Source: an uncultured Acidimicrobiia bacterium (GTDB taxonomy: Bacteria; Actinomycetota; Acidimicrobiia; IMCC26256; JAENVU01). Taken from it: a stretch of DNA of 64,000 bases. The DNA is taken from assembly GCA_963820025.1 (NCBI GenBank), contig CAWFYL010000007.1, positions 798,693 through 862,692 of the forward strand, given 5' to 3'. Of the stretch, positions 1 to 64,000 are shown in pieces (the stretch's first letter is position 1; each line of letters begins with the position of its first letter). A program made the translations under genes and the position numbers. The notes under the pieces were generated by a model, which was not told where the DNA came from, did not search any database, and saw only the letters and a program-made list of their open reading frames with translations.

Positions 1-2
1 CC

Positions 3-155
3 TACGAGACGTGCACGGCGTACCGGGCGGCCGGGGACTCGTGCGACTACGTCAGCGAGCCGGGCGAGGGGCACACCACCGATCTCATGCCCGGAGGCCG
101 CTGGTGGGCTGATCCGCTCGGGCCCTTCGTCTACGAGCACCTGCACCTCGCCTGA
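3..155 (+). CDS. 3' end of a gene that starts upstream of the window; product not recognised
   Basis: Open frame from the window edge reads ...YETCTAYRAAGDSCDYVSEPGEGHTTDLMPGGRWWADPLGPFVYEHLHLA, then TGA at 153-155. GC-rich third positions. Absent from the ORF track because it has no start codon. Confidence 0.4.
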   Translation, partial: YETCTAYRAAGDSCDYVSEPGEGHTTDLMPGGRWWADPLGPFVYEHLHLA

Positions 156-188
156 CGGCGCGCCCGGGGGACGGCGGACCGAGCGCGC

Positions 189-2724
189 CTACTGCCCCGA
201 CGGGTTGAGCTCGAGGACCTGCTGGAACGTCGGCCGGTTCACCGCACGCATCGTGTCGGAGATGAGCCCGGGCACGAAGCCGGTGCGCTGCGACGCGGTC
301 CGCCAGGCCGCCGGGTCCTGGCCCTGGGTCGACGCCAGGCCGGCCGCGACCCGGTCGACGGCGGCCCAGAGGGACGCGCGGCAGGCGTCGAGCGAACCCC
401 TGCCGCAGTAGCGCAGGTTGAAGCGACCGTTGACCCGGTCGTGCAGCAGCGTGCGCAGGTCCTTGTCGACGTAGGACTCGCCGGACAGGCCGCCGAGGCC
501 GCGAATCCCGTCGAGCGCGCCGGTCTGGTCACCGAACACCGGTTGCATGACCGCGGTGGCGATCGGTGACCAGAGAGCGTTCATGATCGCGGGGCCGGCG
601 TCGTCGTCCTTGCCGTCGTTGTCCGCGTCGAGCACCGGTGCGTCGCGCCTCACCCAGTCGTCGAGCACGCTCACGACCCGTGCGTCGAGCGCGTCGGGGG
701 CCGGACCGGAGTGGAGCACCCGGCTCACGACCGGCCACACCGGCGATCTCACGTCCTCGGTGGCGGCGCGGTTCATGACACTCACGTCGTTCGCGAGGGT
801 GACCCGGCCCGGGAACTTGTCGAAGAGCTCGACGCGGTGCACCGATCCGAACGGGGTGTCGTCACCGTGCATGAAGCCGGGCGCCGACTGGTTGTTCCAG
901 TTGAGCAGCAGTCCATTCGGGCCGGCTTCGCTGTGCGGGTGCTGGCCTTCGGAGAGGAAGCCGCGCCACTCGTACCGACCCGTCCCGAGCGTGGGCAGCC
1001 GCCGGTCGAGGCCTCGCGCCCGCACCGGCAGGAGGCCGGACGAGAAGTACGCCGTGTGCCGGCGCGAGGCGTAGCCCCAGTTGAACGTGAAGCCGAACTG
1101 GTTGGCGGCAGCCCAGAACCGCGCAGGAGTGGTCGCCCGGTCCTCCGTCATGTCCTTCAGGGCGGCGAGGTTCAGCCCGTCACGCCCGAACGTGGAACGC
1201 TGACGCGTCAGCGCTACGGGACGGCCGTTCGAGGTCGCGGTGCCGATCACCGGACCGTGCACCGAACGCGGGTAGACGATCGGTGTGCCGTTGAGCGTGC
1301 CCGCGTCGAAGCGCTCGAACGGGCGGCACACGCCCCGGAAGAGGTAGTGGTCGGAGCCTCGGGTCGGCGGCGTGCCGTCCGGGTTGCAGAGCTGCTCGAC
1401 GAACACGTCGCGGACGTCCTGGTCCGCGGACGTCAGGCTCCACGCGTAGTCCGGGGTGCGGCCGATCAGGAGGTACATCATCGCCCCCGGGACGCCGATG
1501 CCCTGGGCTTCGATGCCGGGACCGCTGAGGTGGATCTGCTCGACGATCTCCGGGTAGTAGTAGCCGAGCTGGGGTCCCATCACCGCCAGGGTCTTCGCGT
1601 CGGCGGAGCGGGTCGGGTCCACGATGAGGAAGTTCGAGGCCTGCTTCGCGGGCACCGGACCCGCGGCCGCATAGGTCGGCTGGTCGTCCGTCGATCCGGC
1701 GGTCGCCATGACCGGGACCGCAGCCGCGAGCGTCGCCGGGGCGCCGGCGGGTGCGCTCGACGCCGCGGCGCGCTGGCGCGGGTCCAGCGAGACGATGGAT
1801 CCCTCGTCGATCCGGGCCGAACCGGTGACCGGACCCCCGGTGGAGACGCCGTAGTCGAACCGGCGGTTGATCGTGGTCGGTGCCTCGGGATCGCCGAACA
1901 GCATCGCGTCGTCCCAGGCCTTGCGGCCCTGGCTGGCGCCGAGGTGGTTCTGCAACCGCGAGAGGAACTCCGCGTTCGAGGCCTCGGCGCCGCCGCCGGC
2001 ACCGAAGATCGAGCCGATGAAGGCGGTGACGGCGATCACGTCGTTCACCGTCGCCGGGGGTTGGTCGATGTTGTGGGCGCGGAAGTACGCGGTGATGCCG
2101 TCGGCCTCGGCCTGCATGTCCGCGATCATCTCCCGGCCCTTGGCGCCGTACGTCCGCACGATCAGGTTCGCCTGGTCGGTGATGAGCTGCTCGGTCTGCG
2201 AGCTCGGCACGAACGACTGCCCGCTCGTCACGAGGCCGAACACGTTGATGCCGGGCACGTCGGCGACCGCAGCGCGGGCCGGGCCGCGTCCGAGCTGGAG
2301 GAGCAGCCCGCGGTCGCGCGCGGTCACCCATCCGGCGCCGAACGCGAGGTCGGCGCGCGTCGTGCCTGAGACGTGCGGGACGCCGTACTGGTCGTAGAGG
2401 ATCTTCGTGCCCGGCCGGCCGGTCGGCTCCTCGTGCGCGGTGCCGATGGGCTTGAAGTCCTCGGGAAGGTAGTCCGAGTCGATGTCGGCGTCGCTGACGC
2501 TGCCGCGCAGTGGCGTGAGCGCGTCGTACAGGGGGAGCTGGTCGCGCGACTGCGCGGTGGCCGGGATACCCCCGTAGTTCCCCGGCGGGAGGATGTACCG
2601 GGACCGGTCGGGTACGGGCGGAGGGCGCGCTGCCGTGGGCGCCCGCGGGCACGGCGAACAGCGTGGCGATGATCGTCCCGCTCGTGGCGACGATCGCGAC
2701 CACACGGCGAAGGCTGACGTCCAT
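189..2724 (-). CDS. penicillin/cephalosporin acylase family protein (Ntn-hydrolase, peptidase S45), secreted; the 5' signal-peptide segment is out of frame
   Basis: The body lies in ORF 189..3182 (KQASNFLIVDP nucleophile context, GPQLGYYYPEI, LLLNWNNQSAPGF). RBS GGGGGGAAG plus ATG at 2724 encodes the signal peptide MDVSLRRVVAIVATSGTIIATLFAVPAGA, but in the frame of ORF 1180..2748. Length 2536 = 3n+1, so one extra base lies somewhere around 2600-2650. Confidence 0.85.
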
Positions 2725-2853
2725 GGCTTCCCCCCAAGACCGAACCACCCGTTGCCGAGCGAATCGTACCCAATCGACGCGGATTCGAACGGGGTCCCGC
2801 TCGGGCCAGGGACGGAGGTTCGGGCGCCGCCCGACCCTCTACGCTCGATCGCT

Positions 2854-3894
2854 GTGACGCCGTCCGAACCCCGGAACGACGCCTCCGGAGATCCTGAGGT
2901 CCCACCGCGCGCGCCCGCGCGCCCGAAGACGTCCCGCCGGGCCTTCGCGTGGATCGCCACGGTCGTCACGGTGGTGCTGCTCTGCCTGTTCCTCTGGGAC
3001 CAGCGCGACGAGCTGTCCCGCGCGTTCGAGACGTCGTGGGAGAACCTCGCCCTGCTCCTCCTGCTGAGCGGGGTCGGGCAGGTCGCGAACGCCACCGAGT
3101 TCTGGATGCTGTACCGCGCCGGCGGCTCCAAGATCGGATGGATGGACAACTTCTCGTCGTTCAACGCCTCGCAGCTCGGCAACTTCGCGCCCCTCCAGGC
3201 CGGCAGCGTCTACCGGATCCACTTCATCAAGCAGACCTACGGGGTCTCGTACCCGCGCAGCCTGACGACGTACGCGCAGAACGTCGTCATCACGATTGGC
3301 GCCGGCGGCTTCTGCGGCGTCATCGGGGTGGGCGCGACCGCACTCACGAGCGGCCACTCGTTCTCGTGGATCATGTTCGCCGTCACCGGCGGGATGCTCG
3401 TGGGTGCGGTGGTCTTCGCGTTCGTGCCGCTGCCGCACGGTCACTGGCTCCCCGGCAAGCTGAAGCACTGGTGGCGGGACTTCCACACCGGTTGGGAGCT
3501 GGTCCGGAAGCGCCCGCGCAGCGCGCTCGAGGTGCTCGCGCTCGAGTCGGCGCGGATGGTCCTCTCGGCTGCGCGTCTCGCGGTCGCCTTCAGGGTCCTC
3601 GGTGTCCACGAGCCGTTCGTGCTCTACCTCGTCCTCGCCCCGGTCGCCTCGGTGTCGACCATCCTGGCGTTCACGCCGGGCGCGATCGGGATCCGGGAAG
3701 CGGCGATCGCAGGCGCCGCGCTCGCGCTCGGATTCAAGCTCCCGACCGGCCTGCTCGGTGCGTCGGTGGATCGCGGCGCCATGATCGTGGTCACCGTCGC
3801 GATGGGCGCGGTCGGGTACGCGCACACCACGTACCGGCTCCGTCAGGTCGCGCGCCGAGCGACGGGCGGCGAGGTCGCGGCACCCGTGACGTGA
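2854..3894 (+). CDS. flippase-like / lysylphosphatidylglycerol-synthase-TM-region family membrane protein (UPF0104-like)
   Basis: C-terminal part of ORF 2593..3894. Multiple TM helices; the TPGAIGIREAAI motif is typical of this family. The only in-frame start clear of the acylase start is GTG 2854, so the start is uncertain. Confidence 0.7.
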   Translation: MTPSEPRNDASGDPEVPPRAPARPKTSRRAFAWIATVVTVVLLCLFLWDQRDELSRAFETSWENLALLLLLSGVGQVANATEFWMLYRAGGSKIGWMDNFSSFNASQLGNFAPLQAGSVYRIHFIKQTYGVSYPRSLTTYAQNVVITIGAGGFCGVIGVGATALTSGHSFSWIMFAVTGGMLVGAVVFAFVPLPHGHWLPGKLKHWWRDFHTGWELVRKRPRSALEVLALESARMVLSAARLAVAFRVLGVHEPFVLYLVLAPVASVSTILAFTPGAIGIREAAIAGAALALGFKLPTGLLGASVDRGAMIVVTVAMGAVGYAHTTYRLRQVARRATGGEVAAPVT

Positions 3895-5652
3895 CTACGC
3901 GGGTGGCCGGGTGATCGGTCGGGCCGACAGCACGATCGCGGCACGGTCGGCGAGGGCGGCGTAGCGGGCGGCGAGCCCACGCAGCTCGGGATGCTCGGCG
4001 AGGCGGTCGAGCAGCTCGGCCCGGGAGCTCGTCACGCCGCCGCGCGCGTCGAGCTCCTGCTTGAGCCGGTCACGGCGCGCCCGCTCCGCGGCGTCCAGCG
4101 GGTCGATCGTGGTGACCGCGCGCCACCCGTTGCCGGTTGGTCGGTCCGACCTCAGGGACAGGCGCAGCTCGAGCACGGCGCGGTCGGGGTGGGCCCGGAA
4201 CTCGCCGTAGCGGTTGAAGAGGTCGGGCTCGACCACGACCGGGACGCCGGCTTGCACGAGCGTGTCGGCGAGCAGCTCGGGCCCCAGGCTGCCGCGCGGG
4301 CCACCCGGACCCGAGCGGTCCGACTGCACGAGCACCGGACCGTGCACCAGTTGGGCCACCGGGACCGCGCGCTCGGCCACCCGGGCCAGGAGGCGATCCT
4401 GAGCCGGGGGCTGCTCGGGGCCGTGCACCGCCTGGACGACGTTGGCGCATCCGAAGCCGAGGATCGCGAGCGCCAACAGCGGTCCGGCGACGCGGGTGAC
4501 GACCCGCGCCGCCCGACCCCGCAGGCACGAGGAGGCGCACCAGCCGGTCGCGAGCGCGGCGCCGAATCCGCACACCCAGGTCGGTTGCATGATCTCGACG
4601 AAGACGGAGCCGATCAACCGCGAGAGCGAGATGATCTCGGCCGCGATCGCGACGAGCACGATCGAGGCCAGCGCGACCGAACGGTCGCGGCGCCACGCGG
4701 CCACGATCGTGGCGATCAGGAGGAGCACGAGCAGGATCGGGACCGCCGGCGCACTGCTCGTCGAGACGATCGGCTCGAACTGGCGCAGGGGGAGCGGTGC
4801 GCCAGCCCAGGGTGCCCGCGTGCCGAGCTGCAGGGTCGTCAGCTTGTACGCCTCGCTGAGACCGAGCACCTCGTGGTCCGCGCGGAAGAAGTCGACCATC
4901 CGGGTGACGTTGCCGGTGCCACGTCGCAGCTGGTCGATGGCGGGCGGGATCCAGAGCACGACGAACGCGCCGAGCGAGACGATCGCGGGCCAGGCCCAGC
5001 GGCGGCCGGGTGCAGGCTCGCCGTCGCCCTCGTCCGGGGCACGGAACCACCCGAACCCGAACGCGACCAGCGCCCAGACCAGCAGCGCGACCGTGACGGG
5101 AGCCGTGGTCGCCCAGGCCTGCACCAGGACGACGGTGAGCACGACGAGGACGGGGATCGCCCAGGCCCGGCCCATGGCGACGTCGAGCGCCACGAACACG
5201 AGCAGGATGAGCGCGAGCACGCTCATGTCCGGCTCCCAGAAGCTCGCCAGCATCGCCGGGGTCATCGCGTGCATGACGACCGCGAGCAGGGCCGCGCTCC
5301 AGAGGTACAGCGTGAACCCGCCGCGCCGGAACGCGACGAGGAGCACGCCGAGGATGGCCAGCCCGTTGAAGAGGAGGGCGCCGATCTGGAGTCCGGCGTA
5401 GCGCGAGCCGAACACCCGGTACGGGATCGCGAGAAGGTAGAGGTACGCGGGTCCGGGTTGGTTCCAGCCGAACCGCTGGTAGGAGCCGACGAGCGGCGTG
5501 TGGCGGCCGAACACGTCGCTCACGCGCAGCTCGAGCAGCGCCAGGTCCCCGCCGAACCGCTGTGGGTACGCGAGCACGTGCACCGCGAGCACCGCGAGGG
5601 GCAGGAGCAGGGCCGCGGCCACCGCGACGACGAGCCATCGCGTGCGCCCCAT
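3895..5652 (-). CDS. large polytopic integral membrane protein, function unknown (possibly glycosyltransferase-like)
   Basis: Intact 585-aa ORF with about 12 hydrophobic segments followed by a ~150-aa soluble C-terminal domain. Codon usage matches neighbouring genes. No motif I can name. Confidence 0.7.
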   Translation of the reverse strand: MGRTRWLVVAVAAALLLPLAVLAVHVLAYPQRFGGDLALLELRVSDVFGRHTPLVGSYQRFGWNQPGPAYLYLLAIPYRVFGSRYAGLQIGALLFNGLAILGVLLVAFRRGGFTLYLWSAALLAVVMHAMTPAMLASFWEPDMSVLALILLVFVALDVAMGRAWAIPVLVVLTVVLVQAWATTAPVTVALLVWALVAFGFGWFRAPDEGDGEPAPGRRWAWPAIVSLGAFVVLWIPPAIDQLRRGTGNVTRMVDFFRADHEVLGLSEAYKLTTLQLGTRAPWAGAPLPLRQFEPIVSTSSAPAVPILLVLLLIATIVAAWRRDRSVALASIVLVAIAAEIISLSRLIGSVFVEIMQPTWVCGFGAALATGWCASSCLRGRAARVVTRVAGPLLALAILGFGCANVVQAVHGPEQPPAQDRLLARVAERAVPVAQLVHGPVLVQSDRSGPGGPRGSLGPELLADTLVQAGVPVVVEPDLFNRYGEFRAHPDRAVLELRLSLRSDRPTGNGWRAVTTIDPLDAAERARRDRLKQELDARGGVTSSRAELLDRLAEHPELRGLAARYAALADRAAIVLSARPITRPPA

Positions 5653-5703
5653 CGGCCCGACGGTACCAACCCGGGTCCGGCCTGACGGGGCGGGGCACGA
5701 CCG

Positions 5704-7327
5704 CTAGGCGGGTACCCACTCCTCGGGCTCGGGTGACTCGGCGAGCGCGGGCTCGGTCTCCTGCGGCGCACCGAAGGGTCCGGTCTCGTCCTCCTCGCCG
5801 GAAGGCTGCCCGTGCACGTACTTCCCGCCCCGCATCCACGACGCGGCGGCCGCGATCAGGCACATCACCATCGCGACCGAGAACGCGATGACCAGCCCGT
5901 GCTTGAACGGCCCGGAGATCAGGTGGGGGAAGAACCCCTTGCCGGTGAGGTGCGCGGCCTTCGCCCTGGGGAGCCGGGACAGGACGCTCGGGCCACCGTG
6001 CGCGCCCGGCGCGCCGAGCAGCTTCTGCATCGGGTTGTACCCGAGGAAGGCCGCGAAGAGGCTCCCGACTGCGGGGAGGTGGGCGACGTGCTCTGCGGTC
6101 GCCGCGGGCACCGCGTTGGCCTCGACCTGCGTGGCCATGCGGCCGGGGAGCGACGCCGAGAGGCCGACGATCATCAGCGAGAAGAACACCGAACGACAGC
6201 ACCATCCCGGTGTTCTGGAACGTCGCCCGCATGCCCGATGCCGCCCCGCGCTGCTCGGGTGGCGCGCTGTTCATGATGCCGGTCATGTTCGGAGCCGAGA
6301 ACATGCCGGTCCCGATGCCGTTCAGCAGCAGGAGCGCGCCGAACACCGGGAAGCCGAAGTTCGTGGGCAGCGTCATCAGGAGTCCGAACGACGCAGCGGC
6401 GATCAGCATGCCGCCCGTCGTGAACCAACGCGCGCCCCAGCGATCGGACAGCCACCCGCACACCGGTCCGGCGAGCAGGAACCCGCCGGTCAGCGGGAGC
6501 ATGTAGATGCCGGCCCAGAGCGGCGTCCGCTCGAAGCTGTAGCCGTGCAGCGGGAGCCAGATGCCCTGCAACCAGATGATGAGGACGAACTGCAGGCCGC
6601 CCCGACCGACCGCCGCGAGCAGCCCGGCGATGTTCCCGGCCGCGAACGCGCGGATCTTGAACGCCTGGAGGTTGAACATCGGGTCCTCGACCCGGGTCTC
6701 GATCACGCAGAACACGACGAGCAGCGCCGCGCCGCCGACGAGCTCGAGCAGCACCCAGGGGCCGGTCCACCCCATCGAGGCGCCGTGGTGGGGGAGGAGC
6801 CCGTAGGTGAGGCCGATCAGGACGAGCACGAGGCCGGCGATCACGCTGACGCCGATCGCGAACCCGCGCTGGTTCGCCTTGAAGGCGTCCGTGAGGATCG
6901 CCGCCGAGTTCGCCATCAGCAGCGCACCCCCGACGCCCTGCACGACCCGCCACGCGATGAGCCACATCGCGCCCTGCGAGCCGGGACACGGGCACAGGGA
7001 GAGCGCGAGCGACGCAACGCTGAAGACCGCGAACCCCGCGTTGTACATGCGGACGCGGCCGTACATGTCGCCGAGGCGCCCGAACGTGACGACGAGCACC
7101 GCGGTGACCACGAGGTAGCCCATCAGCATCCACAGGAGGTAGCTGATGTTCGAGGGCTGCAGCGGGTCGAGGTGGATGCCGCGGAAGATCGCGGGGAGCG
7201 AGATCAGGACGATCGACGAGTCGAGCGACGCCATGAACACGCCGAGGGTGGTGTTCGACAGCGCGGTCCACTTGTACCGGTCGGAGCCTCCTGCTTCCGG
7301 GGCGGGTGCCGTGGTGGTGGCCGTCAC
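5704..7327 (-). pseudogene. MFS drug:H+ antiporter, DHA2 (EmrB/QacA-like), 14-TM type; one frameshift near 6185-6190
   Basis: The N-terminal ~380 aa are in ORF 4070..7468 (start GTG 7327 after GAGGAGG; LDSSIVLISLPAI, GRLGDMYGR). The C-terminal 160 aa are in ORF 5704..6189. The junction reads ...NTGMVLSF/VFFSLMIVG, consistent with an extra base at the cc run 6189-6190. Length is 3n+1. Confidence 0.85.
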
Positions 7328-7390
7328 CGCTACCTCCTCGCGCGTTCGTGGACGATTCGAGAAAAAACCTGTGCCATACAGATAACTTGT

Positions 7391-7403
7391 GTGTACGATA
7401 CAC
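7391..7403. promoter_or_regulatory. inverted repeat GTGTA-cga-TACAC overlapping a TACGAT -10-like hexamer; candidate MarR operator
   Basis: Lies in the only AT-rich patch of the MFS/marR divergent intergenic region. TACGAT (7394-7399) ends 7 nt before the marR ATG at 7407, which suggests a leaderless transcript. Confidence 0.3.
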
Positions 7404-7406
7404 CTG

Positions 7407-7862
7407 ATGTCGCGCCTCCCGAAATCGCTCTCCCGGCTCGAGACCGAGCTCGCGGTCCTCGCCCGCACGCTCGAGGGCCTGAGCCGCCGGTCCGCGATCC
7501 ACCGCGACCTGGACCGGGCGAGCTACCTCATCGCCCGCACGCTGTCGGCTGAAGGCGCGACCAGCATCAGCGGGCTCGCGGCCGCCCTGGGCCTCGACGC
7601 GACCACGGTCACCCGCCAGGTCGCGACGATGGAGGCGGCCGGACTGGTGGTCCGGCGCAAGGACCCCGACGACGGGCGGGTGTCGCTGATCGACGTCACC
7701 GCGCGGGGCGAACGGAGGATGGAGGAGGTGCAGGCCGCCCGCGAGCGCCGCATCGGCGATCTCCTCTCGGGTTGGCCGGCCGAGGACCAGCGGCAGTTCG
7801 CGGAGCTGCTCGGTCGGTTCAACGACGCCCTGCTCGGGCGGGAAGCGGTCGAGGCGTCCTAG
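7407..7862 (+). CDS. MarR family transcriptional regulator
   Basis: Winged-HTH MarR pattern (ISGLAAALGLDATTVTRQVATMEAAGLVVRRKDPDDGRVSLIDVTARG). Divergent from the MFS efflux gene. ATG 7407 is preferred over the track start at 7389. Confidence 0.9.
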   Translation: MSRLPKSLSRLETELAVLARTLEGLSRRSAIHRDLDRASYLIARTLSAEGATSISGLAAALGLDATTVTRQVATMEAAGLVVRRKDPDDGRVSLIDVTARGERRMEEVQAARERRIGDLLSGWPAEDQRQFAELLGRFNDALLGREAVEAS

Positions 7863-7895
7863 TGCCCCGACCGGCAACGCTCGCCGCACGGAGCA

Positions 7896-8393
7896 CTAGC
7901 TCGGACGGCTCACCGCGGTGGTGACGGCATCGGTGACCGCGTCGAGGGCTGCAGTGCTGTCGACCACCGTGACGTCGGGTCCGAGCTCGAGGCTGTCGAG
8001 CTGGGACGGCAGCAGCTCCGGGCCGGCGAAGTGGTCCGTGCGGGCCGCCAGTCGCGCCGCGAGCACGGCCGGCGGCGCGACGAGCGCGATGAACCGGACG
8101 TCGTCGCGGCCGCCCGCGAGCCGCTTCCGGTAGCCGGTCTTGAGCGCCGAGCAGGCGAGGACGATCCCCGAGTCTGCGTGCTCCACGAGGATGGTGTGCA
8201 GGCGGTCGAGCCACGGCCCGCGCTCGGCGTCCTCGAGGGCGACCCCGCGGGCCATGCGCGACTTCGCCGACTCGGTGTGCACGTCGTCGCCGTCCACGAA
8301 CGGGACGCCGAGGCGCGCGGCGACCCGCGGCCCGACGGTGGACTTCCCACATCCGGCGACCCCCATGAGCACGACGAGCGGAAGGTCGGCCAT
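7896..8393 (-). CDS. gntK: gluconokinase (GntK/IdnK family)
   Basis: 165 aa. P-loop GVAGCGKSTVG, then PFVDGDDVH and ACSALK motifs typical of gluconate kinase. Confidence 0.85.
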   Translation of the reverse strand: MADLPLVVLMGVAGCGKSTVGPRVAARLGVPFVDGDDVHTESAKSRMARGVALEDAERGPWLDRLHTILVEHADSGIVLACSALKTGYRKRLAGGRDDVRFIALVAPPAVLAARLAARTDHFAGPELLPSQLDSLELGPDVTVVDSTAALDAVTDAVTTAVSRPS

Positions 8394-8408
8394 GGGGAAT
8401 CGGTGGGC

Positions 8409-9260
8409 TCAGCCCGCGGGCCAGGTGGTGCTCGTCGTCACCGGCTCGAGGGTGGGGGTCAGCTGCGTGACGGTGGCGAAGCCGGCTCGGAACGCATCGA
8501 CATCGCCGGTGAAGGTGGTCGCGGTGGACGTGCAGTCGGTGGTGCCCTCGATCGCCGCGGTGATCGTCGACTGCGGGCTGAGCGGCTCCTGCTTGACCCC
8601 ACGCAGCTTCCCGGTCGAGCACGTCGGCACGTTCAGGTTCACGACGCCCACGGTCGCGCCGTGGTCGAGCAGTTGGGCGCGGTGGGCCTTGACCCAGTCC
8701 ACGACGAGGGCTGCGCCGCCCGAGTAGTCGAGCGGGCTGACGCCCCCGGCGCTCGCCGCCAGCGCCGGGATCCCGGCTGCCGCACCGGCCTTCGCCGCGC
8801 CGACCGTGCCCGAGAGCGACGTCACCGGACCGAGGTTCGCGCCCTCGTTCATACCGGTGAGCACGACGTCGGGCTTCTGCTGCACGACGTGCTCGAGCGC
8901 GTAGTTCACCGCGTCGGCGGGATAGCCCTTCACCGCGGTCGCGGGGTAGCCGCTCCTGGTCGTCACCTGGGTCGCGGTGAGGCCGCCCGGGGTGGTCGCA
9001 CTCCCGGTCCCGCTCTTGTTGTCGGCGGGGGCCGAGACCGTGATCTTCACGTTCGGGAGCTTGCGCAGGGCCTGGACCAGCGCGTCGATGCCGTCGGCCG
9101 AGTACCCGTCGTCGTTGGAGACGAGGATGTTCAGATCCCGGGCGGCGGCCTGCGCCGTCGTCGTCGAGGTCTTCGCGCCCGAGTCCTCGGAGTCGCTGCT
9201 GCACCCTGCGACCACCAGCGCGAGCGCCGCGCCTGCCACCACGATCGAACGGGTCCGCAC
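8409..9260 (-). CDS. surE: SurE-family 5'/3'-nucleotidase with lipoprotein signal peptide
   Basis: ILVSNDDGYSADGI and GMNEGANLG are SurE motifs. The N-terminus MRTRSIVVAGAALALVVAGCSS carries a lipobox. Confidence 0.8.
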   Translation of the reverse strand: MRTRSIVVAGAALALVVAGCSSDSEDSGAKTSTTTAQAAARDLNILVSNDDGYSADGIDALVQALRKLPNVKITVSAPADNKSGTGSATTPGGLTATQVTTRSGYPATAVKGYPADAVNYALEHVVQQKPDVVLTGMNEGANLGPVTSLSGTVGAAKAGAAAGIPALAASAGGVSPLDYSGGAALVVDWVKAHRAQLLDHGATVGVVNLNVPTCSTGKLRGVKQEPLSPQSTITAAIEGTTDCTSTATTFTGDVDAFRAGFATVTQLTPTLEPVTTSTTWPAG

Positions 9261-9323
9261 GATTCCTCCCTGGTCGACGACCTCGGGAGGTTACGCCTCG
9301 CGCCGGGTGCTAGAACGCCGTCC

Positions 9324-9781
9324 ATGACCACGTCCTTCGCATCGGTCCAGGAGCTGCTCGGCGGCGGCGGGGCGCGAGCTCGGCACGACGGACTGGCTCG
9401 TGATCGGCCAGGACCGGATCGACCAGTTCGCGGACGCCACCGAGGACCACCAGTGGATCCACGTCGACGTCGAGCGGGCGAAGGCGGGACCGTTCGGCGG
9501 CACGATCGCGCACGGCTACCTCACGCTCTCGCTGTGTGCCTTCTTCCTCGGGCAGCTCGCGAGCGTCTCGGGGATCTCGATGGGCATCAACTACGGCATC
9601 GACAAGGCCCGGTTCATCGCCCCGGTTCCCGCCGGGTCGAGCGTGCGCGGTCGGGGCGAGGTCGTCGTCGGTGACCGAGGTGGCGGGCGGCGTGCAGGCG
9701 GTCGTCCGGATCACCGTCGAGCTCGAGGGGTCGGAGAAGCCCGCCGCGGTCGTCGACACGGTGTCGCGCTACCTCGTCTAG
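9324..9781 (+). pseudogene. MaoC-like (R)-hydratase/dehydratase hotdog protein; two +1 frame changes
   Basis: The gene is readable only across three frames: MTTSFASVQELLGGGG (frame of 8031..9674), then RELGTTDWLVIGQDRIDQFADATEDHQWIHVDVERA... (ORF 9400..), then ...VTEVAGGVQAVVRITVELEGSEKPAAVVDTVSRYLV (ORF 9536..9781). The first shift is at the GGGG run 9369-9372. Confidence 0.8.
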
Positions 9782-11821
9782 CCGGCTCGTCGACTCCGGG
9801 TCCGGCTCCGTCGGACGCGGCGGTCACGTCGGCGAGGAACGCGTGGACGACCGCGGGGTCCACGACCCTGCGCATCGGCGGGAGCGCGTCGAGCAGCGTG
9901 TCGCGGTAGCCCGCGGTGGCGAGCCGGCGGTCGAGGACCGCGACGACGCCCCGGTCGTGCCGGCTGCGGATCAGCCGGCCCGCGCCCTGCGCGAGCACGA
10001 GCGCCGCGGCCGGGAGGTCGACGTCGCGGAACCCCGAGCCGCCGGAGCGCTCCGCCGCCTCCCGCCGGGCCTGCGCGAGCGGGTCGTCGGGGCGATTGAA
10101 CGGGAGGCGGTCGATCACGACGAGCACGCAGCTCGGGCCGGGGACGTCGACCCCCATCCAGAAGCTGCGGGTCGCGACGAGGCAGGAGCGCTCGTCGGCG
10201 CCGAACTGCTGGAGGAGGGCCGAGCGCGAGCCCTCGCCCTGCACGAGGATCGGATGGTCGGCCTCGGCTCGCAGCACGAGGCTCAGCGCGGGTGACCGCG
10301 GCGCGTGAGGTGCACAGCACGAGGCCGCGACCGCCGGCCGCGGCCACCAGCTCACGCACCTCCCGGGCCGCCGCGTCCGCCCAGGCCGGGTCCCGGGGCT
10401 CGGGCAGGTGCTCGCGCGACGTAGAGCATCGCCTGCTCGCGGAAGTCGAACGGCGACTCGACCTCGAGGTCGTCGTAGCCGAAGCCCGGCCCGAACTCGT
10501 CGTCGGCGTCGCCGGCCGGGGCGTCGGGCCCGTCCGGGATCCGCACCGGCCCGAGCTCCGCGGTCGGGTCCAGCCCGACCCGCTGGGCGAACGGCGCGAA
10601 CCGGGGCCCTCCGCCGAGCGTCGCCGAGACGAGGACGACCGGGAGCCGGCGGAACAGGCGGTCGGCGAGCGCCTCGGCGACGCTGATCGGCGCGAGGTGC
10701 AGCACCGGTCCCTCGCGCCACGCCACCTCGTCGGCACGCGGGGCCTGCAGCCGGCGCAGCGCGTCGAGCCGCGAGGCGCCGAGCTGCGCGACCTGCGCGG
10801 CGCGCGGTGGCGTCCTCGGACGCGTCGATGGCCGCGTTCGCGGTCGCCAGGCGTTCTGCGGCGGAGCCGAGTGCAGCGGCGAGCGCACCGTCGGTCGGGT
10901 CGACGCGGCCGTCGAGCGCGTCGATCGCGCGCTCCAGCGCGTCGGCGGCCGCGGCGACGAGGTCCGTGTCGCCGCGGCCGACGCCGACGCTGCTCAGCCG
11001 CGACGCGAGCTGGCGGAGGCCGATGGCGCTGACGTCGAGCCCGAACGCGCCGGTGGCGACGTCCGGCAAGCGCGTGCGCCTCGTCGAACACGACGACGTC
11101 GTGCTCGGGCAGGACGTTGCCCGACGGACGCGAGGTGCGCGCAGTAGAGCGCGTGGTTGACGACGAGGACGTCGGCGGTCGTCGCCCGCTCGCGGGCCTT
11201 CTCGGCGAAGCAGGTCTCGCCGTCGCTGCACTTGCCCGCGCCGGGGCACTCGCGTGGCGCGCAGCTCGCGGCCCGACGCGACGCCGTCGGCGATGTCCAC
11301 GTCGGCGAGGTCGCCGGTGGCCGACGTCGGCGACGAACTCCTCGAGGCGTTCGAGGTCGCGGGCCAGGGTGGGGCCGGGGCGTTCGTCGAGCAGCGGCGG
11401 CACCGTCGAGCGCGACCCGGAGCTTCGCCCGGCACACGTACTGCGACCGGCCCTTCAGCAGCGCGGCGCGAGAACGGCACGCCGCCGTGCTCGCGCAGGT
11501 GGGGGAGGTCCTTGTGCCAGAGCTGGTCCTGGAGCGTGAGCGTCGCGGTCGAGACCACGACCTTCAGGCCGGAGGCGACCGCGGGGACGAGGTACGCGAG
11601 GCCCTTGCCCGAGCCGGTCGGCGCCTCGGCGACGAGGTGGTGGCCGGCGGCGATGCGCGGCCGCGACCGCGGCGGCGAGCCGGCAGCTGGCCCGGCCGGT
11701 CGTCGCCACCGAGCGCGGTCACCGCGGCCGCGAGGACCGACGGCGCGTCCGGAACCCCGGTTCTTGGGGCTGGATGTGGCTCGTGGGGCTGCTGTGTGCC
11801 TCTGTCATCCGCGTCGCTCAC
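9711..11821 (-). pseudogene. dinG: ATP-dependent DinG/XPD-family helicase; conserved blocks spread over all three frames (11 frame changes)
   Basis: The blocks follow each other in successive frames: RPGQ, then IAAGHHLVAEAPTGSGKGLAYLVPA, VVVSTATLTLQDQLW, AALLKGRSQYVCRAKL, CPGAGKCSDGETCFAEKARERATTADVLVVNHAL, VVVFDEAHAL, VLVSATLGGG and ILVQGEGSRSALLQQF...SFWMGVDVPG. Length is 3n+2. Start (GTG 11821) and end are uncertain. Confidence 0.8.
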
Positions 11822-12007
11822 TCGCCCGGCGAGGCTAGGTGGCCGGTCGGGACCGCGGGCGCGGACGCCGCCGGGACACCCAAATTCCGTCAATTCGGAG
11901 GTATTGCCGAGCCGATCGCGCAAAAACCCCAGGAAAATCCGCCGTTTCGGAGTCCTGTCGTGCAAGGCTGACCCCATCAACCCAGTCCGTTCCTCGAAGG
12001 AGTCTCA

Positions 12008-12292
12008 GTGAACCGCAGAGATCTGGTCACGGCGATCGCCGAGCGCACCGAGTCCGACAAGAAGTCCGCCGATGCGTTCCTCGCCGCTTTCACCGAGGTC
12101 GTCACCGAGACGGTGGCGGCGGGCGACCCGGTGGCCATCACCGGCTTCGCCAAGTTCTACCGGCGTGAGACGACGGCCCGCATGGGCCGCAACCCAGCGA
12201 CCGGCGAGCCCATCAAGATCCCGGCCAAGAAGGCGGCCAAGATCACGCCGCTGAAGGGCTTCAAGGACGCGGTGCTCGGCGGCAAGAAGTAG
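12008..12292 (+). CDS. hup: HU family nucleoid-associated DNA-binding protein
   Basis: 94 aa, with GFAKFYRRETTARMGRNPATGEPIKIPA (the HU beta-arm signature). GTG start 7 nt after GAAGGAG. Confidence 0.95.
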   Translation: MNRRDLVTAIAERTESDKKSADAFLAAFTEVVTETVAAGDPVAITGFAKFYRRETTARMGRNPATGEPIKIPAKKAAKITPLKGFKDAVLGGKK

Positions 12293-12325
12293 CACCCGGC
12301 GCCCGCGGGCGCCACCGAGCAGCTG

Positions 12326-12357
12326 GATGAGGGGAGGCCACACGGCCTCCCCTCATC
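12326..12357 (+). terminator. stem-loop downstream of hup (14-bp perfect stem, ACAC loop)
   Basis: GATGAGGGGAGGCC-acac-GGCCTCCCCTCATC starts 34 nt after the hup stop. There is no U-tract, as is common in high-GC actinobacteria. Confidence 0.6.
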
Positions 12358-12373
12358 GCGTCAAGATGCCGCC

Positions 12374-13201
12374 ATGGGAATGCTCGACGGGGAGCCGGCG
12401 ATCGTCACCGGCGGGGCGTCCGGCATCGGTCGGGCGACCGCCGTGCGCATGGCCGACGAGGGCGCGGCCGTCGCGATCATCGACGTCGACGAGACCGCGG
12501 CAACGAGCCGTCACCGCCGAGCTCGGGGATCCCGGCGTTCGTCGCCGACGTCAGCGATCCCGAGGCGTGTGCACGCCGGCGATCGACGCCGCGGCCGCCG
12601 CGCTCGGCGGGCTCACGGTGCTGTTCAACAACGCGGGCGTCGGCGCCGCGATGCCGCTGCACACGCTACTCGGACGCCGAGTGGCGCCGGCTCCTCGACG
12701 TGAACCTCGCCGGCACCTTCCACGGGATCCGGGCCGCGGTGCCGCTGATGCGCGAGCGCGGCGGCAGCGATCGTGAACCACGCGTCGGTGAGCGGGGTGC
12801 GCCCGACCCGGTTCGAGGGTCCGTACTCCGCCGCGAAGGCCGGGGTGATCTCGCTGACGATGGACGCGGCGCTCGAGTACGCGCCGTCCATCCGGGTGAA
12901 CTGCGTGTCGCCCGGGCTGGTCGAGACCAACCTCACCGCGGTGGTGCTCGGCGACCCGGGCCTGCGGGCCGCGGATCGAGGCAGGCGACGCCGCTCGGCC
13001 GCATCGGCACGCCCGAGGACGTCGCCGAACCTCGTGGTGTTCCTCGCGTCGCCGCTCGCGTCCTACATCACCGGTCAGAACATCGTCATCGACGGCGGGT
13101 CGTGCCTGCCCAACCCGCAGGCGGACGCGATCCTCCAGTGCGTACGTCGAGCGCCGCTGAGCACCGGCGGCGCTCAGGCCGGGCGGTCCGAGCGCTCGTA
13201 G
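12374..13201 (+). pseudogene. short-chain dehydrogenase/reductase (SDR); about 7 frame changes
   Basis: SDR blocks occur in alternating frames: [66 protein letters not shown]...YSAAKAG, TPLGRIGTPEDVA and ASYITGQNIVIDGG. The 3' end is uncertain. Confidence 0.75.
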
Positions 13202-13861
13202 CGCCAGCCGGTGTCGACCATCCAGAGCCGGTGGCGCGCGCCCGGCACGGGTCGCGTCGCCGTCCTCGTACCCGGCGTCGCCGTGCCAGAGCACCACGAC
13301 GCCCTCGTCGGTGAACGCGGCCTTCGTCGTGAAGTGCTCGGGCTCGGTCGCGCGTGCCGCCGTCGATCGCCTCGTCGACGGTCGCGTGCGCGGCCAGCGT
13401 GTGCAGCGTCACCCACGTCGGCGGTGCGAGCTCGATCTCGAGCGCGTCGCGGCGGCGCAGCGCCTCGGCGGGCGAGACCCACATGTGGTCGCGGATCTCG
13501 CCGTCGTCGATCGTGACCTGGCCGGTCGGGGCGCGGGCGACGAAGAACTGGGTCGAGAAGCGCTTCGGGGCCTCGGGCGGCGGGGTCCAGTGCGCGAACG
13601 GGACGAGCGCGGTCGCCGTCGACGGCGAGCCCGGCCTCCTCGGCGGCCTCGCGCACCGCGGCGTTGCGTCCCGCGGTCGCCACCTCGGTCGCGTCGGGGT
13701 GTCGTGCCGGCCGGGAAGTCGCCCGGGTCCACCCGCCCGCCCGGGAACACCCACATCCCGCCCGCGAACGCGAGCCGGGAGTCGCGCCGCAGCATCAGCG
13801 TCTCGAGCCCGTCGGCGGTGTCGCGGAGCAGCACCACGGTGGCGGCGGCGACGATCGGCAC
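13174..13861 (-). pseudogene. NUDIX hydrolase; 4 frame changes
   Basis: Four consecutive frames are needed: MPIVAAATVVLLRD...GGMWVFPGGRVDPGD, then the Nudix box remnant AAVREAAEEAGL, then PFAHWTPPPEAPKRFSTQFFVA...IRDHMWVSPAEAL, then VVVLWHGDAGYEDGD...RHRLWMVDTGWRYE. Confidence 0.7.
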
Positions 13862-14027
13862 CGGCTCCGCACCCTCGGCTCGACTGGGCCCAGCGGGCGA
13901 ATCGCGCCTGCTCGGTGTCGCGGCTCGTCGTCCACCGCGCCGACGCTACCGGCGCCCCGGACCATCGCACGATTCTCATCGTTCCCCGCACCGAACCGCG
14001 CCGGGGACCCGGCGTAGGGTCGCGCCG

Positions 14028-14962
14028 ATGACCGGAGACACCGTGGTCGCGGTGCGCGGCCTCACGAAGCGCTACGGGCGGGTGCAGGCCGTCGCGGGCC
14101 TCGACTTCGAGGTGCACCAGGGCCAGGTGTGCGGGCTGCTCGGCCCGAACGGTGCGGGCAAGACGACCGCGCTGCGCATGCTCGTCGGGCTGATCCGGCC
14201 GACCGCGGGCGAGGCCCGGCTCTTCGACCGGGTGGTGCGGCCCGGGCGCGCCGGAGCTGGCCCGGGTCGGCACCATGATCGAGCACGCGGCGTTCGTCCC
14301 GCACCTCTCGGGCATGCGGAACCTCCGGCTCTGGTGGGAGGCCGGCGGCGCGCCGTGGGCGGACGCGGATCTCGAGGGTGCGCTCGCGGTCGCCGGGCTC
14401 GGCGCGGCGATCGAGCGGCGGGTCAAGACGTACTCGCAGGGCATGCGCCAGCGGCTCGGGCTCGCGCGGGTGCTGCTCGGCCGGCCCGAGCTGCTGCTGC
14501 TCGACGAGCCCACCAACGGCCTCGACCCCCAGGAGATGCGGGCGGTGCGGGAGCTGCTGCGCCGCCTCTCGGACCAGGGCGCCACCGTCCTGCTCTCGAG
14601 CCACCTCCTCGCGGAGATCGAGCAGGTCTGCAGCCACGTGGTCGTGATGGACAAGGGCCAGCTCGTCACGGCCGGCACGGTGAGCGAGCTGCTCGCGGTC
14701 AGCACGTCCGCGTACTTCGAGGTCGACGACGTCGAGGCCGCTCGCCGCGTGCTCGCCGCCGCGCCGGGCGTGCTGCGGGTCACCGACGAGACCCGCGGCC
14801 TGACCGTCGAGCTGGACGGCGACGACGCGCGCCGCGCTGGTCGCGGCGCTGGTGAACGCGGGGGTCGCGGTCGAGACGGTGACCGCGCGCCACCAGCTCG
14901 AGGACGCGTTCCTCGGCCTGGTCGGCCGCCACACCGAACGCCACATCGGGAAGGGCGCCTGA
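14028..14962 (+). pseudogene. ABC transporter ATP-binding protein (ABC-2/DrrA-like); 2 frame changes
   Basis: Walker A GPNGAGKTT (frame of 13311..), then signature/Walker B YSQGMRQRLGLARVLLGRPELLLLDEPTNGLD (frame of 14275..), then C-terminal ALVAALVNAGVAVETVTARHQLEDAFL in the third frame. TGA at 14960-14962 overlaps the next ATG. Confidence 0.8.
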
Positions 14963-15780
14963 TGCTGCGGCTCATCCGCACCGAGCTGACCAAGCAGGTG
15001 CTGCGGCCACGGACGTGGGTCGCGCTCGGCTTCCTCGTGATCGTGCCCGTCATCATCGCGGTCGCCCTGAAGCTGAACCCGCCGGACCTCTCGGGCGACG
15101 GGCAGGGTCCGCGGTACTTCTACCTGGCCACCCAGAGCGGGCTCTTCCTGCCCGTGGCCGCGCTCCGGGTCATGAGCGGCTTCTTCCTGGTCGTCGTGAT
15201 CTGCATGTTCGCCGGCGACGCGGTCGCGAGCGAGGCGGGCTGGGGCAACCTGCGCTACCTGCTGATGCGGCCCGTCGGCCGGGGACGGCTGCTCACCGCC
15301 AAGCTCTTCGTCGCCGCAGTGTTCGCCGTCCTCGCGACGGCCCTCGTCGCGCTCTCCGGGCTGGTCGCCGGGGTCATCGCGTTCGGCTGGCACTCGATCA
15401 CGATCCCGTTCATCGGGCTGTCGCAGTCGCCGAGCGAGATCCTCGGCCACCTCGGCCTGGCCACGCTCCTCATCACCTGGGGGCTCGCCGGGATCATCGC
15501 CTTCGCGTTCATGCTCTCGACGATGACGGACTCCGCCGCGGGCGCGATCTTCGGCGCGGTCGGGCTCTACATCGTCTCGTTGATCCTCAACGAGATCACC
15601 TCGCTCGGCTCGATCCGCTACGGACTGCCGGTCCACTACTACGACTCGTGGTGCGACCTGTTCGTCCGCAACACCTTCACCGACGACATGTGGCGCAGCG
15701 TGCTGTTGCAGATCCCGTACGTCATCGTGTTCTGCGCCATCGCGTGGTGGTGGTTCCACCGCAAAGACATCAAGTCGTAG
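14962..15780 (+). CDS. ABC-2 type transporter permease
   Basis: In-frame ATG at 14962 inside ORF 14275..15780. Six hydrophobic segments. Translationally coupled to the ATPase through an ATGA overlap. Confidence 0.8.
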   Translation: MLRLIRTELTKQVLRPRTWVALGFLVIVPVIIAVALKLNPPDLSGDGQGPRYFYLATQSGLFLPVAALRVMSGFFLVVVICMFAGDAVASEAGWGNLRYLLMRPVGRGRLLTAKLFVAAVFAVLATALVALSGLVAGVIAFGWHSITIPFIGLSQSPSEILGHLGLATLLITWGLAGIIAFAFMLSTMTDSAAGAIFGAVGLYIVSLILNEITSLGSIRYGLPVHYYDSWCDLFVRNTFTDDMWRSVLLQIPYVIVFCAIAWWWFHRKDIKS

Positions 15781-15784
15781 TTGC

Positions 15785-16075
15785 TCTGAGCGACCCTGGC
15801 GGGTTGTTGCGGCGGGCGGGAAGCATCGGCACGAACCTGCCCTGCGCCACGCGCGGTTGCGGTCGCTCAGGTGACTCGGGTGGTGCCCGAGCCCCGAGGG
15901 TCAGTCGGGTGGCGGGAAGCATCGGCACGAACCTGCCCTGCGCCACGCGTGGTTGCGGTCGCTCAGGTGACTCGGGTGGTGCCCGAGCCCCGAGGGTCAG
16001 TCGGGTGGCGGGAAGCATCGGCACGAACCTGCCCTGCGCCACGCGCGGTTGCGGTCGCTCAGGTGACTCGGGATC
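15785..16075 (+). repeat. repeat family A, locus 1: tandem 96-bp unit x about 2.7 copies
   Basis: Units start at 15816, 15912 and 16008 (GCGGGAAGCATCGGCACGAACCTGCCCTGCGCCACGCGCGGTTGCGGTCGCTCAGGTGACTCGGGTGGTGCCCGAG...). The copies differ by one substitution. CTGAGCGACC at 15787-15796 is the inverse of GGTCGCTCAG within the unit. Confidence 0.9.
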
Positions 16076-16536
16076 GGACCCGGCCTGCGCTCAACTCTGG
16101 GGCGGGCGGCGAGGTAGGCCTTGACCATGGTGGCGAACTCGCCGACGTTGTAGATGTCCTCTTCGTAGGACCACTGGTCGTCGCCCGCGTACTTCAGCAG
16201 CGACCAGTTGATCGCCTGGTGCTGCCGGCCGTCGCCGATGTCCTGCATACGGTTCCAGACCGCGCACACGACCCAGCCGCGATCCTCGTCGATCACCCAC
16301 CAGTCGGCCGGGAACTCCGTCATCTCGTGGTTCGGGTACTCGGCCATCGTCGTGCTGATCCACCGCCGGATCGCCTCGCGGCCGCGGAACGTCCCGTAGA
16401 GGTGCTCGACGTACTCGGCGTCCTCGGTGAAGAGGTCGGCCCACGCGTCCCACTGGCCGGACGCGCCGGCTTCGGCCGCGGTGGCCCGGTAGTGCGCGTA
16501 CGCCCGCTCGATCTCGTCCCGCGTGAATTTCCCCAT
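15997..16536 (-). CDS. SnoaL-like / NTF2-fold protein; C-terminal ~25 codons and the stop lie inside repeat A
   Basis: MGKFTRDEIERAYAHYRATAAEAG...WWVIDEDRGWVVCAVWNRM is typical of the SnoaL_2/NTF2 superfamily. ATG at 16536 is preceded by GGGAAGAGG, which is contributed by repeat B. Confidence 0.75.
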   Translation of the reverse strand: MGKFTRDEIERAYAHYRATAAEAGASGQWDAWADLFTEDAEYVEHLYGTFRGREAIRRWISTTMAEYPNHEMTEFPADWWVIDEDRGWVVCAVWNRMQDIGDGRQHQAINWSLLKYAGDDQWSYEEDIYNVGEFATMVKAYLAARPRVERRPGPIPSHLSDRNRAWRRAGSCRCFPPPD

Positions 16537-16547
16537 GAGGACACCTC

Positions 16548-16731
16548 TTCCCAAGATCTCCGGAGGGCGATCACCCGGGCACGGTTCGGCTCGGTGCCCT
16601 CCGGCGGCTTTTTCCCAAGATCTCCGGAGGGCGATCACCCGGGCACGGTTCGGCTCGGTGCCCTCCGGCGGCTTTTTCCCAAGATCTCCGGAGGGCGATC
16701 ACCCGGCACGGTTCGGCACGGCGCCCTCCGG
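16548..16731 (-). repeat. repeat family B, locus 1: 64-bp BIME-like unit x 3
   Basis: TTCCCAAGATCT occurs at 16548, 16612 and 16676. Arms CCGGAGGGC and GCCCTCCGG alternate (16560, 16596, 16624, 16660, 16688, 16723). Confidence 0.9.
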
Positions 16732-16754
16732 TGGCTCGAACGTGTACGTGAACC

Positions 16755-17589
16755 CTAGCGACGGAACGCGGCGCGGCCGTCGAGCGTACGGACCTCGCGG
16801 CCGAGCTCCTCGAGCACCTCGGCGCTCGTGGCGCGCCGCCCGGTCATGCGGGCCGGATCCACGCTGCACAACGCGAGGGCGGCCTCGGCCATCTGCTCGA
16901 TCGGCTCGACGTGGCCCGGCTCGTCGGGCATGAGCCCCATCGCGATCACCCCCGGGGTCGCGACCGCCGCACACCGGTGCGACCGCGTTGACCGCGACGC
17001 CGCCCGCGAACACCTCGGCCGCGAGCCCCGTCGTCAGTCGCTCGAGCGCGGCCTTGCTCGTGCCGTAGAGCGTGGCGCCGTTGTCCGCGTGAAAGGGGGT
17101 GAACGGCGGGCCCTCGGGATGGGCCGACACGCCGGAGGAGATGTTGACGATCGCGCCGCGCCCGCGTTGCAGCATGCCGGGGAGGACGGCCCGGCTCAGG
17201 TCCCAGGGCGCATGGACGTTCACCTCGAACATCACCGCGTACCGGCGAGGGCTCACCCGATCCCAGGGCAGGTAGAAGCACGCGGCCGCGTTGTTCACCA
17301 GGACGTCGACGGCGCCGAGCGCGCCGCGTGCGTCCTCGATGATCGCGGCCCGGTCCACTGCGGGGTCCGACAGGTCGGCGACGACGATGTGGGCCCGGCC
17401 GCCGTCGGCCTCGATCCGGTCCGCGGTCTCCCGGAGCGACCCCGGGTTCGCGTCGGCGTCGGGCTCGGCGGTCCGGCCGACGAGCGCGACCGCGGCACCC
17501 GCGGCGGCGAGGCGCCGGGCGATGGCCGCGCCGATCCCACGGCTCGCCCCGGTGACGACCGCGGTGCGCCCGTCCAGCTCCTCGGTCAT
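16755..17589 (-). pseudogene. SDR family oxidoreductase; single frameshift near 16950-16975
   Basis: MTEELDGRTAVVTGASRGIGAAIA...NNAA...YGTSKAAL lies in ORF 16699..18168. The C-terminal IAMGLMPDEPGHVEPIEQMAEAALALC lies in ORF 16755..16949. Length is 3n+1. Confidence 0.8.
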
Positions 17590-17667
17590 GGCGGGCAGGT
17601 TGGCACACCGAGCCGGAGCCGTTTGGCTCGCTCCGAGCGGGACGGATCTGGCACGCTCGTTGGCGTC

Positions 17668-18120
17668 ATGGCCGCCCCGATCTCCCTCCGTCTCCTCCCC
17701 GATCCCGACCAGCACGACCTGCTGGTCGCGACCCTGGAGCGGGTCAACAAGGCCTCCAACCTCGCACGCACGCGCGCGCTCGAGGAGCGGGTGTCGGCCC
17801 GGGGATCCCTGCGCACGGTGGTGAAGGAGGAGCTCGACCGGTTCAAGCTGCCGGCCGCGTTCGTCGCCCCGACCGTGGACCGGGTCTCGTCGTCGCTCAC
17901 CCGCCAGAAGTTCGGCGCGTACCAGTCGCTCGTCCTGCCGCCGGCCGCGGTCAAGTGGCCGGCCGCGGACCGGGTCACCCTCCCGACGTCGGCGGGCAAG
18001 CGGACCGTACGGGTCTACGTGGATCCCGCCCGCGGCGGCCTCCGTCCCGCGCTCGAGGGCCGGCCCGCCGCACTGGTGTACCGCAACGGCGAGTTCGAGC
18101 TGGTCGAGGCCGGCGACTGA
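17668..18120 (+). CDS. 150-aa protein resembling only the N-terminal (WED/REC) part of IS200/IS605-family TnpB; no RuvC or zinc-finger part
   Basis: In-frame ATG at 17668 within ORF 16828..18120. The N-terminus ISLRLLPDPDQHDLLVATLERVNKASNLA fits the TnpB/OrfB pattern (R-L-x-P-x3-Q-x3-L-x7-R/V-x-N). The C-terminus DRVTLPTSAGKRTVRVYVDP...RPAALVYRNGEFELVEA fits the WED beta-strands. This is pattern-level recognition only. Confidence 0.5.
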   Translation: MAAPISLRLLPDPDQHDLLVATLERVNKASNLARTRALEERVSARGSLRTVVKEELDRFKLPAAFVAPTVDRVSSSLTRQKFGAYQSLVLPPAAVKWPAADRVTLPTSAGKRTVRVYVDPARGGLRPALEGRPAALVYRNGEFELVEAGD

Positions 18121-18123
18121 CGC

Positions 18124-18756
18124 GTGCCGCCGCCCAGCTCGACGACCCGATTCCTGCTCGCCCGGCACGGCCAGTCGACCTGGAACGCCGACGGCCGCTG
18201 GCAGGGCCGGGCCGACCCGCCGCTGTCCGGGCTCGGCGCCCGCCAGGCCGAGGACGCGGCCGCCGTGCTGCAGGACGCGGACGGACCGGCCGGGACGATC
18301 GACTGCATCTGGGCCTCACCGCTGCAGCGGGCCCACCGCACGGCCGAGATCATCGGGGCCGGGCTCGACCTCCCGGTGTCGGTCGACCCCCGCCTGGTCG
18401 AGGTGGACGCCGGGGAGTGGACCGGCCTGACCCGGGTCGAGATCGAGGCCGAGTGGCCGGGCTACCTGGAGGAGCACCGCCGCCCGCCCGGGTTCGAGCC
18501 CCGCGACCGGCTGGCCGGGCGCGCGCTCGAGGCGATCGGCGACATCGCCCGGGCCGCGCCGGGCGCGTCCGTCCTGGTGGTGACCCACGGCGGCCTGATC
18601 GGCGCGGTGGAGGGCCACCTCGACGCCGCGTGGCTGCGCACCCCGAACCTCGGCGGCCGGATCGTCCACGACCGTGACGGCCGGCTCGAGCTCGGCGAGC
18701 GGATCCTGCTCGTGGACCCCGAGGACGTCGAGGTCACCACGCCCCACCAGGTCTAG
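18124..18756 (+). CDS. histidine phosphatase (phosphoglycerate mutase-like) family protein
   Basis: RFLLARHGQSTWN (RHG catalytic motif), SPLQRAHRTAEII and VVTHGGLI. Confidence 0.9.
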   Translation: MPPPSSTTRFLLARHGQSTWNADGRWQGRADPPLSGLGARQAEDAAAVLQDADGPAGTIDCIWASPLQRAHRTAEIIGAGLDLPVSVDPRLVEVDAGEWTGLTRVEIEAEWPGYLEEHRRPPGFEPRDRLAGRALEAIGDIARAAPGASVLVVTHGGLIGAVEGHLDAAWLRTPNLGGRIVHDRDGRLELGERILLVDPEDVEVTTPHQV

Positions 18757-18831
18757 CGCCACCGTCGTGGGGCGGGGAGCGGTCTGGATCTCCTAGAATG
18801 TCTGGTCCCCCCGACGCTCGGAGCCTTCTTC

Positions 18832-21137
18832 TTGTCCGACCGTTCCGATCCAGAGCTGGCCGCCGAGCAGGCGTACCTCGACGCGGTCTACGAGCGCCTC
18901 GACGCGATGCGCCGGGCGGCCGAGAGCGTGGCCGCGGCCTATGGGGACGTGCGGGCCGGCGGTACCCACCAGGCCCGGCTCGAGCGGGACATCGCGGTCG
19001 AGACGACCCATCGCCGGCTCGCGGCGCTCGACATCGGGGACACGCCGCTGTGCTTCGGCCGGATCGACCGGGTGGACGACACCCGCTTCTACGTGGGCCG
19101 GCTCGCGGTCGACGACGAGGACCGCACCCCGCTCGTCATCGACTGGCGGGCACCGGTCGCCGAGCCGTTCTACCGGGCGACCGCGCTCGACCCGATGGGC
19201 GTCCTGCGCCGCCGGCACCTCCTCACCCGCCACGGTCGCGAGGTCGTCGGCCTGGACGACGAGGTCTTCGACGCGGACGCGGTCGAGGCGGCGGGGCTCA
19301 AGGTCATCGGCGAGGGCGCGCTGCTGTCGGCGCTGGAGCGCAACCGGACCGGCCGCATGGCCGACATCGTGGCGACCATCCAGTCCGAGCAGGACGCGGC
19401 GGTCCGAGCGGACCTGGCCGGCGCGCTCGTGGTCGCGGGCGGACCGGGCACCGGCAAGACCGCGGTCGCCCTGCATCGCGCCGCCTACCTGCTCTACACC
19501 TTCCGCCGCCGGCTCGGTAGCCAGGGCGTGCTGCTCGTCGGACCGAGCCCGGTGTTCCTCCGCTACATCGAGCAGGTCCTGCCCTCGCTCGGCGAGCACG
19601 AGGTGCAGCTCGCGACGATCACGGGCCTCAAGCCCGGGTTGCACGCGGTCCGGCCCGAGGCGCCGGCGGTCGCGGCGGTGAAGGGTCGGGTCGCGATGGC
19701 GACCGTCCTCCGGCGCGCACTCGCCGATCGGGAGCGCCCGCCGCGCGCGGACGTCGACATCCGGATCGACGGTCTGCGGCTCCGCCTGACGAGGCGCGAG
19801 TGCCGCCGCGTGCTCGAGCGGACGCGCCGCCGCCGCGAAGCCCACAACGCGCTCCGCCCGCTCGTCGAGCGCAGCCTCCTCGACCGACTGGTCGCGCAGT
19901 ACCGGGCCGCGCTCGCGCGCACGCACCGCGAGGTGCTCGAGCTCGAGTACGTCGACGAGGAGGCGGGGTACGACGCGCAGGTCGCCGCGTCGCTCGCGCG
20001 CGGCGAACCGCCCCCACGCGAGTGGGAGCGCGAGCTGACCGGCCGGCTGCGCCGTCACCCCGAGGTCCGCAAGCTGCTCGAACGGATGTGGCCGGTGCTC
20101 ACCGGCCCCGAGCTGGTCCACGACCTGTGCAGCTTCCCCGGGCTCATCCGGTCCGCGGCCGACGGGGTGCTCTCCCGCGAGGAGCAGCGGCTGCTCTTCC
20201 GTCCGCGCTCGGAGCGCGTCGCCGCGGTGCCGTGGACCGATGCCGACGTCGCGTTGGTCGACGAGGCGGACGCGCTGCTCGGCCCGGTCGAGGCGGCGCG
20301 CCCCCGCGTCGGAACCGGCGATCGGACGAGCAGCGCCAGGCGGTCGAGGCGGCCCAGAGCGTGGTGCGCGAGCTCGGTCTCGGCGGCTACACGACGGCGT
20401 CCGCGCTGGCCGAGCGGTACGGCGAGGGCTCCGGCCGGAGCGACGAGGCGGTCCCCGAGCTGCGGACGTTCGGCCACGTGCTCGTCGACGAGGCGCAGGA
20501 TCTCACGCCGATGCAGTGGCGGATGCTCGGCCGGCGCTGCCCGAGCGGTTCGATGACGATCGTCGGCGACTTCGGCCAGGCCAGCCGGCCCGGAGCCGCG
20601 GGCGGGTGGGACGAGGTGCTCGGGCTCCTGCCGAGCCACGACCCGCCGGGGCGGGTCACGCTCACGGTCAACTACCGCACCCCGGCCGAGATCATGGACC
20701 TCGCGAACCGGCTGCTCTCGGTCGCGGCGTCGGGCGTCGAGCCGACCCAGTCCGTGCGCCGGACCGGGATCGCACCGCAGTTCACCCGGGTCGAGGACCT
20801 GGTCGCGGGCGCGGCGACGGCGGCGCGGTCGGCCCTCGCCCGCGGCGGCACGGTGGCGGTGATCGCGCCCGAGGACCTCCATGCTGCGCTGGTCGGCGCG
20901 CTCGCCGACGTGGGTGTCGTCGCCGACGCGGCCGAGGCGCTCGACGCACCGGTCGGTGTGCTCGTGGCGACGGACGCCAAGGGCCTCGAGTTCGACCACG
21001 TCGTCGTGGTCGAGCCGGCGCGTCTGGTGACCCCGGATTCGGCGGGCCTGCGCCTGCTCTACGTGACGCTCACCCGGGCGACGCAGACCCTGACGGTCGT
21101 GCACGCGGAGGGCCTCCCCGAGGCACTCGCGCCCTAG
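18832..21137 (+). pseudogene. helD: HelD-type (helicase IV-like, RNA-polymerase-associated) UvrD-family ATPase; one -1 type frame change near 20290-20320
   Basis: N-terminal YLDAVYERLD...FGRID...FYVGRLAV...PLVIDWRAPVAEPFY and Walker A AGGPGTGKTAVALHRAAYL are in ORF 18832... GHVLVDEAQDLTPMQWRML...MTIVGDFGQA...NYRTP...KGLEFDHVVVVEP...LYVTLTRAT is in ORF 19800..21137. Length is 3n+2. TTG start. Confidence 0.8.
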
Positions 21138-21374
21138 TGGTGCGTCGGGCAATCGCTGCGGGGGGTCACGCCGGTCGGTGACGGCGCTCGCGGCGTCCTC
21201 GTCCTCGACGCAGAAGCCCACTGCGTCTTCGTCCTGCGTCCTTGCCAGCACCGCCTCCGCCTCGCCGTGCCCACCCCGTTGATCACCAGACGCACCACCG
21301 GGGCATCAGGCTGGGTCGCTCCGGGCTCGGCGTCGGCCGCGACCCAGGTGCGCCACGCCCTACGCTCGGCTGAC

Positions 21375-23186
21375 ATGACGACAACCGAGACGGACTTCAC
21401 CGCGGCGGACGTCGCGTGGGACCTCGAGCCGCTGGTCGAAGGACGCGGGGTCGAGGGCGTCGACGCGGCGCTCGACGCGGCCGACGCGCTGGCCGCGAGC
21501 ATCGAGGCGCGCCGCGGCACCGTGGCCGACCTGGACGCGGGCGGCCTGGCCGAGCTGATGCAGGAGCAGGCGGAGCTGGCCGAGCTGGTCGGCAAGGCCG
21601 GCTCGTACGCCGGGTTGCGCTTCGCGGTGGACACCGCGGATCCCGAGCTCGGCGCGCTCATGCAGCGCGTCGAGGAGCGGGCGACCGCGATCAACACGCG
21701 GGTGCTCTTCTTCGAGCTCGAGTGGGCGGCGCTGCCCGACGAGCGGGTCGACGAGCTGCTTGCCGACGAACGGCTCGCCTTCGCGCGTCACCACCTCCGC
21801 TCGGCCCGGCGCTACCGGCCGCATCTGCTCTCGGAGCCGGAGGAGAAGATCCTCGCGGAGAAGGACGTGACCGGCTCGAGCGCGTGGTCGCGGCTGTTCG
21901 ACGAGCTGACGTCGACGATCACGCTCGATCTCGACGGTGAGACGGTCGGTCTCGAGCAGGGGCTGTCGCGGCTCGCGTCACCCGACCGGTCGGTGCGCCA
22001 GCAGGCCGCGGCCGCGGTGACCGAGGGCCTGGCCCCCGGGCTGCGCACGCGCGCGTTCGTGTTCAACACGCTCCTCGCCGACAAGGCGACCGACGATCGC
22101 CTCCGGTCGTTCGGCGGCTGGATCGCGAGCCGGAACCTCGCCAACGAGGCGAGCGACGAGTCGGTGCAGGCGCTCGTCGACGCGGTGCAGGGGCGCAACG
22201 ACATCCCCCGACGCTGGTACTCGCTGAAGGCCCAGCTCCTCGGCCTGGACCGCCTCGCCGACTACGACCGCATGGCGTCGGTCGCCACGTCGGACGCGGA
22301 GTTCGGTTGGGACGAGGCTCGCGGTCTCGTGCTCGACGCCTACGCCTCGTTCTCACCCGAGCTCGCCGACGTCGCGCAACGGTTCTTCACCGAGCACTGG
22401 ATCGACGCGCCGATGCGGCCCGGCAAGCGACCGGGCGCGTTCTGCGCGTACACGGTCCCGTCCCAGCACCCGTTCCTGCTGCTGAACTGGACGTCGCGCC
22501 GGCGTGACGTGCTCACGCTCGCGCACGAGATGGGCCACGGCCTGCACGCGTACCTCGCGCGTGGCCAGGGCGTGTTCCACCAGGGGACGCCGCTGACCCT
22601 GGCCGAGACCGCGTCGGTGTTCGGCGAGACGGTCACGTTCGGTCGGCTCCTCGACGCGACCGATGACCCCGAGGACCGGCTCACGCTGCTCGCCGAGAGC
22701 CTCGAGGGTCAGATCGCCACCGTCTTCCGACAGATCGCGATGAACCGCTTCGAGAACGCGGTGCACACCGCGCGCCGCGAGCAGGGCGAGCTGAGCGTCG
22801 ACGACTTCAACCGGCACTGGACCGAGAGCCAGGCCGCGATGCTCGGGGACTCGGTCGAGCTGACCGAGGGCTACGCCACCTGGTGGTCCTACGTGCCCCA
22901 CTTCATCGGGACGCCGGGCTACGTCTACGCGTACGCGTACGGCCAGCTGCTCGCGCTCTCGGTCTACCGGCAGTACCAGGAGCAGGGCGAGGCCTTCGTC
23001 GGCTCGTACCTCGAGCTGCTGGCCCGCGGTGGGTCGCTCCCGCCCGAGGAGCTGGGCAAGATCGTCGGCGTGGACCTCGCCGACCCGGCCTTCTGGGACG
23101 GCGGACTGAACATCGTCGAGCAGCAGCTCGAAGCGGCCGAGGTCGCGGCGCTCGCCACCGGGCGCGTCACCATCCCCGCGCCGTGA
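21375..23186 (+). CDS. pepF: M3-family oligoendopeptidase F (PepF-like)
   Basis: HEMGHGLH zinc motif and about 600 aa of M3B architecture. ATG 21375 within ORF 21267..23186. Confidence 0.9.
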   Translation: MTTTETDFTAADVAWDLEPLVEGRGVEGVDAALDAADALAASIEARRGTVADLDAGGLAELMQEQAELAELVGKAGSYAGLRFAVDTADPELGALMQRVEERATAINTRVLFFELEWAALPDERVDELLADERLAFARHHLRSARRYRPHLLSEPEEKILAEKDVTGSSAWSRLFDELTSTITLDLDGETVGLEQGLSRLASPDRSVRQQAAAAVTEGLAPGLRTRAFVFNTLLADKATDDRLRSFGGWIASRNLANEASDESVQALVDAVQGRNDIPRRWYSLKAQLLGLDRLADYDRMASVATSDAEFGWDEARGLVLDAYASFSPELADVAQRFFTEHWIDAPMRPGKRPGAFCAYTVPSQHPFLLLNWTSRRRDVLTLAHEMGHGLHAYLARGQGVFHQGTPLTLAETASVFGETVTFGRLLDATDDPEDRLTLLAESLEGQIATVFRQIAMNRFENAVHTARREQGELSVDDFNRHWTESQAAMLGDSVELTEGYATWWSYVPHFIGTPGYVYAYAYGQLLALSVYRQYQEQGEAFVGSYLELLARGGSLPPEELGKIVGVDLADPAFWDGGLNIVEQQLEAAEVAALATGRVTIPAP

Positions 23187-24001
23187 CGCTCGCGCCGGGC
23201 CCGCTTCTGGCGGGCCGGGTCGCCCTGGTGACCGGAGGCGGCGGCGGGATCGGCCGCGGGATCGCGGAGGGGTTCGCGGCCCACGGCGCGCGGGTGGTCG
23301 TCGCCGAGATCAACCCCGAGCGGGCCGAGGAGACCGTCGCCGCGATCACCGCGGCGGGCGGCGACGCGATGGGCGAGATCGTGGACGTCGGCGACGAGGC
23401 CGCGGTCACCGACCTCGCGTTGGCGGTCGGACCGGTGGACGTCCTCGTCAACAACGTCGGTCACTACCTGCCCGGGAACGGCGACTTCCTCACCAGCACC
23501 TCGGACGAGTGGCGCGCGCTGTACCGCGTCAACCTCGAGCACGTGTTCCTCTGCACGCGCGCGTTCGTCCCCGGGATGGTCGAGCGCAAGCGGGGGAGCG
23601 TGATCAACGTGTCGAGCGTCGAGGCGTTCCGCGCGATTCCGCGCCGGCCCGTCTACAGCGCGTTCAAGGGGGCCGTCACCCAGTTCACGAAGAGCCTCGC
23701 GGTGGAGCTCGGCAACGACGGCGTGCGGGTGAACGCGATCGCGCCCGATCTCACCGAGACGATCCAGGTGCCGTACTCCCGCTGGGTCACCGCCGAGCAA
23801 CGCCCGCTGATCCCACACTGGGTGCCCGTCGGCCGCTTCGGCACCCCCGACGACATCGCCGGCGTCGCGCTGTTCCTCGCATCCGACCTCTCGGCGTTCG
23901 TGACCGGCACCACCGTCCATGCCGACGGCGGCAGTCTCGCCGCCGGCGGCTGGTTCCGCCGCCCCGACGGCACCTGGACCAACCGGCCCACAATTTCCTG
24001 A
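23183..24001 (+). CDS. SDR family oxidoreductase
   Basis: VALVTGGGGGIGRGIA, NNVG and YSAFKGAV. GTG 23183 overlaps the pepF stop (GTGA). Confidence 0.85.
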   Translation: MTLAPGPLLAGRVALVTGGGGGIGRGIAEGFAAHGARVVVAEINPERAEETVAAITAAGGDAMGEIVDVGDEAAVTDLALAVGPVDVLVNNVGHYLPGNGDFLTSTSDEWRALYRVNLEHVFLCTRAFVPGMVERKRGSVINVSSVEAFRAIPRRPVYSAFKGAVTQFTKSLAVELGNDGVRVNAIAPDLTETIQVPYSRWVTAEQRPLIPHWVPVGRFGTPDDIAGVALFLASDLSAFVTGTTVHADGGSLAAGGWFRRPDGTWTNRPTIS

Positions 24002-24037
24002 GCGTCCGGACTCGCGACGACTCCGGCCGCTCAGGAA

Positions 24038-25735
24038 TCAGAAACGCGCGAGCTCGCGCTTGAGCTGGTCGAGGCCCATGCTGCCGAGGTCGAGGCCGTA
24101 CTTGTGCCAGGCCTTGAGGTCGAAGCCGTCGCCGTGGCGGCGCTTGGCGTCGTCCCGGGCGTCGAGCCACACGCGCTCGCCGACCTTGTAGCTGATGGCC
24201 TGGCCGGGAAGACCGAGGTAGCGGTCGACCTCGCTGCGCATGAAGTCCTCGGGGAACATGCTGCGCTCGATCACGAACGGCAGCGCGAGCTCGGGCGTCC
24301 AGCGCTCGCCGGGGTGGTACCGCTCGTCGTCGGGGATCGTCAGCTCGAGGTGCATGCCGATGTCGACGACGACGCGCACCGCGCGCATGGCCTGGGCCCG
24401 GAGCATCCCGAGCTCGTAGTCCGCGACGTCGAGGTAGCCGAGCTCGCCCATGAGCCGTTCGGCGTACAGCGCCCAGCCCTCGCCGTGGCCCGACACCCAG
24501 CCGAGCGTGCGCTGGTAGCGGTTCAGCTGGTCGGCCAGGTACCGCACCTCGCCCACCTGCAGGTGATGGCCGGGGACGCCCTCGTGGTAGCAGATCGAGA
24601 CCTCGCCCCAGAGCGGGAAGCGCGTCTTGCCGAGCGTCGGGTACCAGGTCCGCCCGGGACGGGAGAAGTCCTCGGACGGGCCGGTGTAGTACATCGCCGC
24701 CGCGCCCCCGGGCTCCGCGATCATCGCCTCGACCCGCTGCACCGGCTCGGGGATGTCGAAGTGGATGCCGTTCAGCTCGGCGATCGTCGTGTCCATGAGG
24801 TCCTGCAGCCAGGCGCGCAGGTTGTCCTCGCCCTCGATCGAGCGCGCCGGATCCGTCTCGAGCAGCTCGATGACCTCGCCGATCGACTCCCCGGGAAGGA
24901 TCCGCTCGCCGACCGAGCGCATCGCGTGCTCGATGCGGTGCAGCTCGTGCCAGCCCCACGCGTACGTCTCGAGCAGGTCGAGCTCGGTCCCGTTGAACAC
25001 CCGCGCCCACACCGCGTAGCGCTCCGCGCCGACCGGGTCCTTCTCCGACGCGTGCGGCGAGTACTCGTCCACGAGGTAGCGCGCGAAGGACGCGTACGCG
25101 GCGGTGGCGTCATCCGCCTTCTCGACGAGCGTGGCGCGCAGCCCGGGCGACCCGATGCCCGACGCGTCGAACCGCTCGACGAGGCTCTGGAAGAACGGGG
25201 TGCTCTTCGCGTCGCCCGTCCCCGCCCAGATCTCGGCCTGTTGCACGCAGCCGACGACCTGGCGCCGGGCCGCGACGAGCCCCTGCGCGATGCCCTCGTC
25301 GTACGCGGCCTGCAGGCCCGCGAGGCCCTCGCGCACCAACCCGACGCGCGCGGTGATCGTCTCCCAGTCGTGCTCGGTGTCGGTCGGCATCTGGTCGAAG
25401 ACCATCCGGATGCCCTGGACCGGCGATCCGAGCACGTTGAGGTCGCGCAGGTGCTCGCCGAGCTCGTAGAGCGCGACGTTGATCGAGAGGCGGTCGCTCA
25501 TCATCTCCGCCGCGACGCGCTCCTGCTCCGACGCCGGGCTCACCCCGTCGAGCGTGCGCAGGGTGGCGCGGTCGAGCTCCATCCGCTCCTCGGCCGCGTC
25601 GGGGGCGTAGTCGGTCATCTCGGTGTCGTGCTCGGCGATCCCCTCGAGGGTGGCGCCGACGGGATCGAGGCTCGCGTGCCGGTCGACGTAGTGGTCGGCG
25701 ATCGCGGCGACCGCGTGATCGTTGCGTTCGGGCAC
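24038..25735 (-). CDS. DUF885 family protein (putative metallopeptidase-like)
   Basis: Intact 565-aa [14 protein letters not shown] and GEGWALYAE motifs are characteristic of DUF885. Confidence 0.85.
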
Positions 25736-25869
25736 GGGCTGCTCCTCCGGGGACGTCCGGGCGATCTTACGAGCCCGGCCCGACGACGCTCCGGGTCCGC
25801 ACGCAGCCCCGCGTGGGTTCCGGAGCGCGGCGGACCCCGCGCTACCGTCCGGCCGTCGAGGAGGGGAAC

Positions 25870-27268
25870 ATGGCGGAACGGACGACGCGCACCGAAAGCG
25901 ACAGCATGGGCCCGATCGAGGTGGGGAGCGACCGCTACTGGGGGGCGCAGACCCAGCGCTCGCTGCACCACTTCACGGTGGGCGACGACCGCATGCCGGA
26001 CGCGGTGATCCGCTCGATGGCGGTGCTCAAGAAGGCCGCCGCGGGTGTGAACCGCGACCTCGGCAAGCTCTCCGACGAGTACGCCGACCTGATCTGTCGC
26101 GCCTCGGACGAGATCATCGCGGGGGAGCTCGACGACCACTTCCCGCTGTTCGTCTGGCAGACCGGATCCGGCACGCAGACGAACATGAACGTCAACGAGG
26201 TCATCTCGAACCGGGCGATCGAGCTCGCGGGCGGGAAGCGGGGCAGCAAGAGTCCGATCCATCCGAACGACCACGTGAACATGTCGCAGTCGTCGAACGA
26301 CACGTTCCCGACGGCCATGAACATCGCCGCGGTCGAGGAGGTGACGAACCGGCTCGTCCCGTCGGTCCGGGCACTGCGCGACGCGCTCGCGAAGCGGGTC
26401 GAGGACTTCGCCGACATCGTGAAGATCGGCCGGACCCACCTGCAGGACGCGGTGCCGCTCACCCTCGGCCAGGAATTCTCGGGCTACGTCGCCCAGCTCG
26501 ATGCCGACATCGAGCGCATCGAGGTCGCCATCCGGGGCCTGTTCGAGCTCGCGATCGGTGGTACCGCGGTCGGCACCGGCCTGAACACGCACCCGGAGTT
26601 CGCGGATCGCGCCGCGTCGAAGATCGCCGAGATCACCGGGCTGCCGTTCACCTCCGCCGCGCAACAAGTTCGCCGCGCTGGCCTCGCACGACGATCTCGT
26701 CTTCGCGAGTGGCGCGCTGCGAACCCTCGCCGTGAGCCTCATGAAGATCGCCAACGACATCCGGTGGCTCGGCTCCGGCCCGCGCGCGGGTCTCGGCGAG
26801 CTGATCCTGCCCGAGAACGAGCCCGGTTCCTCGATCATGCCGGGCAAGGTGAACCCGACGCAGTCCGAGGCGCTCACGATGGTCTGCGTGCAGGTGCTCG
26901 GCAACGACACCGCCACGTCGATCGCCGGCTCGATGGGCAACTTCGAGCTCAACGTGTTCAAGCCGGTGATGATCTTCAACTTCCTGCACTCGGTCGACCT
27001 GCTGACCGACGCGTGCGCCAACTTCCGCCGGTTCTGCGTCGAGGGCCTCGAGCCGAACCTCGAGCAGATCGCGGAGTACGTCCGCGACTCGCTCATGGTC
27101 GTGACCGCGCTGAACCCGGTCATCGGCTACGACAAGGCCGCCGCCATCGCGAAGCAGGCCCACAAGGACAAGACCACGCTCCGGGAGGCGGCGATCGCGT
27201 CCGGGCACCTCACCGCCGAGGAGTTCGACGCCGCGGTGCGCCCCGAGGAGATGATCGCCCCGAAGTAG
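25870..27268 (+). pseudogene. fumC: class II fumarate hydratase; single frame change near 26655-26665
   Basis: [18 protein letters not shown]...[13 protein letters not shown]...[11 protein letters not shown] is in ORF 25813... [16 protein letters not shown] (the fumarase signature) is in ORF 26732..27268. The junction is ...[21 protein letters not shown]. Length is 3n+1. Confidence 0.9.
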
Positions 27269-27310
27269 GGCGGCCGGGACCGGCGCCCCACCGGATGGCA
27301 GGATCTCGCG

Positions 27311-28105
27311 ATGCGCATCACCGACGCCCACGCGATCGTCACCGGGGGCTCCCAGGGCATCGGCCTGGCCACGGCTCGGATCCTCGCCGCCCGCGGGGCT
27401 CGGGTCTCGCTGATCGCCCGCGACACCCCGCGCCTGGTACAGGCCGCGGCCGCGGTCGGCCCGGGCACCGTGGTCGCGCCTGCCGACGTCACCGACGAGC
27501 GCGCGGTGTCGAGCGCGATCGCCGATGCCGTCGCCGCGCAGGGGCCCTGTGACCTCCTCGTCACCTCGGCCGGAGCGTCGCACCCGGGCTACTTCGTCGA
27601 CCTCGAGGTCGAGGACTTCCACGCGCAGATGGAGCTGAACTACTTCGGCACCCTGCTCCCGATCCGTGCCGTGCTCGGGTCGATGCTCGAGCGGCACCGG
27701 GGCACGATCGTCGGCATCTCCTCCGCCGCGGGGCTCGTCGGCGTGTTCGGGTTCGGCGCGTACGCCCCGTCGAAGTACGCGGTGCGGGGGCTCATGGACG
27801 CGCTCCGGGCCGAGGTCGGAGCACGGGGCGTGTTCGTCGCGTGCGCGTTCCCGCCCGACACCCTGACGCCCGGCTTCGAGACCGAGAACCGCATCAAGCC
27901 GGCCGAGACCGCGGCCGTGTCCGCCGGGATCAAGCCGCGGCTCGCCGAGGAGATCGGCGCCGGTCTGGTGCGCGGGATCGAGCGGGACCGGCACGTCATC
28001 ACGTTCGACCCGCAGACCGCGCTCCTGGCCCGGGGTGGCGGGCTCGTCGCGCCGATCGCGTACCGCCTCATGGGCCGAGAGGTGCGCAAGATCACACGTC
28101 CGTAG
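27311..28105 (+). CDS. SDR family oxidoreductase (3-ketosphinganine-reductase-like subgroup)
   Basis: [26 protein letters not shown]; intact 264 aa. Confidence 0.85.
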
Positions 28106-28146
28106 AATGGTGGTGACCCGCCCCCGGACTGCAGAGGACCCAATCG

Positions 28147-28635
28147 ATGGCGATCTACGACGTCAAGGTGAACCAGCTCGACGGCACCACGGCCTCCCTC
28201 GGTGACTACAAGGGCAAGGCGCTGCTCATCGTGAACGTCGCCTCCCACTGCGGGCTCACCCCGCAGTACGAGGGCCTCGAGAAGCTGCACGAGACGCTCG
28301 GAGACCGCGGCTTCGAGGTCCTCGGGTTCCCGTGCAACCAGTTCCTCGAGCAGGAGCCGGGCACGGCCGAGGAGATCCGGGAGTTCTGCACCGTCAACTA
28401 CGGGGTGGAGTTCCCGCTGTTCGAGAAGATCGAGGTCAACGGCGAGGGCCAGCACCCGCTGTACCAGCAGCTGAACGCGGTGGCCGACGCCGAGGGCTAC
28501 ACCGGCGACATCCGGTGGAACTTCGAGAAGTTCCTGGTCTCGCCCGCCGGCGAGGTCGTCGGCCGGTTCAACCCGACCGTGACCCCCGAGGACCCGGCCC
28601 TGGTCTCCGCCATCGAAGCCCAGCTCCCGAGCTAG
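28147..28635 (+). CDS. glutathione peroxidase family protein
   Basis: LIVNVASHCGLTPQY, GFPCNQF and WNFEKFLV are GPx signatures. Confidence 0.95.
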   Translation: MAIYDVKVNQLDGTTASLGDYKGKALLIVNVASHCGLTPQYEGLEKLHETLGDRGFEVLGFPCNQFLEQEPGTAEEIREFCTVNYGVEFPLFEKIEVNGEGQHPLYQQLNAVADAEGYTGDIRWNFEKFLVSPAGEVVGRFNPTVTPEDPALVSAIEAQLPS

Positions 28636-28640
28636 CCAAG

Positions 28641-28708
28641 CCGAGCGGCCGCAACGGTGCTCGCGGCAGGCAGGTCAATGCCGATGCTTCCCGCCGCAGC
28701 CCGGGGCC
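28641..28708 (-). repeat. repeat family A, solitary copy
   Basis: CCGAGCGGCCGCAAC...GCCGATGCTTCCCGCC...CCGGGGCC aligns with the unit at 60967-61218 in the same orientation. It starts 6 nt after the gpx stop. Confidence 0.7.
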
Positions 28709-28774
28709 AGGGCCGCTCAGGAGAGAAAAGCCGGGTACCCTGGTCGGGAATAGGAGGGCAGAGGCGCCGGTTCA

Positions 28775-28808
28775 CTCCGATCGCGTAATCCTGTAATCAC
28801 GATCGGAG
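28775..28808 (+). promoter_or_regulatory. anti-SD/SD hairpin (or inverted-repeat operator) immediately upstream of lon
   Basis: CTCCGATCG (28775-28783) pairs perfectly with CGATCGGAG (28800-28808). The 3' arm contains the GGAG Shine-Dalgarno 4 nt before the lon ATG at 28813. The 16-nt AU-rich loop carries a GTAATC direct repeat. Confidence 0.5.
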
Positions 28809-28812
28809 AACC

Positions 28813-31167
28813 ATGCCCGAGCTCACGGATACCCAGGCGCTGCCGGTGCTCCCCCTCGCCACGGGGGTGGTGCTCCCGAACACCGTGGCCACGCTGACCC
28901 TCGAGACCGACGAGGCTCGAGCCGCGGTCGCCGCGGCCGGAGACGGTGGCCGTCTCCTGCTCGTTCCCCGCATCGACGGGCGCTACGCCCGGGTCGGGAC
29001 CGTCGCCGTGGTCGAGGAGTCGGGCGAGCTGCCCAACGGCCTCGCCGCCGCGATCATCCGCGGGCTGCACCGCGCCACCCTGGGCGCCGGTGTGGCCGGG
29101 ACCGGGGCCGCGCTCTGGGTCGAGGCCCACGACGTCGAGGAGCGCCCTGCGTCCGCGCGCGCCGAGGAGCTCGGGCGCGAGCTGCGGGCCGTCCTGTCGG
29201 TGCTCGCCGAGCGGCGGCGGTCGCGGCGGCTGCCCGAGCTGCTGCGTACGACGACCGAGCCGGGCGCGCTCGCGGACGGGTTCGGCGCATGGTCCGACAT
29301 GCCGACCGAGCGCAAGGTCGAGCTGCTCGAGGCCGTCGACACAGAGAGCCGCGTCGAGCGCGCGCTCGAGTCGGCGCGCGACGCCCTGGCCGAGCACGAG
29401 GTCGCCGAGAAGATCCGCCAGGAGGTCGGCGAGGGCATGGAGAAGCAGCAGCGGGAGTTCCTTCTGCGCCAACAGCTCCAGGCCATCCGCAAGGAGCTCG
29501 GCGAGGGCGCGGACGACGGCAACACGATCGAGGAGCTGCGGGAGAAGGCGGCCGAGGCCGACCTCCCGGAGTCGGTCGCGCTCGCCGTCACCAAGGAGAT
29601 CGACAAGCTGGAGCGCACGTCCGAGCAGAGCCCGGAGCACGGGTGGATCCGCACATGGCTCGACACGATCCTCGAGCTGCCGTGGGGCGTCCGCTCCGAG
29701 GAGCGACTCGACGTGGCCGAGGCCCGGCGCATCCTGGACGAGGATCACACCGGCCTGGGTGACGTGAAGGACCGCATCGTGGAGTACCTCGCCGTGCGCA
29801 AGCTGCGCGCGGACCGCGGCCTCGACGACGCGCACGAGTCGGCCCGGCGCGGGAGCGGCCTGATCCTGGCCCTGGTCGGCCCCCCGGGCGTGGGCAAGAC
29901 CTCGCTCGGCGAGTCGGTGGCGCGCGCGACCGGGCGCGAGTTCGTGCGCGTCGCGCTCGGAGGCGTGCGGGACGAGGCGGAGATCCGTGGGCACCGGCGC
30001 ACCTACGTCGGCGCGCTGCCCGGCCGCATCGCCCGCGCGTTCAAGGAGGCCGGGACGATGAACCCGGTGATCCTGTTGGACGAGGTCGACAAGCTCGGCG
30101 CGGACTGGCGGGGCGACCCGTCGAGCGCGCTGCTCGAGGTCCTCGACCCGGCGCAGAACCACACGTTCCGCGACCACTACCTGGACGTCGACCTCGACCT
30201 GTCGGGTGTCCTGTTCCTCGCGACCGCCAACGTCATGGACACGATCCCCGGACCGCTGCTCGACCGCCTGGAGCTGGTGCGGCTCGACGGCTACACCGAG
30301 GACGAGAAGGTCGTCATCGCCCGTGACCATCTGCTGGCGCGCCAGCGCGAGCGCAACGGTCTGGGCGAGGACGAGGTGACGGTGGACGACGGGGCGTTGC
30401 GCACGGTGGTCGCCGACTACACCCGCGAAGCGGGGGTGCGGAACCTCGAACGTGAGCTCGGCAAGCTGCTGCGGAAGACCGCGGCCAAGATCGCCAGCGG
30501 TGAGGTGACGCCTCCGGTCGCGGTCGGGGCCGACGACGTCCCGGCGCTGCTGGGCCGCCAGCGGTTCTTCGCCGAGGAGGTGCGTGAGCGCACGTCCGCG
30601 GCGGGCGTGGCGACCGGTCTCGCGGTCACCGGCACCGGTGGTGACGTGCTGTTCGTCGAGGCCACGAGCATCCCGGGTGAGCCCGGTCTGACCCTGACCG
30701 GTCAGCTCGGCGACGTCATGAAGGAGTCCGCGGAGATCGCGCTCAGCTACATCCGGGCGAACTCCGAGGCGCTCGACGTCGATGGCGAGGCGCTCGATCA
30801 CCGCCGCTTCCACGTGCACGTGCCCGCGGGGGCGGTGCCCAAGGACGGCCCCTCGGCCGGGGTCACGATGACCACGGCGCTCGTGTCGAGGCTCACCGGA
30901 CGTCCGGTGCGGGCCGACGTCGGGATGACCGGCGAGGTCACGCTCCAGGGTCGGGTGCTGCCGATCGGCGGGCTCAAGCAGAAGGTGCTCGCAGCCCAGC
31001 GCGCCGGTCTGACGACCGTCGTGCTGCCCGCCCGCAACGGTCCCGACCTCGAGGACGTGCCCGAGTCGGTGCGGGAGCAGATGACCTTCCACCTGGCCGA
31101 GGACGTCACGCAGGTCCTGGACTGGGCGCTGGAGCCGGCTCCGGCGATCCCGGTGATCGCCGCGTAG
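28813..31167 (+). CDS. lon: ATP-dependent Lon protease (LonA)
   Basis: Intact 784 aa. Walker [10 protein letters not shown], catalytic-site PKDGPSAG and an N-terminal LON substrate-binding domain. Confidence 0.97.
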
Positions 31168-31194
31168 GCACCACCGCGCTCCGATATCCCCCCG

Positions 31195-31234
31195 CAGCAT
31201 GCCCGTGACCCCTCATAGGGTCACGGGCATGCTG
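31195..31234 (+). terminator. 17-bp perfect stem-loop after lon that overlaps the ABC-F start codon
   Basis: CAGCATGCCCGTGACCC-ctcata-GGGTCACGGGCATGCTG. Each arm contains an ATG (31199 and 31229). No U-tract follows. Confidence 0.5.
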
Positions 31235-32827
31235 TCTGCCCGGGGGGTCACGGTCTCGCTCGACGGGCAGCTGGTCCTCAACGAGGTGTCGGTGTCGATC
31301 GCGGCCGGCGACCGGCTCGGCGTCGTCGGCCCGAACGGGATCGGGAAGACGACGTTGTTGCGCGCGCTCGCGGGGCAGGTCCCCCTCGACGCGGGCGCGG
31401 TGGAGCGCGCGCCGGCGTCGCTCACCGTCGGCCTCCTGCCCCAGGAGCCGGACGCGATCCCGGGCGAGACGCTGCGCGCCTACCTGGCCCGACGGACCGG
31501 CGTCGTCCGGGCGAGCGCCGAGCTCGACCGGCTCACCGCGCTCCTCGGGTCCGACCCGGACCTGGCCGAGGCGTACACCGACGCGCTCGAGCAGTTCCTC
31601 GCCCTCGGCGGTGACGATCTCGACGCCCGCATCGGTGCCGTCGGCGCGGACCTCGGTCTGACGCCGGATCGGCTCGACGTCGAGGTCGCGGCGCTCTCGG
31701 GCGGGCAGGCGGCCCGGGCCGCGCTCGCGGCGATCCTGCTCAGCCGGTTCGACGTGCTCCTCCTGGACGAGCCGACGAACAACCTCGACTTCGCCGGGCT
31801 CGACCGGCTCGAGCAGTTCGTGCACGACGCGCCGAGCGCGGTGGTGGTCGTCTCGCACGACCGCGCGTTCCTCGACGCCACGGTGGATCGCATGCTGGAG
31901 ATCCAGGAAGAGAGCCGGCGCGCGGTGGAGTACGCGGGCGCGTGGAGCGAGTACGTCGCGGCGCGGGACCTCGCCTGGAGCCAGCAGTACGCGCGCTACG
32001 ACGAGTTCCGGGCCAAGCAGTCCGTCCTGCTCGAGCGGGCGCGCACGCAGAAGGCGTGGTCGCAGCAGGGCGTCGGCAAGGTCAAGCGGGGCGGGGAGAA
32101 CGACAGGAGCATCCGGTTCCGCGAGCGCCAGCGCAGCGAGAAGCAGGCGTCGAAGGCGAAGATCACCGAGCGGGCCATCGAGCGCCTCGAGGTGGTGCAG
32201 AAGCCGTGGGAGGGCTGGGAGCTGCGGCTCCAGCTCGCTCCGTCGGCCCGCAGCGGTGACGTCGTGGTGCGCCTCGAGCAGGCCGTGGTCCGCCGCGGCT
32301 CGTTCGAGCTCGGGCCCGTCGACCTCGAGATCGGCTGGCAGGAGCGCATCGCGATCCTGGGCCCCAACGGCAGCGGCAAGACCACGCTGCTGCGCGCCCT
32401 GCTCGGTGAGATCCCGCTGGTCTCGGGTCGGCGCTGGATCGGGCCCGGTGTCCGGGTGGGGGAGATGGACCAGTCGCGCGCCTCCCTGCCCGCCGACGTC
32501 GCGCTGATCGACGCGTTCCGGTCCGAGACGGGCCTCGGCCGGTCCGAGGCGCGCTCGCTGCTCGCCAAGTTCGGCCTCACCGCGACCCACGTCGAGCGGG
32601 TCGGCGGCGAGCTGTCACCGGGCGAGCGGAGCCGCGCGATCCTCGCCGGGCTGATGGCGAGCGGCGTCAACTGCCTCGTGCTCGACGAGCCCACCAACCA
32701 CCTCGACCTCGAGGCGATCGAGCAGCTCGAGCTCGCGCTCGACCGCTACGACGGCACGCTCCTGCTCGTCAGCCACGACCGCCGGCTCCTCGAGACCGTG
32801 AGGATCACCCGAACCATCGAGGTGTAG
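31229..32827 (+). CDS. ABC-F family ATPase (two ABC domains, no TM domain)
   Basis: Two Walker A motifs (GPNGIGKTTLL, GPNGSGKTTLL) and two LSGGQ-type signatures (LSGGQAARA, LSPGERSRA), with a charged linker. ATG 31229 is preferred to 31199 on N-terminal spacing. Confidence 0.9.
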   Translation: MLSARGVTVSLDGQLVLNEVSVSIAAGDRLGVVGPNGIGKTTLLRALAGQVPLDAGAVERAPASLTVGLLPQEPDAIPGETLRAYLARRTGVVRASAELDRLTALLGSDPDLAEAYTDALEQFLALGGDDLDARIGAVGADLGLTPDRLDVEVAALSGGQAARAALAAILLSRFDVLLLDEPTNNLDFAGLDRLEQFVHDAPSAVVVVSHDRAFLDATVDRMLEIQEESRRAVEYAGAWSEYVAARDLAWSQQYARYDEFRAKQSVLLERARTQKAWSQQGVGKVKRGGENDRSIRFRERQRSEKQASKAKITERAIERLEVVQKPWEGWELRLQLAPSARSGDVVVRLEQAVVRRGSFELGPVDLEIGWQERIAILGPNGSGKTTLLRALLGEIPLVSGRRWIGPGVRVGEMDQSRASLPADVALIDAFRSETGLGRSEARSLLAKFGLTATHVERVGGELSPGERSRAILAGLMASGVNCLVLDEPTNHLDLEAIEQLELALDRYDGTLLLVSHDRRLLETVRITRTIEV

Positions 32828-32840
32828 CGCCATAAACCGC

Positions 32841-32889
32841 GCTTCGGCGTCGTGTACCCACCACCGAAGGGGGTAGCTGACGCCAAAGC
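32841..32889 (+). repeat. repeat family C hairpin, copy 1
   Basis: GCTTCGGCGTC...GACGCCAAAGC: 11-bp stem with one C.A mismatch, starting 14 nt after the ABC-F stop. Homologous to 56341-56389. Confidence 0.6.
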
Positions 32890-32898
32890 AGAGAACCG

Positions 32899-33024
32899 CC
32901 GGAGGCCGCCAGTCGATCGCGGTCCGGCGATCGGCCTCCGGAGATCTTGGGAAGAAGGGCCGCCGGAGGCGCGCCAGTTGGTTGCGGTCCGGTGGTCGCG
33001 CTCCGGGGAACCTCAGGAAGGAGG
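32899..33024 (+). repeat. repeat family B, locus 2: one good plus one degenerate unit
   Basis: CCGGAGGCC (32899), GGCCTCCGG (32933), AGATCTTGGGAAG (32942), CCGGAGGC (32963). The second unit is degenerate (GCTCCGGGGAACCTCAGGAAGG). Confidence 0.8.
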
Positions 33025-34068
33025 TGTGTCGCCGTTCTGGGTGATGGCGGCGGGGGTGGGGAGCTTCTCGCCGATCTCGAGCGGGAAGTGGCAGGCCACG
33101 AAGTGGTCGGGCCGCACCGCACGGATCTCGGGCTCCTGCTGCGCGCACACGTCCCGGGCCTTGGGGCAGCGGGTGCGGAAGCGGCAGCCGCTCGGCGGCG
33201 CGACGGGCGACGGGATCTCGCCCCGCACCCCGGCGCGGTCGGCCGGCTTGATCGACGGGTCCGGGATCGGGATCGCCGAGAGCAGCGCCGCGGTGTAGGG
33301 GTGCGCGGGTGCCTCGTACAGCTCGTCGGGGCCGGACACCTCGCAGATCTTGCCGAGGTACATGACCGCGACCCGGTCGCTCACGTTCTTGACCACCGCG
33401 AGGTCGTGCGCGATGAAGATCAGCGTGAGCCCGTAGCGGGCCTTCATGTCCTGGAGCAGGTTCAGGATCTGCGCCTGCACCGACACGTCGAGCGCGGACA
33501 CGGGTTCGTCGCAGATGATGAGCTTCGGGTCCGTCGCGACCGCGCGCGCGATCGAGATGCGCTGGCACTGGCCGCCGGAGAATTCATGGGGTCGCTTCGG
33601 TCCCGCGGTGTCCGGGTCGATGCCGACGGTCTCGAGCACCTCGCGGACCTTCGCCTCGCGGGTCGCGTCGTCGCCGATCTTCCAGATGTCGAGGCCCTCG
33701 CTCACGATCTTGCGGATCTTGCGGCGCGGGTTCAGCGACGAGATCGGGTCCTGGAAGATCATCTGCAGCTTCGGCCGGGTCTGGCGCAGCGCCTCGCCGT
33801 GCAGCGCGGTGAGGTCCTTGCCGTCGAACTGCACCTGGCCGCTCGTCGGGTGCACGAGCTGCATGACCGCGCGGCCCGTCGTGCTCTTGCCGCAGCCGGA
33901 CTCGCCGACGAGACCGAGGGTCTCGCCGTCCTTGACGTCGAGGCTGACCTTCGAGACCGCGTTGACCTTCAGTCCCGCGCGACCGATGGGGAACTCGACG
34001 ACGAGGTCCTCGATCCGCAGCAGGGTCTCGTCGGCCGGGCGCAGGTGGGCGGTGCCGCTGCCGGCCAC
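33013..34068 (-). CDS. peptide (Opp/Dpp-type) ABC transporter ATP-binding protein, OppF/DppF-like
   Basis: GESGCGKST, LSGGQCQRISIARA and a C-terminal oligopeptide_C extension (PSGCRFRTRCP). Confidence 0.9.
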   Translation of the reverse strand: MAGSGTAHLRPADETLLRIEDLVVEFPIGRAGLKVNAVSKVSLDVKDGETLGLVGESGCGKSTTGRAVMQLVHPTSGQVQFDGKDLTALHGEALRQTRPKLQMIFQDPISSLNPRRKIRKIVSEGLDIWKIGDDATREAKVREVLETVGIDPDTAGPKRPHEFSGGQCQRISIARAVATDPKLIICDEPVSALDVSVQAQILNLLQDMKARYGLTLIFIAHDLAVVKNVSDRVAVMYLGKICEVSGPDELYEAPAHPYTAALLSAIPIPDPSIKPADRAGVRGEIPSPVAPPSGCRFRTRCPKARDVCAQQEPEIRAVRPDHFVACHFPLEIGEKLPTPAAITQNGDTPPS

Positions 34069-34069
34069 G

Positions 34070-35182
34070 TCACACGCTCCCGATCATCGCCATGGCCGAC
34101 GTGACGCCGGCCTGCTGGTTGGCCGCGAGCGCGGCCCGGTTCTCGGGGGTGCCGACCGGGATCCAGCACCGGTACTCGTGCCCCGGCGTCTCGGCGTCGA
34201 GCAACGGAGGCTCCTCCTCGACGCAGCGCGCCTGGACGTAGGGGCAGCGGGGCGCGAACTTGCACCCCGGGGGCGGAGCGACGATGTCGGGCGGGCGGCC
34301 GGTGATGGTGGCGAGGCGGGAGTGGCTCGGCGCGGTCAGCTTCGGGATCGATCGCAGCAGCGCCTCGGTGTACGGGTGGCGGGTCTGGGTGAAGAGCGTG
34401 CGCGTCGGTGCCTTCTCGACCACCCGGCCCGCGTACATCACCGCGATGTCGTCGGTGCGACCGGCCACGACGCCGAGGTCGTGGGTGACGAGGATCATCG
34501 CCATGAACCGCTCGCGCTGCTGCTCCTGGAGGAGGTCCAGGATCTGCGCCTGCACGGTGACGTCGAGCGCGGTGGTGGGCTCGTCGGCGAAGAGGAGCTT
34601 GGGTCCGCACGCGATCGCCAGCGCGATCATCACCCGCTGGCGCATGCCGCCGGACAGCTGGTGGGGGTACTCGTTCAAGCGCTGCTCGGCCTCCGGGATC
34701 CCGACCGACTGCAGCAGCGCGAGCGCCAGCTCGTTGGCGTAGCTCTTCGACACGTCGAGATGGAACAGCAGGCTCTCGGTGATCTGCTTGCCGATCTTCA
34801 TGACCGGGTTGAGCGAGGTCATCGGGTCCTGGAACACCATCGCCATCTGGGAGCCCCACAGGTGGCGGAGCTCCTCGCTCGACGCGGTCACGAGCTCGTG
34901 TCCCTCGAACAGGATGCTCCCGGTGCGCTCGACGTTGTGCTTCGGGAGCAGGCCCATGATCGAGCGCGACAGAACGGTCTTGCCCGACCCGGACTCGCCG
35001 ACGACGCCCAGGGTCTTGCCCCGCTCGAGCGAGAGCGAGACGCCGTCCACCGCGCGTGCGCTCCCCCGCGGGGTCGAGAAGTGCGTGTGCAGGTCGGTGA
35101 CGTCGAGGAGCGGCCCGTCGAGCGGGGCGGGCTCGAAGCGGGTGGCCGGCGCGTCCTTCCTCCGGGAGCGGCGAGGGCTCAC
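34070..35182 (-). CDS. peptide ABC transporter ATP-binding protein, OppD/DppD-like
   Basis: GESGSGKTV, LSGGMRQRVMIALA and PPGCKFAPRCP. Confidence 0.9.
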   Translation of the reverse strand: MSPRRSRRKDAPATRFEPAPLDGPLLDVTDLHTHFSTPRGSARAVDGVSLSLERGKTLGVVGESGSGKTVLSRSIMGLLPKHNVERTGSILFEGHELVTASSEELRHLWGSQMAMVFQDPMTSLNPVMKIGKQITESLLFHLDVSKSYANELALALLQSVGIPEAEQRLNEYPHQLSGGMRQRVMIALAIACGPKLLFADEPTTALDVTVQAQILDLLQEQQRERFMAMILVTHDLGVVAGRTDDIAVMYAGRVVEKAPTRTLFTQTRHPYTEALLRSIPKLTAPSHSRLATITGRPPDIVAPPPGCKFAPRCPYVQARCVEEEPPLLDAETPGHEYRCWIPVGTPENRAALAANQQAGVTSAMAMIGSV

Positions 35183-36126
35183 AGGGCGCTCTCGCGGACG
35201 TCGAAGCGGGCCCGGACCACGTCGCCGAGGTAGTTCAGCGAGAGGACCACGCCGAAGATCACGAACGACGGCGCGAGCACGATCTGCGGCGCGTCGCGCA
35301 GGTCGGTGCGGCCGGCGCTGATGATGTTCCCCCAGGTGACGACCTCCGGCTTCACGCCGGCACCCAGGATGGCGAGCCCGGCCTCGGCGACGATCACGAC
35401 CGCGATGCCGAGCAGCGCGATCGAGAACATGGCCGGGAGGATGTTCGGCAGCACCTCACGGATCATCACGCGGCCGTGCTTCGCGCCCTGGGCGCGCGCG
35501 GCCAGCACGAACTCGCGCTCGGACCAGCTGAGCGTGGAGGCGCGCGCGATCCGGGCGAGGACCGGCACCGACACGATCGCCAGCGCGAGCGTGACGTAGA
35601 ACAGCGTGCGGTCCAGGTTCGTGGTGATGGCCAGGGCGAGGACCAGGGGAGGGAAGGCGAGCAGCACGTCGGTCACCGAGCCGAGCGCGGTGCCGATCCG
35701 GCCCCGGAAGTATCCGGACAGCAGGCCGAAGATCCCGCCGATGATGAAGCCGATCACGATCGCGAAGACGCCGATCGCCATCGAGTTGCGGCCGCCCCAG
35801 ACGACCCGGGCGAGCACGTCGCGCCCGTTCGCGTCCACCCCGAAGAGGTGGTCGAGCGAGGGCCCGGCGCGGTTGAGGCCCGGGAACACGTCGTTGTTCG
35901 GGTCGGGGATCGGCAGGATCGGGGCGAGGATCGCCGATCCGATCACCAGCGCGAGGAACGCGATCGCGACCCACGCACCGATGCCGAGGTGCTTGCCCTT
36001 CCCGGCGTGCGTCGGGCCGGCTTCGATCGCGGAGAACCCGATCTGCTGCGGAGCGAGGGGGACGCCGGATCCGTGCTCGTCGGCGACGAGCTCCTCGGCG
36101 AACGGCTTAGGCGAGTGCTCGGGCAT
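35179..36126 (-). CDS. peptide ABC transporter permease (DppC/OppC-like)
   Basis: BPD_transp_1-type permease with an EAA-like region (SWSEREFVLAARAQGA). 4-nt overlap with the downstream ATPase gene. Confidence 0.9.
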   Translation of the reverse strand: MPEHSPKPFAEELVADEHGSGVPLAPQQIGFSAIEAGPTHAGKGKHLGIGAWVAIAFLALVIGSAILAPILPIPDPNNDVFPGLNRAGPSLDHLFGVDANGRDVLARVVWGGRNSMAIGVFAIVIGFIIGGIFGLLSGYFRGRIGTALGSVTDVLLAFPPLVLALAITTNLDRTLFYVTLALAIVSVPVLARIARASTLSWSEREFVLAARAQGAKHGRVMIREVLPNILPAMFSIALLGIAVVIVAEAGLAILGAGVKPEVVTWGNIISAGRTDLRDAPQIVLAPSFVIFGVVLSLNYLGDVVRARFDVRESAL

Positions 36127-37072
36127 GCCGGATCCGGGGGTCGAGGACGGAGTACAGGACGTCGACGAGGAAATTGAAGATCACGTAGATGATGGCGATG
36201 ATCGCCACGAACGAGAGCTCGGCCGGGTACTGCTGGGCCAGGATCGCGCGGTAGAGCGCGTCGCCCATGCCCGGGAGCCCGAAGATCGCTTCGATCACGA
36301 TCGCGCCACCGATGAGCGCACCGACGTTGAGGCCGGCCACGGTGAGCAGCGTCAGGCTCGACGGGCGCAGCGCGTGGGAGAAGAGGACGCGGTTCGGCTT
36401 GATGCCCTTGGCCTTCGCGGTGGTGATGAAGTCCTCCTGCAGGGTCTGGATCATGTCCGAGCGCAGGAGGCGCATGTACACGGCGATCTGGCCGGCGGCG
36501 AGCGCGACCGTCGGCATCAGCATCAGCTGCCAGTTGTCGATCGGGTTGAGCGGGAAGCTCCCCGTCACGGTGCTCTGCGTGGGTAACAGGTCCCATTTCG
36601 CGCCCACATAGATCTGCAACAGCAGTGCGAGCACGAAGGTCGGCAGGGCGAGGAGGGCGAACATGACCGTGTTGGTGATCCCGTCGAAGCGCGAGCCCGC
36701 CTTGTACGCGGTGTACACGCCGAGGGGGATCGCGATGACGAGCGACAGGAGCTGGGCGTAGATCATCAGCTCGAGGCTGACTGGCAGCCGGTCGTTCACG
36801 ACCTCGCGCACGGAGGTGCCGGAGTCGTAGAGCGTGCCGAAGTCACCGGTCGTGAAGTTGCCGAGCCAGGTCGTGTACTGGGTGAAGAAGCCGTCGTTGA
36901 GGCCGAGGTCCTCGGTGATCCGCGCCCGCTCGGCGGGCGGGGCGAACGGCTTCACCTTGGACACGGGGTCGCCGGGGGCGAGCTTGGTGAGCCAGAAGGT
37001 GAGGAACGTGACGACGATGACGACGACGATGAGCCGGAGCAGCTTGATGAAGGCGGAGCGAAGCCCGTTCAC
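36107..37072 (-). CDS. peptide ABC transporter permease (DppB/OppB-like)
   Basis: Typical DppB N-terminus (FLTFWLTKLAPGDPV) and LQEDFITTAKAKG. Confidence 0.9.
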   Translation of the reverse strand: MNGLRSAFIKLLRLIVVVIVVTFLTFWLTKLAPGDPVSKVKPFAPPAERARITEDLGLNDGFFTQYTTWLGNFTTGDFGTLYDSGTSVREVVNDRLPVSLELMIYAQLLSLVIAIPLGVYTAYKAGSRFDGITNTVMFALLALPTFVLALLLQIYVGAKWDLLPTQSTVTGSFPLNPIDNWQLMLMPTVALAAGQIAVYMRLLRSDMIQTLQEDFITTAKAKGIKPNRVLFSHALRPSSLTLLTVAGLNVGALIGGAIVIEAIFGLPGMGDALYRAILAQQYPAELSFVAIIAIIYVIFNFLVDVLYSVLDPRIRHARALA

Positions 37073-37113
37073 CTCACTGCACCGGCTCGCCGTCTGGAGT
37101 CATCGACCCCCCG

Positions 37114-38760
37114 TCACTTCTGCACCCAGAGACCGAGGAGCTGGTGGTAGCCCGCCAGTACGTCGACCGGCTTCTGCGACCCGGGCTGGCCGTTGGCGTT
37201 CGGCAGGTTGGGTCCGAGGATGCCCTTCACAGTGCTCTTCGACGCGATGTACCAGTTCTCGTACCAGGTCCAGATGTTGTACACCTGGCTCGAGAGCCGC
37301 TTGTTGAAGTCCGTGTAGTAGCCCTTGCGCAGGCTCTCGTCCGGCGTGGCCCGGCCTTTGTCGAGGTCGGAGTCGACCTGCGGGTCGTTGATGTGGTTGA
37401 AGTTCACCGTCGACTTGCTGTGGAACCACACGTACATGGTGTCGGGGTCGGCACCCGGGTAGTTGCGCCACAGGAACGAGTCGACCTGGCTGCCGATCGC
37501 CTGGTTGATGATCGTGGCCTGGTCCACCGGCGCGGGGAGCGTCACGGTGATGCCGATCTTGGCCATCTGGCGCTTGGTCTCCTGGGCGAGCGCCTTGGTC
37601 TGCTCGTCGAAGGTGGACTGCAGGCCGAACGTCGGGGCCTTGCCACCGTGGCTCTGCTTGTAGGCGTCCACCAGCTTCTTGGCGTCGGTCGGGTTGTACT
37701 TCGGGAACCCGGGGTCCTTCACGTAGCCCATGACGTCGCGGTCGAACACGCTGTCGCTCAGCTGGAAGTTGCCCTTGTTGGCGATCTGGTTGAGCGCGTT
37801 GCGGTCGGTGCCCTCGGCGATCGCCTTGCGGATGTTGAGGTCGTCGAGCGGCGGGCGGGTCACGTTCAGCAGCGCCTGGCCGATCTCGCGGCGGCCCGGG
37901 GGCTCGAGCAGGGTGCTGAAGCTGCTCCCGAAGCCCTTGACGGTGTCGTAGTTGACGCCGTTGTCGTCGTGGATGATGTCGAACTGGCCACCCTGGAGGC
38001 CGTTCACGCGCTGGTCGCCCGACTCCTGGATCTTGAAGTTGAGACCGTCGAGGTACGGGTAGCCCGTGCGCCAGTAGTCGGGGTTCTTCTTCGTGGTGAC
38101 ATCACCCGTCGACGCGTCGAACTTCGTCACGGTGAACGGACCGGTGCCGATCATGTGGGTGCTGCACTCGGAGGACGACCCGTTGAGCTGTGCCGGCGCC
38201 GCAATGCCGACGCGGCCGGTCGACCAGAGGTACGCCGGGAACGCGACCCAGGGCGTCTTCATCGCGACGACGACGGTCATGTCGTCGGGGGTGGTGACCT
38301 CCGAGACGTTGTCGTAGACGAACTGCAGGAGGGTGCCCTTGCGCCAGGCGTCGATGTTCTGCTTGACCGCCGCGGCGTTGAGCGGCTCGCCGTCCTGGAA
38401 CTTGATGCCGGACCGCAGGCCGATCGTCCACTGGGTGTAGTCGGCGTTGTGCGCGACGCTCTTGGCCAGATACGGGGCGTAGACGTTCGGGTCCTGGGTC
38501 GGCACCGTCAGCGTGTCGTACACCGCGGTCACGACCATGATCCCGGAGATCGCCAGCTGCGCCGAGGGGATGCAGAAGTCCGTCGTCTTCCCCTCGAGGC
38601 CGTAGGTGAGGGTCCCGCCCGGGGTCGGCTTGCCCTCGTCGGCCGATCCACCACCGCCACCGCCGCCGCCGGACGAGCCACCGCCCCCGCACGCGGCGGC
38701 GACGATCGCGAGTGAGGAGAGGAGAGCCAGGAACGTGAGCGTCCGTCGACGCGGTCGCAT
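37114..38760 (-). CDS. peptide ABC transporter substrate-binding lipoprotein (SBP family 5)
   Basis: ATG 38760 within run-through ORF 37114..40260. Lipobox LAIVAAACGGG followed by a Gly/Ser linker; 548 aa. Confidence 0.9.
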   Translation of the reverse strand: MRPRRRTLTFLALLSSLAIVAAACGGGGSSGGGGGGGGSADEGKPTPGGTLTYGLEGKTTDFCIPSAQLAISGIMVVTAVYDTLTVPTQDPNVYAPYLAKSVAHNADYTQWTIGLRSGIKFQDGEPLNAAAVKQNIDAWRKGTLLQFVYDNVSEVTTPDDMTVVVAMKTPWVAFPAYLWSTGRVGIAAPAQLNGSSSECSTHMIGTGPFTVTKFDASTGDVTTKKNPDYWRTGYPYLDGLNFKIQESGDQRVNGLQGGQFDIIHDDNGVNYDTVKGFGSSFSTLLEPPGRREIGQALLNVTRPPLDDLNIRKAIAEGTDRNALNQIANKGNFQLSDSVFDRDVMGYVKDPGFPKYNPTDAKKLVDAYKQSHGGKAPTFGLQSTFDEQTKALAQETKRQMAKIGITVTLPAPVDQATIINQAIGSQVDSFLWRNYPGADPDTMYVWFHSKSTVNFNHINDPQVDSDLDKGRATPDESLRKGYYTDFNKRLSSQVYNIWTWYENWYIASKSTVKGILGPNLPNANGQPGSQKPVDVLAGYHQLLGLWVQK

Positions 38761-39015
38761 GCTGTGTCGCACGATGGTCCCCCCGTGGCGCCGGACCGCG
38801 GTCCGGCTCGCTGCTGATCGGTCGCTTGTTGCTGACGTGGTGGTTGTGGCCCGCAACCTAAGAACCGCGCCTCCGGTTGTCAACCACACCCGGACACCAC
38901 AGTGACACCGATGGAGGCGCTTCGCCGGGCACCGTACCCACCGACGAAACCAAGCTGTCAGCCCCGGGGAACGGGTCGCCTCGCGCCGCGGTTCGTCCGC
39001 GTACTCTCGGTCCTC

Positions 39016-39429
39016 ATGGCCACGGATCGGTTGCGCGTCAGTGGGTCCTGCGTGATCGCGCTCGACGAGCTGGAGTGGCGCTTCACCGGATCGGGCGGGC
39101 CCGGGGGCCAGCACGCGAACACGGCCAACACGAGGGTCGAGGTCCGCTTCGACGTCGCCGCGTCGTCGTCGCTCGGACCCCGCCAACGGGCTCGCATCCT
39201 CGAGGCGCTGGGCCCGGTCGTGCGGGTCGTGGTCTCGGACTCGCGCTCCCAGCACCGCAACCGTGAGCTCGCGCTCGAGCGCCTGGCCGGGCGGCTCGCC
39301 GCGGCCCTGCGGGTCGACAAGCCCCGGGTGCCGACCGGGGTGCGCCGCAGCGCCAAGGAGCAGCGGCTCCAGGACAAGCGCCACCGTTCGGAGCGCAAGC
39401 GCTCGCGGGCCCGACCGGTCGAGGAGTAG
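39016..39429 (+). CDS. arfB: alternative ribosome-rescue factor ArfB (peptidyl-tRNA hydrolase, GGQ)
   Basis: GPGGQHANT GGQ motif and a basic C-terminal tail (KEQRLQDKRHRSERKRSRARP). ATG 39016 within ORF 38902..39429. Confidence 0.9.
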   Translation: MATDRLRVSGSCVIALDELEWRFTGSGGPGGQHANTANTRVEVRFDVAASSSLGPRQRARILEALGPVVRVVVSDSRSQHRNRELALERLAGRLAAALRVDKPRVPTGVRRSAKEQRLQDKRHRSERKRSRARPVEE

Positions 39430-39435
39430 CCCACC

Positions 39436-40536
39436 GTGGAGACCCTGCGGGACGTCGCCCTCTGCGTCGCCGGTGTCGCCCTCGTGGCCATCGTGCTCGA
39501 TTCCGCGCTCCGCACGTTCGTGCTGCCACGGGGCGTGTTCGTGCGCTCGACCAGGTTCATCAGCATCGTCGTGCGCAGGATGTTCGACGTGCCCACGCGG
39601 CTGGCCCGGACCTACGAGGCCCGGGACCGGGCGATGGCGCTGTACGGGCCGGTCTCGATGTTCGTGCTCGTCATCGTGTGGATGGTGCTCGTCCTGGTCG
39701 GCTTCACGATGATCTTCGTCGGGGTCGAGCAGGTCGCCTGGAAGGAGGCGTTCATCCAGAGCGGCTCCTCGATGCTCACCCTCGGGTTCGAGCGCCCGTT
39801 CGGCTTCGGTGCCGCGACCATCGGCTTCGCCGAGGCGGCGATCGGCCTCGGCCTCCTCGCGCTGCTGATCGCCTACCTGCCGACGATCTACGCCGCGTTC
39901 TCGCGCCGGGAGGTGCTCGTCGCGCACATGGCGGCACGCGCCGGGACCCCTCCGAGCGCGGTGGACCTCCTGCGGCGGGCCCATCTCATCGGCCGCCTCG
40001 ACGATCTCGACGACGTCTGGGTGGAGTGGCAGCTGTGGTTCGCCGAGGTCCAGGAGACCCACACGTCGCTCGGGTTCGTCAACTTCTTCCGGTCGCCCGA
40101 GCCCCAGCGCTCGTGGATCACCGCCGCCGGTGCGGTGCTCGACGCCGCGGCGCTGGTCAACTCGACGATCGACCAGCCGAGCCAGCCGATGGCGAGCCTC
40201 TGCGTCCGGTCCGGGTTCACCGCGCTGCGGGCGATCGCGCGCTTCTTCCGGATCCCGCACCCCGACGACCCCGCGCCCGACGACCCGATCAGCATCAGCC
40301 GGGACGAGTGGGAGGACGCGTGCCGCGAGCTGGAGCTGGTCGGCGTGCCGATCAAGGCGGACCGGGACCAGGCGTGGCGGGACTTCGCGGGGTGGCGGGT
40401 GAACTACGACGTCCCGCTCATCACCCTCGCGGGCCTCCTCGTCGCTCCCTACGCGCCGTGGTCATCGGACCGGTCGATCCCGTTCAAGGTGCGGATCATC
40501 CGGCGGGAGGACCGCCCGGGTCGCCGCGAGGACTGA
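39436..40536 (+). CDS. membrane protein with degenerate two-TM pore-like region plus ~200-aa soluble domain; function unknown
   Basis: GTG start 7 nt after the arfB stop. TM helices flank SSMLTLGFERPFG, reminiscent of but not matching a K+ channel TxGYG filter. Confidence 0.7.
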   Translation: METLRDVALCVAGVALVAIVLDSALRTFVLPRGVFVRSTRFISIVVRRMFDVPTRLARTYEARDRAMALYGPVSMFVLVIVWMVLVLVGFTMIFVGVEQVAWKEAFIQSGSSMLTLGFERPFGFGAATIGFAEAAIGLGLLALLIAYLPTIYAAFSRREVLVAHMAARAGTPPSAVDLLRRAHLIGRLDDLDDVWVEWQLWFAEVQETHTSLGFVNFFRSPEPQRSWITAAGAVLDAAALVNSTIDQPSQPMASLCVRSGFTALRAIARFFRIPHPDDPAPDDPISISRDEWEDACRELELVGVPIKADRDQAWRDFAGWRVNYDVPLITLAGLLVAPYAPWSSDRSIPFKVRIIRREDRPGRRED

Positions 40537-40543
40537 GCGCCGC

Positions 40544-41828
40544 TCAGCGGTCCGGGCCGGGGACCGGCGCGAGCTCGGGCGCGAGCCCGGCCGACTCGGG
40601 TTCCGGGGTGCTCCCGGGGCGATGGCAGTCCACGATCCAGGCCAGGAAGCGCTCGACGGCGCGCACCGCGTTGGCCGTGCGGGTCGAGTGGAACACGTCG
40701 AACGCGTGCGAGGCGCCCGGCACCTCGGCGTAGAGCACGGGCTCGTCGGACACCGCTCGCAGCCGCTCGACGAACTGGCGGGCCTGGCTGACCGGCGCCA
40801 GGTTGTCGTTGGTCCCGTGGATGACGAAGAACGGCGGGGCGTCGGACCGGACGTGGCTCACCGGTGACGCGTCCGCGAACACCGCCGCGTCCTCGTCCGG
40901 GGTCGTCTTCATGACCCACCGACCGATGAGTCGTGCCGCGCGGTCCTTGGCCCGGTCGCCGGCGAAGATCGAGTCGAAGTCGTAGACGCCGTAGAAGGGG
41001 ATGCACGCGTCGACCGAGGTGTCCGCGTCCTCGAACCCGGGCTGGAGCCGTGGCTCGTTCGCAGTGAGCGCGACCATGGCCGCGAGGTGACCGCCCGCCG
41101 ACCCACCGGAGACGCAGATCAGATCCGGGTCGCCGCCGTACTCGGCGATGTGCTCGCGCACCCAGGCGAGCGCCCGCTTGCAGTCGACGAGGTGCTCGGG
41201 CCAGGTGGCCTTCGGGCTGAGCCGGTAGTTGGTCGCCACGCAGACCCAGCCCTCGCGCGGCGAGCTGCAACATCAGGGGGAGGCCCTGCTGGCTCTTGTC
41301 GCCGATGATCCAGGCGCCGCCGTGGATCTGGAGCAGCACCGGCGCGGGCGCGGCGTCGGGCCCGCGGTCCCGGCGCCGGTACACGTCGAGCTGGTTGCGC
41401 TTCCCGTGGGGCCCGTACTCGAGGTTCTTGACCCGCTCGACGCGACGGTCGCGCAGCAGGAAGGGGAACACGGCCTGGGTCCACTTCGCGGTGCTGGGGT
41501 CCGCGGGGCCGAGCCCCAGCCCGTCGGTCAGCACACTGTCGAACACGCCTCCCGACCGGCGCGAGATCGCGGCGATCACGACGAGGCCGACCCACGAGGC
41601 AACGCTGATCGCCAACCCGAGCCACCCGGGCCACCGGTCGAGCGCACCGAGGGCGACGAACAGCGCGGTCGCGACGGCCTGCCACACGATGTTCCAGACC
41701 GCGAGCTCGCCGGTCAACCAGGCGGCGAAGAAGCTCGTCCCGATGAACTGCCAGCGCGACGACGGGCGGAACGCGTTCACCGTGAACCAGGCGCCGACGA
41801 TGCTCACGGCGAGGAAGATCCAGGGCAC
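40544..41828 (-). pseudogene. membrane-anchored alpha/beta hydrolase (esterase/lipase, HSL-like); single frameshift near 41240-41250
   Basis: N-terminal 4 TM helices plus VLLQIHGGAWIIGD are in ORF 40449..42029. NYRLSP...VSGGSAGGHLAA (GxSxG)...HGTNDNL is in ORF 40544..41239. Length is 3n+1. Confidence 0.8.
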
Positions 41829-41871
41829 GGACCCATTCTGCCAGGGCCGCGCCGGGGGTACGATCCGAAGC

Positions 41872-43281
41872 GTGGAGCGATTGACGGGACTCGATGCCGC
41901 CTTCCTGTCCCTCGAGACGCCCAGCAACCACATGCACCTCATCCTGGTTGCGGTCCTCGACCCGTCCGAGGTCCCCGGCGGGTTCAGCGCCGCCACGATG
42001 AAGCAGCTCATCGAGCAGCGGATCGACACGCTGCCGCCGTTCCGGCGCCGGGTCGTCCGGGTGCCCTTCGGCCTGCACCACCCGCTCTGGATCGAGGACC
42101 CGGGCTTCGATCTCGACTTCCATGTCCGCCAGGTCGCGGTGCCCGCGCCGGGCGGCGAGCGCGAGCTGGCGGCGTTCGTCGGGGAGGTCGCCGGGTGGCC
42201 GCTCGACCGGGACCGCCCGCTCTGGCAGATGTGGGTCGTCGAGGGGCTCGAGCACGGTCACGTCGCGCTGGTCGCGAAGGTGCACCACGCGGCGATCGAC
42301 GGCGCGTCCGGTGTCGAGGTGCTCGCCTCGCTCGTGGATCTCGAGCCGACGCCGCTGCCGGCGGGCGTGAGCGACGAGGCCTGGCAGGCCGACCGGGTGC
42401 CGAGCGACGTCGAGATGATCGGCGCGTCGATGGTCTCCATCGCGCGCCAGCCGCTCCGCATGGCGAGGGCGACGGTGCACCTCGGTAAGTCGCTCGCCCG
42501 CCTCGTCACGCGGATGCGGAACGAGGACGTCCATGCGGGGGTGCCGTTCACCGCGCCTCGCCTCAGCTGGAACGTGATGATCACGCCCCACCGTCAGGTC
42601 GCGTTCGCGGGCATGTCGCTCGACGACGTGAAGCTGGTGAAGGACGCATACGGGGCCACGGTGAACGACGTCGTGCTCGCGGTGCTGTCCGGCGCCTTCC
42701 GGCGCTACTTCGTGGCGCGCGCCGAGCTCCCGGACCGGCCGCTGGTCGCGGTGATCCCGACGTCCGTGCGGAGCATGGACGACAAGCAGCTGGGCAACCG
42801 GGTGTCGGCGATGTTCACGCAGCTCTCGACCGACCTCGACGACCCGCTGGAGCGGCTGGCCGCGGTGCAGGACACGATGACCGGGGCGAAGCACGTCCAC
42901 GAGGACATCGGCGGGAACACCCTCGAGGAGTGGGCCGAGCTCGCGGCGCCCGCGATGCTGTCGCGCGGCGCGCGTCTCTACAGCCAGCTGCGGCTCGCCG
43001 ACCGCCACCCACCGATCCACAATCTCGTCGTGTCCAACGTGCCGGGCCCGCAGTTCCCGCTCTACATGGCCGGGGCGCGCCTCGTCGACATGTACCCGAT
43101 GGGACCGGTGTTCGACGGCGCCGGGTTGAACGTGACGGCCATGAGCTACCGCGATCGCGTCGACATCGGTTTCATGGCGTGTCTGGAGGCGGTCCCCGAC
43201 CTCTGGGCGCTCGCGGCCGAGGTGCCCGAGGCGCTCGCCGAGCTGGTCAAGGTCGCGCGCGACGCCGCGCCCGCGAGCTGA
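41872..43281 (+). CDS. wax ester synthase/diacylglycerol acyltransferase (WS/DGAT)
   Basis: HHAAIDG catalytic motif; GTG 41872 within ORF 41296..43281; 469 aa. Confidence 0.9.
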   Translation: MERLTGLDAAFLSLETPSNHMHLILVAVLDPSEVPGGFSAATMKQLIEQRIDTLPPFRRRVVRVPFGLHHPLWIEDPGFDLDFHVRQVAVPAPGGERELAAFVGEVAGWPLDRDRPLWQMWVVEGLEHGHVALVAKVHHAAIDGASGVEVLASLVDLEPTPLPAGVSDEAWQADRVPSDVEMIGASMVSIARQPLRMARATVHLGKSLARLVTRMRNEDVHAGVPFTAPRLSWNVMITPHRQVAFAGMSLDDVKLVKDAYGATVNDVVLAVLSGAFRRYFVARAELPDRPLVAVIPTSVRSMDDKQLGNRVSAMFTQLSTDLDDPLERLAAVQDTMTGAKHVHEDIGGNTLEEWAELAAPAMLSRGARLYSQLRLADRHPPIHNLVVSNVPGPQFPLYMAGARLVDMYPMGPVFDGAGLNVTAMSYRDRVDIGFMACLEAVPDLWALAAEVPEALAELVKVARDAAPAS

Positions 43282-43293
43282 GCCGCGGCGCTT

Positions 43294-44082
43294 CTACGAG
43301 TCGAAGAGCCAGGTCTCGGCGGTGCGCGACCGGTCGCCCCGCCGGATGAACCACTCCTGGCCGAACGCCTCACGGAACGCGTCCAGGGGGAGCTGCAGGA
43401 AGAACGACTCCTCGGGGATCTGGCTCGCGTGCGCCTGCATCGCGGCGCGCTTCGGACCCACGTAGTCCCGCACGTCGACCGTCGTCGTGATCGCCGAGGC
43501 CGGGACACCGATGTCGAAGTCCTCGGGGTCGGGCGCGCCTTCGATCGCGCCCATCTCGTCCCGCCGGCGGCGCATCAGCTCGATGAGGTGGTCCCGGTTC
43601 ACCGTGGCCTCGTAGACGCGCGGCGTTCCCGCGATCTCGCCGGCCCGGGCGCCGACGCGGTGGACCTGGATGTGGTCGGGGTGGCCGTAGTTGCCGTTCT
43701 CGTCGTAGATGGTGAGGACCTCGGCATTCTCGTCCTCGAGGATCGCGGCCAGGCGTGCCGCGGCCTCGTCGATCCGGGCGGCGGCGAACGCACCCGGCGC
43801 GGAGTTCGTGGGCTCTCCGGCCATGCCCGAATCCCGGTAGCCGAGGAATTCGATGCGCTCGACTCCGAGGGCCTCGCCGGCGCGCTCGAGCTCGATCGCG
43901 CGGCGGGTGGCCAGCTCCTCGCCCTCGTCCAGCACGCCCGGCGCGACCTCGCCCAGCTCACCCCCGGTCGCGACCACCAGCACCACGCGGTGCCCCTCCG
44001 CCGCGGCCCGGGCCATCGCGCCGCCGGTCGCGATGGCCTCGTCGTCGGGGTGCGCGTGGAAGACGACCAGGGTGCCGGGCAC
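43294..44082 (-). CDS. PIG-L family deacetylase (MshB/Mca-like)
   Basis: VVFHAHPDDEAIATGG (AHPDDE zinc motif) and HPDH. Confidence 0.85.
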   Translation of the reverse strand: MPGTLVVFHAHPDDEAIATGGAMARAAAEGHRVVLVVATGGELGEVAPGVLDEGEELATRRAIELERAGEALGVERIEFLGYRDSGMAGEPTNSAPGAFAAARIDEAAARLAAILEDENAEVLTIYDENGNYGHPDHIQVHRVGARAGEIAGTPRVYEATVNRDHLIELMRRRRDEMGAIEGAPDPEDFDIGVPASAITTTVDVRDYVGPKRAAMQAHASQIPEESFFLQLPLDAFREAFGQEWFIRRGDRSRTAETWLFDS

Positions 44083-44237
44083 GCCCCATGTCTACTCCGC
44101 CGGGCATGGGAAAGCCGCGGGCCACGGCCCGCGGTCGCGGGATCCGGAAAGCAAGACATGATTCGCGTGCCTGGTGGGTATCGCAACCTGACGTTAGAGT
44201 CAGGTCGCATCGTCTGGTTCGATTCGGGGGGTACTTG

Positions 44238-45536
44238 ATGCGGGCTCGGGTTCGAGTGATCGCGGCGTTGGCGGTGCTGGTGCTGGTCGCCGCCGCGTGT
44301 AGCAACGCATCCGACGACAAGTCGAGTGGGACCTCGACGACGACCGCGTCGTCGTCCTCGGGCGGGGGGACCACGGTCGACCAGCCCGGGGTCACGAAGG
44401 ACACGATCCGGGTCGGGGGCGTCGCCTCGGTGACCAACCCGCTCAACGGCCCGTACGCGTCTGCGTTCGAGGGAGTGAAGGCCTACTTCGACATGGTCAA
44501 CAGCAGCGGCGGGATCTACGGGCGCAAGCTCGAGGAGGTCTCCGAGCGCGACGACCAGATCTCCAACAACCAGGAGCAGGTACAGGCCCTGCTCGACCAG
44601 GACAACGTCTTCGCAGTCGCGCCGATCGCCACGATCTTCTCCTTCAGCGGCGCGAAGACCCTCGTCGACCAGAACATCCCGACGTTCGGCTGGAACATCA
44701 ACGACGAGTACACCGGCCACCCGAACATGTTCGGGAGCAACTCCGGCGCACTGTGCAACGGCTGCGTAGGCACCTACGCGCCGCTCCTGGCCAAGGAGCT
44801 CCACAAGAAGAAGATCGGCGTGCTCGCCTACAACGTCTCCAACTCGGCGCAGTGCGTCGACGGCTACAGCAAGTCCTTCGACCGGTACCCGACGGCGAAG
44901 GTCGTGTTCCTCACGAAGAGCCTCTCCTTCGGCGCCACCGACTTCAGCGTCGAGGTCGGCCAGATGAAGGACAAAGGCGTCGACATGGTGATGACCTGCA
45001 TGGACACCAACGCGGTGCTGAACCTGGCCAAGGAGATGCGCAAGCAGGACCTGAAGGCCATCCAGTACCTCCCGAACGGCTACGACGCGAAGCTCGTCGC
45101 GGCGAACAAGGAGTTCTTCGACGGCGACTACGTCGGGGTCTCGTTCACGCCGTTCGAGTTCAAGCCGCAGCCGCCGGGCATGGTCGAGTTCAACAAGTGG
45201 ATGAACAAGGCCGGCTATACGAAGAACGAGACCGCCATGCAGGGATGGATCTCAGCGTTCCAGCTGGTCGCCGGGCTCAAGGCGGCCGGCCCGGACTTCA
45301 CCCGGCAGAAGGTCATCGACGCGCTGAACAAGATGACGAACCTGACCGCCGACGGGCTCATCCCGCCGCGCGACTGGACCAGGGAGCACAACATCACGCA
45401 CAACGTTCCGCTGGGCTGCACCGCGTGGGTGAAGATCGAGAACGGCAAGTTCGTGCCGGTCTTCAACCAGCCGGGCAAGCCGTTCCAGTGCATCCCGGAC
45501 CAGCCGGCGAAGCTCCCGACGCCGACCTACAAGTAG
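44238..45536 (+). CDS. branched-chain amino-acid type ABC transporter substrate-binding lipoprotein
   Basis: ATG 44238 within ORF 43755..45536. Lipobox LVAAACSN. Periplasmic_binding_6-like body, first gene of the liv-type operon. Confidence 0.85.
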   Translation: MRARVRVIAALAVLVLVAAACSNASDDKSSGTSTTTASSSSGGGTTVDQPGVTKDTIRVGGVASVTNPLNGPYASAFEGVKAYFDMVNSSGGIYGRKLEEVSERDDQISNNQEQVQALLDQDNVFAVAPIATIFSFSGAKTLVDQNIPTFGWNINDEYTGHPNMFGSNSGALCNGCVGTYAPLLAKELHKKKIGVLAYNVSNSAQCVDGYSKSFDRYPTAKVVFLTKSLSFGATDFSVEVGQMKDKGVDMVMTCMDTNAVLNLAKEMRKQDLKAIQYLPNGYDAKLVAANKEFFDGDYVGVSFTPFEFKPQPPGMVEFNKWMNKAGYTKNETAMQGWISAFQLVAGLKAAGPDFTRQKVIDALNKMTNLTADGLIPPRDWTREHNITHNVPLGCTAWVKIENGKFVPVFNQPGKPFQCIPDQPAKLPTPTYK

Positions 45537-45576
45537 CCGACCCGCCCCCGATCGCGAACGCGTCCAGGTAGCCGCC

Positions 45577-47583
45577 GTGCAGGATCTGATCCGGTACGTG
45601 ATCCTCGGGATCCCCGTGGGCTGCGTGTTCGGGCTCGTCGCGGTGAGCCTCGTGCTCACGTACAAGACGTCGGGGGTGTTCAACCTCGCGTTCGCGGCCC
45701 AGGCGTACCTGGCCGCGGCGGTCTACTACGACGTGCACGTCCGCCACGCCTGGCCGATCATCCCGGCGTTCGTGTTCGTCGTGCTGGTCGTGTCGCCGTT
45801 GTTCGGGTTCCTGCTCGACCGGCTCGTGTTCCGCTGGCTCCGCGGCGCGTCCCCGATCGGGAAGCTCGTGTCCGCGCTCGGCCTGCTCGTCGCGGTTCCG
45901 CAGGTCGTCAACGTGTGGCTCGGCCCGAACCAGCTGTTCGGGATCAAGGGCATCTGGTGGAACGACAACGCGCTCTACCACCTCGGCGACTACACGCTCG
46001 ACGGGCGGCAGATGGCGATCATGGTCAGCGTCGCGGTCGTGGTGCTGCTGCTCGTCGCCCTGTTCCGCTGGACCGCGATCGGTCTCCAGATGCGGGCGGT
46101 CGTCGAGAGCCCGCGGCTCACCGAGCTCGCGGGGGTGAACGCGGATCGCGCCAGCTCCGCCGCGTGGATGATCTCGAGCGCGATGGCGGGCCTGGCCGGT
46201 GTGCTGCTCGCTCCGTTCTCGGCCTCGCTCAACGTCGGGGACTTCACCACGCTGTTGATCTCCGCCATCGCGGCAGCCGCGTTCGCGCGCCTGGTCAACA
46301 TCCCGTTGGCCCTGCTCGGCGGGATCCTGCTCGGGATCACCCAGGCGCTGCTCGCCGGGTACCTCCCGCCCGCGAGCCTGCTCGCGCAGGGTCTCAAGCC
46401 GTCGCTGCCGTTCGCGGTCCTGTTCCTGCTGCTGCTGTTCTGGCCCGGGCTGCGCAACCGGCGGGAGACGACCGACCCGCTCTCCGGCGCGGACCCACCG
46501 CCGCCGTCGCTCGCGTCGGCGATCCGCAGCCGGACGTTCACAAACTCCACGCACATCCTGGGCGCGGTGTTCGTGCTGTTCATGGTCTACGTCGCGCTCG
46601 AGCGGGCCGACGCCTACTGGCTGTCGCTGCTGACGTTGACGCTCGTGTACTCGGTGATCTTCCTTTCGATCACGGTCATCACCGGTATGGGCGGCCAGAT
46701 CTCGCTGTGCCAGGCGACGTTCGCCGCCATCGGCGCCTTCTCGACCGCACAGTTCGTCTCCGCGCTCGGCGCGAACGTAATTCTCGGAATGATCATCGGC
46801 GCGGTCATCGCCGCCGCGGTCGGCGCGCTGCTCGCGATCCCGGTGCTGCGGCTCGCGGGGATCTATCTGTCACTCGCGACACTCGCGTTCGCGCTCATGT
46901 TCGAGAACGTGCTCGTCCCCATCGGCTGGGTCGGCGGCGGCGTCACGCCGGTGCGGGTGCCGCGCCCGCTCATCGGCCCGTTCGACCTCTCGAACAACAA
47001 GACGTTCTTCATCTTCTGCATGATCGTGCTGGTGATCGTCAGCGTGCTGGTGATCTTCGTGCGCCGGGGTACGACCGGCCACTACCTCGATGCGCTGCGC
47101 GGCAGCGAGACCGCCGCGCAGTCCATCGGCATCAACCCGTCCAAGGCCAAGATCGTCGCGTTCGCGGTGTCCGCCGGCATCGCCGGCCTCGGGGGTGGAC
47201 TGCTCGCGATGCAGAAGGGGATCGCGCAGCCCGCCGACTACAACTACTTCCTCGGCTTCGTCTACGTCGTCATCGTGGTCTCGACCGCGGCCCGCACGGT
47301 GGAGGGCGCGATCAACGCGGGAATCGCGTTCGTGATTCTCCCGGTCATCCTCTCGGACTGGTTCGGCGTCTCGCAGACGTGGGCGTTCGTGCTGTTCGGC
47401 TTGGGTGCGATCCAGTACGCGCGCCACCCGGAGGGCACGCTGGAGAACGGGAAGCGGAACTCGCTGGCGTTCTTCCAGCGCCAGTTCGACCGACTCTCGT
47501 CGCGCCGGTCCAAGTCCTCGGGGGGCGCCTCGGGCGACGGCACCCCCACGAGCGCTCCCGTCCCCGCGGGGGCGGAATCATGA
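45577..47583 (+). CDS. fused LivH-LivM type branched-chain amino-acid ABC permease
   Basis: 668 aa containing two BPD_transp_2 halves. Confidence 0.85.
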   Translation: MQDLIRYVILGIPVGCVFGLVAVSLVLTYKTSGVFNLAFAAQAYLAAAVYYDVHVRHAWPIIPAFVFVVLVVSPLFGFLLDRLVFRWLRGASPIGKLVSALGLLVAVPQVVNVWLGPNQLFGIKGIWWNDNALYHLGDYTLDGRQMAIMVSVAVVVLLLVALFRWTAIGLQMRAVVESPRLTELAGVNADRASSAAWMISSAMAGLAGVLLAPFSASLNVGDFTTLLISAIAAAAFARLVNIPLALLGGILLGITQALLAGYLPPASLLAQGLKPSLPFAVLFLLLLFWPGLRNRRETTDPLSGADPPPPSLASAIRSRTFTNSTHILGAVFVLFMVYVALERADAYWLSLLTLTLVYSVIFLSITVITGMGGQISLCQATFAAIGAFSTAQFVSALGANVILGMIIGAVIAAAVGALLAIPVLRLAGIYLSLATLAFALMFENVLVPIGWVGGGVTPVRVPRPLIGPFDLSNNKTFFIFCMIVLVIVSVLVIFVRRGTTGHYLDALRGSETAAQSIGINPSKAKIVAFAVSAGIAGLGGGLLAMQKGIAQPADYNYFLGFVYVVIVVSTAARTVEGAINAGIAFVILPVILSDWFGVSQTWAFVLFGLGAIQYARHPEGTLENGKRNSLAFFQRQFDRLSSRRSKSSGGASGDGTPTSAPVPAGAES

Positions 47584-47599
47584 GCCGAGAGCGGGACCG

Positions 47600-48358
47600 A
47601 TGAGCTTGCTCGAGGCGACCGGCATCACGAAGCGGTTCTCGGGCATCACCGCGCTCGACGAGGTGTCGATCATCGTCGAGGACGGCGAGTCGGTCGGGCT
47701 CATCGGCCCCAACGGTGCGGGCAAGACGACGTTCTTCAACTGCCTGCTCGGCCTGCTGCGGGCCGAGCAGGGCAAGGTCGAGTTCGCGGGCCGGGACATC
47801 ACCCGGCTGCCCGTGTACCGCCGGGCCCGGCTCGGGTTCGCCCGGACGTTCCAGCGCATCGAGCTGTTCACCGGGATGACCGTGCGCGATCACCTCCTGG
47901 TCGCGGAGCGGGCCCGCCTGGGCACCGGCCGGTTCTGGAAGGACGTGCTGAACCTGTCGAAGCCCACGTCCGACGAGAACGAGCGCACCGACCGGACGCT
48001 CGCGCTGCTCGGACTCGAGGACGTGTCGGAGAGCCCGGTGGAGGCGCTGAGCCTGGGCCGGGCCCGGCTCGTCGAGGTCGGCCGCGCGCTGATGACCGAG
48101 GCCAAGCTGCTCCTGCTCGACGAGCCGTCCTCGGGCCTCGACGGCCACGAGACCGCGGCGCTCGCCGACAGCCTCCGCGCGGTGCAGGCCGAGCGGGGGA
48201 CCGCGGTGCTGCTCGTGGAGCACGACGTGGAGTTCGTGCGGAGCTTCTCGACCCGGCTCTCGGTGCTCGACTTCGGTCACCTGATCGCAGCCGGTCCCAC
48301 GGCCGACGTCCTCGCCGATGACAACGTGCGGCACGCGTACCTCGGGGAGATGGTGTGA
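47600..48358 (+). CDS. livG: branched-chain amino-acid ABC transporter ATP-binding protein (LivG-like)
   Basis: GPNGAGKTTFFN, LSLGRARLVEVGRAL and LLLLDEPSSGL. Confidence 0.9.
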   Translation: MSLLEATGITKRFSGITALDEVSIIVEDGESVGLIGPNGAGKTTFFNCLLGLLRAEQGKVEFAGRDITRLPVYRRARLGFARTFQRIELFTGMTVRDHLLVAERARLGTGRFWKDVLNLSKPTSDENERTDRTLALLGLEDVSESPVEALSLGRARLVEVGRALMTEAKLLLLDEPSSGLDGHETAALADSLRAVQAERGTAVLLVEHDVEFVRSFSTRLSVLDFGHLIAAGPTADVLADDNVRHAYLGEMV

Positions 48359-49116
48359 CCTCCACTCCGACCCCCGCTCCCACCCCGGCACCGGGATCCA
48401 CCGCGGCGCCGCTGCTCGAGCTGCGTGACGTCAGCGCAGGGTACGGACCGTTCCGGGCGATCTTCGACGTCTCGCTCGAGATCCCCGAGGGCAAGGTGCT
48501 CGCCCTGCTCGGGTCCAACGGCGCGGGCAAGACGACGATCGCACGCGTCGCGTCCGGGCTCGTGCGCCCGACCAAGGGTGAGGTGCTCTTCGAGGGCGTG
48601 CGTCTGGACAAGCTCCGGGCCTATCGCATCGCGCGCCTCGGGATCATCCACGCACCCGAGGGCCGGTCCGTGTTCGCGTCGCTGACCGTCGAGGAGAACC
48701 TGGCCCTGACGTTCCGGCGCGAGTTCGGCCGCCGGGGTGCGTCGGACGCGCTCACTCGCGCCTACGAGCTGTTCCCCCGGCTCGGCGAGCGGCGGCGCCA
48801 GATCGCGGGCACCCTCTCGGGCGGTGAGCAACGCATGCTCTCGCTCGCGCGCGTGCTGGTCCATCCGCCCCGCCTGCTGATCGCGGACGAGCTGTCGCTC
48901 GGTCTCGCGCCGATCATCATCGACGAGGTGTACAAGAACCTCTCCGCTGTGCGCGACGCCGGGACGACGCTCCTGCTCGTCGAGCAGTACGTCGGCCACG
49001 CGCTGCAGATCGCGGACGAGGTCGCGGTGCTCACCAAGGGGACGGTCGCGTTCCGCGGCCCGACCGACGACCTCGGCGACCTCTCGGAGTGGTTGCTGCC
49101 CGCCACGCCGGGCTGA
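48355..49116 (+). CDS. livF: branched-chain amino-acid ABC transporter ATP-binding protein (LivF-like)
   Basis: GSNGAGKTT, LSGGEQRMLSLARVL. GTG overlaps the livG stop. Confidence 0.9.
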   Translation: MTSTPTPAPTPAPGSTAAPLLELRDVSAGYGPFRAIFDVSLEIPEGKVLALLGSNGAGKTTIARVASGLVRPTKGEVLFEGVRLDKLRAYRIARLGIIHAPEGRSVFASLTVEENLALTFRREFGRRGASDALTRAYELFPRLGERRRQIAGTLSGGEQRMLSLARVLVHPPRLLIADELSLGLAPIIIDEVYKNLSAVRDAGTTLLLVEQYVGHALQIADEVAVLTKGTVAFRGPTDDLGDLSEWLLPATPG

Positions 49117-49150
49117 GCGCCTCTCGGACGGGAGCCGGAGCCGGCCCGGG

Positions 49151-49792
49151 TCAGCGCCGCGCGGTGGTAGCGGACGACCCGAAGAGCGCGGCGAGGGTCA
49201 CGGAGGCGAGGGTGTCGATCATCTCCTCGCGCGAGATCTGCACCTGACGGGAGAGCACGTAGTAGTTGCAGCGCTCGATCATGGCCACGAGTGCGATGGA
49301 GGCGACCACCGGGTCGAGGTCGGCCGGCGCGGCCTGGCGGACCCGGTCGAGCAGGACCCGGGTGAACTCGGTGAGCACGTCAGTGCCCATGCGCCCGAAC
49401 TCGCTCGCCCCGATCTCGGCCTCGGTCCAGGCCCGGATCACCGGCCCGTAGTGCTCGTAGACGTCCGCGAACGACCCGAGCCAGACCCGCAACGCCTTCG
49501 AGCCCGCGGCGCCCGGGGTGACCGCCGGCATCGCGTCGGCGAGGGTCCGCATCTCGGTGGCCACCTCCTCGGCGAGGGCCCGGAACAGGTCCTCCTTGTT
49601 CCCGAAGTACAGGTAGAAGGTGCCGTGGGACGTCTTGGCGCCCTTGACGATGTCGTCGACCCGGGCCGAGTGGTAGCCGCGCTTGGCGAAGACCTCGACA
49701 CCCGCGTCGAGGAGGCGCTGCCTGGTGCGCTGCCCCCGTGCCCGGAGCTCCCGCCGCGGTGAGCCGGCAGCAGTCTGGCGACGGCGCGGCAT
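49151..49792 (-). CDS. TetR/AcrR family transcriptional regulator
   Basis: N-terminal HTH (RLLDAGVEVFAKRGYHSARVDDIVKGAKTSHGTFYLYF). The start may be internal to the ORF. Confidence 0.9.
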   Translation of the reverse strand: MPRRRQTAAGSPRRELRARGQRTRQRLLDAGVEVFAKRGYHSARVDDIVKGAKTSHGTFYLYFGNKEDLFRALAEEVATEMRTLADAMPAVTPGAAGSKALRVWLGSFADVYEHYGPVIRAWTEAEIGASEFGRMGTDVLTEFTRVLLDRVRQAAPADLDPVVASIALVAMIERCNYYVLSRQVQISREEMIDTLASVTLAALFGSSATTARR

Positions 49793-49812
49793 CCCGGCAG
49801 GCTAGGCGGAGT

Positions 49813-49826
49813 TGACACCCGTGTCA
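49813..49826. promoter_or_regulatory. palindrome TGACAC-cc-GTGTCA in the TetR/MaoC divergent region; candidate TetR operator
   Basis: 6-bp arms with a 2-nt spacer, 21 nt upstream of the TetR ORF start and 63 nt upstream of the MaoC GTG. Confidence 0.35.
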
Positions 49827-49888
49827 CCTTTCTGGCGGCCTCGGATAGTCTCGGCCGGCCCCACCGCCGCCAGCCCGAGGAGACGCGC

Positions 49889-50332
49889 GTGAGCCCCACC
49901 GCCAGCACGACGGCCGCCCCCAGGTTCGCCGACCTGAGCGTCGGGCAGGACGCCCCGCCGCTCGTGGTCGAGAACCTCAGCCGCACCCACTTCGTCCGCT
50001 ACGCCGGGGCGAGCGGCGACTTCAACCCGATGCACCACGACGACACCATCGCGACCCAGGTCGGCAACCCGTCGGTGTTCGGCCACGGCATGCTCACCGC
50101 CGGCCTGATGGCCCGCGTGGTGAAGGACTGGCTCGGTCCGGAGTCGATCCGCCGGATCAACGTCCGATTCGCCAAGCAGGTGTGGCCGGGTGAGACCCTG
50201 ACGTTCGCGGCGAAGGTCACGAAGCTGGAGCCCGCGGGCTCCGGCGGGCTGGTCGACCTGGACCTGTCGGCGACGAACCAGGACGGCGAGGAGAAGCTGA
50301 CCGGGACCGCGACCGCGGCCGTCGCGCAGTAG
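49889..50332 (+). CDS. MaoC-like dehydratase (hotdog fold)
   Basis: YAGASGDFNPMHHDDTIA and FGHGML motifs; GTG after GAGGAG. Confidence 0.85.
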   Translation: MSPTASTTAAPRFADLSVGQDAPPLVVENLSRTHFVRYAGASGDFNPMHHDDTIATQVGNPSVFGHGMLTAGLMARVVKDWLGPESIRRINVRFAKQVWPGETLTFAAKVTKLEPAGSGGLVDLDLSATNQDGEEKLTGTATAAVAQ

Positions 50333-50390
50333 GCGGGCGGCGCGGCCGCACCGAGCACCGAGTCGAGCACCGAGGAGCGGAGCAACGCAG

Positions 50391-51287
50391 ATGGGGATCA
50401 TGGATGGACGGGTGGCGGTCGTCACCGGGTCGGGTCGCGGCATCGGGCGCGAGTTCGCGCTGAGCATGGCCCGGGAAGGCGCGAGCGTGGTCATCAACGA
50501 CGTCGGGGTCAGCCTCGACGGCCAGGGCACGGAGGACGATCCGGCCGCCCAGACGTGCAAGGACATCGAGGCGCTCGGCGCGCGGGCGGTGCCGAACTAC
50601 GACTCGGTGAGCGACTTCGAGGGCGCGGGCCGGATCATCGACACTGCGGTCAACGAGTTCGGCAAGATCGACATCCTCGTCAACAATGCCGGGATCGTCC
50701 GCGACCGCTCGCTCGTCAAGATGAGCGAGGAGGACTTCGACGCGGTCGTCGCGGTGCACATGAAGGGCACGTTCAACTGCGCCCGCCACGCCGCGCCGTA
50801 CATGAAGGATGCGGGCTACGGCCGGATCATCAACGTCACGTCCCAGGCCGGGCTGCGGGGCAACTTCGGCCAGACGAACTACGGCGCGGCGAAGGCCGCG
50901 ATCATGGGGATGACGTTCGTGTGGGCGATCGAGTTGGGCAAGTACGGCATCACGGTGAACGCGATGTCGCCCGCCGGGGCGACCCGCATGACCGCGAGCC
51001 TCTTCGAGCGGACCGGCACCGAACCGCCCCCCGAGTCGAACCCGGCGCTCAACGCGCCGATCGTCACGTTCCTCGCGTCCGAGCGGGCGGCGCACGTCAA
51101 CGGCCAGATCGTCGGGCGCACCGACTTCGCCTACACGATCTACCAGACGCCCAAGCAGATCGGGTTCATGTGGCGCGACGGGGGCTGGGACGTGGACGGG
51201 GTCGTCGACAACTTCGACAGCATCCTCGGCCAGCACATGCAGCCCGTCGGCATGACGATGCCCGGCGGCATGGAGTTCAAGAAGTAG
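50391..51287 (+). CDS. SDR family oxidoreductase (3-hydroxyacyl-CoA dehydrogenase / MFE-2 N-terminal-domain-like)
   Basis: VAVVTGSGRGIGREFA, NNAGI and YGAAKAAIMG. Confidence 0.85.
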   Translation: MGIMDGRVAVVTGSGRGIGREFALSMAREGASVVINDVGVSLDGQGTEDDPAAQTCKDIEALGARAVPNYDSVSDFEGAGRIIDTAVNEFGKIDILVNNAGIVRDRSLVKMSEEDFDAVVAVHMKGTFNCARHAAPYMKDAGYGRIINVTSQAGLRGNFGQTNYGAAKAAIMGMTFVWAIELGKYGITVNAMSPAGATRMTASLFERTGTEPPPESNPALNAPIVTFLASERAAHVNGQIVGRTDFAYTIYQTPKQIGFMWRDGGWDVDGVVDNFDSILGQHMQPVGMTMPGGMEFKK

Positions 51288-52201
51288 TGCCCGTCCGGGT
51301 CCTCAACGAGCTCGGCGCGCGGATCGGCGATCGGATCCGCACGGCGGTGGCGGAGGCCGACGTGGTGGACCTCGGACCGGACTCCGACCCGGCGACGACC
51401 ACCGGTGACGTGCTGTTCGGCGGCTGGGGGCCTCGCAGCTACGAGTACGACGTCCCGTGGGTGCAGCTGAGCGGCACCGGGGTCGACAAGGTCCCGCCGG
51501 AGCTGCTGCGCGGGCGGGTGGTGACGTGCGCGCGGGGCGCGAGCGCGGTGCCCATCTCCGAGTTCGTGCTCGGGGCGATGCTCGCGTTCGAGAAGCGGTT
51601 TCCGGACGTCTGGATCCACGAGCCGCCGGAGCACTGGAACTTCGCCCGACTCGGCGGCCTCAAGGACCGGACCGTCGGGATCGTGGGGTTCGGCGGCATC
51701 GGCGTCGCGGTGGCGCAGCGCGCGCTGCCGTTCGGCACGCGTGTCATCGCCCACCGCCGGACCGAGGCGCCGAGCCCACTCGAGGGGGTCGAGATGAGCA
51801 CCTCGCTCGACGCCGTGCTCGAGAGCGCGGACCACCTCGTCCTCGCGGTCCCGCTCACCGCGCGCACCGAGCACCTTCTCGACGCCGACGCGTTCGCGAA
51901 CGTGAAGCCCGGCGTCCACCTCGTCAACATCGCCCGGGGTCGGCTCGTCGACCAGGATGCGTTGCGGGTCGCGCTCGACGACGACCGGGTCGCGATGGCA
52001 ACGCTCGACACCGTCGACCCGGAGCCGCTCCCGGCCGGCCACTGGCTCTACGGCCACCCGAAGGTGCGGCTGAGCGCGCACATCTCGTGGGCGTCGCACC
52101 TCGGGATGGACAGCACCGTCGACCTCTTCGTCGAGAACCTCCGCCGGCACCTGGAGGGCGAGCCGCTGCACGACGTCGTCGACCCCGCCGAGGGCTACTA
52201 G
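51287..52201 (+). CDS. D-isomer-specific 2-hydroxyacid dehydrogenase family protein
   Basis: GIVGFGGIGVAVAQRA NAD-binding motif, NIARG, and an H in SAHISWAS. GTG 51287 overlaps the preceding TAG. Confidence 0.8.
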   Translation: MPVRVLNELGARIGDRIRTAVAEADVVDLGPDSDPATTTGDVLFGGWGPRSYEYDVPWVQLSGTGVDKVPPELLRGRVVTCARGASAVPISEFVLGAMLAFEKRFPDVWIHEPPEHWNFARLGGLKDRTVGIVGFGGIGVAVAQRALPFGTRVIAHRRTEAPSPLEGVEMSTSLDAVLESADHLVLAVPLTARTEHLLDADAFANVKPGVHLVNIARGRLVDQDALRVALDDDRVAMATLDTVDPEPLPAGHWLYGHPKVRLSAHISWASHLGMDSTVDLFVENLRRHLEGEPLHDVVDPAEGY

Positions 52202-52217
52202 CCCGCGCCCTCTGTTT

Positions 52218-52252
52218 GTTGCAGATCCGTCGTACTACGACCGATCTGCAAC
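52218..52252. terminator. 35-nt near-perfect palindrome between convergent genes (bidirectional terminator candidate)
   Basis: GTTGCAGATC-c-GTCGTA-c-TACGAC-c-GATCTGCAAC: 16 of 17 arm positions pair. Confidence 0.6.
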
Positions 52253-52298
52253 CGACGGGTGGGACGGGATCCGGCTGAGGGTGCTTGACCGGTCGCGG

Positions 52299-52907
52299 TC
52301 ACTTCCATGGCATGCCGTAGCGGTCGCGGTGGGTGTGGGCGGCGAACGGCTCCCGCCGGGACGGCCCCAGGGGCTTCGCGGGGACGCCGAGCGGCACGAC
52401 CGCGACCGGGACGATCTCGGGGGGCAGGCCGACCGCGTCGCGCAGCTCGTCGGCGAAGGCGGTGGCGATCGTCGTGAGCGCGGAGCCGAGCCCGACCGCG
52501 CCCGCGGCGAGCAGCAGGTTCTGCAGGGCCGGGAAGATCGATGACGGCACGGTCGCGGGCAGGCAGCGCGAGGTGTCCGCGGCGACGACGACGAGGACGG
52601 GCGCCGCGCTGATCGAGCCGGTCGCGCCGCGGTCGACGTCCGCGAGGAGCTCGGGGGAGAGCCGGCGCTCGGAGTGGGCCCGGCCGTGCTGCTCCCACGC
52701 CCGCTTCATGAGCTCGCCGATGCGATCGCGCAACACCGGGTCGCGCACGACGACGAACTCCCACGGCTGCCGGTTCTCGGCGCTGGGCGCGTACGTCGCG
52801 GCTTCGAGCACCCGCCCGATGAGCGCGTCCGACACCGGCTCGTCCGAGAACGTCCGGCAGGCCCGCTGCGCGCGGGCGACGGAGAAGAAGTCGGTGACCG
52901 CGGTCAC
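52299..52907 (-). CDS. nitroreductase family protein
   Basis: RACRTFSDEPV...APSAENRQPWEFVVV is the classic nitroreductase N-terminus. Confidence 0.85.
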   Translation of the reverse strand: MTAVTDFFSVARAQRACRTFSDEPVSDALIGRVLEAATYAPSAENRQPWEFVVVRDPVLRDRIGELMKRAWEQHGRAHSERRLSPELLADVDRGATGSISAAPVLVVVAADTSRCLPATVPSSIFPALQNLLLAAGAVGLGSALTTIATAFADELRDAVGLPPEIVPVAVVPLGVPAKPLGPSRREPFAAHTHRDRYGMPWK

Positions 52908-53513
52908 GGGAACCGTTCCCCGACCCGTCGGAAAGTGTTGACGTACATGATGCGCAGCTCCGGGTGGACGGCCCAGTGGTCGAACGCGGGCGTGCCGGCC
53001 TCACCGAGGAGCTGCGCGACGAGCGGGGTCATGGCCTGGAACGAGGCCTCGGGCTCCTCGGTGTCCATCTCGTAGAGGTGGAGGTAGCGGGGGTCGCCGC
53101 CGTGCGCGTGCTCGTACGGCGTGATCATCCCGTAGCCCGGCACCGCGACCTCGGCGATGTGGCGGAGGTGGACGAAGTCGGCCCAGTCCCGCAGCGCCCG
53201 GGCCCCGTCGGGCGAGCGGGGCGAGATGAGGACGAGCGAGAGCCCGATCGTCGGCTTGCCCGGTGAGCCGTCCCTGCCCGGGCCGGCCGGTCCGGCGGAA
53301 GTGGAGGCCGGCCGCGAGCTCGGTCGGGGGCGGCGGCGCGAAGCTGTCGTCGACCTCGTAGACCGCGAGGTACGAGAACTCGGGCAGCTTGCGGGGAAGG
53401 TCGTCGCGGTCGCGCCGGCAGTTCTCCCACCAGGTCGCGCGCTCGACCCCCGCGGCCGCCAGCAGGCCGGGCACGCGCCCCTCGACGTAGGCGTCCAGCG
53501 GGCCGTCGGTCAT
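52904..53513 (-). pseudogene. conserved hypothetical protein (two ferredoxin-like/EthD-like halves?); single frameshift at the ccc run 53259-53261
   Basis: MTDGPLDAYVEGRVPGLL...SYLAVYEVDD is in the frame of ORF 53001..55019. KPTIGLSLVLISP...VPGYGMITPYEHAHGGDPRYLHLYEMD is in the frame of ORF 52904..53143. The start is either 53513 or 53573. Confidence 0.55.
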
Positions 53514-53582
53514 CTCGAGGTACAGGCCCGCACCGGTCCGGTCTTCCACTCGGCCGATCCTACGGCGGGCCATGATCGGAGG

Positions 53583-55013
53583 ATGCCGCCCGGGGTCCCA
53601 CCGCTCGACGACGGCGGTGTCTTCGCGCCGGCGCGGCGGGCGCTGACGGCCGGGCTCGTGCTCACGATCACCCTGGTCGGCTTCGAGGCGCTCGCGGTGG
53701 CGACCGTCCTGCCGGTCGTCGAACGGGACCTCGGCGACCTGGCCCTCTACGGGTGGGTGTTCAGCGCGTACCTCCTGGCCAGCCTGGTCGGTACCGTCGT
53801 CGCCGGTCGTGAGGCGGATCGCCGAGGTCCGGGGCCGCCGTTCGTCGCCGGGTGCGTGCTGTTCGCGGCCGGGCTCGTCGCCGCGGGCCTGGCGCCGTCG
53901 ATGCCGCTGCTGGTGCTCGCTCGCGTCGTGCAGGGCCTCGGCGCGGGGGTCGTCCCCGCGGTTGCGTACGCGGTGATCGGGCGGTGCTACCCGGCGGCGG
54001 TCCGGCCCCGGATGTTCGCGGTGCTCTCCACCGCTTGGGTCGTGCCCGCGCTGGCCGGACCCGCGCTCGCCGGCGTGGTCGCGCACGGCCTCGGGTGGCG
54101 CTGGGTCTTCCTCGGACTCGTCCCGCTCGTCGGCGTCGCGGCGGCGATGACCCTGCCCGCGCTGTTCCGGGTCGGGCCCGCACCGCAGACCGAGGCGGAT
54201 GCGTCCGACCTCCCCGACGTGCCCGACGGCGCACGCACGAGCGACGCGGTACTCGTGGCCGTCGGTGCCGGGCTGGTGATCGGCGGGTTGACCGCGAGCG
54301 AGATCCCGTGGCTCATGCCCGTGCTGATCCTCCTCGGCGCGCTGGTCGGCGCGCGCCCGTTCGTGCGGCTCGTCCCGGCCGGGACGCTGCGGGCCCGGGC
54401 CGGCCTCCCCGCCGACGTGCTGGCGCGAGGCGTGCTGACGTTCGCCTTCTTCGGGACCGATGCGTTCGTCCCGCTCGTGATCCAGAACGTCCGGCACGAG
54501 TCGGTGACCTACACCGGCGTCGTGCTGACCGCTTCGACGCTGTCGTGGACCGCGGCCGCGTGGGTGCAGCAGCACTTCGTGCACCGGCGCGGACCCCGGT
54601 TCTTCGTGCGGCTCGGGTTCGGGTTGATCGCGGTGGGGATCGCGGGCGTCGCAGCCGGGCTCTCGACCTCGGTCCCGGTCGGGACGATCGTCGTGAGCTG
54701 GAGCATCGGCGCCTCCGGGATGGGCTGCGCGTACGCACCCCTCTCGCTCGTCATGCTCGACGCGGCCGAACCGGGCCGCGAGGGCGCCGCGAGCGCGTCG
54801 CTCCAGCTCTCCGACCAGCTCGGGTTCGCGCTCGGGACCGGCGTCGCCGGGGCGGCGGTCGCGCTCGGGGAGGTGTCGGGCTGGGTCGAGTCGTCGAGCC
54901 TCCTGCTCGGCGCCGCGATCACCGGCACCGTCGCCGTGCTCGGGCTGGTCCTGGCCCGGCGCCTCCCGCCCCGGCTCCGGCAGGTGGATGCGGCCGCCCC
55001 GGCCGGGCCCTGA
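53583..55013 (+). CDS. MFS transporter (12-TM type)
   Basis: ATG 53583 after GGAGG within ORF 53157..55013. The GREADRRG loop motif lies between TM2 and TM3. Confidence 0.85.
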   Translation: MPPGVPPLDDGGVFAPARRALTAGLVLTITLVGFEALAVATVLPVVERDLGDLALYGWVFSAYLLASLVGTVVAGREADRRGPGPPFVAGCVLFAAGLVAAGLAPSMPLLVLARVVQGLGAGVVPAVAYAVIGRCYPAAVRPRMFAVLSTAWVVPALAGPALAGVVAHGLGWRWVFLGLVPLVGVAAAMTLPALFRVGPAPQTEADASDLPDVPDGARTSDAVLVAVGAGLVIGGLTASEIPWLMPVLILLGALVGARPFVRLVPAGTLRARAGLPADVLARGVLTFAFFGTDAFVPLVIQNVRHESVTYTGVVLTASTLSWTAAAWVQQHFVHRRGPRFFVRLGFGLIAVGIAGVAAGLSTSVPVGTIVVSWSIGASGMGCAYAPLSLVMLDAAEPGREGAASASLQLSDQLGFALGTGVAGAAVALGEVSGWVESSSLLLGAAITGTVAVLGLVLARRLPPRLRQVDAAAPAGP

Positions 55014-55093
55014 GCCCACCCGGGGCGGTCGCTAGTCTCCCGGGGCCGTTTTCCGACGGTTCTGATGCGTGGGATGCCGACTCCGAGGTGACG

Positions 55094-56326
55094 ATGACAG
55101 CGACCAGCGGACTGCTCGAGGGCGTGCGGATCGTCGAGGTCTCGATGCTCGGACCGGCCGCGATCACGACCGCGCTCGCCGACCTCGGGGCCGAGGTGAT
55201 CAAGGTGGAGACGCCCGCCGGGGACTACGTGCGCCAGATGACGTGGCCGATCGTCGAGGGGGTGTCGCTGATGCACCTGCACGTGAACCGGGGCAAGCAC
55301 AGCGTCGTGATCGACCTCCGCACCGAGGAGGGCGTGGCGCTGTTCCTGGATCTCGTGCGCGAGTCCGACGTCGTGGTCGAGGCCATGCGGCCGGGCGGGC
55401 TGGCCCGGCGCGGCCTCGGCTTCGAACGCCTGCGCGAGGTCAACCCCCGCATCGTGCAGTGCACGATCTCCGGGTACGGCGCGACGGGACCGTACCGGAA
55501 CCTGGCCAGCCACGGGATCGCCTACGACGCGTGGGCCGGGATCTTCGCTCCCGAGGTCGACGCGAACGACCACCCGAGCATTCCCGACCACGTCTCGATC
55601 GGGATCAACGCGGGTCCGTTGTTCGGGGCGCTCGGCATCCTCGCCGCGATCATCCGGGCCCGGGCGACGGGCTACGGCGCGGAGCTCGAGCTCGCGCAGT
55701 CGGACGCCGCGGTTGCGTTCGACTGGTACCGGAGCGAGTCCTACCGCGCGTACGAGCGTCCCCAGTCCGAGGTGACGGGCAACAAGTCCGACGACTACGT
55801 GCGCCGGGAGCCGGCGATCGCAGGGATGCGCGGCGGGGTCCGGTACCAGGTCTACGAGTCGGCGGACGGCAACGTGCTGTTCATGGCCAGCGAGCAGCAC
55901 TTCTGGAAGAAGTTCGCCGAGGCGGTCGGGCGGCCCGAGCTCTTCGAGCGCTGGCCGGGCTCGCAGTACGGCGACCACGCGCGGGGCAACCTCGAGCTGC
56001 AGGACGAGCTCACCAAGATCTTCGCGACCCGGACGACCGCGGCGTGGGTGGAGTTCGGCATCGAGACCGACGTCCCGATCGCGCCGGTCAACACGCCCCA
56101 CTCCGTGCACGACGACCCGCAGTTCCGTGACCGCCTGAGCTGGTTCCCCTCCGACATGCTGGGCGCCGACCAGCTCCCGTTCCCGGTCAAGGTCGCGGGG
56201 GAGGAGCCGCTGGTGCCGACGAAGGCGCCCGAGGTCGGCGAGCACACCGACGCGGTGCTGCGCTCGGTGCTCGGCCTCGACGACGACCGCCTCGCGGCCC
56301 TCCGCGTGGCCGGCGCGATCACCTGA
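55094..56326 (+). CDS. CoA-transferase family III (CaiB/BaiF-like)
   Basis: GVRIVEVSMLGPAAITTALADLGAEVIKVE N-terminus and later G-rich loops. In frame inside run-through ORF 53852..56326; GTG 55088 is an alternative start. Confidence 0.85.
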   Translation: MTATSGLLEGVRIVEVSMLGPAAITTALADLGAEVIKVETPAGDYVRQMTWPIVEGVSLMHLHVNRGKHSVVIDLRTEEGVALFLDLVRESDVVVEAMRPGGLARRGLGFERLREVNPRIVQCTISGYGATGPYRNLASHGIAYDAWAGIFAPEVDANDHPSIPDHVSIGINAGPLFGALGILAAIIRARATGYGAELELAQSDAAVAFDWYRSESYRAYERPQSEVTGNKSDDYVRREPAIAGMRGGVRYQVYESADGNVLFMASEQHFWKKFAEAVGRPELFERWPGSQYGDHARGNLELQDELTKIFATRTTAAWVEFGIETDVPIAPVNTPHSVHDDPQFRDRLSWFPSDMLGADQLPFPVKVAGEEPLVPTKAPEVGEHTDAVLRSVLGLDDDRLAALRVAGAIT

Positions 56327-56340
56327 CCCCGTCCAACCCC

Positions 56341-56389
56341 GCCTCGGCGTCGCCGACGTGCCGGCTGGGCACCCTGACGACGCCAAGGC
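56341..56389 (+). repeat. repeat family C hairpin, copy 2 (terminator-like)
   Basis: GCCTCGGCGTCG...CGACGCCAAGGC starts 15 nt after the CoA-transferase stop. It has the same C.A mismatch as copy 1 and one compensatory pair change. Confidence 0.6.
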
Positions 56390-56413
56390 GGTCTGACCGG
56401 CCCGCGGCGTAGA

Positions 56414-58144
56414 GTGACGCCGATGTCAGGTTCGATCTCCCGGCCGCGGCGGGCCGCACCGGCTCCCGGCCAGGCCCCGCTCCCGGCTCCGAACGCCGCC
56501 GCGTTGCTGCGTCGCAACGCCGCCGATCCGGCCGTCGCGCCGCGTCCCGCCGTGCGGTTCGGCGACCGGGTGATCACCCACGCGGAGTACGTCGCGGAGT
56601 CGGCCCGGTGGGCCAACCTCTTCCTCGACCGTCTCCCCGCGGGCGCGCCGCCGCACGTGGCCGTGCTGCTCGACAACCTGCCCGAGTACCTCTTCGCGTT
56701 CGGCGGCGCCGCGCTGGCGGGCGCGGCCGTGGTCGGCCTCAACCACACCCGGCGCGGCGAGCACCTGCTGCGTGACATCGAGCACACCCACTGCGGGCTG
56801 GTGATCACCGAACCGAAGCACCAGGCGCTGCTGGCGCCGATCGCCGGCGATCTCCCGCCGGTGCTCGAGGTGGGTTCGACCCTCGAGCCCGCGCTCGCGG
56901 GCTCCGACACCACCGACCCCGGCCTCGAGCCGTCGGTCGACACGATCTGGGCGCTGATCTTCACGAGCGGGACCTCGGACTCGCCGAAGGCGGTGATCTG
57001 CACGCAGCGCCGCCTGCTCGTCACCGGGAACCGCATGGGCATCATCATGGACATCGGGCCGGACGACGTCGGCTATGTCTGCATGCCGCTGTTCCACTCG
57101 AACGCGGTGCAGGTCGGCTGGGCCCCGTCGATCGTGTACGGCGCGAGCGTCGGGCTGGCCCGCAAGTTCTCGGCGTCGGGCTGGCTGCCCGACGTCCGCC
57201 ACTACGGCGCTACGTACTTCAACTACACCGGTAAGCCCCTCGGCTACCTGCTCGCCCAGCCCGAGGGGCCCGACGACGCGGACAATCCGCTGCGGGTCGC
57301 CTTCGGCAACGAGGGCTCGCCGCAGGTCGTCGAGGAGTTCTCCCGCCGCTTCGGGGTCGAGGTCATCGACGCGTACGGCGCGACGGAAGGCGGCGTCGCG
57401 GTGAACCGCGACGCGGAGGAGCGGGCCGGTGCGCTCGGCCTCGTCGGCGCCGGGGTGAAGGTGGTCGACGAGGACGGCAACGAGAAGCCCCGGGCCCGCT
57501 TCGACGCGGCCGGCCGGCTGGCCAACGCCGACGAGTGCGTGGGCGAGATCGTGAACACCGCGGGGGTCGGCCCGTTCGAGGGCTACTACAACAACCCGGC
57601 CGCCACGGAGAAGACGACGCGGTTCGGCTGGTACTGGTCGGGCGACCTGGGGTACCTCGACGACGACGGCTACCTGTCCTTCGCGGGGCGCAACGCGGAC
57701 TGGATCCGGGTGGACGGCGAGAACTTCCCGGCCGGGCCGATCGAGGACGCGCTGCGCCACCATCCCGAGGTCGTGCTCAGCGCGGTGTACGGGGTGCCCG
57801 ACGCCGACGCGGGAGACCAGGTCATGGCCGGTCTCGTGCTGCGCGACGGCGCCACGTTCGATCCCGCGGGCTTCGCGTCCTGGGTCGACGGGCTCGCGGA
57901 CGTGGGCCCGAAGTGGCGCCCCCGCTACGTGCGGGTGCTGCACGATCCCCCCACGACCGGTACCAACAAGATCGTGAAGCGCACGCTGGTGCACCAGAAG
58001 TTCCGGCGCGACCGGGTCGGCGGCGACGAGGTGTTCGTGCGCGACCGCGGCGAGGACGTCTACCGCGCGCTCACGCCGGCCGCCGAGGACGCGCTCCACA
58101 CCGCGTTCGTCGTCGCCGGCCGCGAGCGGTTCTGGGACCTCTGA
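56414..58144 (+). CDS. acyl-CoA synthetase / AMP-dependent ligase (FadD-like)
   Basis: AMP-binding motif FTSGTSDSPKAV, later YWSGDLGY and KIVKRTL. The start is 56414 or 56423. Confidence 0.9.
   Translation: MTPMSGSISRPRRAAPAPGQAPLPAPNAAALLRRNAADPAVAPRPAVRFGDRVITHAEYVAESARWANLFLDRLPAGAPPHVAVLLDNLPEYLFAFGGAALAGAAVVGLNHTRRGEHLLRDIEHTHCGLVITEPKHQALLAPIAGDLPPVLEVGSTLEPALAGSDTTDPGLEPSVDTIWALIFTSGTSDSPKAVICTQRRLLVTGNRMGIIMDIGPDDVGYVCMPLFHSNAVQVGWAPSIVYGASVGLARKFSASGWLPDVRHYGATYFNYTGKPLGYLLAQPEGPDDADNPLRVAFGNEGSPQVVEEFSRRFGVEVIDAYGATEGGVAVNRDAEERAGALGLVGAGVKVVDEDGNEKPRARFDAAGRLANADECVGEIVNTAGVGPFEGYYNNPAATEKTTRFGWYWSGDLGYLDDDGYLSFAGRNADWIRVDGENFPAGPIEDALRHHPEVVLSAVYGVPDADAGDQVMAGLVLRDGATFDPAGFASWVDGLADVGPKWRPRYVRVLHDPPTTGTNKIVKRTLVHQKFRRDRVGGDEVFVRDRGEDVYRALTPAAEDALHTAFVVAGRERFWDL

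Positions 58145-64000: not shown

Follow-up and report, generated by a model that had tools for sequence, protein, structure and literature searches.

Six genes lie between positions 9324 and 14962 of the window (the whole 64,000-nucleotide stretch analysed here), encoding a MaoC-like dehydratase, a DinG-like helicase, an HU protein, an SDR, a NUDIX hydrolase and the ATP-binding component of an ABC transporter, with an ABC-2 permease gene overlapping the end of the last (Table 1; related loci are numbered L001 onwards). All except the HU gene contain frame changes, and the five affected genes, once repaired, match the Pfam families MaoC_dehydratas, DEAD and Helicase_C_2 (DinG), adh_short and adh_short_C2 (SDR), NUDIX and ABC_tran; an Rfam scan of the window gave no hits. 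Because a single-base loss abolishes its stop codon, the dinG frame extends from about 9779 to 9711. The repaired SDR gene stops at 13158–13160, whereas its frame as written continues to 13201. Once closed, the five frames would encode proteins of 151 aa (MaoC), about 660 aa (DinG), 258 aa (SDR), 252 aa (NUDIX) and 310 aa (ABC). Two single-base losses in the NUDIX gene (13705 and 13697) both fall in a length-variable loop.

Table 1 Features of the frameshifted zone and its surroundings, in window coordinates
Feature	Start	End	Strand	Remarks
SNP-dense tract relative to L084	9322	16342		putative stretch of two collapsed strain haplotypes
MaoC-like dehydratase	9324	9781	+	2 extra bases near 9360–9363 and 9666–9668; 458 nt, mod 3 = 2
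DinG-like helicase	9711	11808	-	13 extra bases near 11795, 11752, 11685, 11656, 11469, 11401, 11330, 11285, 11127, 11069, 10802, 10415 and 10288; 1-nt loss at 9780
HU gene	12008	12292	+	intact; protein identical to L001, L002 and L003
SDR	12374	13160	+	9 events (10 extra nt) near 12506, 12522, 12574 (2 nt), 12663, 12769, 12974, 12981, 13030 and 13139
NUDIX hydrolase	13174	13935	-	5 extra bases near 13926, 13877, 13614, 13364 and 13246
ABC transporter ATP-binding gene	14028	14962	+	2 extra bases near 14241 and 14821
ABC-2 permease	14958	15772	+	frame intact; within divergent tract, 26 mismatches to L084

Frameshift-aware alignment of the window to the intact orthologues of L004, a short-read MAG, locates 29 events (MaoC 2, DinG 12, SDR 8, NUDIX 5 and ABC 2), every one of them extra sequence (28 of one base, one of two). 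Stitching across these junctions leaves no in-frame stop in any of the five genes and yields proteins with 80–84% amino-acid identity to their L004 orthologues. Further references reveal additional events in DinG (about 11795, its 13th extra base), SDR (13139, its ninth) and NUDIX (13926), together with the single-base losses in the NUDIX loop and the dinG stop codon. The total for 9324–14962 is about 34 frame-changing events, 31 of insertion type and three single-base losses. As an independent check, the short-read scaffold L002 gives seven frame changes within the first 810 bp of dinG. An earlier sequence-only reading had counted 26 shifts here, 24 of the +1 kind; the zone it described is real and so is the insertion bias, but its number was slightly low. 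Gene lengths modulo 3 match the event counts as it had stated, and the gene ends fall at its coordinates (MaoC start 9324, ABC stop codon ending at 14962). The indel rate is indeed far from uniform, at 5.1 events per kb inside the zone against 0.14–0.17 outside, and at the rate seen outside, 29 or more zone events would have a Poisson probability below 1e-32. The edges of the zone are fairly sharp (the SurE-like gene and the permease have probabilities of zero events of 0.011 and 0.015, respectively). The HU gene within it is intact, as had been pointed out, but this is uninformative, with a probability of 0.23 for no event in 285 nt.

In a near-identical contig from another sample (L084; ENA ERZ25039533 contig_13793, 1.09 Mb), aligned to window positions 1–21840, all five genes are intact, with no frameshift. 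The two sequences share 99.9% identity on both flanks, and their mismatches number 261 in 9300–16600 (3.6%) versus 16 in the 14.5 kb of flanks (0.11%), with a dS of 0.05–0.18 for genes of the tract and 0 for flanking genes; the HU gene contributes 11 third-position differences. One-base insertions in the window relative to L084 number 47 inside the tract and three outside, and correlate with mismatches per 500 bp (rho 0.77 overall, 0.80 within the tract). The ratio of the two varies along the tract, with no insertions at 15–16.3 kb despite 31 mismatches. At positions that distinguish the window from L084, the outgroups share the window base in 207 cases and the L084 base in 48, and since only six private alleles occur at otherwise invariant sites, the window carries few substitution errors. 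A scan of genome contigs for relatives returned only matches of 80–88% identity; a protein search for L084 beyond 22 kb gave a best match that was 91% identical and lay on another contig.

Comparing each extra base with its neighbouring sites reveals a second pattern. In 16 of the 27 +1 events that can be tested, the extra base matches the majority base of seven outgroups at the adjacent site, at which both L084 and the window carry another base; simulated random insertions do so in 18% of cases (p = 2.5e-6). Examples are GT at 9667 (for G or T), CA at 11655, GT at 11125, GA at 13027, AC at 13361 and GA at 13611. The signature is absent at the remaining 11 events. Two other candidate lines of support were set aside: an enrichment at third codon positions (61% versus 42%) disappears without run-extending events (48/73 versus 61% expected, p = 0.24), and the transition/transversion spectrum of the doublets fits SNP and random-insertion models alike, because the natural third-position differences of the clade are already 57–81% C↔G. 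The idea that each extra base lengthens a G/C run did not hold: in the window 2 of 28 events lengthen a run, where random insertion would predict 31%, and such events are likewise depleted when the window, L001 and L007 are combined (6 of 79 versus 31%, p = 5e-7).

Within the same clade, +1 breaks occur at a rate of 0.27 per kb across 22 long-read loci versus 0.019 across 25 short-read loci, a difference of about 14 times; the long-read set consists of Nanopore-only Microflora Danica MAGs with Flye-style names, as judged from contig names and PMC12313526. Frameshift errors are reported to be commoner with Nanopore than with HiFi in soil assemblies (PMC13087279). Private one-base insertions number 22 in the window, 36 in L001, 11 in L007 and none in the short-read L004. 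L007 and L009 have their own local bursts of +1 breaks at other positions, and L001 carries 3.5 per kb throughout, over 20 kb. L001 was discarded as a protein reference, its 636-aa ‘DinG’ ORF being mostly out of frame, and was used as another example of an error-laden long-read contig.

For the other ~58 kb, to which the earlier reading had assigned about nine breaks, a Viterbi decoder based on codon usage proposes 8–10 candidates, and five of these candidates lie within single Pfam domains. Breaks outside the zone include those at 26661, 41254 and 53260, and a small cluster at 60–63 kb of the window, with breaks at 60786 and 62755. The break at 6189, formerly taken for an extra c, is instead a two-nucleotide deletion relative to L007 and L009. 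Window insertions at 16969, 2623 and 2922 occur where the window and L084 are otherwise alike; such insertions, with no neighbouring L084 difference, indicate that plain over-calling also occurs in the window.

We conclude that the zone is probably an artefact of a consensus in which the haplotypes of two strains were collapsed. The window would be a long-read metagenome assembly, as its closest relatives are Nanopore/Flye contigs, and its source sample would have held two coexisting strains of one Acidimicrobiia species, with reads of both haplotypes presumably present. These strains would have near-identical flanks and differ by a few percent over a tract of ~7 kb (9.3–16.6 kb), probably through recombination import, and the assembler would have merged both into a single path; Flye is known to merge strains of ~98.7% identity into one consensus (PMC8302730). 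A consensus or polishing step that presumes one haplotype, and takes base loss in reads to be likelier than substitution, might then sometimes write both alleles adjacent at strain-differing sites, each doublet adding one base and shifting the frame; the presumed preference of the caller for ‘xy’ over ‘x’ or ‘y’ is a likelihood argument. This would account for near-exclusive insertions, avoidance of homopolymers and restriction to the strain-differing stretch. Two further expectations of collapsed haplotypes agree with what we observe: insertions share the 9.3–16.6 kb tract with the L084 mismatches and co-vary with them, and the allele of L084 stands beside the one typical of the clade at the 16 events described above. 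The five genes would be functional in the organism, and of the features observed, the ~7-kb strain-variable tract beneath the artefact is the only one that likely reflects real biology.

The cause suggested earlier, a plain low-coverage or unpolished long-read consensus with random over-calling and no second haplotype, appears unlikely. It can draw on the insertion-biased breaks that run throughout L001 and, at low rates, through most of the related long-read loci, on window insertions with no neighbouring SNP (16969) and on the 11 events that lack a doublet. It does not predict, however, that the burst should coincide with a tract of 3.6% divergence between genomes that are otherwise identical, or that the alternative adjacent-site allele should be the extra base at three times the chance rate, and it predicts neither the depletion of run-extending events nor the scarcity of deletions and of private substitutions (six). 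The tract could be the branch of a low-abundance strain, in which case low depth may contribute.

Far less credible is a burst of frameshift mutations that truly inactivated five adjacent genes. The frame breaks do stand in the deposited sequence, and those at 6189 and 20319, outside the zone, are common to the window and L084, so that some breaks in this lineage may be genuine or systematic. In nature, bacterial indels are biased towards deletions, against the 31 insertions and three deletions of the zone, and the repaired genes show no in-frame stops and a dN/dS of 0.14–0.22 versus relatives, the level of intact orthologue pairs (terminal-branch estimate ~0.18). Also against this reading, the same five genes are intact between the 99.9% identical flanks of L084, the same error type recurs in other long-read contigs and is near absent from short-read ones, and mutation offers no explanation for the both-alleles pattern. 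Programmed +1 ribosomal frameshifting was considered and rejected, the orthologues in L004, L005, L006, L084 and L002 being uninterrupted at every window junction. Homopolymer-length or G/C-run miscalling of the sort typical of nanopore data is similarly implausible: G and C account for about 80% of the inserted bases and a few insertions adjoin an identical base, but that proportion simply mirrors the composition of the surrounding sequence, insertions that extend a run are depleted and no event lies within a long homopolymer. The five genes are very probably not pseudogenes, their stray extra bases stemming from the merging of two strains. The original preference for an artefact over simultaneous gene death is strongly supported by the intact L084 genes, the 31:3 ratio, the ordinary dN/dS and the near freedom of short-read relatives from such breaks.

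We lean slightly towards a broader, twofold reading: that a real ~7-kb recombination or strain-variable tract (MaoC-DinG-HU-SDR-NUDIX-ABC) separates co-occurring Acidimicrobiia strains that are otherwise identical and, in addition, that tandem-allele insertion is a general collapsed-strain signature in Nanopore MAG catalogues. If true, this signature would explain much of the ~14-fold excess of +1 breaks that such catalogues show relative to short-read MAGs in high-GC lineages. The biology of the organism is little affected; all five are best regarded as intact genes, and a gene-death event should not be reported. In long-read MAG catalogues, local +1 bursts would raise pseudogene counts, split genes and depress apparent coding density, and would mark spots of strain collapse. 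The insertion-only, homopolymer-avoiding, SNP-tracking pattern could serve to flag and repair such stretches without short reads, and also to locate strain-variable tracts. Our literature search yielded general remarks about frameshifts in Nanopore data and about strain collapse, and found no account of an insertion-only bias or of tandem writing of both alleles.

Several known systems resemble the zone in part. Genuine pseudogene blocks in reducing genomes likewise have neighbouring genes interrupted by frameshifts, but genuine decay brings a mixture of deletions, insertions and stops with relaxed selection, of which the window shows no sign, and a near-identical relative is intact. False pseudogenes in Nanopore assemblies share the breaking of ORFs by single-base indels in genes that are intact in short-read or better-resolved assemblies (PMC13087279; PMC12313526). 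Classical long-read error concerns homopolymer length, is often deletion and is spread with coverage; the errors seen here, unlike these, are nearly all insertions that avoid homopolymers, and they are restricted to a single stretch of 5.6 kb. Strain collapse of the metaFlye type places close strains in one consensus contig (PMC8302730), and the window is like it in that the affected stretch alone separates two genomes that are otherwise identical. Such collapse usually yields a mosaic consensus with SNVs, whereas the window carries tandem alleles that give +1 frameshifts.

High G+C (72% in the window) leaves wrong-frame reading frames open, so coding frames were traced by GC3 periodicity combined with homology; after stitching of the frames, Pfam supports the identities of all five broken genes (see table). 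A seven-state codon-usage Viterbi decoder, run across the whole window, split 9.36-14.96 kb into frame segments of 50-600 nt and returned 8-10 candidate breaks in the rest, those at 16969, 26661, 41254, 60786 and 62755 each lying within one Pfam domain. Frame-changing indels (events) reach 5.1 per kb in the zone versus 0.14-0.17 per kb outside it (Poisson P < 1e-32), bearing out the hot zone proposed in a sequence-only reading. That the intact HU gene carries no event is unremarkable (P = 0.23); the zone edges are fairly sharp, since the neighbouring SurE-like gene and permease are both event-free (P = 0.011 and 0.015, respectively). Further breaks of the +1 (mod 3) type fall in genes for fumarase C (26661), a BD-FAE/esterase (41254), an ABATE/zf-CGNR regulator (60786) and an aldehyde dehydrogenase (62755), and in an unnamed gene (53260), four of these five within single Pfam domains; two more, at 60034 and 61184, are doubtful. 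With three or four breaks, 60-63 kb may form a second small cluster.

Genes of the frameshift zone, with frame-changing events relative to the proteins of the short-read MAG L004, and intergenic tandem arrays
Feature	Position	Strand	Events	Basis or repeat structure
MaoC-like dehydratase	9324-9781	+	2	Pfam after frame stitching
DinG-like helicase	about 9780-11808	-	12	Pfam after frame stitching
HU gene, intact	12008-12292	+		
Short-chain dehydrogenase (SDR)	12374-13160	+	8	Pfam after frame stitching
NUDIX hydrolase	13174-13935	-	5	Pfam after frame stitching
ABC ATPase	14028-14962	+	2	Pfam after frame stitching
Tandem array, intergenic	15815-16072			unit 96 nt, about 3 near-perfect copies
Tandem array, intergenic	16548-16736			unit 64 nt, about 3 near-perfect copies
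Tandem array, intergenic	59279-59458			unit 61 nt, about 3 near-perfect copies
Tandem array, intergenic	60962-61254			unit 92 nt, about 3 near-perfect copies

A scan of species-representative genomes identified the relatives of the window as Acidimicrobiia MAGs. One short-read scaffold (L002), located by exact look-up of the HU protein, bears the intact N-terminal 270 residues of DinG, and ungapped tblastn of this piece against the window passes through frames -1, -3, -1, -2, -3, -1, -2 and -3: 7 frame changes in 810 bp. The short-read MAG L004 retains all five genes intact, and its proteins served as references for a frameshift-aware protein-to-DNA aligner written for this analysis. At 80-84% identity, the five alignments contain 29 events and no in-frame stops; all 29 are insertions (28 single-base, one two-base), and nucleotide alignments with 6-7 relatives reduce each event to a single window-only base. 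With closer references, DinG gains a 13th insertion, near 11795, and SDR and NUDIX one more each, at 13139 and 13926. They also reveal three 1-nt losses, two of them within a NUDIX loop of variable length and the third abolishing the stop codon of DinG. This brings the count to about 34 events, 31 of insertion type; the 26 frame changes counted by eye (24 of them +1) fell slightly short.

Decay into pseudogenes can be rejected. Once repaired by removal of the extra bases, the genes show ordinary dN/dS (0.14-0.22 against six relatives), indistinguishable from pairs of intact orthologues, and a symmetric count of private 1-nt indels in the five-gene alignments gives 22 insertions and 0 deletions for the window, versus none of either in short-read L004. 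The long-read relatives L001 and L007 have 36 insertions and 3 deletions, and 11 and 0, respectively, by the same count; with the frameshift-aware aligner, 40 of 44 events in L001 and 11/11 in L007 are +1, at positions that differ from those in the window. Self-trained decoders applied to 47 related high-GC loci found +1 and -1 breaks at 0.27 and 0.056 per kb in the 22 Nanopore-only loci (built by Flye+Medaka; PMC12313526), compared with 0.019 and 0.024 per kb in the 25 short-read loci. L007 and the long-read locus L009 have local bursts of their own elsewhere (10.6-12.8 kb and 16.6-17.6 kb), and together with the long-read excess these tie the phenomenon to data type rather than to this locus. 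In L001, +1-biased breaks run at ~3.5 per kb throughout its 20 kb; a related long-read contig, L035, also has +1-biased frame breaks of its own. These data suggest that such breaks are a catalogue-wide issue in high-GC Acidimicrobiia MAGs.

Querying with the repaired DinG protein retrieved an intact 644-residue orthologue on a 1.09-Mb contig (ENA ERZ25039533 contig_13793; L084), which aligns over window 1-21840 and has all five genes intact. Outside 9.3-16.6 kb (14.5 kb) we find 16 mismatches (0.11%), 3 window 1-nt insertions and gene dS of 0; inside, 261 mismatches (3.6%), 47 insertions and dS of 0.05-0.18. Mismatches and insertions co-vary per 500 bp (rho 0.77 overall, 0.80 within the tract), and the frameshift zone is therefore exactly the one place in window 1-21840 where the two otherwise identical sequences differ. 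The insertion-to-mismatch ratio is nevertheless uneven along the tract and drops to zero in 15-16.3 kb. At differing sites, outgroups agree with the window at 207 and with L084 at 48; private alleles at otherwise invariant sites number only 6 in the window versus 40 in L084. Both allele sets look like real evolutionary variants.

Gene content also varies at this locus, as SDR (window 12362-13192) is missing in L006, L007 and L009 but found in L001, L004, L005, L008 and L084. As written, the DinG frame continues over 9711-9812, 34 codons beyond the L004 stop and ~23 beyond that of L084, overlapping the MaoC 3' end, because the 1-nt loss lies at 9780, the site of an overlapping CTAG stop pair in L084. 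Two breaks are common to the window and the independent L084, at 6189 (MFS transporter gene; 2-nt loss) and 20319 (UvrD/HelD-like helicase gene; 1-nt loss), both relative to L005-L009; neither is a +1 insertion, and they are either real lineage mutations or systematic errors. The MFS gene call in L084 ends in an out-of-frame, Arg/Pro-rich tail. The tandem arrays are break points of alignments with more distant relatives, and an Rfam scan of the window gave no match for any of the four. Their 96- and 92-nt units look like reverse complements within one family, the 64- and 61-nt units have CCGGAGATCTTCGGAAGGG in common, and the 96-nt array is one copy longer in L084 than in the window.

Many junctions resemble both alleles of one variable site placed in tandem. 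At 9667 the window reads GTCG-T-CGG, L084 GTCG-CGG and all or most outgroups GTCT-CGG; at 11655, 11125, 13027, 13361 and 13611 the window has CA, GT, GA, AC and GA, L084 has C, G, G, C and A, and all or most outgroups have A, T, A, A and G, respectively. A +1 event was scored positive if its inserted base matched the outgroup majority at a neighbouring position for which L084 and the window have a different base; 16 of 27 testable events were positive, versus 18% when insertions were placed at random in simulations on the repaired genes (p = 2.5e-6). The other 11 lack the signature, and no SNP lies near the insertions at 16969, 2623 and 2922; ordinary over-calling must therefore also be at work. 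Neither third-codon-position enrichment nor the doublet base spectrum discriminates between models. Inserted bases are 80% G/C, matching local composition, and run-lengthening insertions are depleted (6/79 pooled over the window, L001 and L007, versus 31% expected; p = 5e-7), which contradicts the earlier proposal that the extra bases extend G/C runs. The artefact reading holds in substance, given the ordinary dN/dS and the intact genes of L084, and fails in its proposed cause.

The frame breaks of the zone are not real biology; the underlying ~7-kb strain-variable (recombination) tract probably is. We propose that the assembly merged reads from two haplotypes, one L084-like and the other clade-typical, into a single path; Flye collapses strains of about 98.7% identity (PMC8302730). 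If bases dropped from reads cost less than substitutions in a single-haplotype consensus, a balanced SNP would preferentially be written as 'xy' rather than as 'x' or 'y' alone. Collapse with such a preference would account for an indel spectrum made up of insertions only, for the scarcity of events in homopolymers and for their restriction to the variable tract. The biological interest is low; for quality control of long-read MAGs the signature is of modest interest.

What the first reader, a model, noticed from the sequence alone, without database searches (positions are those of the whole stretch)
15785..16075. Repeat family A, locus 1: 96-bp unit in tandem (about 2.7 copies) that swallows the 3' end of the SnoaL gene
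The units at 15816, 15912 and 16008 differ by a single substitution (CGCGCGG versus CGCGTGG). The first ~55 nt (GGGAAGCATCGGCACGAACCTGCCCTGCGCCACGCGCGGTTGCGGTCGCTCAG) recur, inverted, at 60967-61218 and at 28641-28708, while the rest of the unit is locus-specific. Each unit carries a small hairpin (CTCGGG-tggtg-CCCGAG). An inverted partial core (CTGAGCGACC, 15787-15796) precedes the array. The array fills a convergent intergenic region and supplies the last ~25 codons and the stop of the SnoaL-like ORF. I do not recognise the element as any described REP, MITE or RNA family.
Basis: seen in the sequence. Interest (0 to 1): 0.6.

Follow-up and report, generated by a model that had tools for sequence, protein, structure and literature searches.

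The report
Hairpin-ended intergenic repeat, tandemly amplified
The tandem array is real and is a local amplification of a small (about 85 bp) hairpin-ended repeat found in the gaps after genes in an uncultured soil actinobacterium and its relatives; this is an ordinary REP/MITE-like kind of bacterial repeat from an undescribed family, and its apparent fusion to the neighbouring gene is probably a one-base assembly error.

Summary
A 96-bp unit is repeated 2.7 times at 15815-16072, with one substitution between copies, and its core recurs at 28641-28720 and 60962-61254.

The real unit is about 85 nt long. It is bounded by a 10-bp terminal inverted repeat (CTGAGCGGCC...GGCCGCTCAG) and carries a near-invariant central box (GCGGGAAGCA.C.GCAC) between two fast-evolving segments.

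I found members at about 7 distinct intergenic sites in the window, a related MAG, metagenome contigs and syntenic contigs. They occur in both orientations and always abut or supply a stop codon, mostly between convergent genes. Orthologous sites differ between genomes: empty (3-nt gap), a 37-nt mini-palindrome, one copy, an inverted pair, or tandem arrays of 2-3 copies. This is the behaviour of a REP/MITE-like interspersed element whose arrays grow by local duplication.

There is no Rfam match. No internal RNA structure is conserved beyond the terminal stem. No target-site duplication and no transposase were seen.

The 33-codon SnoaL extension disappears if one G is added to a G4 run at 16099-16102. 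The assembly shows frequent indels, so the "swallowed gene end" is probably an artefact.

Verdict: a new member of a known kind, of modest interest.

The parts
15786..15870 (+). First complete family-A element (85 nt). Left arm CTGAGCGACC at 15786-15795; box GCGGGAAGCATCGGCACGAACCTGCC at 15816-15841; right arm GGTCGCTCAG at 15861-15870.
   Evidence: It aligns end to end with the single-copy orthologue L004:256-340. The arms carry a compensated G-C to A-T change.
15815..16072 (+). 96-bp x 2.7 tandem array. It repeats the right 55 nt of the element plus 41 further nt that contain the CTCGGG-TGGTG-CCCGAG hairpin.
   Evidence: TRF score 509. One substitution between units and array end at 16072. 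The orthologous site has one copy in L004 and none in L016, L017 and L020.
15997..16536 (-). SnoaL-like ORF as assembled (179 aa). The last ~33 codons lie beyond the normal end of the family; about 25 of them plus the stop are array sequence.
   Evidence: The probable true stop is TCA at 16091-16093, reached if the G4 run at 16099-16102 is really G5.
23998..24034 (-). 37-nt mini-palindrome that keeps only the family-A ends (CTGAGCGGCCGGAGTCG...CGCTCAG). It exactly fills the gap between two convergent genes.
   Evidence: It folds at -30 to -32 kcal/mol, z about -6. The same site holds one full copy in L019, an inverted pair in L018 and nothing in L016/L017. The SDR stop TGA (23999-24001) lies inside the arm.
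28641..28720 (-). Single family-A element (80 nt). It starts 5 nt after the glutathione peroxidase stop (the stop ends at 28635) and ends 92 nt before the Lon start.
60962..61254 (-). 92-bp x 3.2 tandem array of whole family-A elements joined by a 7-nt linker CCTCTTC. It fills a convergent gap. The TGA stops of both flanking genes (60983-60985 for the CGNR zinc-finger gene; 61246-61248 for the GNAT-like gene) lie in element arms.
   Evidence: The orthologous arrays have 3 copies in L008 and at least 2 in L006.
40533..40547 (.). 15-nt palindrome CTGAGCG-C-CGCTCAG made of the two 7-nt arm tips back to back, spanning two convergent TGA stops. It may be a footprint or a proto-site.
   Evidence: By my estimate, about 0.02 such juxtapositions are expected in the window from the 7-mer counts. 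Its membership in the family is inferred only.

Best explanation
The array is a recent, lineage-specific local amplification of one copy of a small non-coding interspersed repeat of the REP/MITE type. The family unit is about 85 nt long. It has 10-bp terminal inverted repeats (CTGAGCGGCC / GGCCGCTCAG), a nearly invariant central box (GCGGGAAGCA[T/A]C[G/C]GCAC) and two rapidly diverging segments between box and arms.

Shown: copies have been gained and lost in the short gaps downstream of genes, mainly between convergent genes. They sit in either orientation. Their C-TGA-GCG termini often become the stop codon of the flanking gene.

Inferred: once present, a copy, or a copy plus a few flanking bases, is multiplied head to tail by slipped-strand or unequal recombination. 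This would give arrays with 92-96-bp periods whose copy number differs between related genomes. Spread to new sites by a trans-acting enzyme that recognises the arms and/or the box is also inferred. So is the main effect on the host, namely GC-rich hairpins at mRNA 3' ends and new stop codons.
For: Family structure: 16 non-identical copies align over their full length with conserved arms and box.

Dispersal: there are about 7 distinct genomic sites across the window, MAG SMAG_U4828 (L003, L004), three JGI metagenome contigs (L006, L008, L013) and two syntenic contigs (L018, L019).

Presence/absence at the SnoaL|permease site: array in the window, one copy in L004 (90% nt identity), and a 3-nt gap in L016, L017 and L020.

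Presence/absence at the DUF885|SDR site: empty in L016/L017, a 37-nt mini-palindrome in the window, one copy in L019, and two inverted copies in L018.

Orientation: both orientations occur relative to the upstream gene.

Position: every copy lies within 0-11 nt of a stop codon or contains it.

Copy number: it differs between orthologous arrays (window 3.2; L008 3; L003 2 where L013 shows 1 before the contig ends).

Age: the near identity of the three locus-1 units (1 difference in 257 nt) against 84% identity to the orthologous single copy shows the amplification is recent and local.

Terminal stem: 88.8% of cells are paired and two pairs carry compensatory changes.
Against: No target-site duplication is visible at any single copy. 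No longer element or transposase with the same ends was found in the 288 kb in hand. I did not run protein-family scans on the window ORFs for a transposase.

Copies at different sites in one genome are only about 70-75% identical, so there is no sign of very recent transposition.

In orthologous copies the box and arms are much better conserved than the rest (207/225 against 146/199 identical, p = 2.5e-7). This hints at constraint in place rather than pure junk. However, most of those copies were found by a pattern that required the box.

The internal left arms of both window arrays are degenerate, so their inter-unit hairpins are weak.
Confidence: 0.65

Rival explanations
1. The element is a host-selected cis-acting gene-end signal. 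It would act as a bidirectional hairpin terminator or 3'-end mRNA stabiliser and/or a binding site for a lineage-specific protein that reads the invariant box. This would be analogous to the mycobacterial TRIT motif or to E. coli REP/BIME. Arrays would simply multiply the signal.
For: The position relative to stop codons is very narrow, and most copies lie between convergent genes. The arms form a 9-10-bp GC-rich stem with compensatory changes. Inter-unit hairpins in L008-type arrays fold at -20 kcal/mol and the mini-element at -30 kcal/mol. The box is identical in all 7 window units and conserved in orthologous copies while neighbouring positions diverge. TRIT is a precedent: a conserved palindromic repeat overlapping stop codons in an actinobacterium (PMC3152330).
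Against: No U-tract or canonical terminator is present. The hairpin arms have decayed inside both window arrays. Related genomes manage with a 3-nt gap at the same sites. Term-seq in M. tuberculosis found that predicted TRITs coincide with very few real 3' ends (10.1101/2022.06.01.494293). The conservation of the box is partly an ascertainment effect of my search patterns.
Confidence: 0.2
2. It is a structured non-coding RNA gene or riboswitch-like motif repeated in tandem.
For: Individual copies fold somewhat better than shuffles in the head-sense strand (z -2.6 to -2.9 for two copies).
Against: There is no Rfam hit at gathering score or at E<=1. RNAalifold keeps only the terminal stem and trivial 2-3-bp helices, with a covariation term of about 0. 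Other copies have z-scores between -0.1 and -1.3. Both orientations occur relative to flanking transcription. No promoter-like site was found.
Confidence: 0.05
3. The tandem structure at 15815-16072 is an assembly artefact of a long-read metagenome assembly.
For: The source is a Flye-style contig (ERZ25039533 contig_13793). The window differs from that record by 25 gaps in 20 kb. Several genes are frameshifted. The only available orthologue has a single copy.
Against: A 290-bp array is far shorter than a long read. Arrays of the same family occur in independent assemblies, including short-read JGI contigs (L008 with 3 copies, L003 with 2). The units carry a clean single substitution rather than indel noise.
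Confidence: 0.05

Closest known systems
REP / BIME / REPIN elements of Proteobacteria
   Same: Both are short, GC-rich, hairpin-forming extragenic repeats lying just after stop codons. Both occur singly or in clusters and are polymorphic between related genomes. The 37-nt mini version at 23998-24034 looks like a single REP.
   Different: The full unit is palindromic only at its 10-bp ends and has a non-palindromic 65-nt interior with a conserved box. There is no GTAG or CGTC tag. Clusters are head-to-tail direct repeats rather than alternating orientations (one inverted pair, in L018). No RAYT gene was seen. The host is an actinobacterium.
Bacterial MITEs (Correia/NEMIS of Neisseria, RUP of S. 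pneumoniae, ERIC)
   Same: Size is 80-150 bp with terminal inverted repeats and no coding capacity. Location is intergenic in either orientation, with presence/absence polymorphism. Element ends can supply signals to neighbouring genes.
   Different: No target-site duplication is detectable and no parent insertion sequence is known. Tandem head-to-tail arrays of whole units are unusual for MITEs.
MIRU (mycobacterial interspersed repetitive units) and BOX elements
   Same: These are direct tandem repeats of 45-100 bp in intergenic regions of an actinobacterium (MIRU), or modular repeats with a variable number of internal units (BOX). Copy number varies between strains, and the ends overlap codons of flanking genes.
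   Different: MIRUs sit between co-directional genes of operons and couple small ORFs to the downstream start codon (PMC12548453). Here 5 of 7 sites are convergent and orientation is not tied to the genes. Sequence similarity to MIRU was not tested.
TRIT (Tuberculosis Rho-independent terminator motif; Gardner et al. 2011, PMC3152330)
   Same: It is a conserved palindromic repeat in a high-GC actinobacterium. It is tightly positioned at, and often overlapping, stop codons, and is bidirectional by symmetry.
   Different: TRIT is a single hairpin reported only in Mycobacterium. The present element has a long non-palindromic interior, forms arrays and occurs in a different class. Terminator activity is unproven for both.

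Membership tests
REP/REPIN (RAYT-associated) | A 20-40-nt imperfect palindrome as the basic unit | tested here: not met
   The full unit is 85 nt with only 9-10 terminal pairs. Only the 37-nt derivative at 23998-24034 is a REP-like palindrome.
REP/REPIN (RAYT-associated) | A conserved GTAG or CGTC tag at one end | tested here: not met
   All aligned copies begin CTGAGCG and end CGCTCAG.
REP/REPIN (RAYT-associated) | A cognate RAYT (Y1 transposase) gene in the genome, usually flanked by REPs | not testable with these tools
No protein-family scan for a transposase was run on the window ORFs.
MITE | Terminal inverted repeats | tested here: met
   The 10-bp arms are paired in 88.8% of cells across 16 copies.
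MITE | Small size (50-500 bp) without coding capacity | tested here: met
   The unit is 80-87 nt. No frame is conserved between copies, and the 92-nt period is not a multiple of 3.
MITE | Target-site duplication flanking each copy | tested here: not met
   Flanks of the single copies (window 28641-28720, L004, L019, L018b) share no direct repeat. Decay of old duplications cannot be excluded.
MITE | Insertion polymorphism at orthologous sites | tested here: met
   Two sites show empty and filled states across syntenic contigs.
MITE | An autonomous insertion sequence with the same ends | tested here: inconclusive
   No arm pair spaced 0.6-3 kb apart was found in the 288 kb in hand. No hit in plasmids or phages. 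A whole-genome search was not possible.
MIRU-type minisatellite | Direct tandem repeats of 46-101 bp in intergenic regions with variable copy number | tested here: met
   Periods are 92-96 bp and copy numbers run from 1 to 3.2 at orthologous loci.
MIRU-type minisatellite | Location within operons, oriented with the genes, with an internal ORF coupled to the downstream start | tested here: not met
   Five of 7 sites are convergent and orientation varies.
Any Rfam RNA family | A covariance-model match | tested here: not met
   There were 0 matches at gathering score over the window and 0 at E<=1 over 15700-16800.
TRIT | A palindromic motif positioned at or over the stop codon | tested here: met
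   The stop TGA lies inside the arm for the CGNR, GNAT-like and SDR genes of the window and for the GNAT gene of L013.
TRIT | Sequence and structure match to the TRIT model, reported as restricted to Mycobacterium | not tested
   I had no TRIT model or sequence. The paper reports restriction to Mycobacterium.

The most novel reading that the evidence does not exclude
The element may not be mere selfish DNA. It could be a lineage-specific gene-end module whose invariant 17-26-nt box is read by a dedicated protein or RNA partner, for example a termination, RNA-processing or nucleoid factor. The hairpin arms would position it over convergent stop codons, and array length would tune the effect. 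This would be a new factor-dependent 3'-end signal in uncultured Actinomycetota.
Probability: 0.15. Interest if true: 0.55.

Novelty: new member of a known kind. Interest (0 to 1): 0.3.

Why it matters
Three practical points follow.

- **Annotation.** The element explains several odd gene ends and "extended" ORFs in long-read MAGs of this soil lineage. Repeat-borne C-terminal extensions should be checked against homopolymer indels before they are believed.
- **Strain typing and element dynamics.** The family, and a second hairpin family in the same window, offers copy-number markers. It is also a tractable case of gain, loss, miniaturisation and tandem growth of a REP/MITE-like element outside the Proteobacteria.
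- **Possible function.** The in-place conservation of the central box is the one feature that could point to a real function at gene ends.

Tried and rejected
- **Rfam.** Nothing matched at gathering score (whole window) or at E<=1 (15700-16800).
- **Promoter and terminator scan.** Nothing was found.
- **BLAST of array units.** The plasmid search gave only a chance 41-nt hit and the phage search gave none.
- **Pattern scans of public collections.**
  - The genome scan gave two true loci (L003, L004) and two chance hits inside the rnpA start region (L001, L002).
  - The metagenome scan gave three true loci (L006, L008, L013) and seven chance hits in coding sequence.
  - The viral scan gave one chance hit in a coding region.
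- **Iterated nhmmer.** It found no further diverged full copies in the window or loci.
- **Consensus folding.** No conserved internal helices were found. Candidate pairings between the variable segments were inconsistent between copies.
- **Sister-assembly check.** I tried to fetch locus 1 from the sister assembly via the permease protein. There was no exact product on record.
- **Search for a longer element.** No element with the same ends was found.
- **Literature.** Searches found no description of this family. One 'TRIT' hit was the word Triton.

Full report
**Observation**

Tandem Repeats Finder reports a 96-bp unit in 2.7 copies at 15815-16072, with 98% matches and score 509. Units 1 and 2 differ by a single C/T at 15854/15950. 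The third copy is identical to unit 1 up to 16072.

The 53-nt core occurs three times with at most 1 mismatch, against none in 100 shuffles. Its 16-nt head, GCGGGAAGCATCGGCA, is exact in seven copies at three loci: 15816/15912/16008 on the plus strand, and 61035/61127/61219 and 28694 on the minus strand.

The array lies between the stop of an ABC-2 permease gene and a SnoaL-like gene on the opposite strand.

**What the unit really is**

Related sequences changed the picture. A pattern scan of species-representative genomes found the orthologous locus in MAG 'Acidimicrobiia bacterium SMAG_U4828' (L004), which is 90% identical to the window over 7.8 kb. Between the same permease and SnoaL genes there is exactly one element: CTGAGCGGCC, 65 nt, GGCCGCTCAG.

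Further copies came from several sources:
- the same MAG (L003, two tandem copies);
- three JGI metagenome contigs (L006, L008, L013);
- syntenic contigs fetched through SnoaL homologues (L018 with three copies, L019 with one).

Sixteen non-identical copies align end to end. Each has five parts:
- a 10-bp left arm;
- about 20 variable nt;
- a box, GCGGGAAGCA(T/A)C(G/C)GCAC, followed by (C/G)(A/G)A;
- about 20 variable nt;
- a 10-bp right arm complementary to the left one.

At window locus 2, and in L003 and L008, the tandem unit is the whole element plus a 7-nt pyrimidine linker (CCTCYYC), giving a 92-93-bp period. At locus 1 the repeated 96 bp are the right 55 nt plus 41 further nt. MAFFT aligns those 41 nt weakly with a degenerate left half.

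**Structure**

Only the terminal stem is conserved. Across the 16 copies, 88.8% of cells in the ten pairs are paired. Two pairs carry compensated changes: G-C to A-U in the window locus-1 copy and in L018b, and C-G to U-A in L008a. The covariation score exceeded all but 1 of 500 shuffles.

RNAalifold adds only 2-4-bp helices, with a covariation term near zero. Single-copy folds give z-scores from -0.1 to -2.9, and their interiors differ from copy to copy.

Rfam has no match at gathering score over the window or at E<=1 over 15700-16800. No sigma-70-like promoter or U-tract terminator is present.

In well-preserved arrays (L008 type), the right arm of one unit and the left arm of the next form a 10-bp stem with a 7-nt loop (-20 kcal/mol, z -4.6). 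In the window's locus 2 this hairpin has decayed to -6 kcal/mol, and at locus 1 it is absent.

**Genomic behaviour**

All sites are gene-end gaps. Five of seven distinct sites lie between convergent genes and two follow a gene in a co-directional pair. None lies in a divergent promoter region.

Orientation relative to the upstream gene varies.

The arm tip reads C-TGA-GCG, and that TGA is often the stop codon of the flanking gene:
- the CGNR zinc-finger gene (60983-60985);
- the GNAT-like gene (61246-61248);
- the SDR gene at 23999-24001;
- the GNAT gene of L013.

Elsewhere the element starts 3-11 nt after the stop.

Orthologous sites differ between genomes.
- **SnoaL|permease gap.** It is 3 nt in L016, L017 and L020 (82-88% identity to the window). 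It holds one element in L004 and the array in the window.
- **DUF885|SDR gap.** It is 3-4 nt in L016 and L017. L019 has one full copy and L018 has two copies in inverted orientation. The window has a 37-nt palindrome at 23998-24034 that keeps only the element's ends, exactly fills the gap and folds at -30 kcal/mol. L020 and L019 carry solo right arms at this site next to unrelated palindromes.

A 15-nt palindrome made of the two arm tips, CTGAGCG-C-CGCTCAG, spans another pair of convergent stops at 40533-40547.

Copy number differs between orthologous arrays: 3.2 in the window, 3 in L008 and at least 2 in L006. L003 has 2 copies where L013 shows 1 before its contig ends.

**Interpretation**

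The following features together are the signature of the small interspersed palindromic repeats known as REP, MITE, ERIC, BOX or MIRU in other bacteria:
- dispersal to many gene-end gaps;
- both orientations;
- terminal inverted repeats;
- presence/absence and miniaturised derivatives at orthologous sites;
- lineage-specific copy-number change.

I therefore read locus 1 as one insertion, shared with SMAG_U4828, that was recently amplified in the window's lineage by slippage or unequal exchange. The three units differ at 1 of 257 positions. The first element is only 84% identical to its orthologue.

What is shown is the family, its architecture, its site preference and its turnover. What is inferred is the means of spread. 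I saw no target-site duplication. I found no longer element with the same ends in the 288 kb available. Nothing related turned up in plasmid or phage collections. Copies at different sites of one genome are only about 70-75% identical, so any transposition is not recent.

**A feature that resists the junk reading**

Between orthologous copies the box is 119/125 identical and the arms 88/100, but the variable segments only 146/199 (Fisher p = 2.5e-7). Most of those copies were retrieved with a pattern that required 19 box positions, so the contrast is inflated. The one pair found through synteny plus an HMM (L018a/L019) shows the same trend: box 22/25 against variable 26/39.

This leaves room for a host-level role. 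The nearest precedent is TRIT, a conserved palindromic repeat with 147 copies that overlaps stop codons in Mycobacterium and was proposed to need an extra factor (PMC3152330). However, Term-seq later found that predicted TRITs coincide with few real 3' ends (10.1101/2022.06.01.494293). MIRUs are the other actinobacterial parallel, but they couple to start codons inside operons (PMC12548453), which is not the pattern here.

**The swallowed gene end**

As assembled, the SnoaL ORF (15997-16536, 179 aa) runs 33 codons past the point where its relatives end. Four lines of evidence point to an error:
- The 120 best homologues listed are mostly 147-157 aa (the closest 147-152 aa) and cover about 82% of the query.
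- The L004 orthologue ends MVKAYLAARPQA*.
- Inserting one base in the run at 16099-16102 (G4 on the plus strand) turns the window protein into MVKAYLAARPQS*, with the stop at 16091-16093.
- The assembly is indel-prone. The window is 99.6% identical, with 25 gap openings in 20 kb, to ENA ERZ25039533 contig_13793. Its ABC ATPase (around 14250), an SDR (around 16950) and the CGNR gene (around 60790) are visibly frameshifted; I read these from the ORF translations.

The fusion is therefore most probably a homopolymer error, or at most a very recent frameshift. It is not a property of the element. Genuine overlap with gene ends does occur in this family, but it is limited to the stop codon and one to three preceding codons.

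**Assembly artefact?**

The tandem structure itself is unlikely to be an artefact. Arrays of the same family occur in independent assemblies, including short-read ones (L003, L008). A 290-bp array is also trivially spanned by long reads. Only read mapping can confirm the exact count of 2.7.

**Verdict**

This is a real and correctly observed repeat. It belongs to an undescribed family of a well-known kind of element, in an uncultured soil actinobacterial lineage labelled Acidimicrobiia in the MAG record. Interest is modest. The in-place conservation of the central box is the one thread worth following.

Noticed in passing
window 16548-16736, 59279-59458, 32894-32954: A second hairpin repeat family ('B') is present. 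It forms a 64-bp x 3 array between the SDR and SnoaL genes, a 61-bp x 3 array, and a single copy. All share TTCC.AAGATCTCCGG followed by a stem whose two sides differ between loci in a compensated way (CCGGAGGGC/GCCCTCCGG versus CCGGCGGCCG/CGGCCGCCGG). Weak copies occur in L016, L017 and L020. The SDR-SnoaL gap is only 33 nt in L016. Both family-B arrays lie within 0.5-1.5 kb of a family-A array.
   Followed up: partly
window ~14250, ~16950, ~60790; L015 versus window 18153-38626: Several genes are split by frameshifts: an ABC ATPase, the SDR upstream of SnoaL, and the CGNR zinc-finger gene. The window differs from the ENA contig of the same genome by 25 gap openings in 20 kb; for example, Lon is intact in the window but split in L015. 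This points to long-read indel noise, so frame-dependent claims in this window need caution.
   Followed up: partly
L018 1713-3755: The DUF885 gene is called as 680 aa instead of 565 aa because its frame reads through two inverted family-A elements. This is another repeat-borne C-terminal extension that may be an indel artefact.
   Followed up: no
L019 2650-2700; L020 2745-2815; L018 10455-10530: Unrelated GC-rich palindromes occupy the same convergent gaps in relatives, for example GCGTTCGTGCG...CGCACGAACGC and GTTTGTCCGAT...ATCGGACAAAC. These gaps appear to collect several hairpin element families.
   Followed up: no
L016 ~10448-10460, L017 ~10450-10462, L020 ~10450-10462: The empty SnoaL|permease sites read CTGA(T/C)GCTCAG. 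In L017 and L020 this contains the full 7-nt arm tip CGCTCAG next to CTGA, like a collapsed arm pair. It could be coincidence from two convergent TGA stops, a preferred target, or a footprint.
   Followed up: no
L001 619-644, L002 4398-4423: The 22 specified bases of the box pattern also match the start of rnpA (MLPAA...), just downstream of rpmH, in two actinobacterial MAGs. The arms are absent there, so I judged it a chance match in coding sequence.
   Followed up: yes

What the first reader, a model, noticed from the sequence alone, without database searches (positions are those of the whole stretch)
16548..16731. Repeat family B, locus 1: BIME-like mosaic (two inverted arms, two alternating linkers) x3 that donates the SnoaL Shine-Dalgarno
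The 64-bp unit is arm CCGGAGGGC, a 27-nt linker (gatcacccgggcacggttcggctcggt), the inverted arm GCCCTCCGG, and a 19-nt linker containing TTCCCAAGATCT. The same architecture occurs at 32899-33024 and 59282-59461 with arms CCGGAGGCC/GGCCTCCGG and CCGGCGGCC/GGCCGCCGG. Two arm positions differ between loci, and both are changed compensatorily in the partner arm. The linker motif AGATCTTSGGAA is conserved. Conserved pairing with covariation argues for selection on a DNA or RNA hairpin, as in enterobacterial REP/BIME elements. The copy next to the SnoaL gene reads ...GGAGATCTTGGGAAGAGGtgtcctcATG on the coding strand, so the repeat provides the ribosome-binding site.
Basis: seen in the sequence. Interest (0 to 1): 0.6.

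Follow-up and report, generated by a model that had tools for sequence, protein, structure and literature searches.

The report
Mobile hairpin repeat family in Acidimicrobiia
The three 64-base repeats are copies of a previously undescribed small mobile hairpin element of soil Acidimicrobiia that lands at the very edges of genes and multiplies head-to-tail; it resembles the REP elements of E. coli but is not one, and it does not supply the ribosome-binding site of the neighbouring gene.

Summary
Window 16548-16734 holds three head-to-tail 64-nt units, and the same family sits at 32896-33019 and 59279-59458. Each unit is CCG, then a 43-45-nt hairpin with a 10-bp basal stem (CCGGAGGGCG/CGCCCTCCGG), then the tag AGATCTTSGGAA.

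I found 55 copies (50 distinct), all in Acidimicrobiia or on unnamed soil-metagenome contigs. The stem is 94% paired, and 5 of its 10 pairs show compensatory double changes.

Orthologous loci in relatives show that the arrays are insertions:
- The SDR-SnoaL spacer is 31-33 nt and empty in three relatives.
- Other sites are filled in relatives and empty in the window.
- One spacer carries independent insertions in opposite orientations.
- One copy is an exact 60-nt in-frame insertion in a gene.

No target duplication is visible. The tag end abuts a gene edge: within 7 nt of a convergent gene's stop codon in 14 of 25 arrays, or just upstream of a Shine-Dalgarno sequence.

The Shine-Dalgarno core GAGG at SnoaL is native flank, not donated by the repeat. 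The architecture is not BIME-like, because the two "arms" are one stem and the units are direct repeats. There is no GTAG/CGTC tag, no Rfam hit and no U-tract.

Best reading: a new REP/MITE-like non-autonomous element whose mobilising enzyme is unknown.

The parts
16548..16734 (-). Family B array, locus 1: three head-to-tail units (16676-16734, 16612-16671, 16548-16607 in reading order on the minus strand) joined by AAAG linkers. It is an insertion between the SDR stop codon and the SnoaL ribosome-binding site.
   Evidence: TRF period 64, score 350. Covariance-model hits of 61.5-64.5 bits. The orthologous spacers in L023, L024 and L025 are empty.
16735..16754 (-). Native 20-nt spacer left between the SDR stop codon (TAG, 16755-16757) and the 5' end of the array.
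   Evidence: It aligns with GGTGCACCGACGCCGGACGAG in the empty sites of the relatives.
16537..16547 (-). Native flank GAGGTGTCCTC carrying the Shine-Dalgarno core of SnoaL (ATG at 16534-16536). It is not part of the repeat unit.
   Evidence: Empty-site relatives have GAGGGGGA / GGGGGGAG at the same place. Internal unit junctions differ from this flank.
32896..32953 (+). Family B, locus 2: the intact unit, with stem CCGGAGGCCG/CGGCCTCCGG.
   Evidence: Covariance-model hit of 78.7 bits. Absent from the orthologous spacers L150 and L151.
32960..33019 (+). Family B, locus 2: the degenerate second unit. Its decayed tag overlaps the stop codon (33013-33015) of the convergent oligopeptide-transporter ATPase gene.
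   Evidence: Covariance-model hit of 45.7 bits. ORF 33013-34068 on the minus strand. The C-terminus NGDTPPS* is native.
32842..32888 (.). Native bidirectional terminator-like hairpin (CTTCGGCGTC...GACGCCAAAG), retained beside the inserted B units. It is not part of the family.
   Evidence: It is orthologous to TTTGGCGTC...GACGCCAAAG in the element-free locus L151.
59279..59458 (+). Family B array, locus 3: three identical 58-nt units plus GGG linkers (period 61). It fills the whole gap between the convergent acyl-CoA dehydrogenase and GNAT genes. The GNAT reading frame runs 15 codons into it.
   Evidence: TRF 100% matches. Covariance-model hits of 72.2 bits. There is an orthologous 3-unit array in L026, and a native terminator instead in L027/L028. 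GNAT is 203 aa here against 190 aa in homologues.

Best explanation
Family B is a non-autonomous mobile palindromic element in the REP/MITE sense, specific to a clade of Acidimicrobiia.

**Shown**
- One unit is CCG + hairpin + the 12-nt tag AGATCTTSGGAA. The hairpin has a 10-bp basal stem, an internal loop and a short distal helix.
- Whole units appear and disappear at orthologous sites. They end precisely at CCGCCGG and at GGAA, with no terminal inverted repeats beyond the stem and no visible target duplication.
- The tag end lies against a gene edge.
- Once inserted, a unit is amplified locally head-to-tail and the copies are homogenised.
- The stem is kept by compensatory change.

**Inferred**
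- The hairpin plus tag is recognised as single-stranded DNA by a strand-specific nuclease or transposase, as in REP-RAYT and IS200/IS605. This would explain the asymmetry, the lack of duplication and the need for an intact stem. No such enzyme has been identified here.
- When transcribed, the hairpin sits 12 nt after a stop codon. There it probably acts as a 3'-end barrier or stabiliser rather than as a canonical terminator.
For: **Restricted dispersed family**
- A scan of 185,579 species genomes gave 18 true loci in 7 MAGs, all Acidimicrobiia.
- A single 8-kb locus holds up to 3 separate sites (L014: 2585-2642, 4448-4503, 6695-6885), and the 64-kb window holds 3 arrays.

**Insertions and empty sites**
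- Locus 1 is a clean 187-nt insertion in a 31-33-nt spacer.
- Locus 2 is absent from L150 and L151.
- Locus 3 is replaced by a native hairpin in L027.
- L023 and L024 carry units that the window and L025 lack. These include insertions in opposite orientations in the same spacer and an exact 60-nt in-frame insertion after codon 6 of a histidine-phosphatase gene.

**Structure**
- Stem 94% paired, 5 of 10 pairs with double changes, 29 double-change cells against 5.9 in shuffles.
- Most copies fold with a distal helix.
- Between the orthologous arrays of the window and L026, the stems are 20/20 identical, while 4-fold synonymous sites in the neighbouring gene are 79% identical.

**Polarity**
- In 14 of 25 arrays the tag end is within -7 to +7 nt of the stop codon of an opposite-strand ORF.
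- Where a same-strand ORF end could be called, the other end lies 0-176 nt from it.
- In co-directional contexts the tag end sits 11-16 nt before the start codon (window locus 1, L013, L017 sdhA-sdhB).

**Local amplification and homogenisation**
- Units are 96-100% identical within arrays but about 80% identical between orthologous arrays.
Against: - No transposase was found or could be searched for genome-wide.
- No conserved target sequence or cleavage-site tetranucleotide is evident at four insertion junctions.
- Within-array identity fits replication slippage as well as local re-insertion.
- Gene calls in the MAG loci are my own GC3-based heuristic, so the distance statistics are approximate.
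- RNA folding energy shows no strand preference (27 versus 19 copies, p = 0.25). G-U-compatible mismatches favour the gene-sense strand only weakly (10 versus 3). DNA-level and RNA-level selection therefore cannot be separated.
- The ascertainment patterns fixed parts of the stem and tag.
Confidence: 0.6

Rival explanations
1. It is a host-selected, sequence-specific transcription terminator or 3'-end processing signal, analogous to the mycobacterial TRIT motif. A dedicated factor would recognise it, and it would spread because it is useful rather than because it is mobile.
For: - It has a narrow position at stop codons, as reported for TRIT (PMC3152330).
- It replaces a classical bidirectional terminator hairpin at the GNAT/acyl-CoA dehydrogenase junction.
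- The stems are more conserved than synonymous sites between orthologous arrays.
- The tag together with the 3' arm forms a 16-bp near-palindrome, TCCGGAGATCTTCGGA, which could be a protein site (read from the sequence).
Against: - There is no U-tract, and the terminator scan finds none in 15500-17500.
- The 6 nt after the hairpin in gene sense are only 30% T.
- Arrays sit inside operon-like co-directional pairs where termination would be harmful: SDR-SnoaL, and sdhA-sdhB in L017.
- One copy is an in-frame insertion in coding sequence.
- At locus 2 the native terminator hairpin is retained beside it.
- TRIT predictions themselves overlap poorly with mapped 3' ends in M. tuberculosis (10.1101/2022.06.01.494293).
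Confidence: 0.2
2. It is a genuine REP/BIME system mobilised by a RAYT (REP-associated tyrosine transposase).
For: - It is a palindromic unit with an unpaired conserved tag at one end, extragenic, placed near gene ends.
- Copies occasionally supply stop codons, occasionally lie inside genes, and are reiterated in tandem. All of these behaviours are described for REPs (PMC3733652).
Against: - The tag is neither GTAG nor CGTC.
- Units are head-to-tail, not the inverted pairs of BIMEs or REPINs. Only L011 shows an inverted juxtaposition.
- The hairpin is longer (43-45 nt) than typical REPs.
- The GTAG/CGTC survey never mentions Actinobacteria (0 occurrences).
- No RAYT has been seen, but it was not searchable.
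Confidence: 0.12
3. It is only a local minisatellite (VNTR) produced by replication slippage, with no dispersal mechanism and no function.
For: Units are near-identical within arrays, and the periods of 61 and 64 nt are not multiples of three.
Against: - The same unit occurs at more than 35 unrelated loci in at least 7 species-level MAGs plus the window's genome and three further assemblies of relatives, often as a single copy.
- Insertions are clean relative to empty orthologous sites.
- The stem shows compensatory variation.
Confidence: 0.03
4. It is a classical DDE-transposase MITE in which the two stem arms are the terminal inverted repeats.
For: There is a 10-bp inverted repeat near both ends and a short internal region.
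Against: - The conserved sequence extends asymmetrically: 3 nt on one side and 12 nt on the other.
- No target-site duplication is seen at four insertion junctions.
- The stem arms vary by compensated changes, which is not expected for transposase-binding terminal repeats.
Confidence: 0.05

Closest known systems
REP elements (GTAG/CGTC-tagged repetitive extragenic palindromes) and their BIME/REPIN arrangements, with RAYT transposases
   Same: - A short dispersed palindromic unit with a conserved unpaired tag at one end.
- It lies between convergent or co-directional genes, close to or overlapping stop codons.
- Occasional copies lie inside genes, and units cluster in tandem.
- Its presence or absence varies among relatives.
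   Different: - The tag is a 12-nt AGATCTTSGGAA, not GTAG or CGTC.
- The hairpin is longer and two-tiered.
- Arrays are strictly head-to-tail rather than inverted pairs.
- The host is Acidimicrobiia, and no RAYT has been identified.
TRIT (Tuberculosis Rho-independent terminator motif) of Mycobacterium (Gardner et al. 2011, PMC3152330)
   Same: - An actinobacterial hairpin conserved in both sequence and structure, present in many copies.
- A very narrow position relative to stop codons, no canonical U-tract, and palindromic.
   Different: - TRIT is reported only in Mycobacterium. Sequence relatedness could not be tested because no model is available.
- TRIT is not described as forming tandem arrays or as insertion-polymorphic.
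- Family B also sits upstream of start codons and inside a coding sequence.
MIRU / mycobacterial intergenic VNTR loci
   Same: Units of 46-100 nt are repeated head-to-tail at many intergenic loci of an actinobacterium. They often lie within operons and touch the flanking stop and start codons (my own knowledge of Supply et al. 1997/2000).
   Different: - The main arrays have periods of 61 and 64 nt, not multiples of three, so they do not encode coupling mini-ORFs.
- Family B is defined by a covarying hairpin.
- No sequence similarity was tested.
IS200/IS605-derived palindrome-associated elements (single-strand 'peel and paste' transposition)
   Same: An asymmetric element with a hairpin near its end, no terminal inverted repeats and no target duplication.
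   Different: No conserved 4-5-nt target or cleavage sequence is seen next to the element, and no TnpA has been found. The resemblance is mechanistic inference only.

Membership tests
REP (GTAG/CGTC superfamilies) | Short imperfect palindrome able to form a stem-loop, in many dispersed extragenic copies | tested here: met
   - 10-bp basal stem, 94% paired across 50 distinct copies.
- 3 arrays in the 64-kb window and up to 3 sites in one 8-kb locus.
- The hairpin (43-45 nt) is longer than the usual 20-40 bp.
REP (GTAG/CGTC superfamilies) | Unpaired GTAG or CGTC tetranucleotide at one end of the palindrome (PMC3733652) | tested here: not met
   The flanks are CCG on one side and AGATCTTSGGAA on the other in all copies. 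There is no GTAG or CGTC in the consensus.
REP (GTAG/CGTC superfamilies) | A RAYT (Y1 transposase) gene in the genome, flanked by the repeats | not testable with these tools
   - The source contig (1,442,664 bp) could not be retrieved.
- Genes between the inverted units in L014 read by eye, from their ORF translations, as a lactate/malate dehydrogenase and an FKBP-type isomerase (no family search was run).
BIME | REPs in alternating (inverted) orientation separated by a small set of linker motifs | tested here: not met
All units in every array have the same orientation.
TRIT-like conserved terminator | Conserved sequence-plus-structure hairpin with a narrow position at stop codons | tested here: met
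   14 of 25 arrays have the tag end within +/-7 nt of an opposite-strand stop codon. Gene calls are heuristic.
TRIT-like conserved terminator | Homology to the TRIT covariance model, or termination activity | not testable with these tools
   There is no TRIT family in Rfam. There is no Rfam match at gathering score or at E <= 10 beyond noise.
Canonical intrinsic terminator | G+C-rich hairpin immediately followed by a U-tract | tested here: not met
   The terminator scan finds 0 sites in 15500-17500. The sequence after the stem is CGG plus pyrimidines (30% T) on one strand and AGATCTT on the other.
MIRU-type intergenic VNTR | Tandem 40-100-nt units at multiple intergenic loci | tested here: met
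   Periods of 64, 61 and 63 nt, 2-3 copies, at many loci.
MIRU-type intergenic VNTR | Units carry small ORFs in frame with, and overlapping, the flanking genes | tested here: not met
   Periods 64 and 61 are not multiples of 3. Only the L017 array (63 nt) and the L023 insertion (60 nt) are in frame.
DDE-type MITE | Terminal inverted repeats at the outer ends and a target-site duplication | tested here: not met
   The conserved ends are asymmetric, and no duplication is seen at four insertion/empty-site comparisons.
IS200/IS605-type single-strand element | Sub-terminal hairpin, no target duplication, insertion 3' of a fixed 4-5-nt target | tested here: inconclusive
   The hairpin and the lack of duplication fit. 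The flanks show only a purine bias (74% purines in the 6 nt before CCGCCGG) and no fixed target.

The most novel reading that the evidence does not exclude
Family B may be a gene-edge-seeking element. In this reading, a hairpin-plus-tag module is inserted in a fixed polarity directly after stop codons, or directly before ribosome-binding sites, by an enzyme that is not a RAYT. Alternatively it may be a factor-recognised 3'-end signal whose 16-bp near-palindrome TCCGGAGATCTTCGGA is the binding site. Either way, Acidimicrobiia would have a dedicated system that rewrites gene 3' ends, replacing native terminators and sometimes extending proteins.
Probability: 0.15. Interest if true: 0.65.

Novelty: new variant of a known kind. 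Interest (0 to 1): 0.4.

Why it matters
- Small palindromic repeats are well studied in Proteobacteria but hardly at all in Actinomycetota outside Mycobacterium. My two searches found no description for Acidimicrobiia, an abundant and mostly uncultured soil and water class.
- This family shows, with orthologous filled and empty sites, that such elements remodel gene ends:
  - They replace or sit beside native terminators.
  - They remove stop codons. GNAT gains 13 residues here, and sdhA in L017 has no stop until 1143.
  - One copy inserts 20 codons in frame into a gene.
- The elements also break short-read assemblies. Contig L149 ends exactly at such a site.
- The covariance model built here gives a practical marker for annotating these MAGs.
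- The strict polarity at stop codons offers a handle on the unresolved question of what conserved non-U-tract hairpins do in high-G+C bacteria.

Tried and rejected
- **Rfam.** A search of the whole window at gathering score gave nothing. A search of 16480-16800 at E <= 10 gave only noise (Pab160, MEG3).
- **Plasmids and viruses.** A distant blastn against plasmids found no match. The viral-contig scan found 0.
- **Metagenome scan.** Of the 80 loci listed, only 8 were true elements. The rest match only the 18-mer and lack the hairpin. The window's own chance match at 62734 lies in an aldehyde-dehydrogenase 'EEIFGP' coding motif.
- **Source contig.** Two exact-protein look-ups failed to retrieve it.
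- **Which strand is selected.** Folding both strands of all copies showed no asymmetry. G-U counts are only suggestive.
- **Terminator scan.** Negative.
- **Transposase between inverted units in L014.** The ORFs there read by eye as housekeeping genes.
- **A second conserved native terminator family (TTTGGCGYC).** Not significant in the window.
- **Literature.** Searches for Acidimicrobiia plus REP found nothing, and a RAYT/Actinobacteria search returned only noise.
- **Self-targeting idea.** I considered that the hairpin-less unit in L013 (CCGCCGG-AGATCTTCGGAA) is an empty target for a nested insertion. A deletion between the two CCGG direct repeats is more parsimonious, so I left this unresolved.
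- **Stop codons.** I considered whether the element carries its own antisense stop codon (GGAA-TYA). This is seen in about 7 arrays but not in the others, so it is not a fixed part of the element.

Full report
**1. The observation**

Window 16548-16736 is a tandem repeat of period 64, with 3.0 copies, 96% matches and score 350. The same family occurs at two other places:
- 32896-33019, with one intact unit and one decayed unit.
- 59279-59458, with three identical units of period 61.

The motif AGATCTTSGGAA with up to 1 mismatch occurs 8 times against 0.13 expected. One of these hits, at 62734, is a chance match inside a coding 'EEIFGP' motif.

Read on the strand that carries AGATCTTSGGAA, a unit has three parts:
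- CCG.
- A hairpin running from CCGG to CCGG, 43-45 nt long.
- The 12-nt tag.

The arms differ among the three loci at two positions, and both differences are compensated in the partner arm.

**2. A wider sample**

I scanned one genome per species (185,579 species) for CCGCCGG-N30-45-CCGGAGATCTTSGGAA. This returned 22 loci. Eighteen of them, from seven MAGs, are all labelled Acidimicrobiia. The other four lack the hairpin and are chance matches.

A covariance model built from 24 distinct units (R1) found further, more diverged copies in the same loci, in syntenic loci of relatives, and in 8 of the 80 metagenome contigs that matched the bare 18-mer.

The full set is 55 copies, 50 of them distinct. 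On this set:
- The 10-bp basal stem is 94.2% paired, against 40-50% when the partner column is slid by 1-3 positions.
- Five of 10 pairs change on both sides.
- There are 29 double-change cells against 5.9 +/- 2.1 in shuffles.

Most copies also fold a short distal helix, such as CCGGACC/GGTCCGG.

The search patterns fixed part of the stem and tag, so only the inner stem positions and the model-found diverged copies are free tests. Those do covary: CCGCCGGCC/GGCCGGCGG in L014 and L017, and CCCGAGGG/CCCTCGGG in L011.

Nothing matches in Rfam, plasmids or viral contigs.

**3. The arrays are insertions**

*Locus 1.* SnoaL homologues of 81-83% identity lie in the same gene order (histidine phosphatase, a 150-aa gene, SDR, SnoaL, ABC-2 permease) in L023, L024 and L025. 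In those loci the SDR stop and the SnoaL ATG are 31-33 nt apart and there is no element. The window's 218-nt gap breaks down as:
- 20 native nt.
- A 187-nt array that begins exactly at CCACCGG and ends exactly at GGGAA.
- 11 native nt, GAGGTGTCCTC.

The relatives have GAGGGGGA / GGGGGGAG at the same distance from the ATG. The Shine-Dalgarno core is therefore native, and the repeat does not donate it.

*Locus 2.* L150 (91% identical ATPase) has a 14-nt gap. L151 (86%) has only a native hairpin, TTTGGCGTC...GACGCCAAAG. In the window the two B units lie between the ATPase stop codon and that same native hairpin, which is retained at 32842-32888.

*Locus 3.* L026 (GNAT 86% identical) has an orthologous three-unit array. 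L027 and L028 (76%) instead have a classical bidirectional terminator-like hairpin in a 70-nt gap.

*The converse.* L023 and L024 carry units that the window and L025 lack:
- One sits in the spacer downstream of the histidine-phosphatase gene, in opposite orientations and at different positions in the two genomes.
- One is an exact 60-nt, 20-codon in-frame insertion after codon 6 of that gene.

No target-site duplication and no fixed target sequence appears at these junctions. The 6 nt before CCGCCGG are merely purine-rich, at 74%.

**4. Polarity**

I used a GC3-based ORF filter of my own, so these figures are approximate.
- In 14 of 25 arrays the tag end lies within -7 to +7 nt of the stop codon of an opposite-strand ORF.
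- Where a same-strand ORF end could be called, the CCGCCGG end lies 0-176 nt from it.
- I saw no case in which only the CCGCCGG end abuts a stop codon.

In gene sense the layout is: stop codon, TTCCSAAGATCT, hairpin, CGG, then pyrimidines.

Several copies have CGA mutated to TGA within the tag, so that the element supplies the stop codon (L026, L009, L011). In the window's locus 3 this has not happened, and the GNAT ORF is 203 aa against 190 aa in homologues.

In co-directional contexts the tag end sits 11-16 nt before the next start codon. The cases are window locus 1, L013, and the sdhA-sdhB array in L017. That array has a 63-nt period and leaves sdhA without a stop codon until position 1143.

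**5. After insertion**

Units are 96-100% identical within an array but about 80% identical between the orthologous arrays of the window and L026. This points to local amplification with homogenisation.

Between those orthologues the stems are 20/20 identical. The loop is about two-thirds identical, and 4-fold synonymous sites in the adjacent gene are 79% identical. This is mild evidence for constraint in place (0.79^20 is about 0.01).

RNA folding energy does not favour either strand (27 versus 19 copies, p = 0.25). Wobble-compatible mismatches favour the gene-sense strand only weakly (10 versus 3). Whether selection acts on DNA or on RNA therefore stays open.

**6. Mechanism**

*Shown:* the unit is a discrete insertable module with an asymmetric tag, no duplication of the target, a stem kept by compensation, a polar position at gene edges, and local tandem amplification.

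*Inferred:* the hairpin plus tag is recognised as single-stranded DNA by a strand-specific enzyme, as in REP-RAYT or IS200/IS605. The transcribed hairpin then acts as a 3' barrier.

It is unlikely to be a canonical terminator, for four reasons:
- It has no U-tract.
- It sits inside operon-like gene pairs.
- It coexists with a native terminator hairpin.
- One copy is translated.

The mycobacterial precedent, TRIT, is also narrowly placed at stop codons (PMC3152330). It overlaps poorly with mapped 3' ends (10.1101/2022.06.01.494293).

**7. Comparison with known families**

The behaviour matches what is described for REPs: they lie near or overlap stop codons, sometimes sit inside genes, and are reiterated in tandem (PMC3733652). 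Three things separate family B from them:
- The defining GTAG or CGTC tag is absent.
- The BIME or REPIN inverted-pair architecture is absent.
- No RAYT could be looked for.

Family B resembles MIRU loci in being tandem and intergenic in an actinobacterium, but it does not have their in-frame mini-ORFs. It is best filed as a new family of tagged palindromic repeats: a new variant of a known kind.

**8. Source**

Two window proteins are 100% identical to database proteins recorded on a 1,442,664-bp contig (P0121, P0241). The nearest named relatives are all Acidimicrobiia MAGs. The contig itself could not be retrieved.

Noticed in passing
window 15815-16072 and 60962-61254: A second, unrelated dispersed tandem-repeat family ('family A', units of 96 and 92 nt, 2.7 and 3.2 copies). 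The two loci share a core of about 55 nt ending in GTGCCGATGCTTCCCGC. At 15815-16072 it is also an insertion: relatives have only 3 nt between the convergent SnoaL and ABC-2 stop codons.
   Followed up: partly
window 15997-16536 (minus strand): The SnoaL ORF is 179 aa, against about 150 aa in homologues. Its native stop codon is gone and the last ~30 residues are encoded by the family A repeat.
   Followed up: partly
window ~16950-16970 (SDR gene, 16755-17589, minus strand): The SDR gene upstream of the array changes reading frame near here, judged against the 277-aa orthologue of L024. Two tblastn segments, in frames -3 and -1, overlap at residues 208-213. This is either a pseudogene or a homopolymer error in a long-read assembly.
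   Followed up: partly
window 59414-60025 (minus strand): The GNAT acetyltransferase ORF lacks its native stop codon and reads 15 codons into the family B array (203 aa against 190 aa). In the orthologue L026 a CGA-to-TGA change in the tag restores the stop at the native position.
   Followed up: yes
L017 720-1143: A three-unit family B array of period 63 lies between sdhA and sdhB, in frame with sdhA. As assembled, sdhA has no stop codon until position 1143 and its ORF overlaps the sdhB start.
   Followed up: partly
L023 2543-2602 and L024 2546-2605: An exact 60-nt family B unit is inserted in frame after codon 6 of a histidine-phosphatase gene, adding 20 residues (230 aa against about 210). 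No alternative start codon is visible downstream.
   Followed up: partly
L149 (contig JBTDJN010000139.1), end of locus: This short-read contig ends exactly at the 3' end of the oligopeptide-transporter ATPase gene, the site where the window carries family B units. This suggests that these repeats break assemblies.
   Followed up: no
window 62734-62745 and most metagenome hits (L029-L108): The tag sequence GGAGATCTTCGGA also arises by chance in coding DNA. The window's own chance match at 62734 lies in the aldehyde-dehydrogenase 'EEIFGP' motif. Motif-only searches for this family are therefore dominated by false positives: 72 of the 80 metagenome loci listed lack the hairpin.
   Followed up: yes
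L013 2395-2413: A 'hairpin-less' unit, CCGCCGG-AGATCTTCGGAA, lies directly upstream of a full unit. It is either a deletion between the two CCGG direct repeats or an unoccupied form of the site.
   Followed up: no
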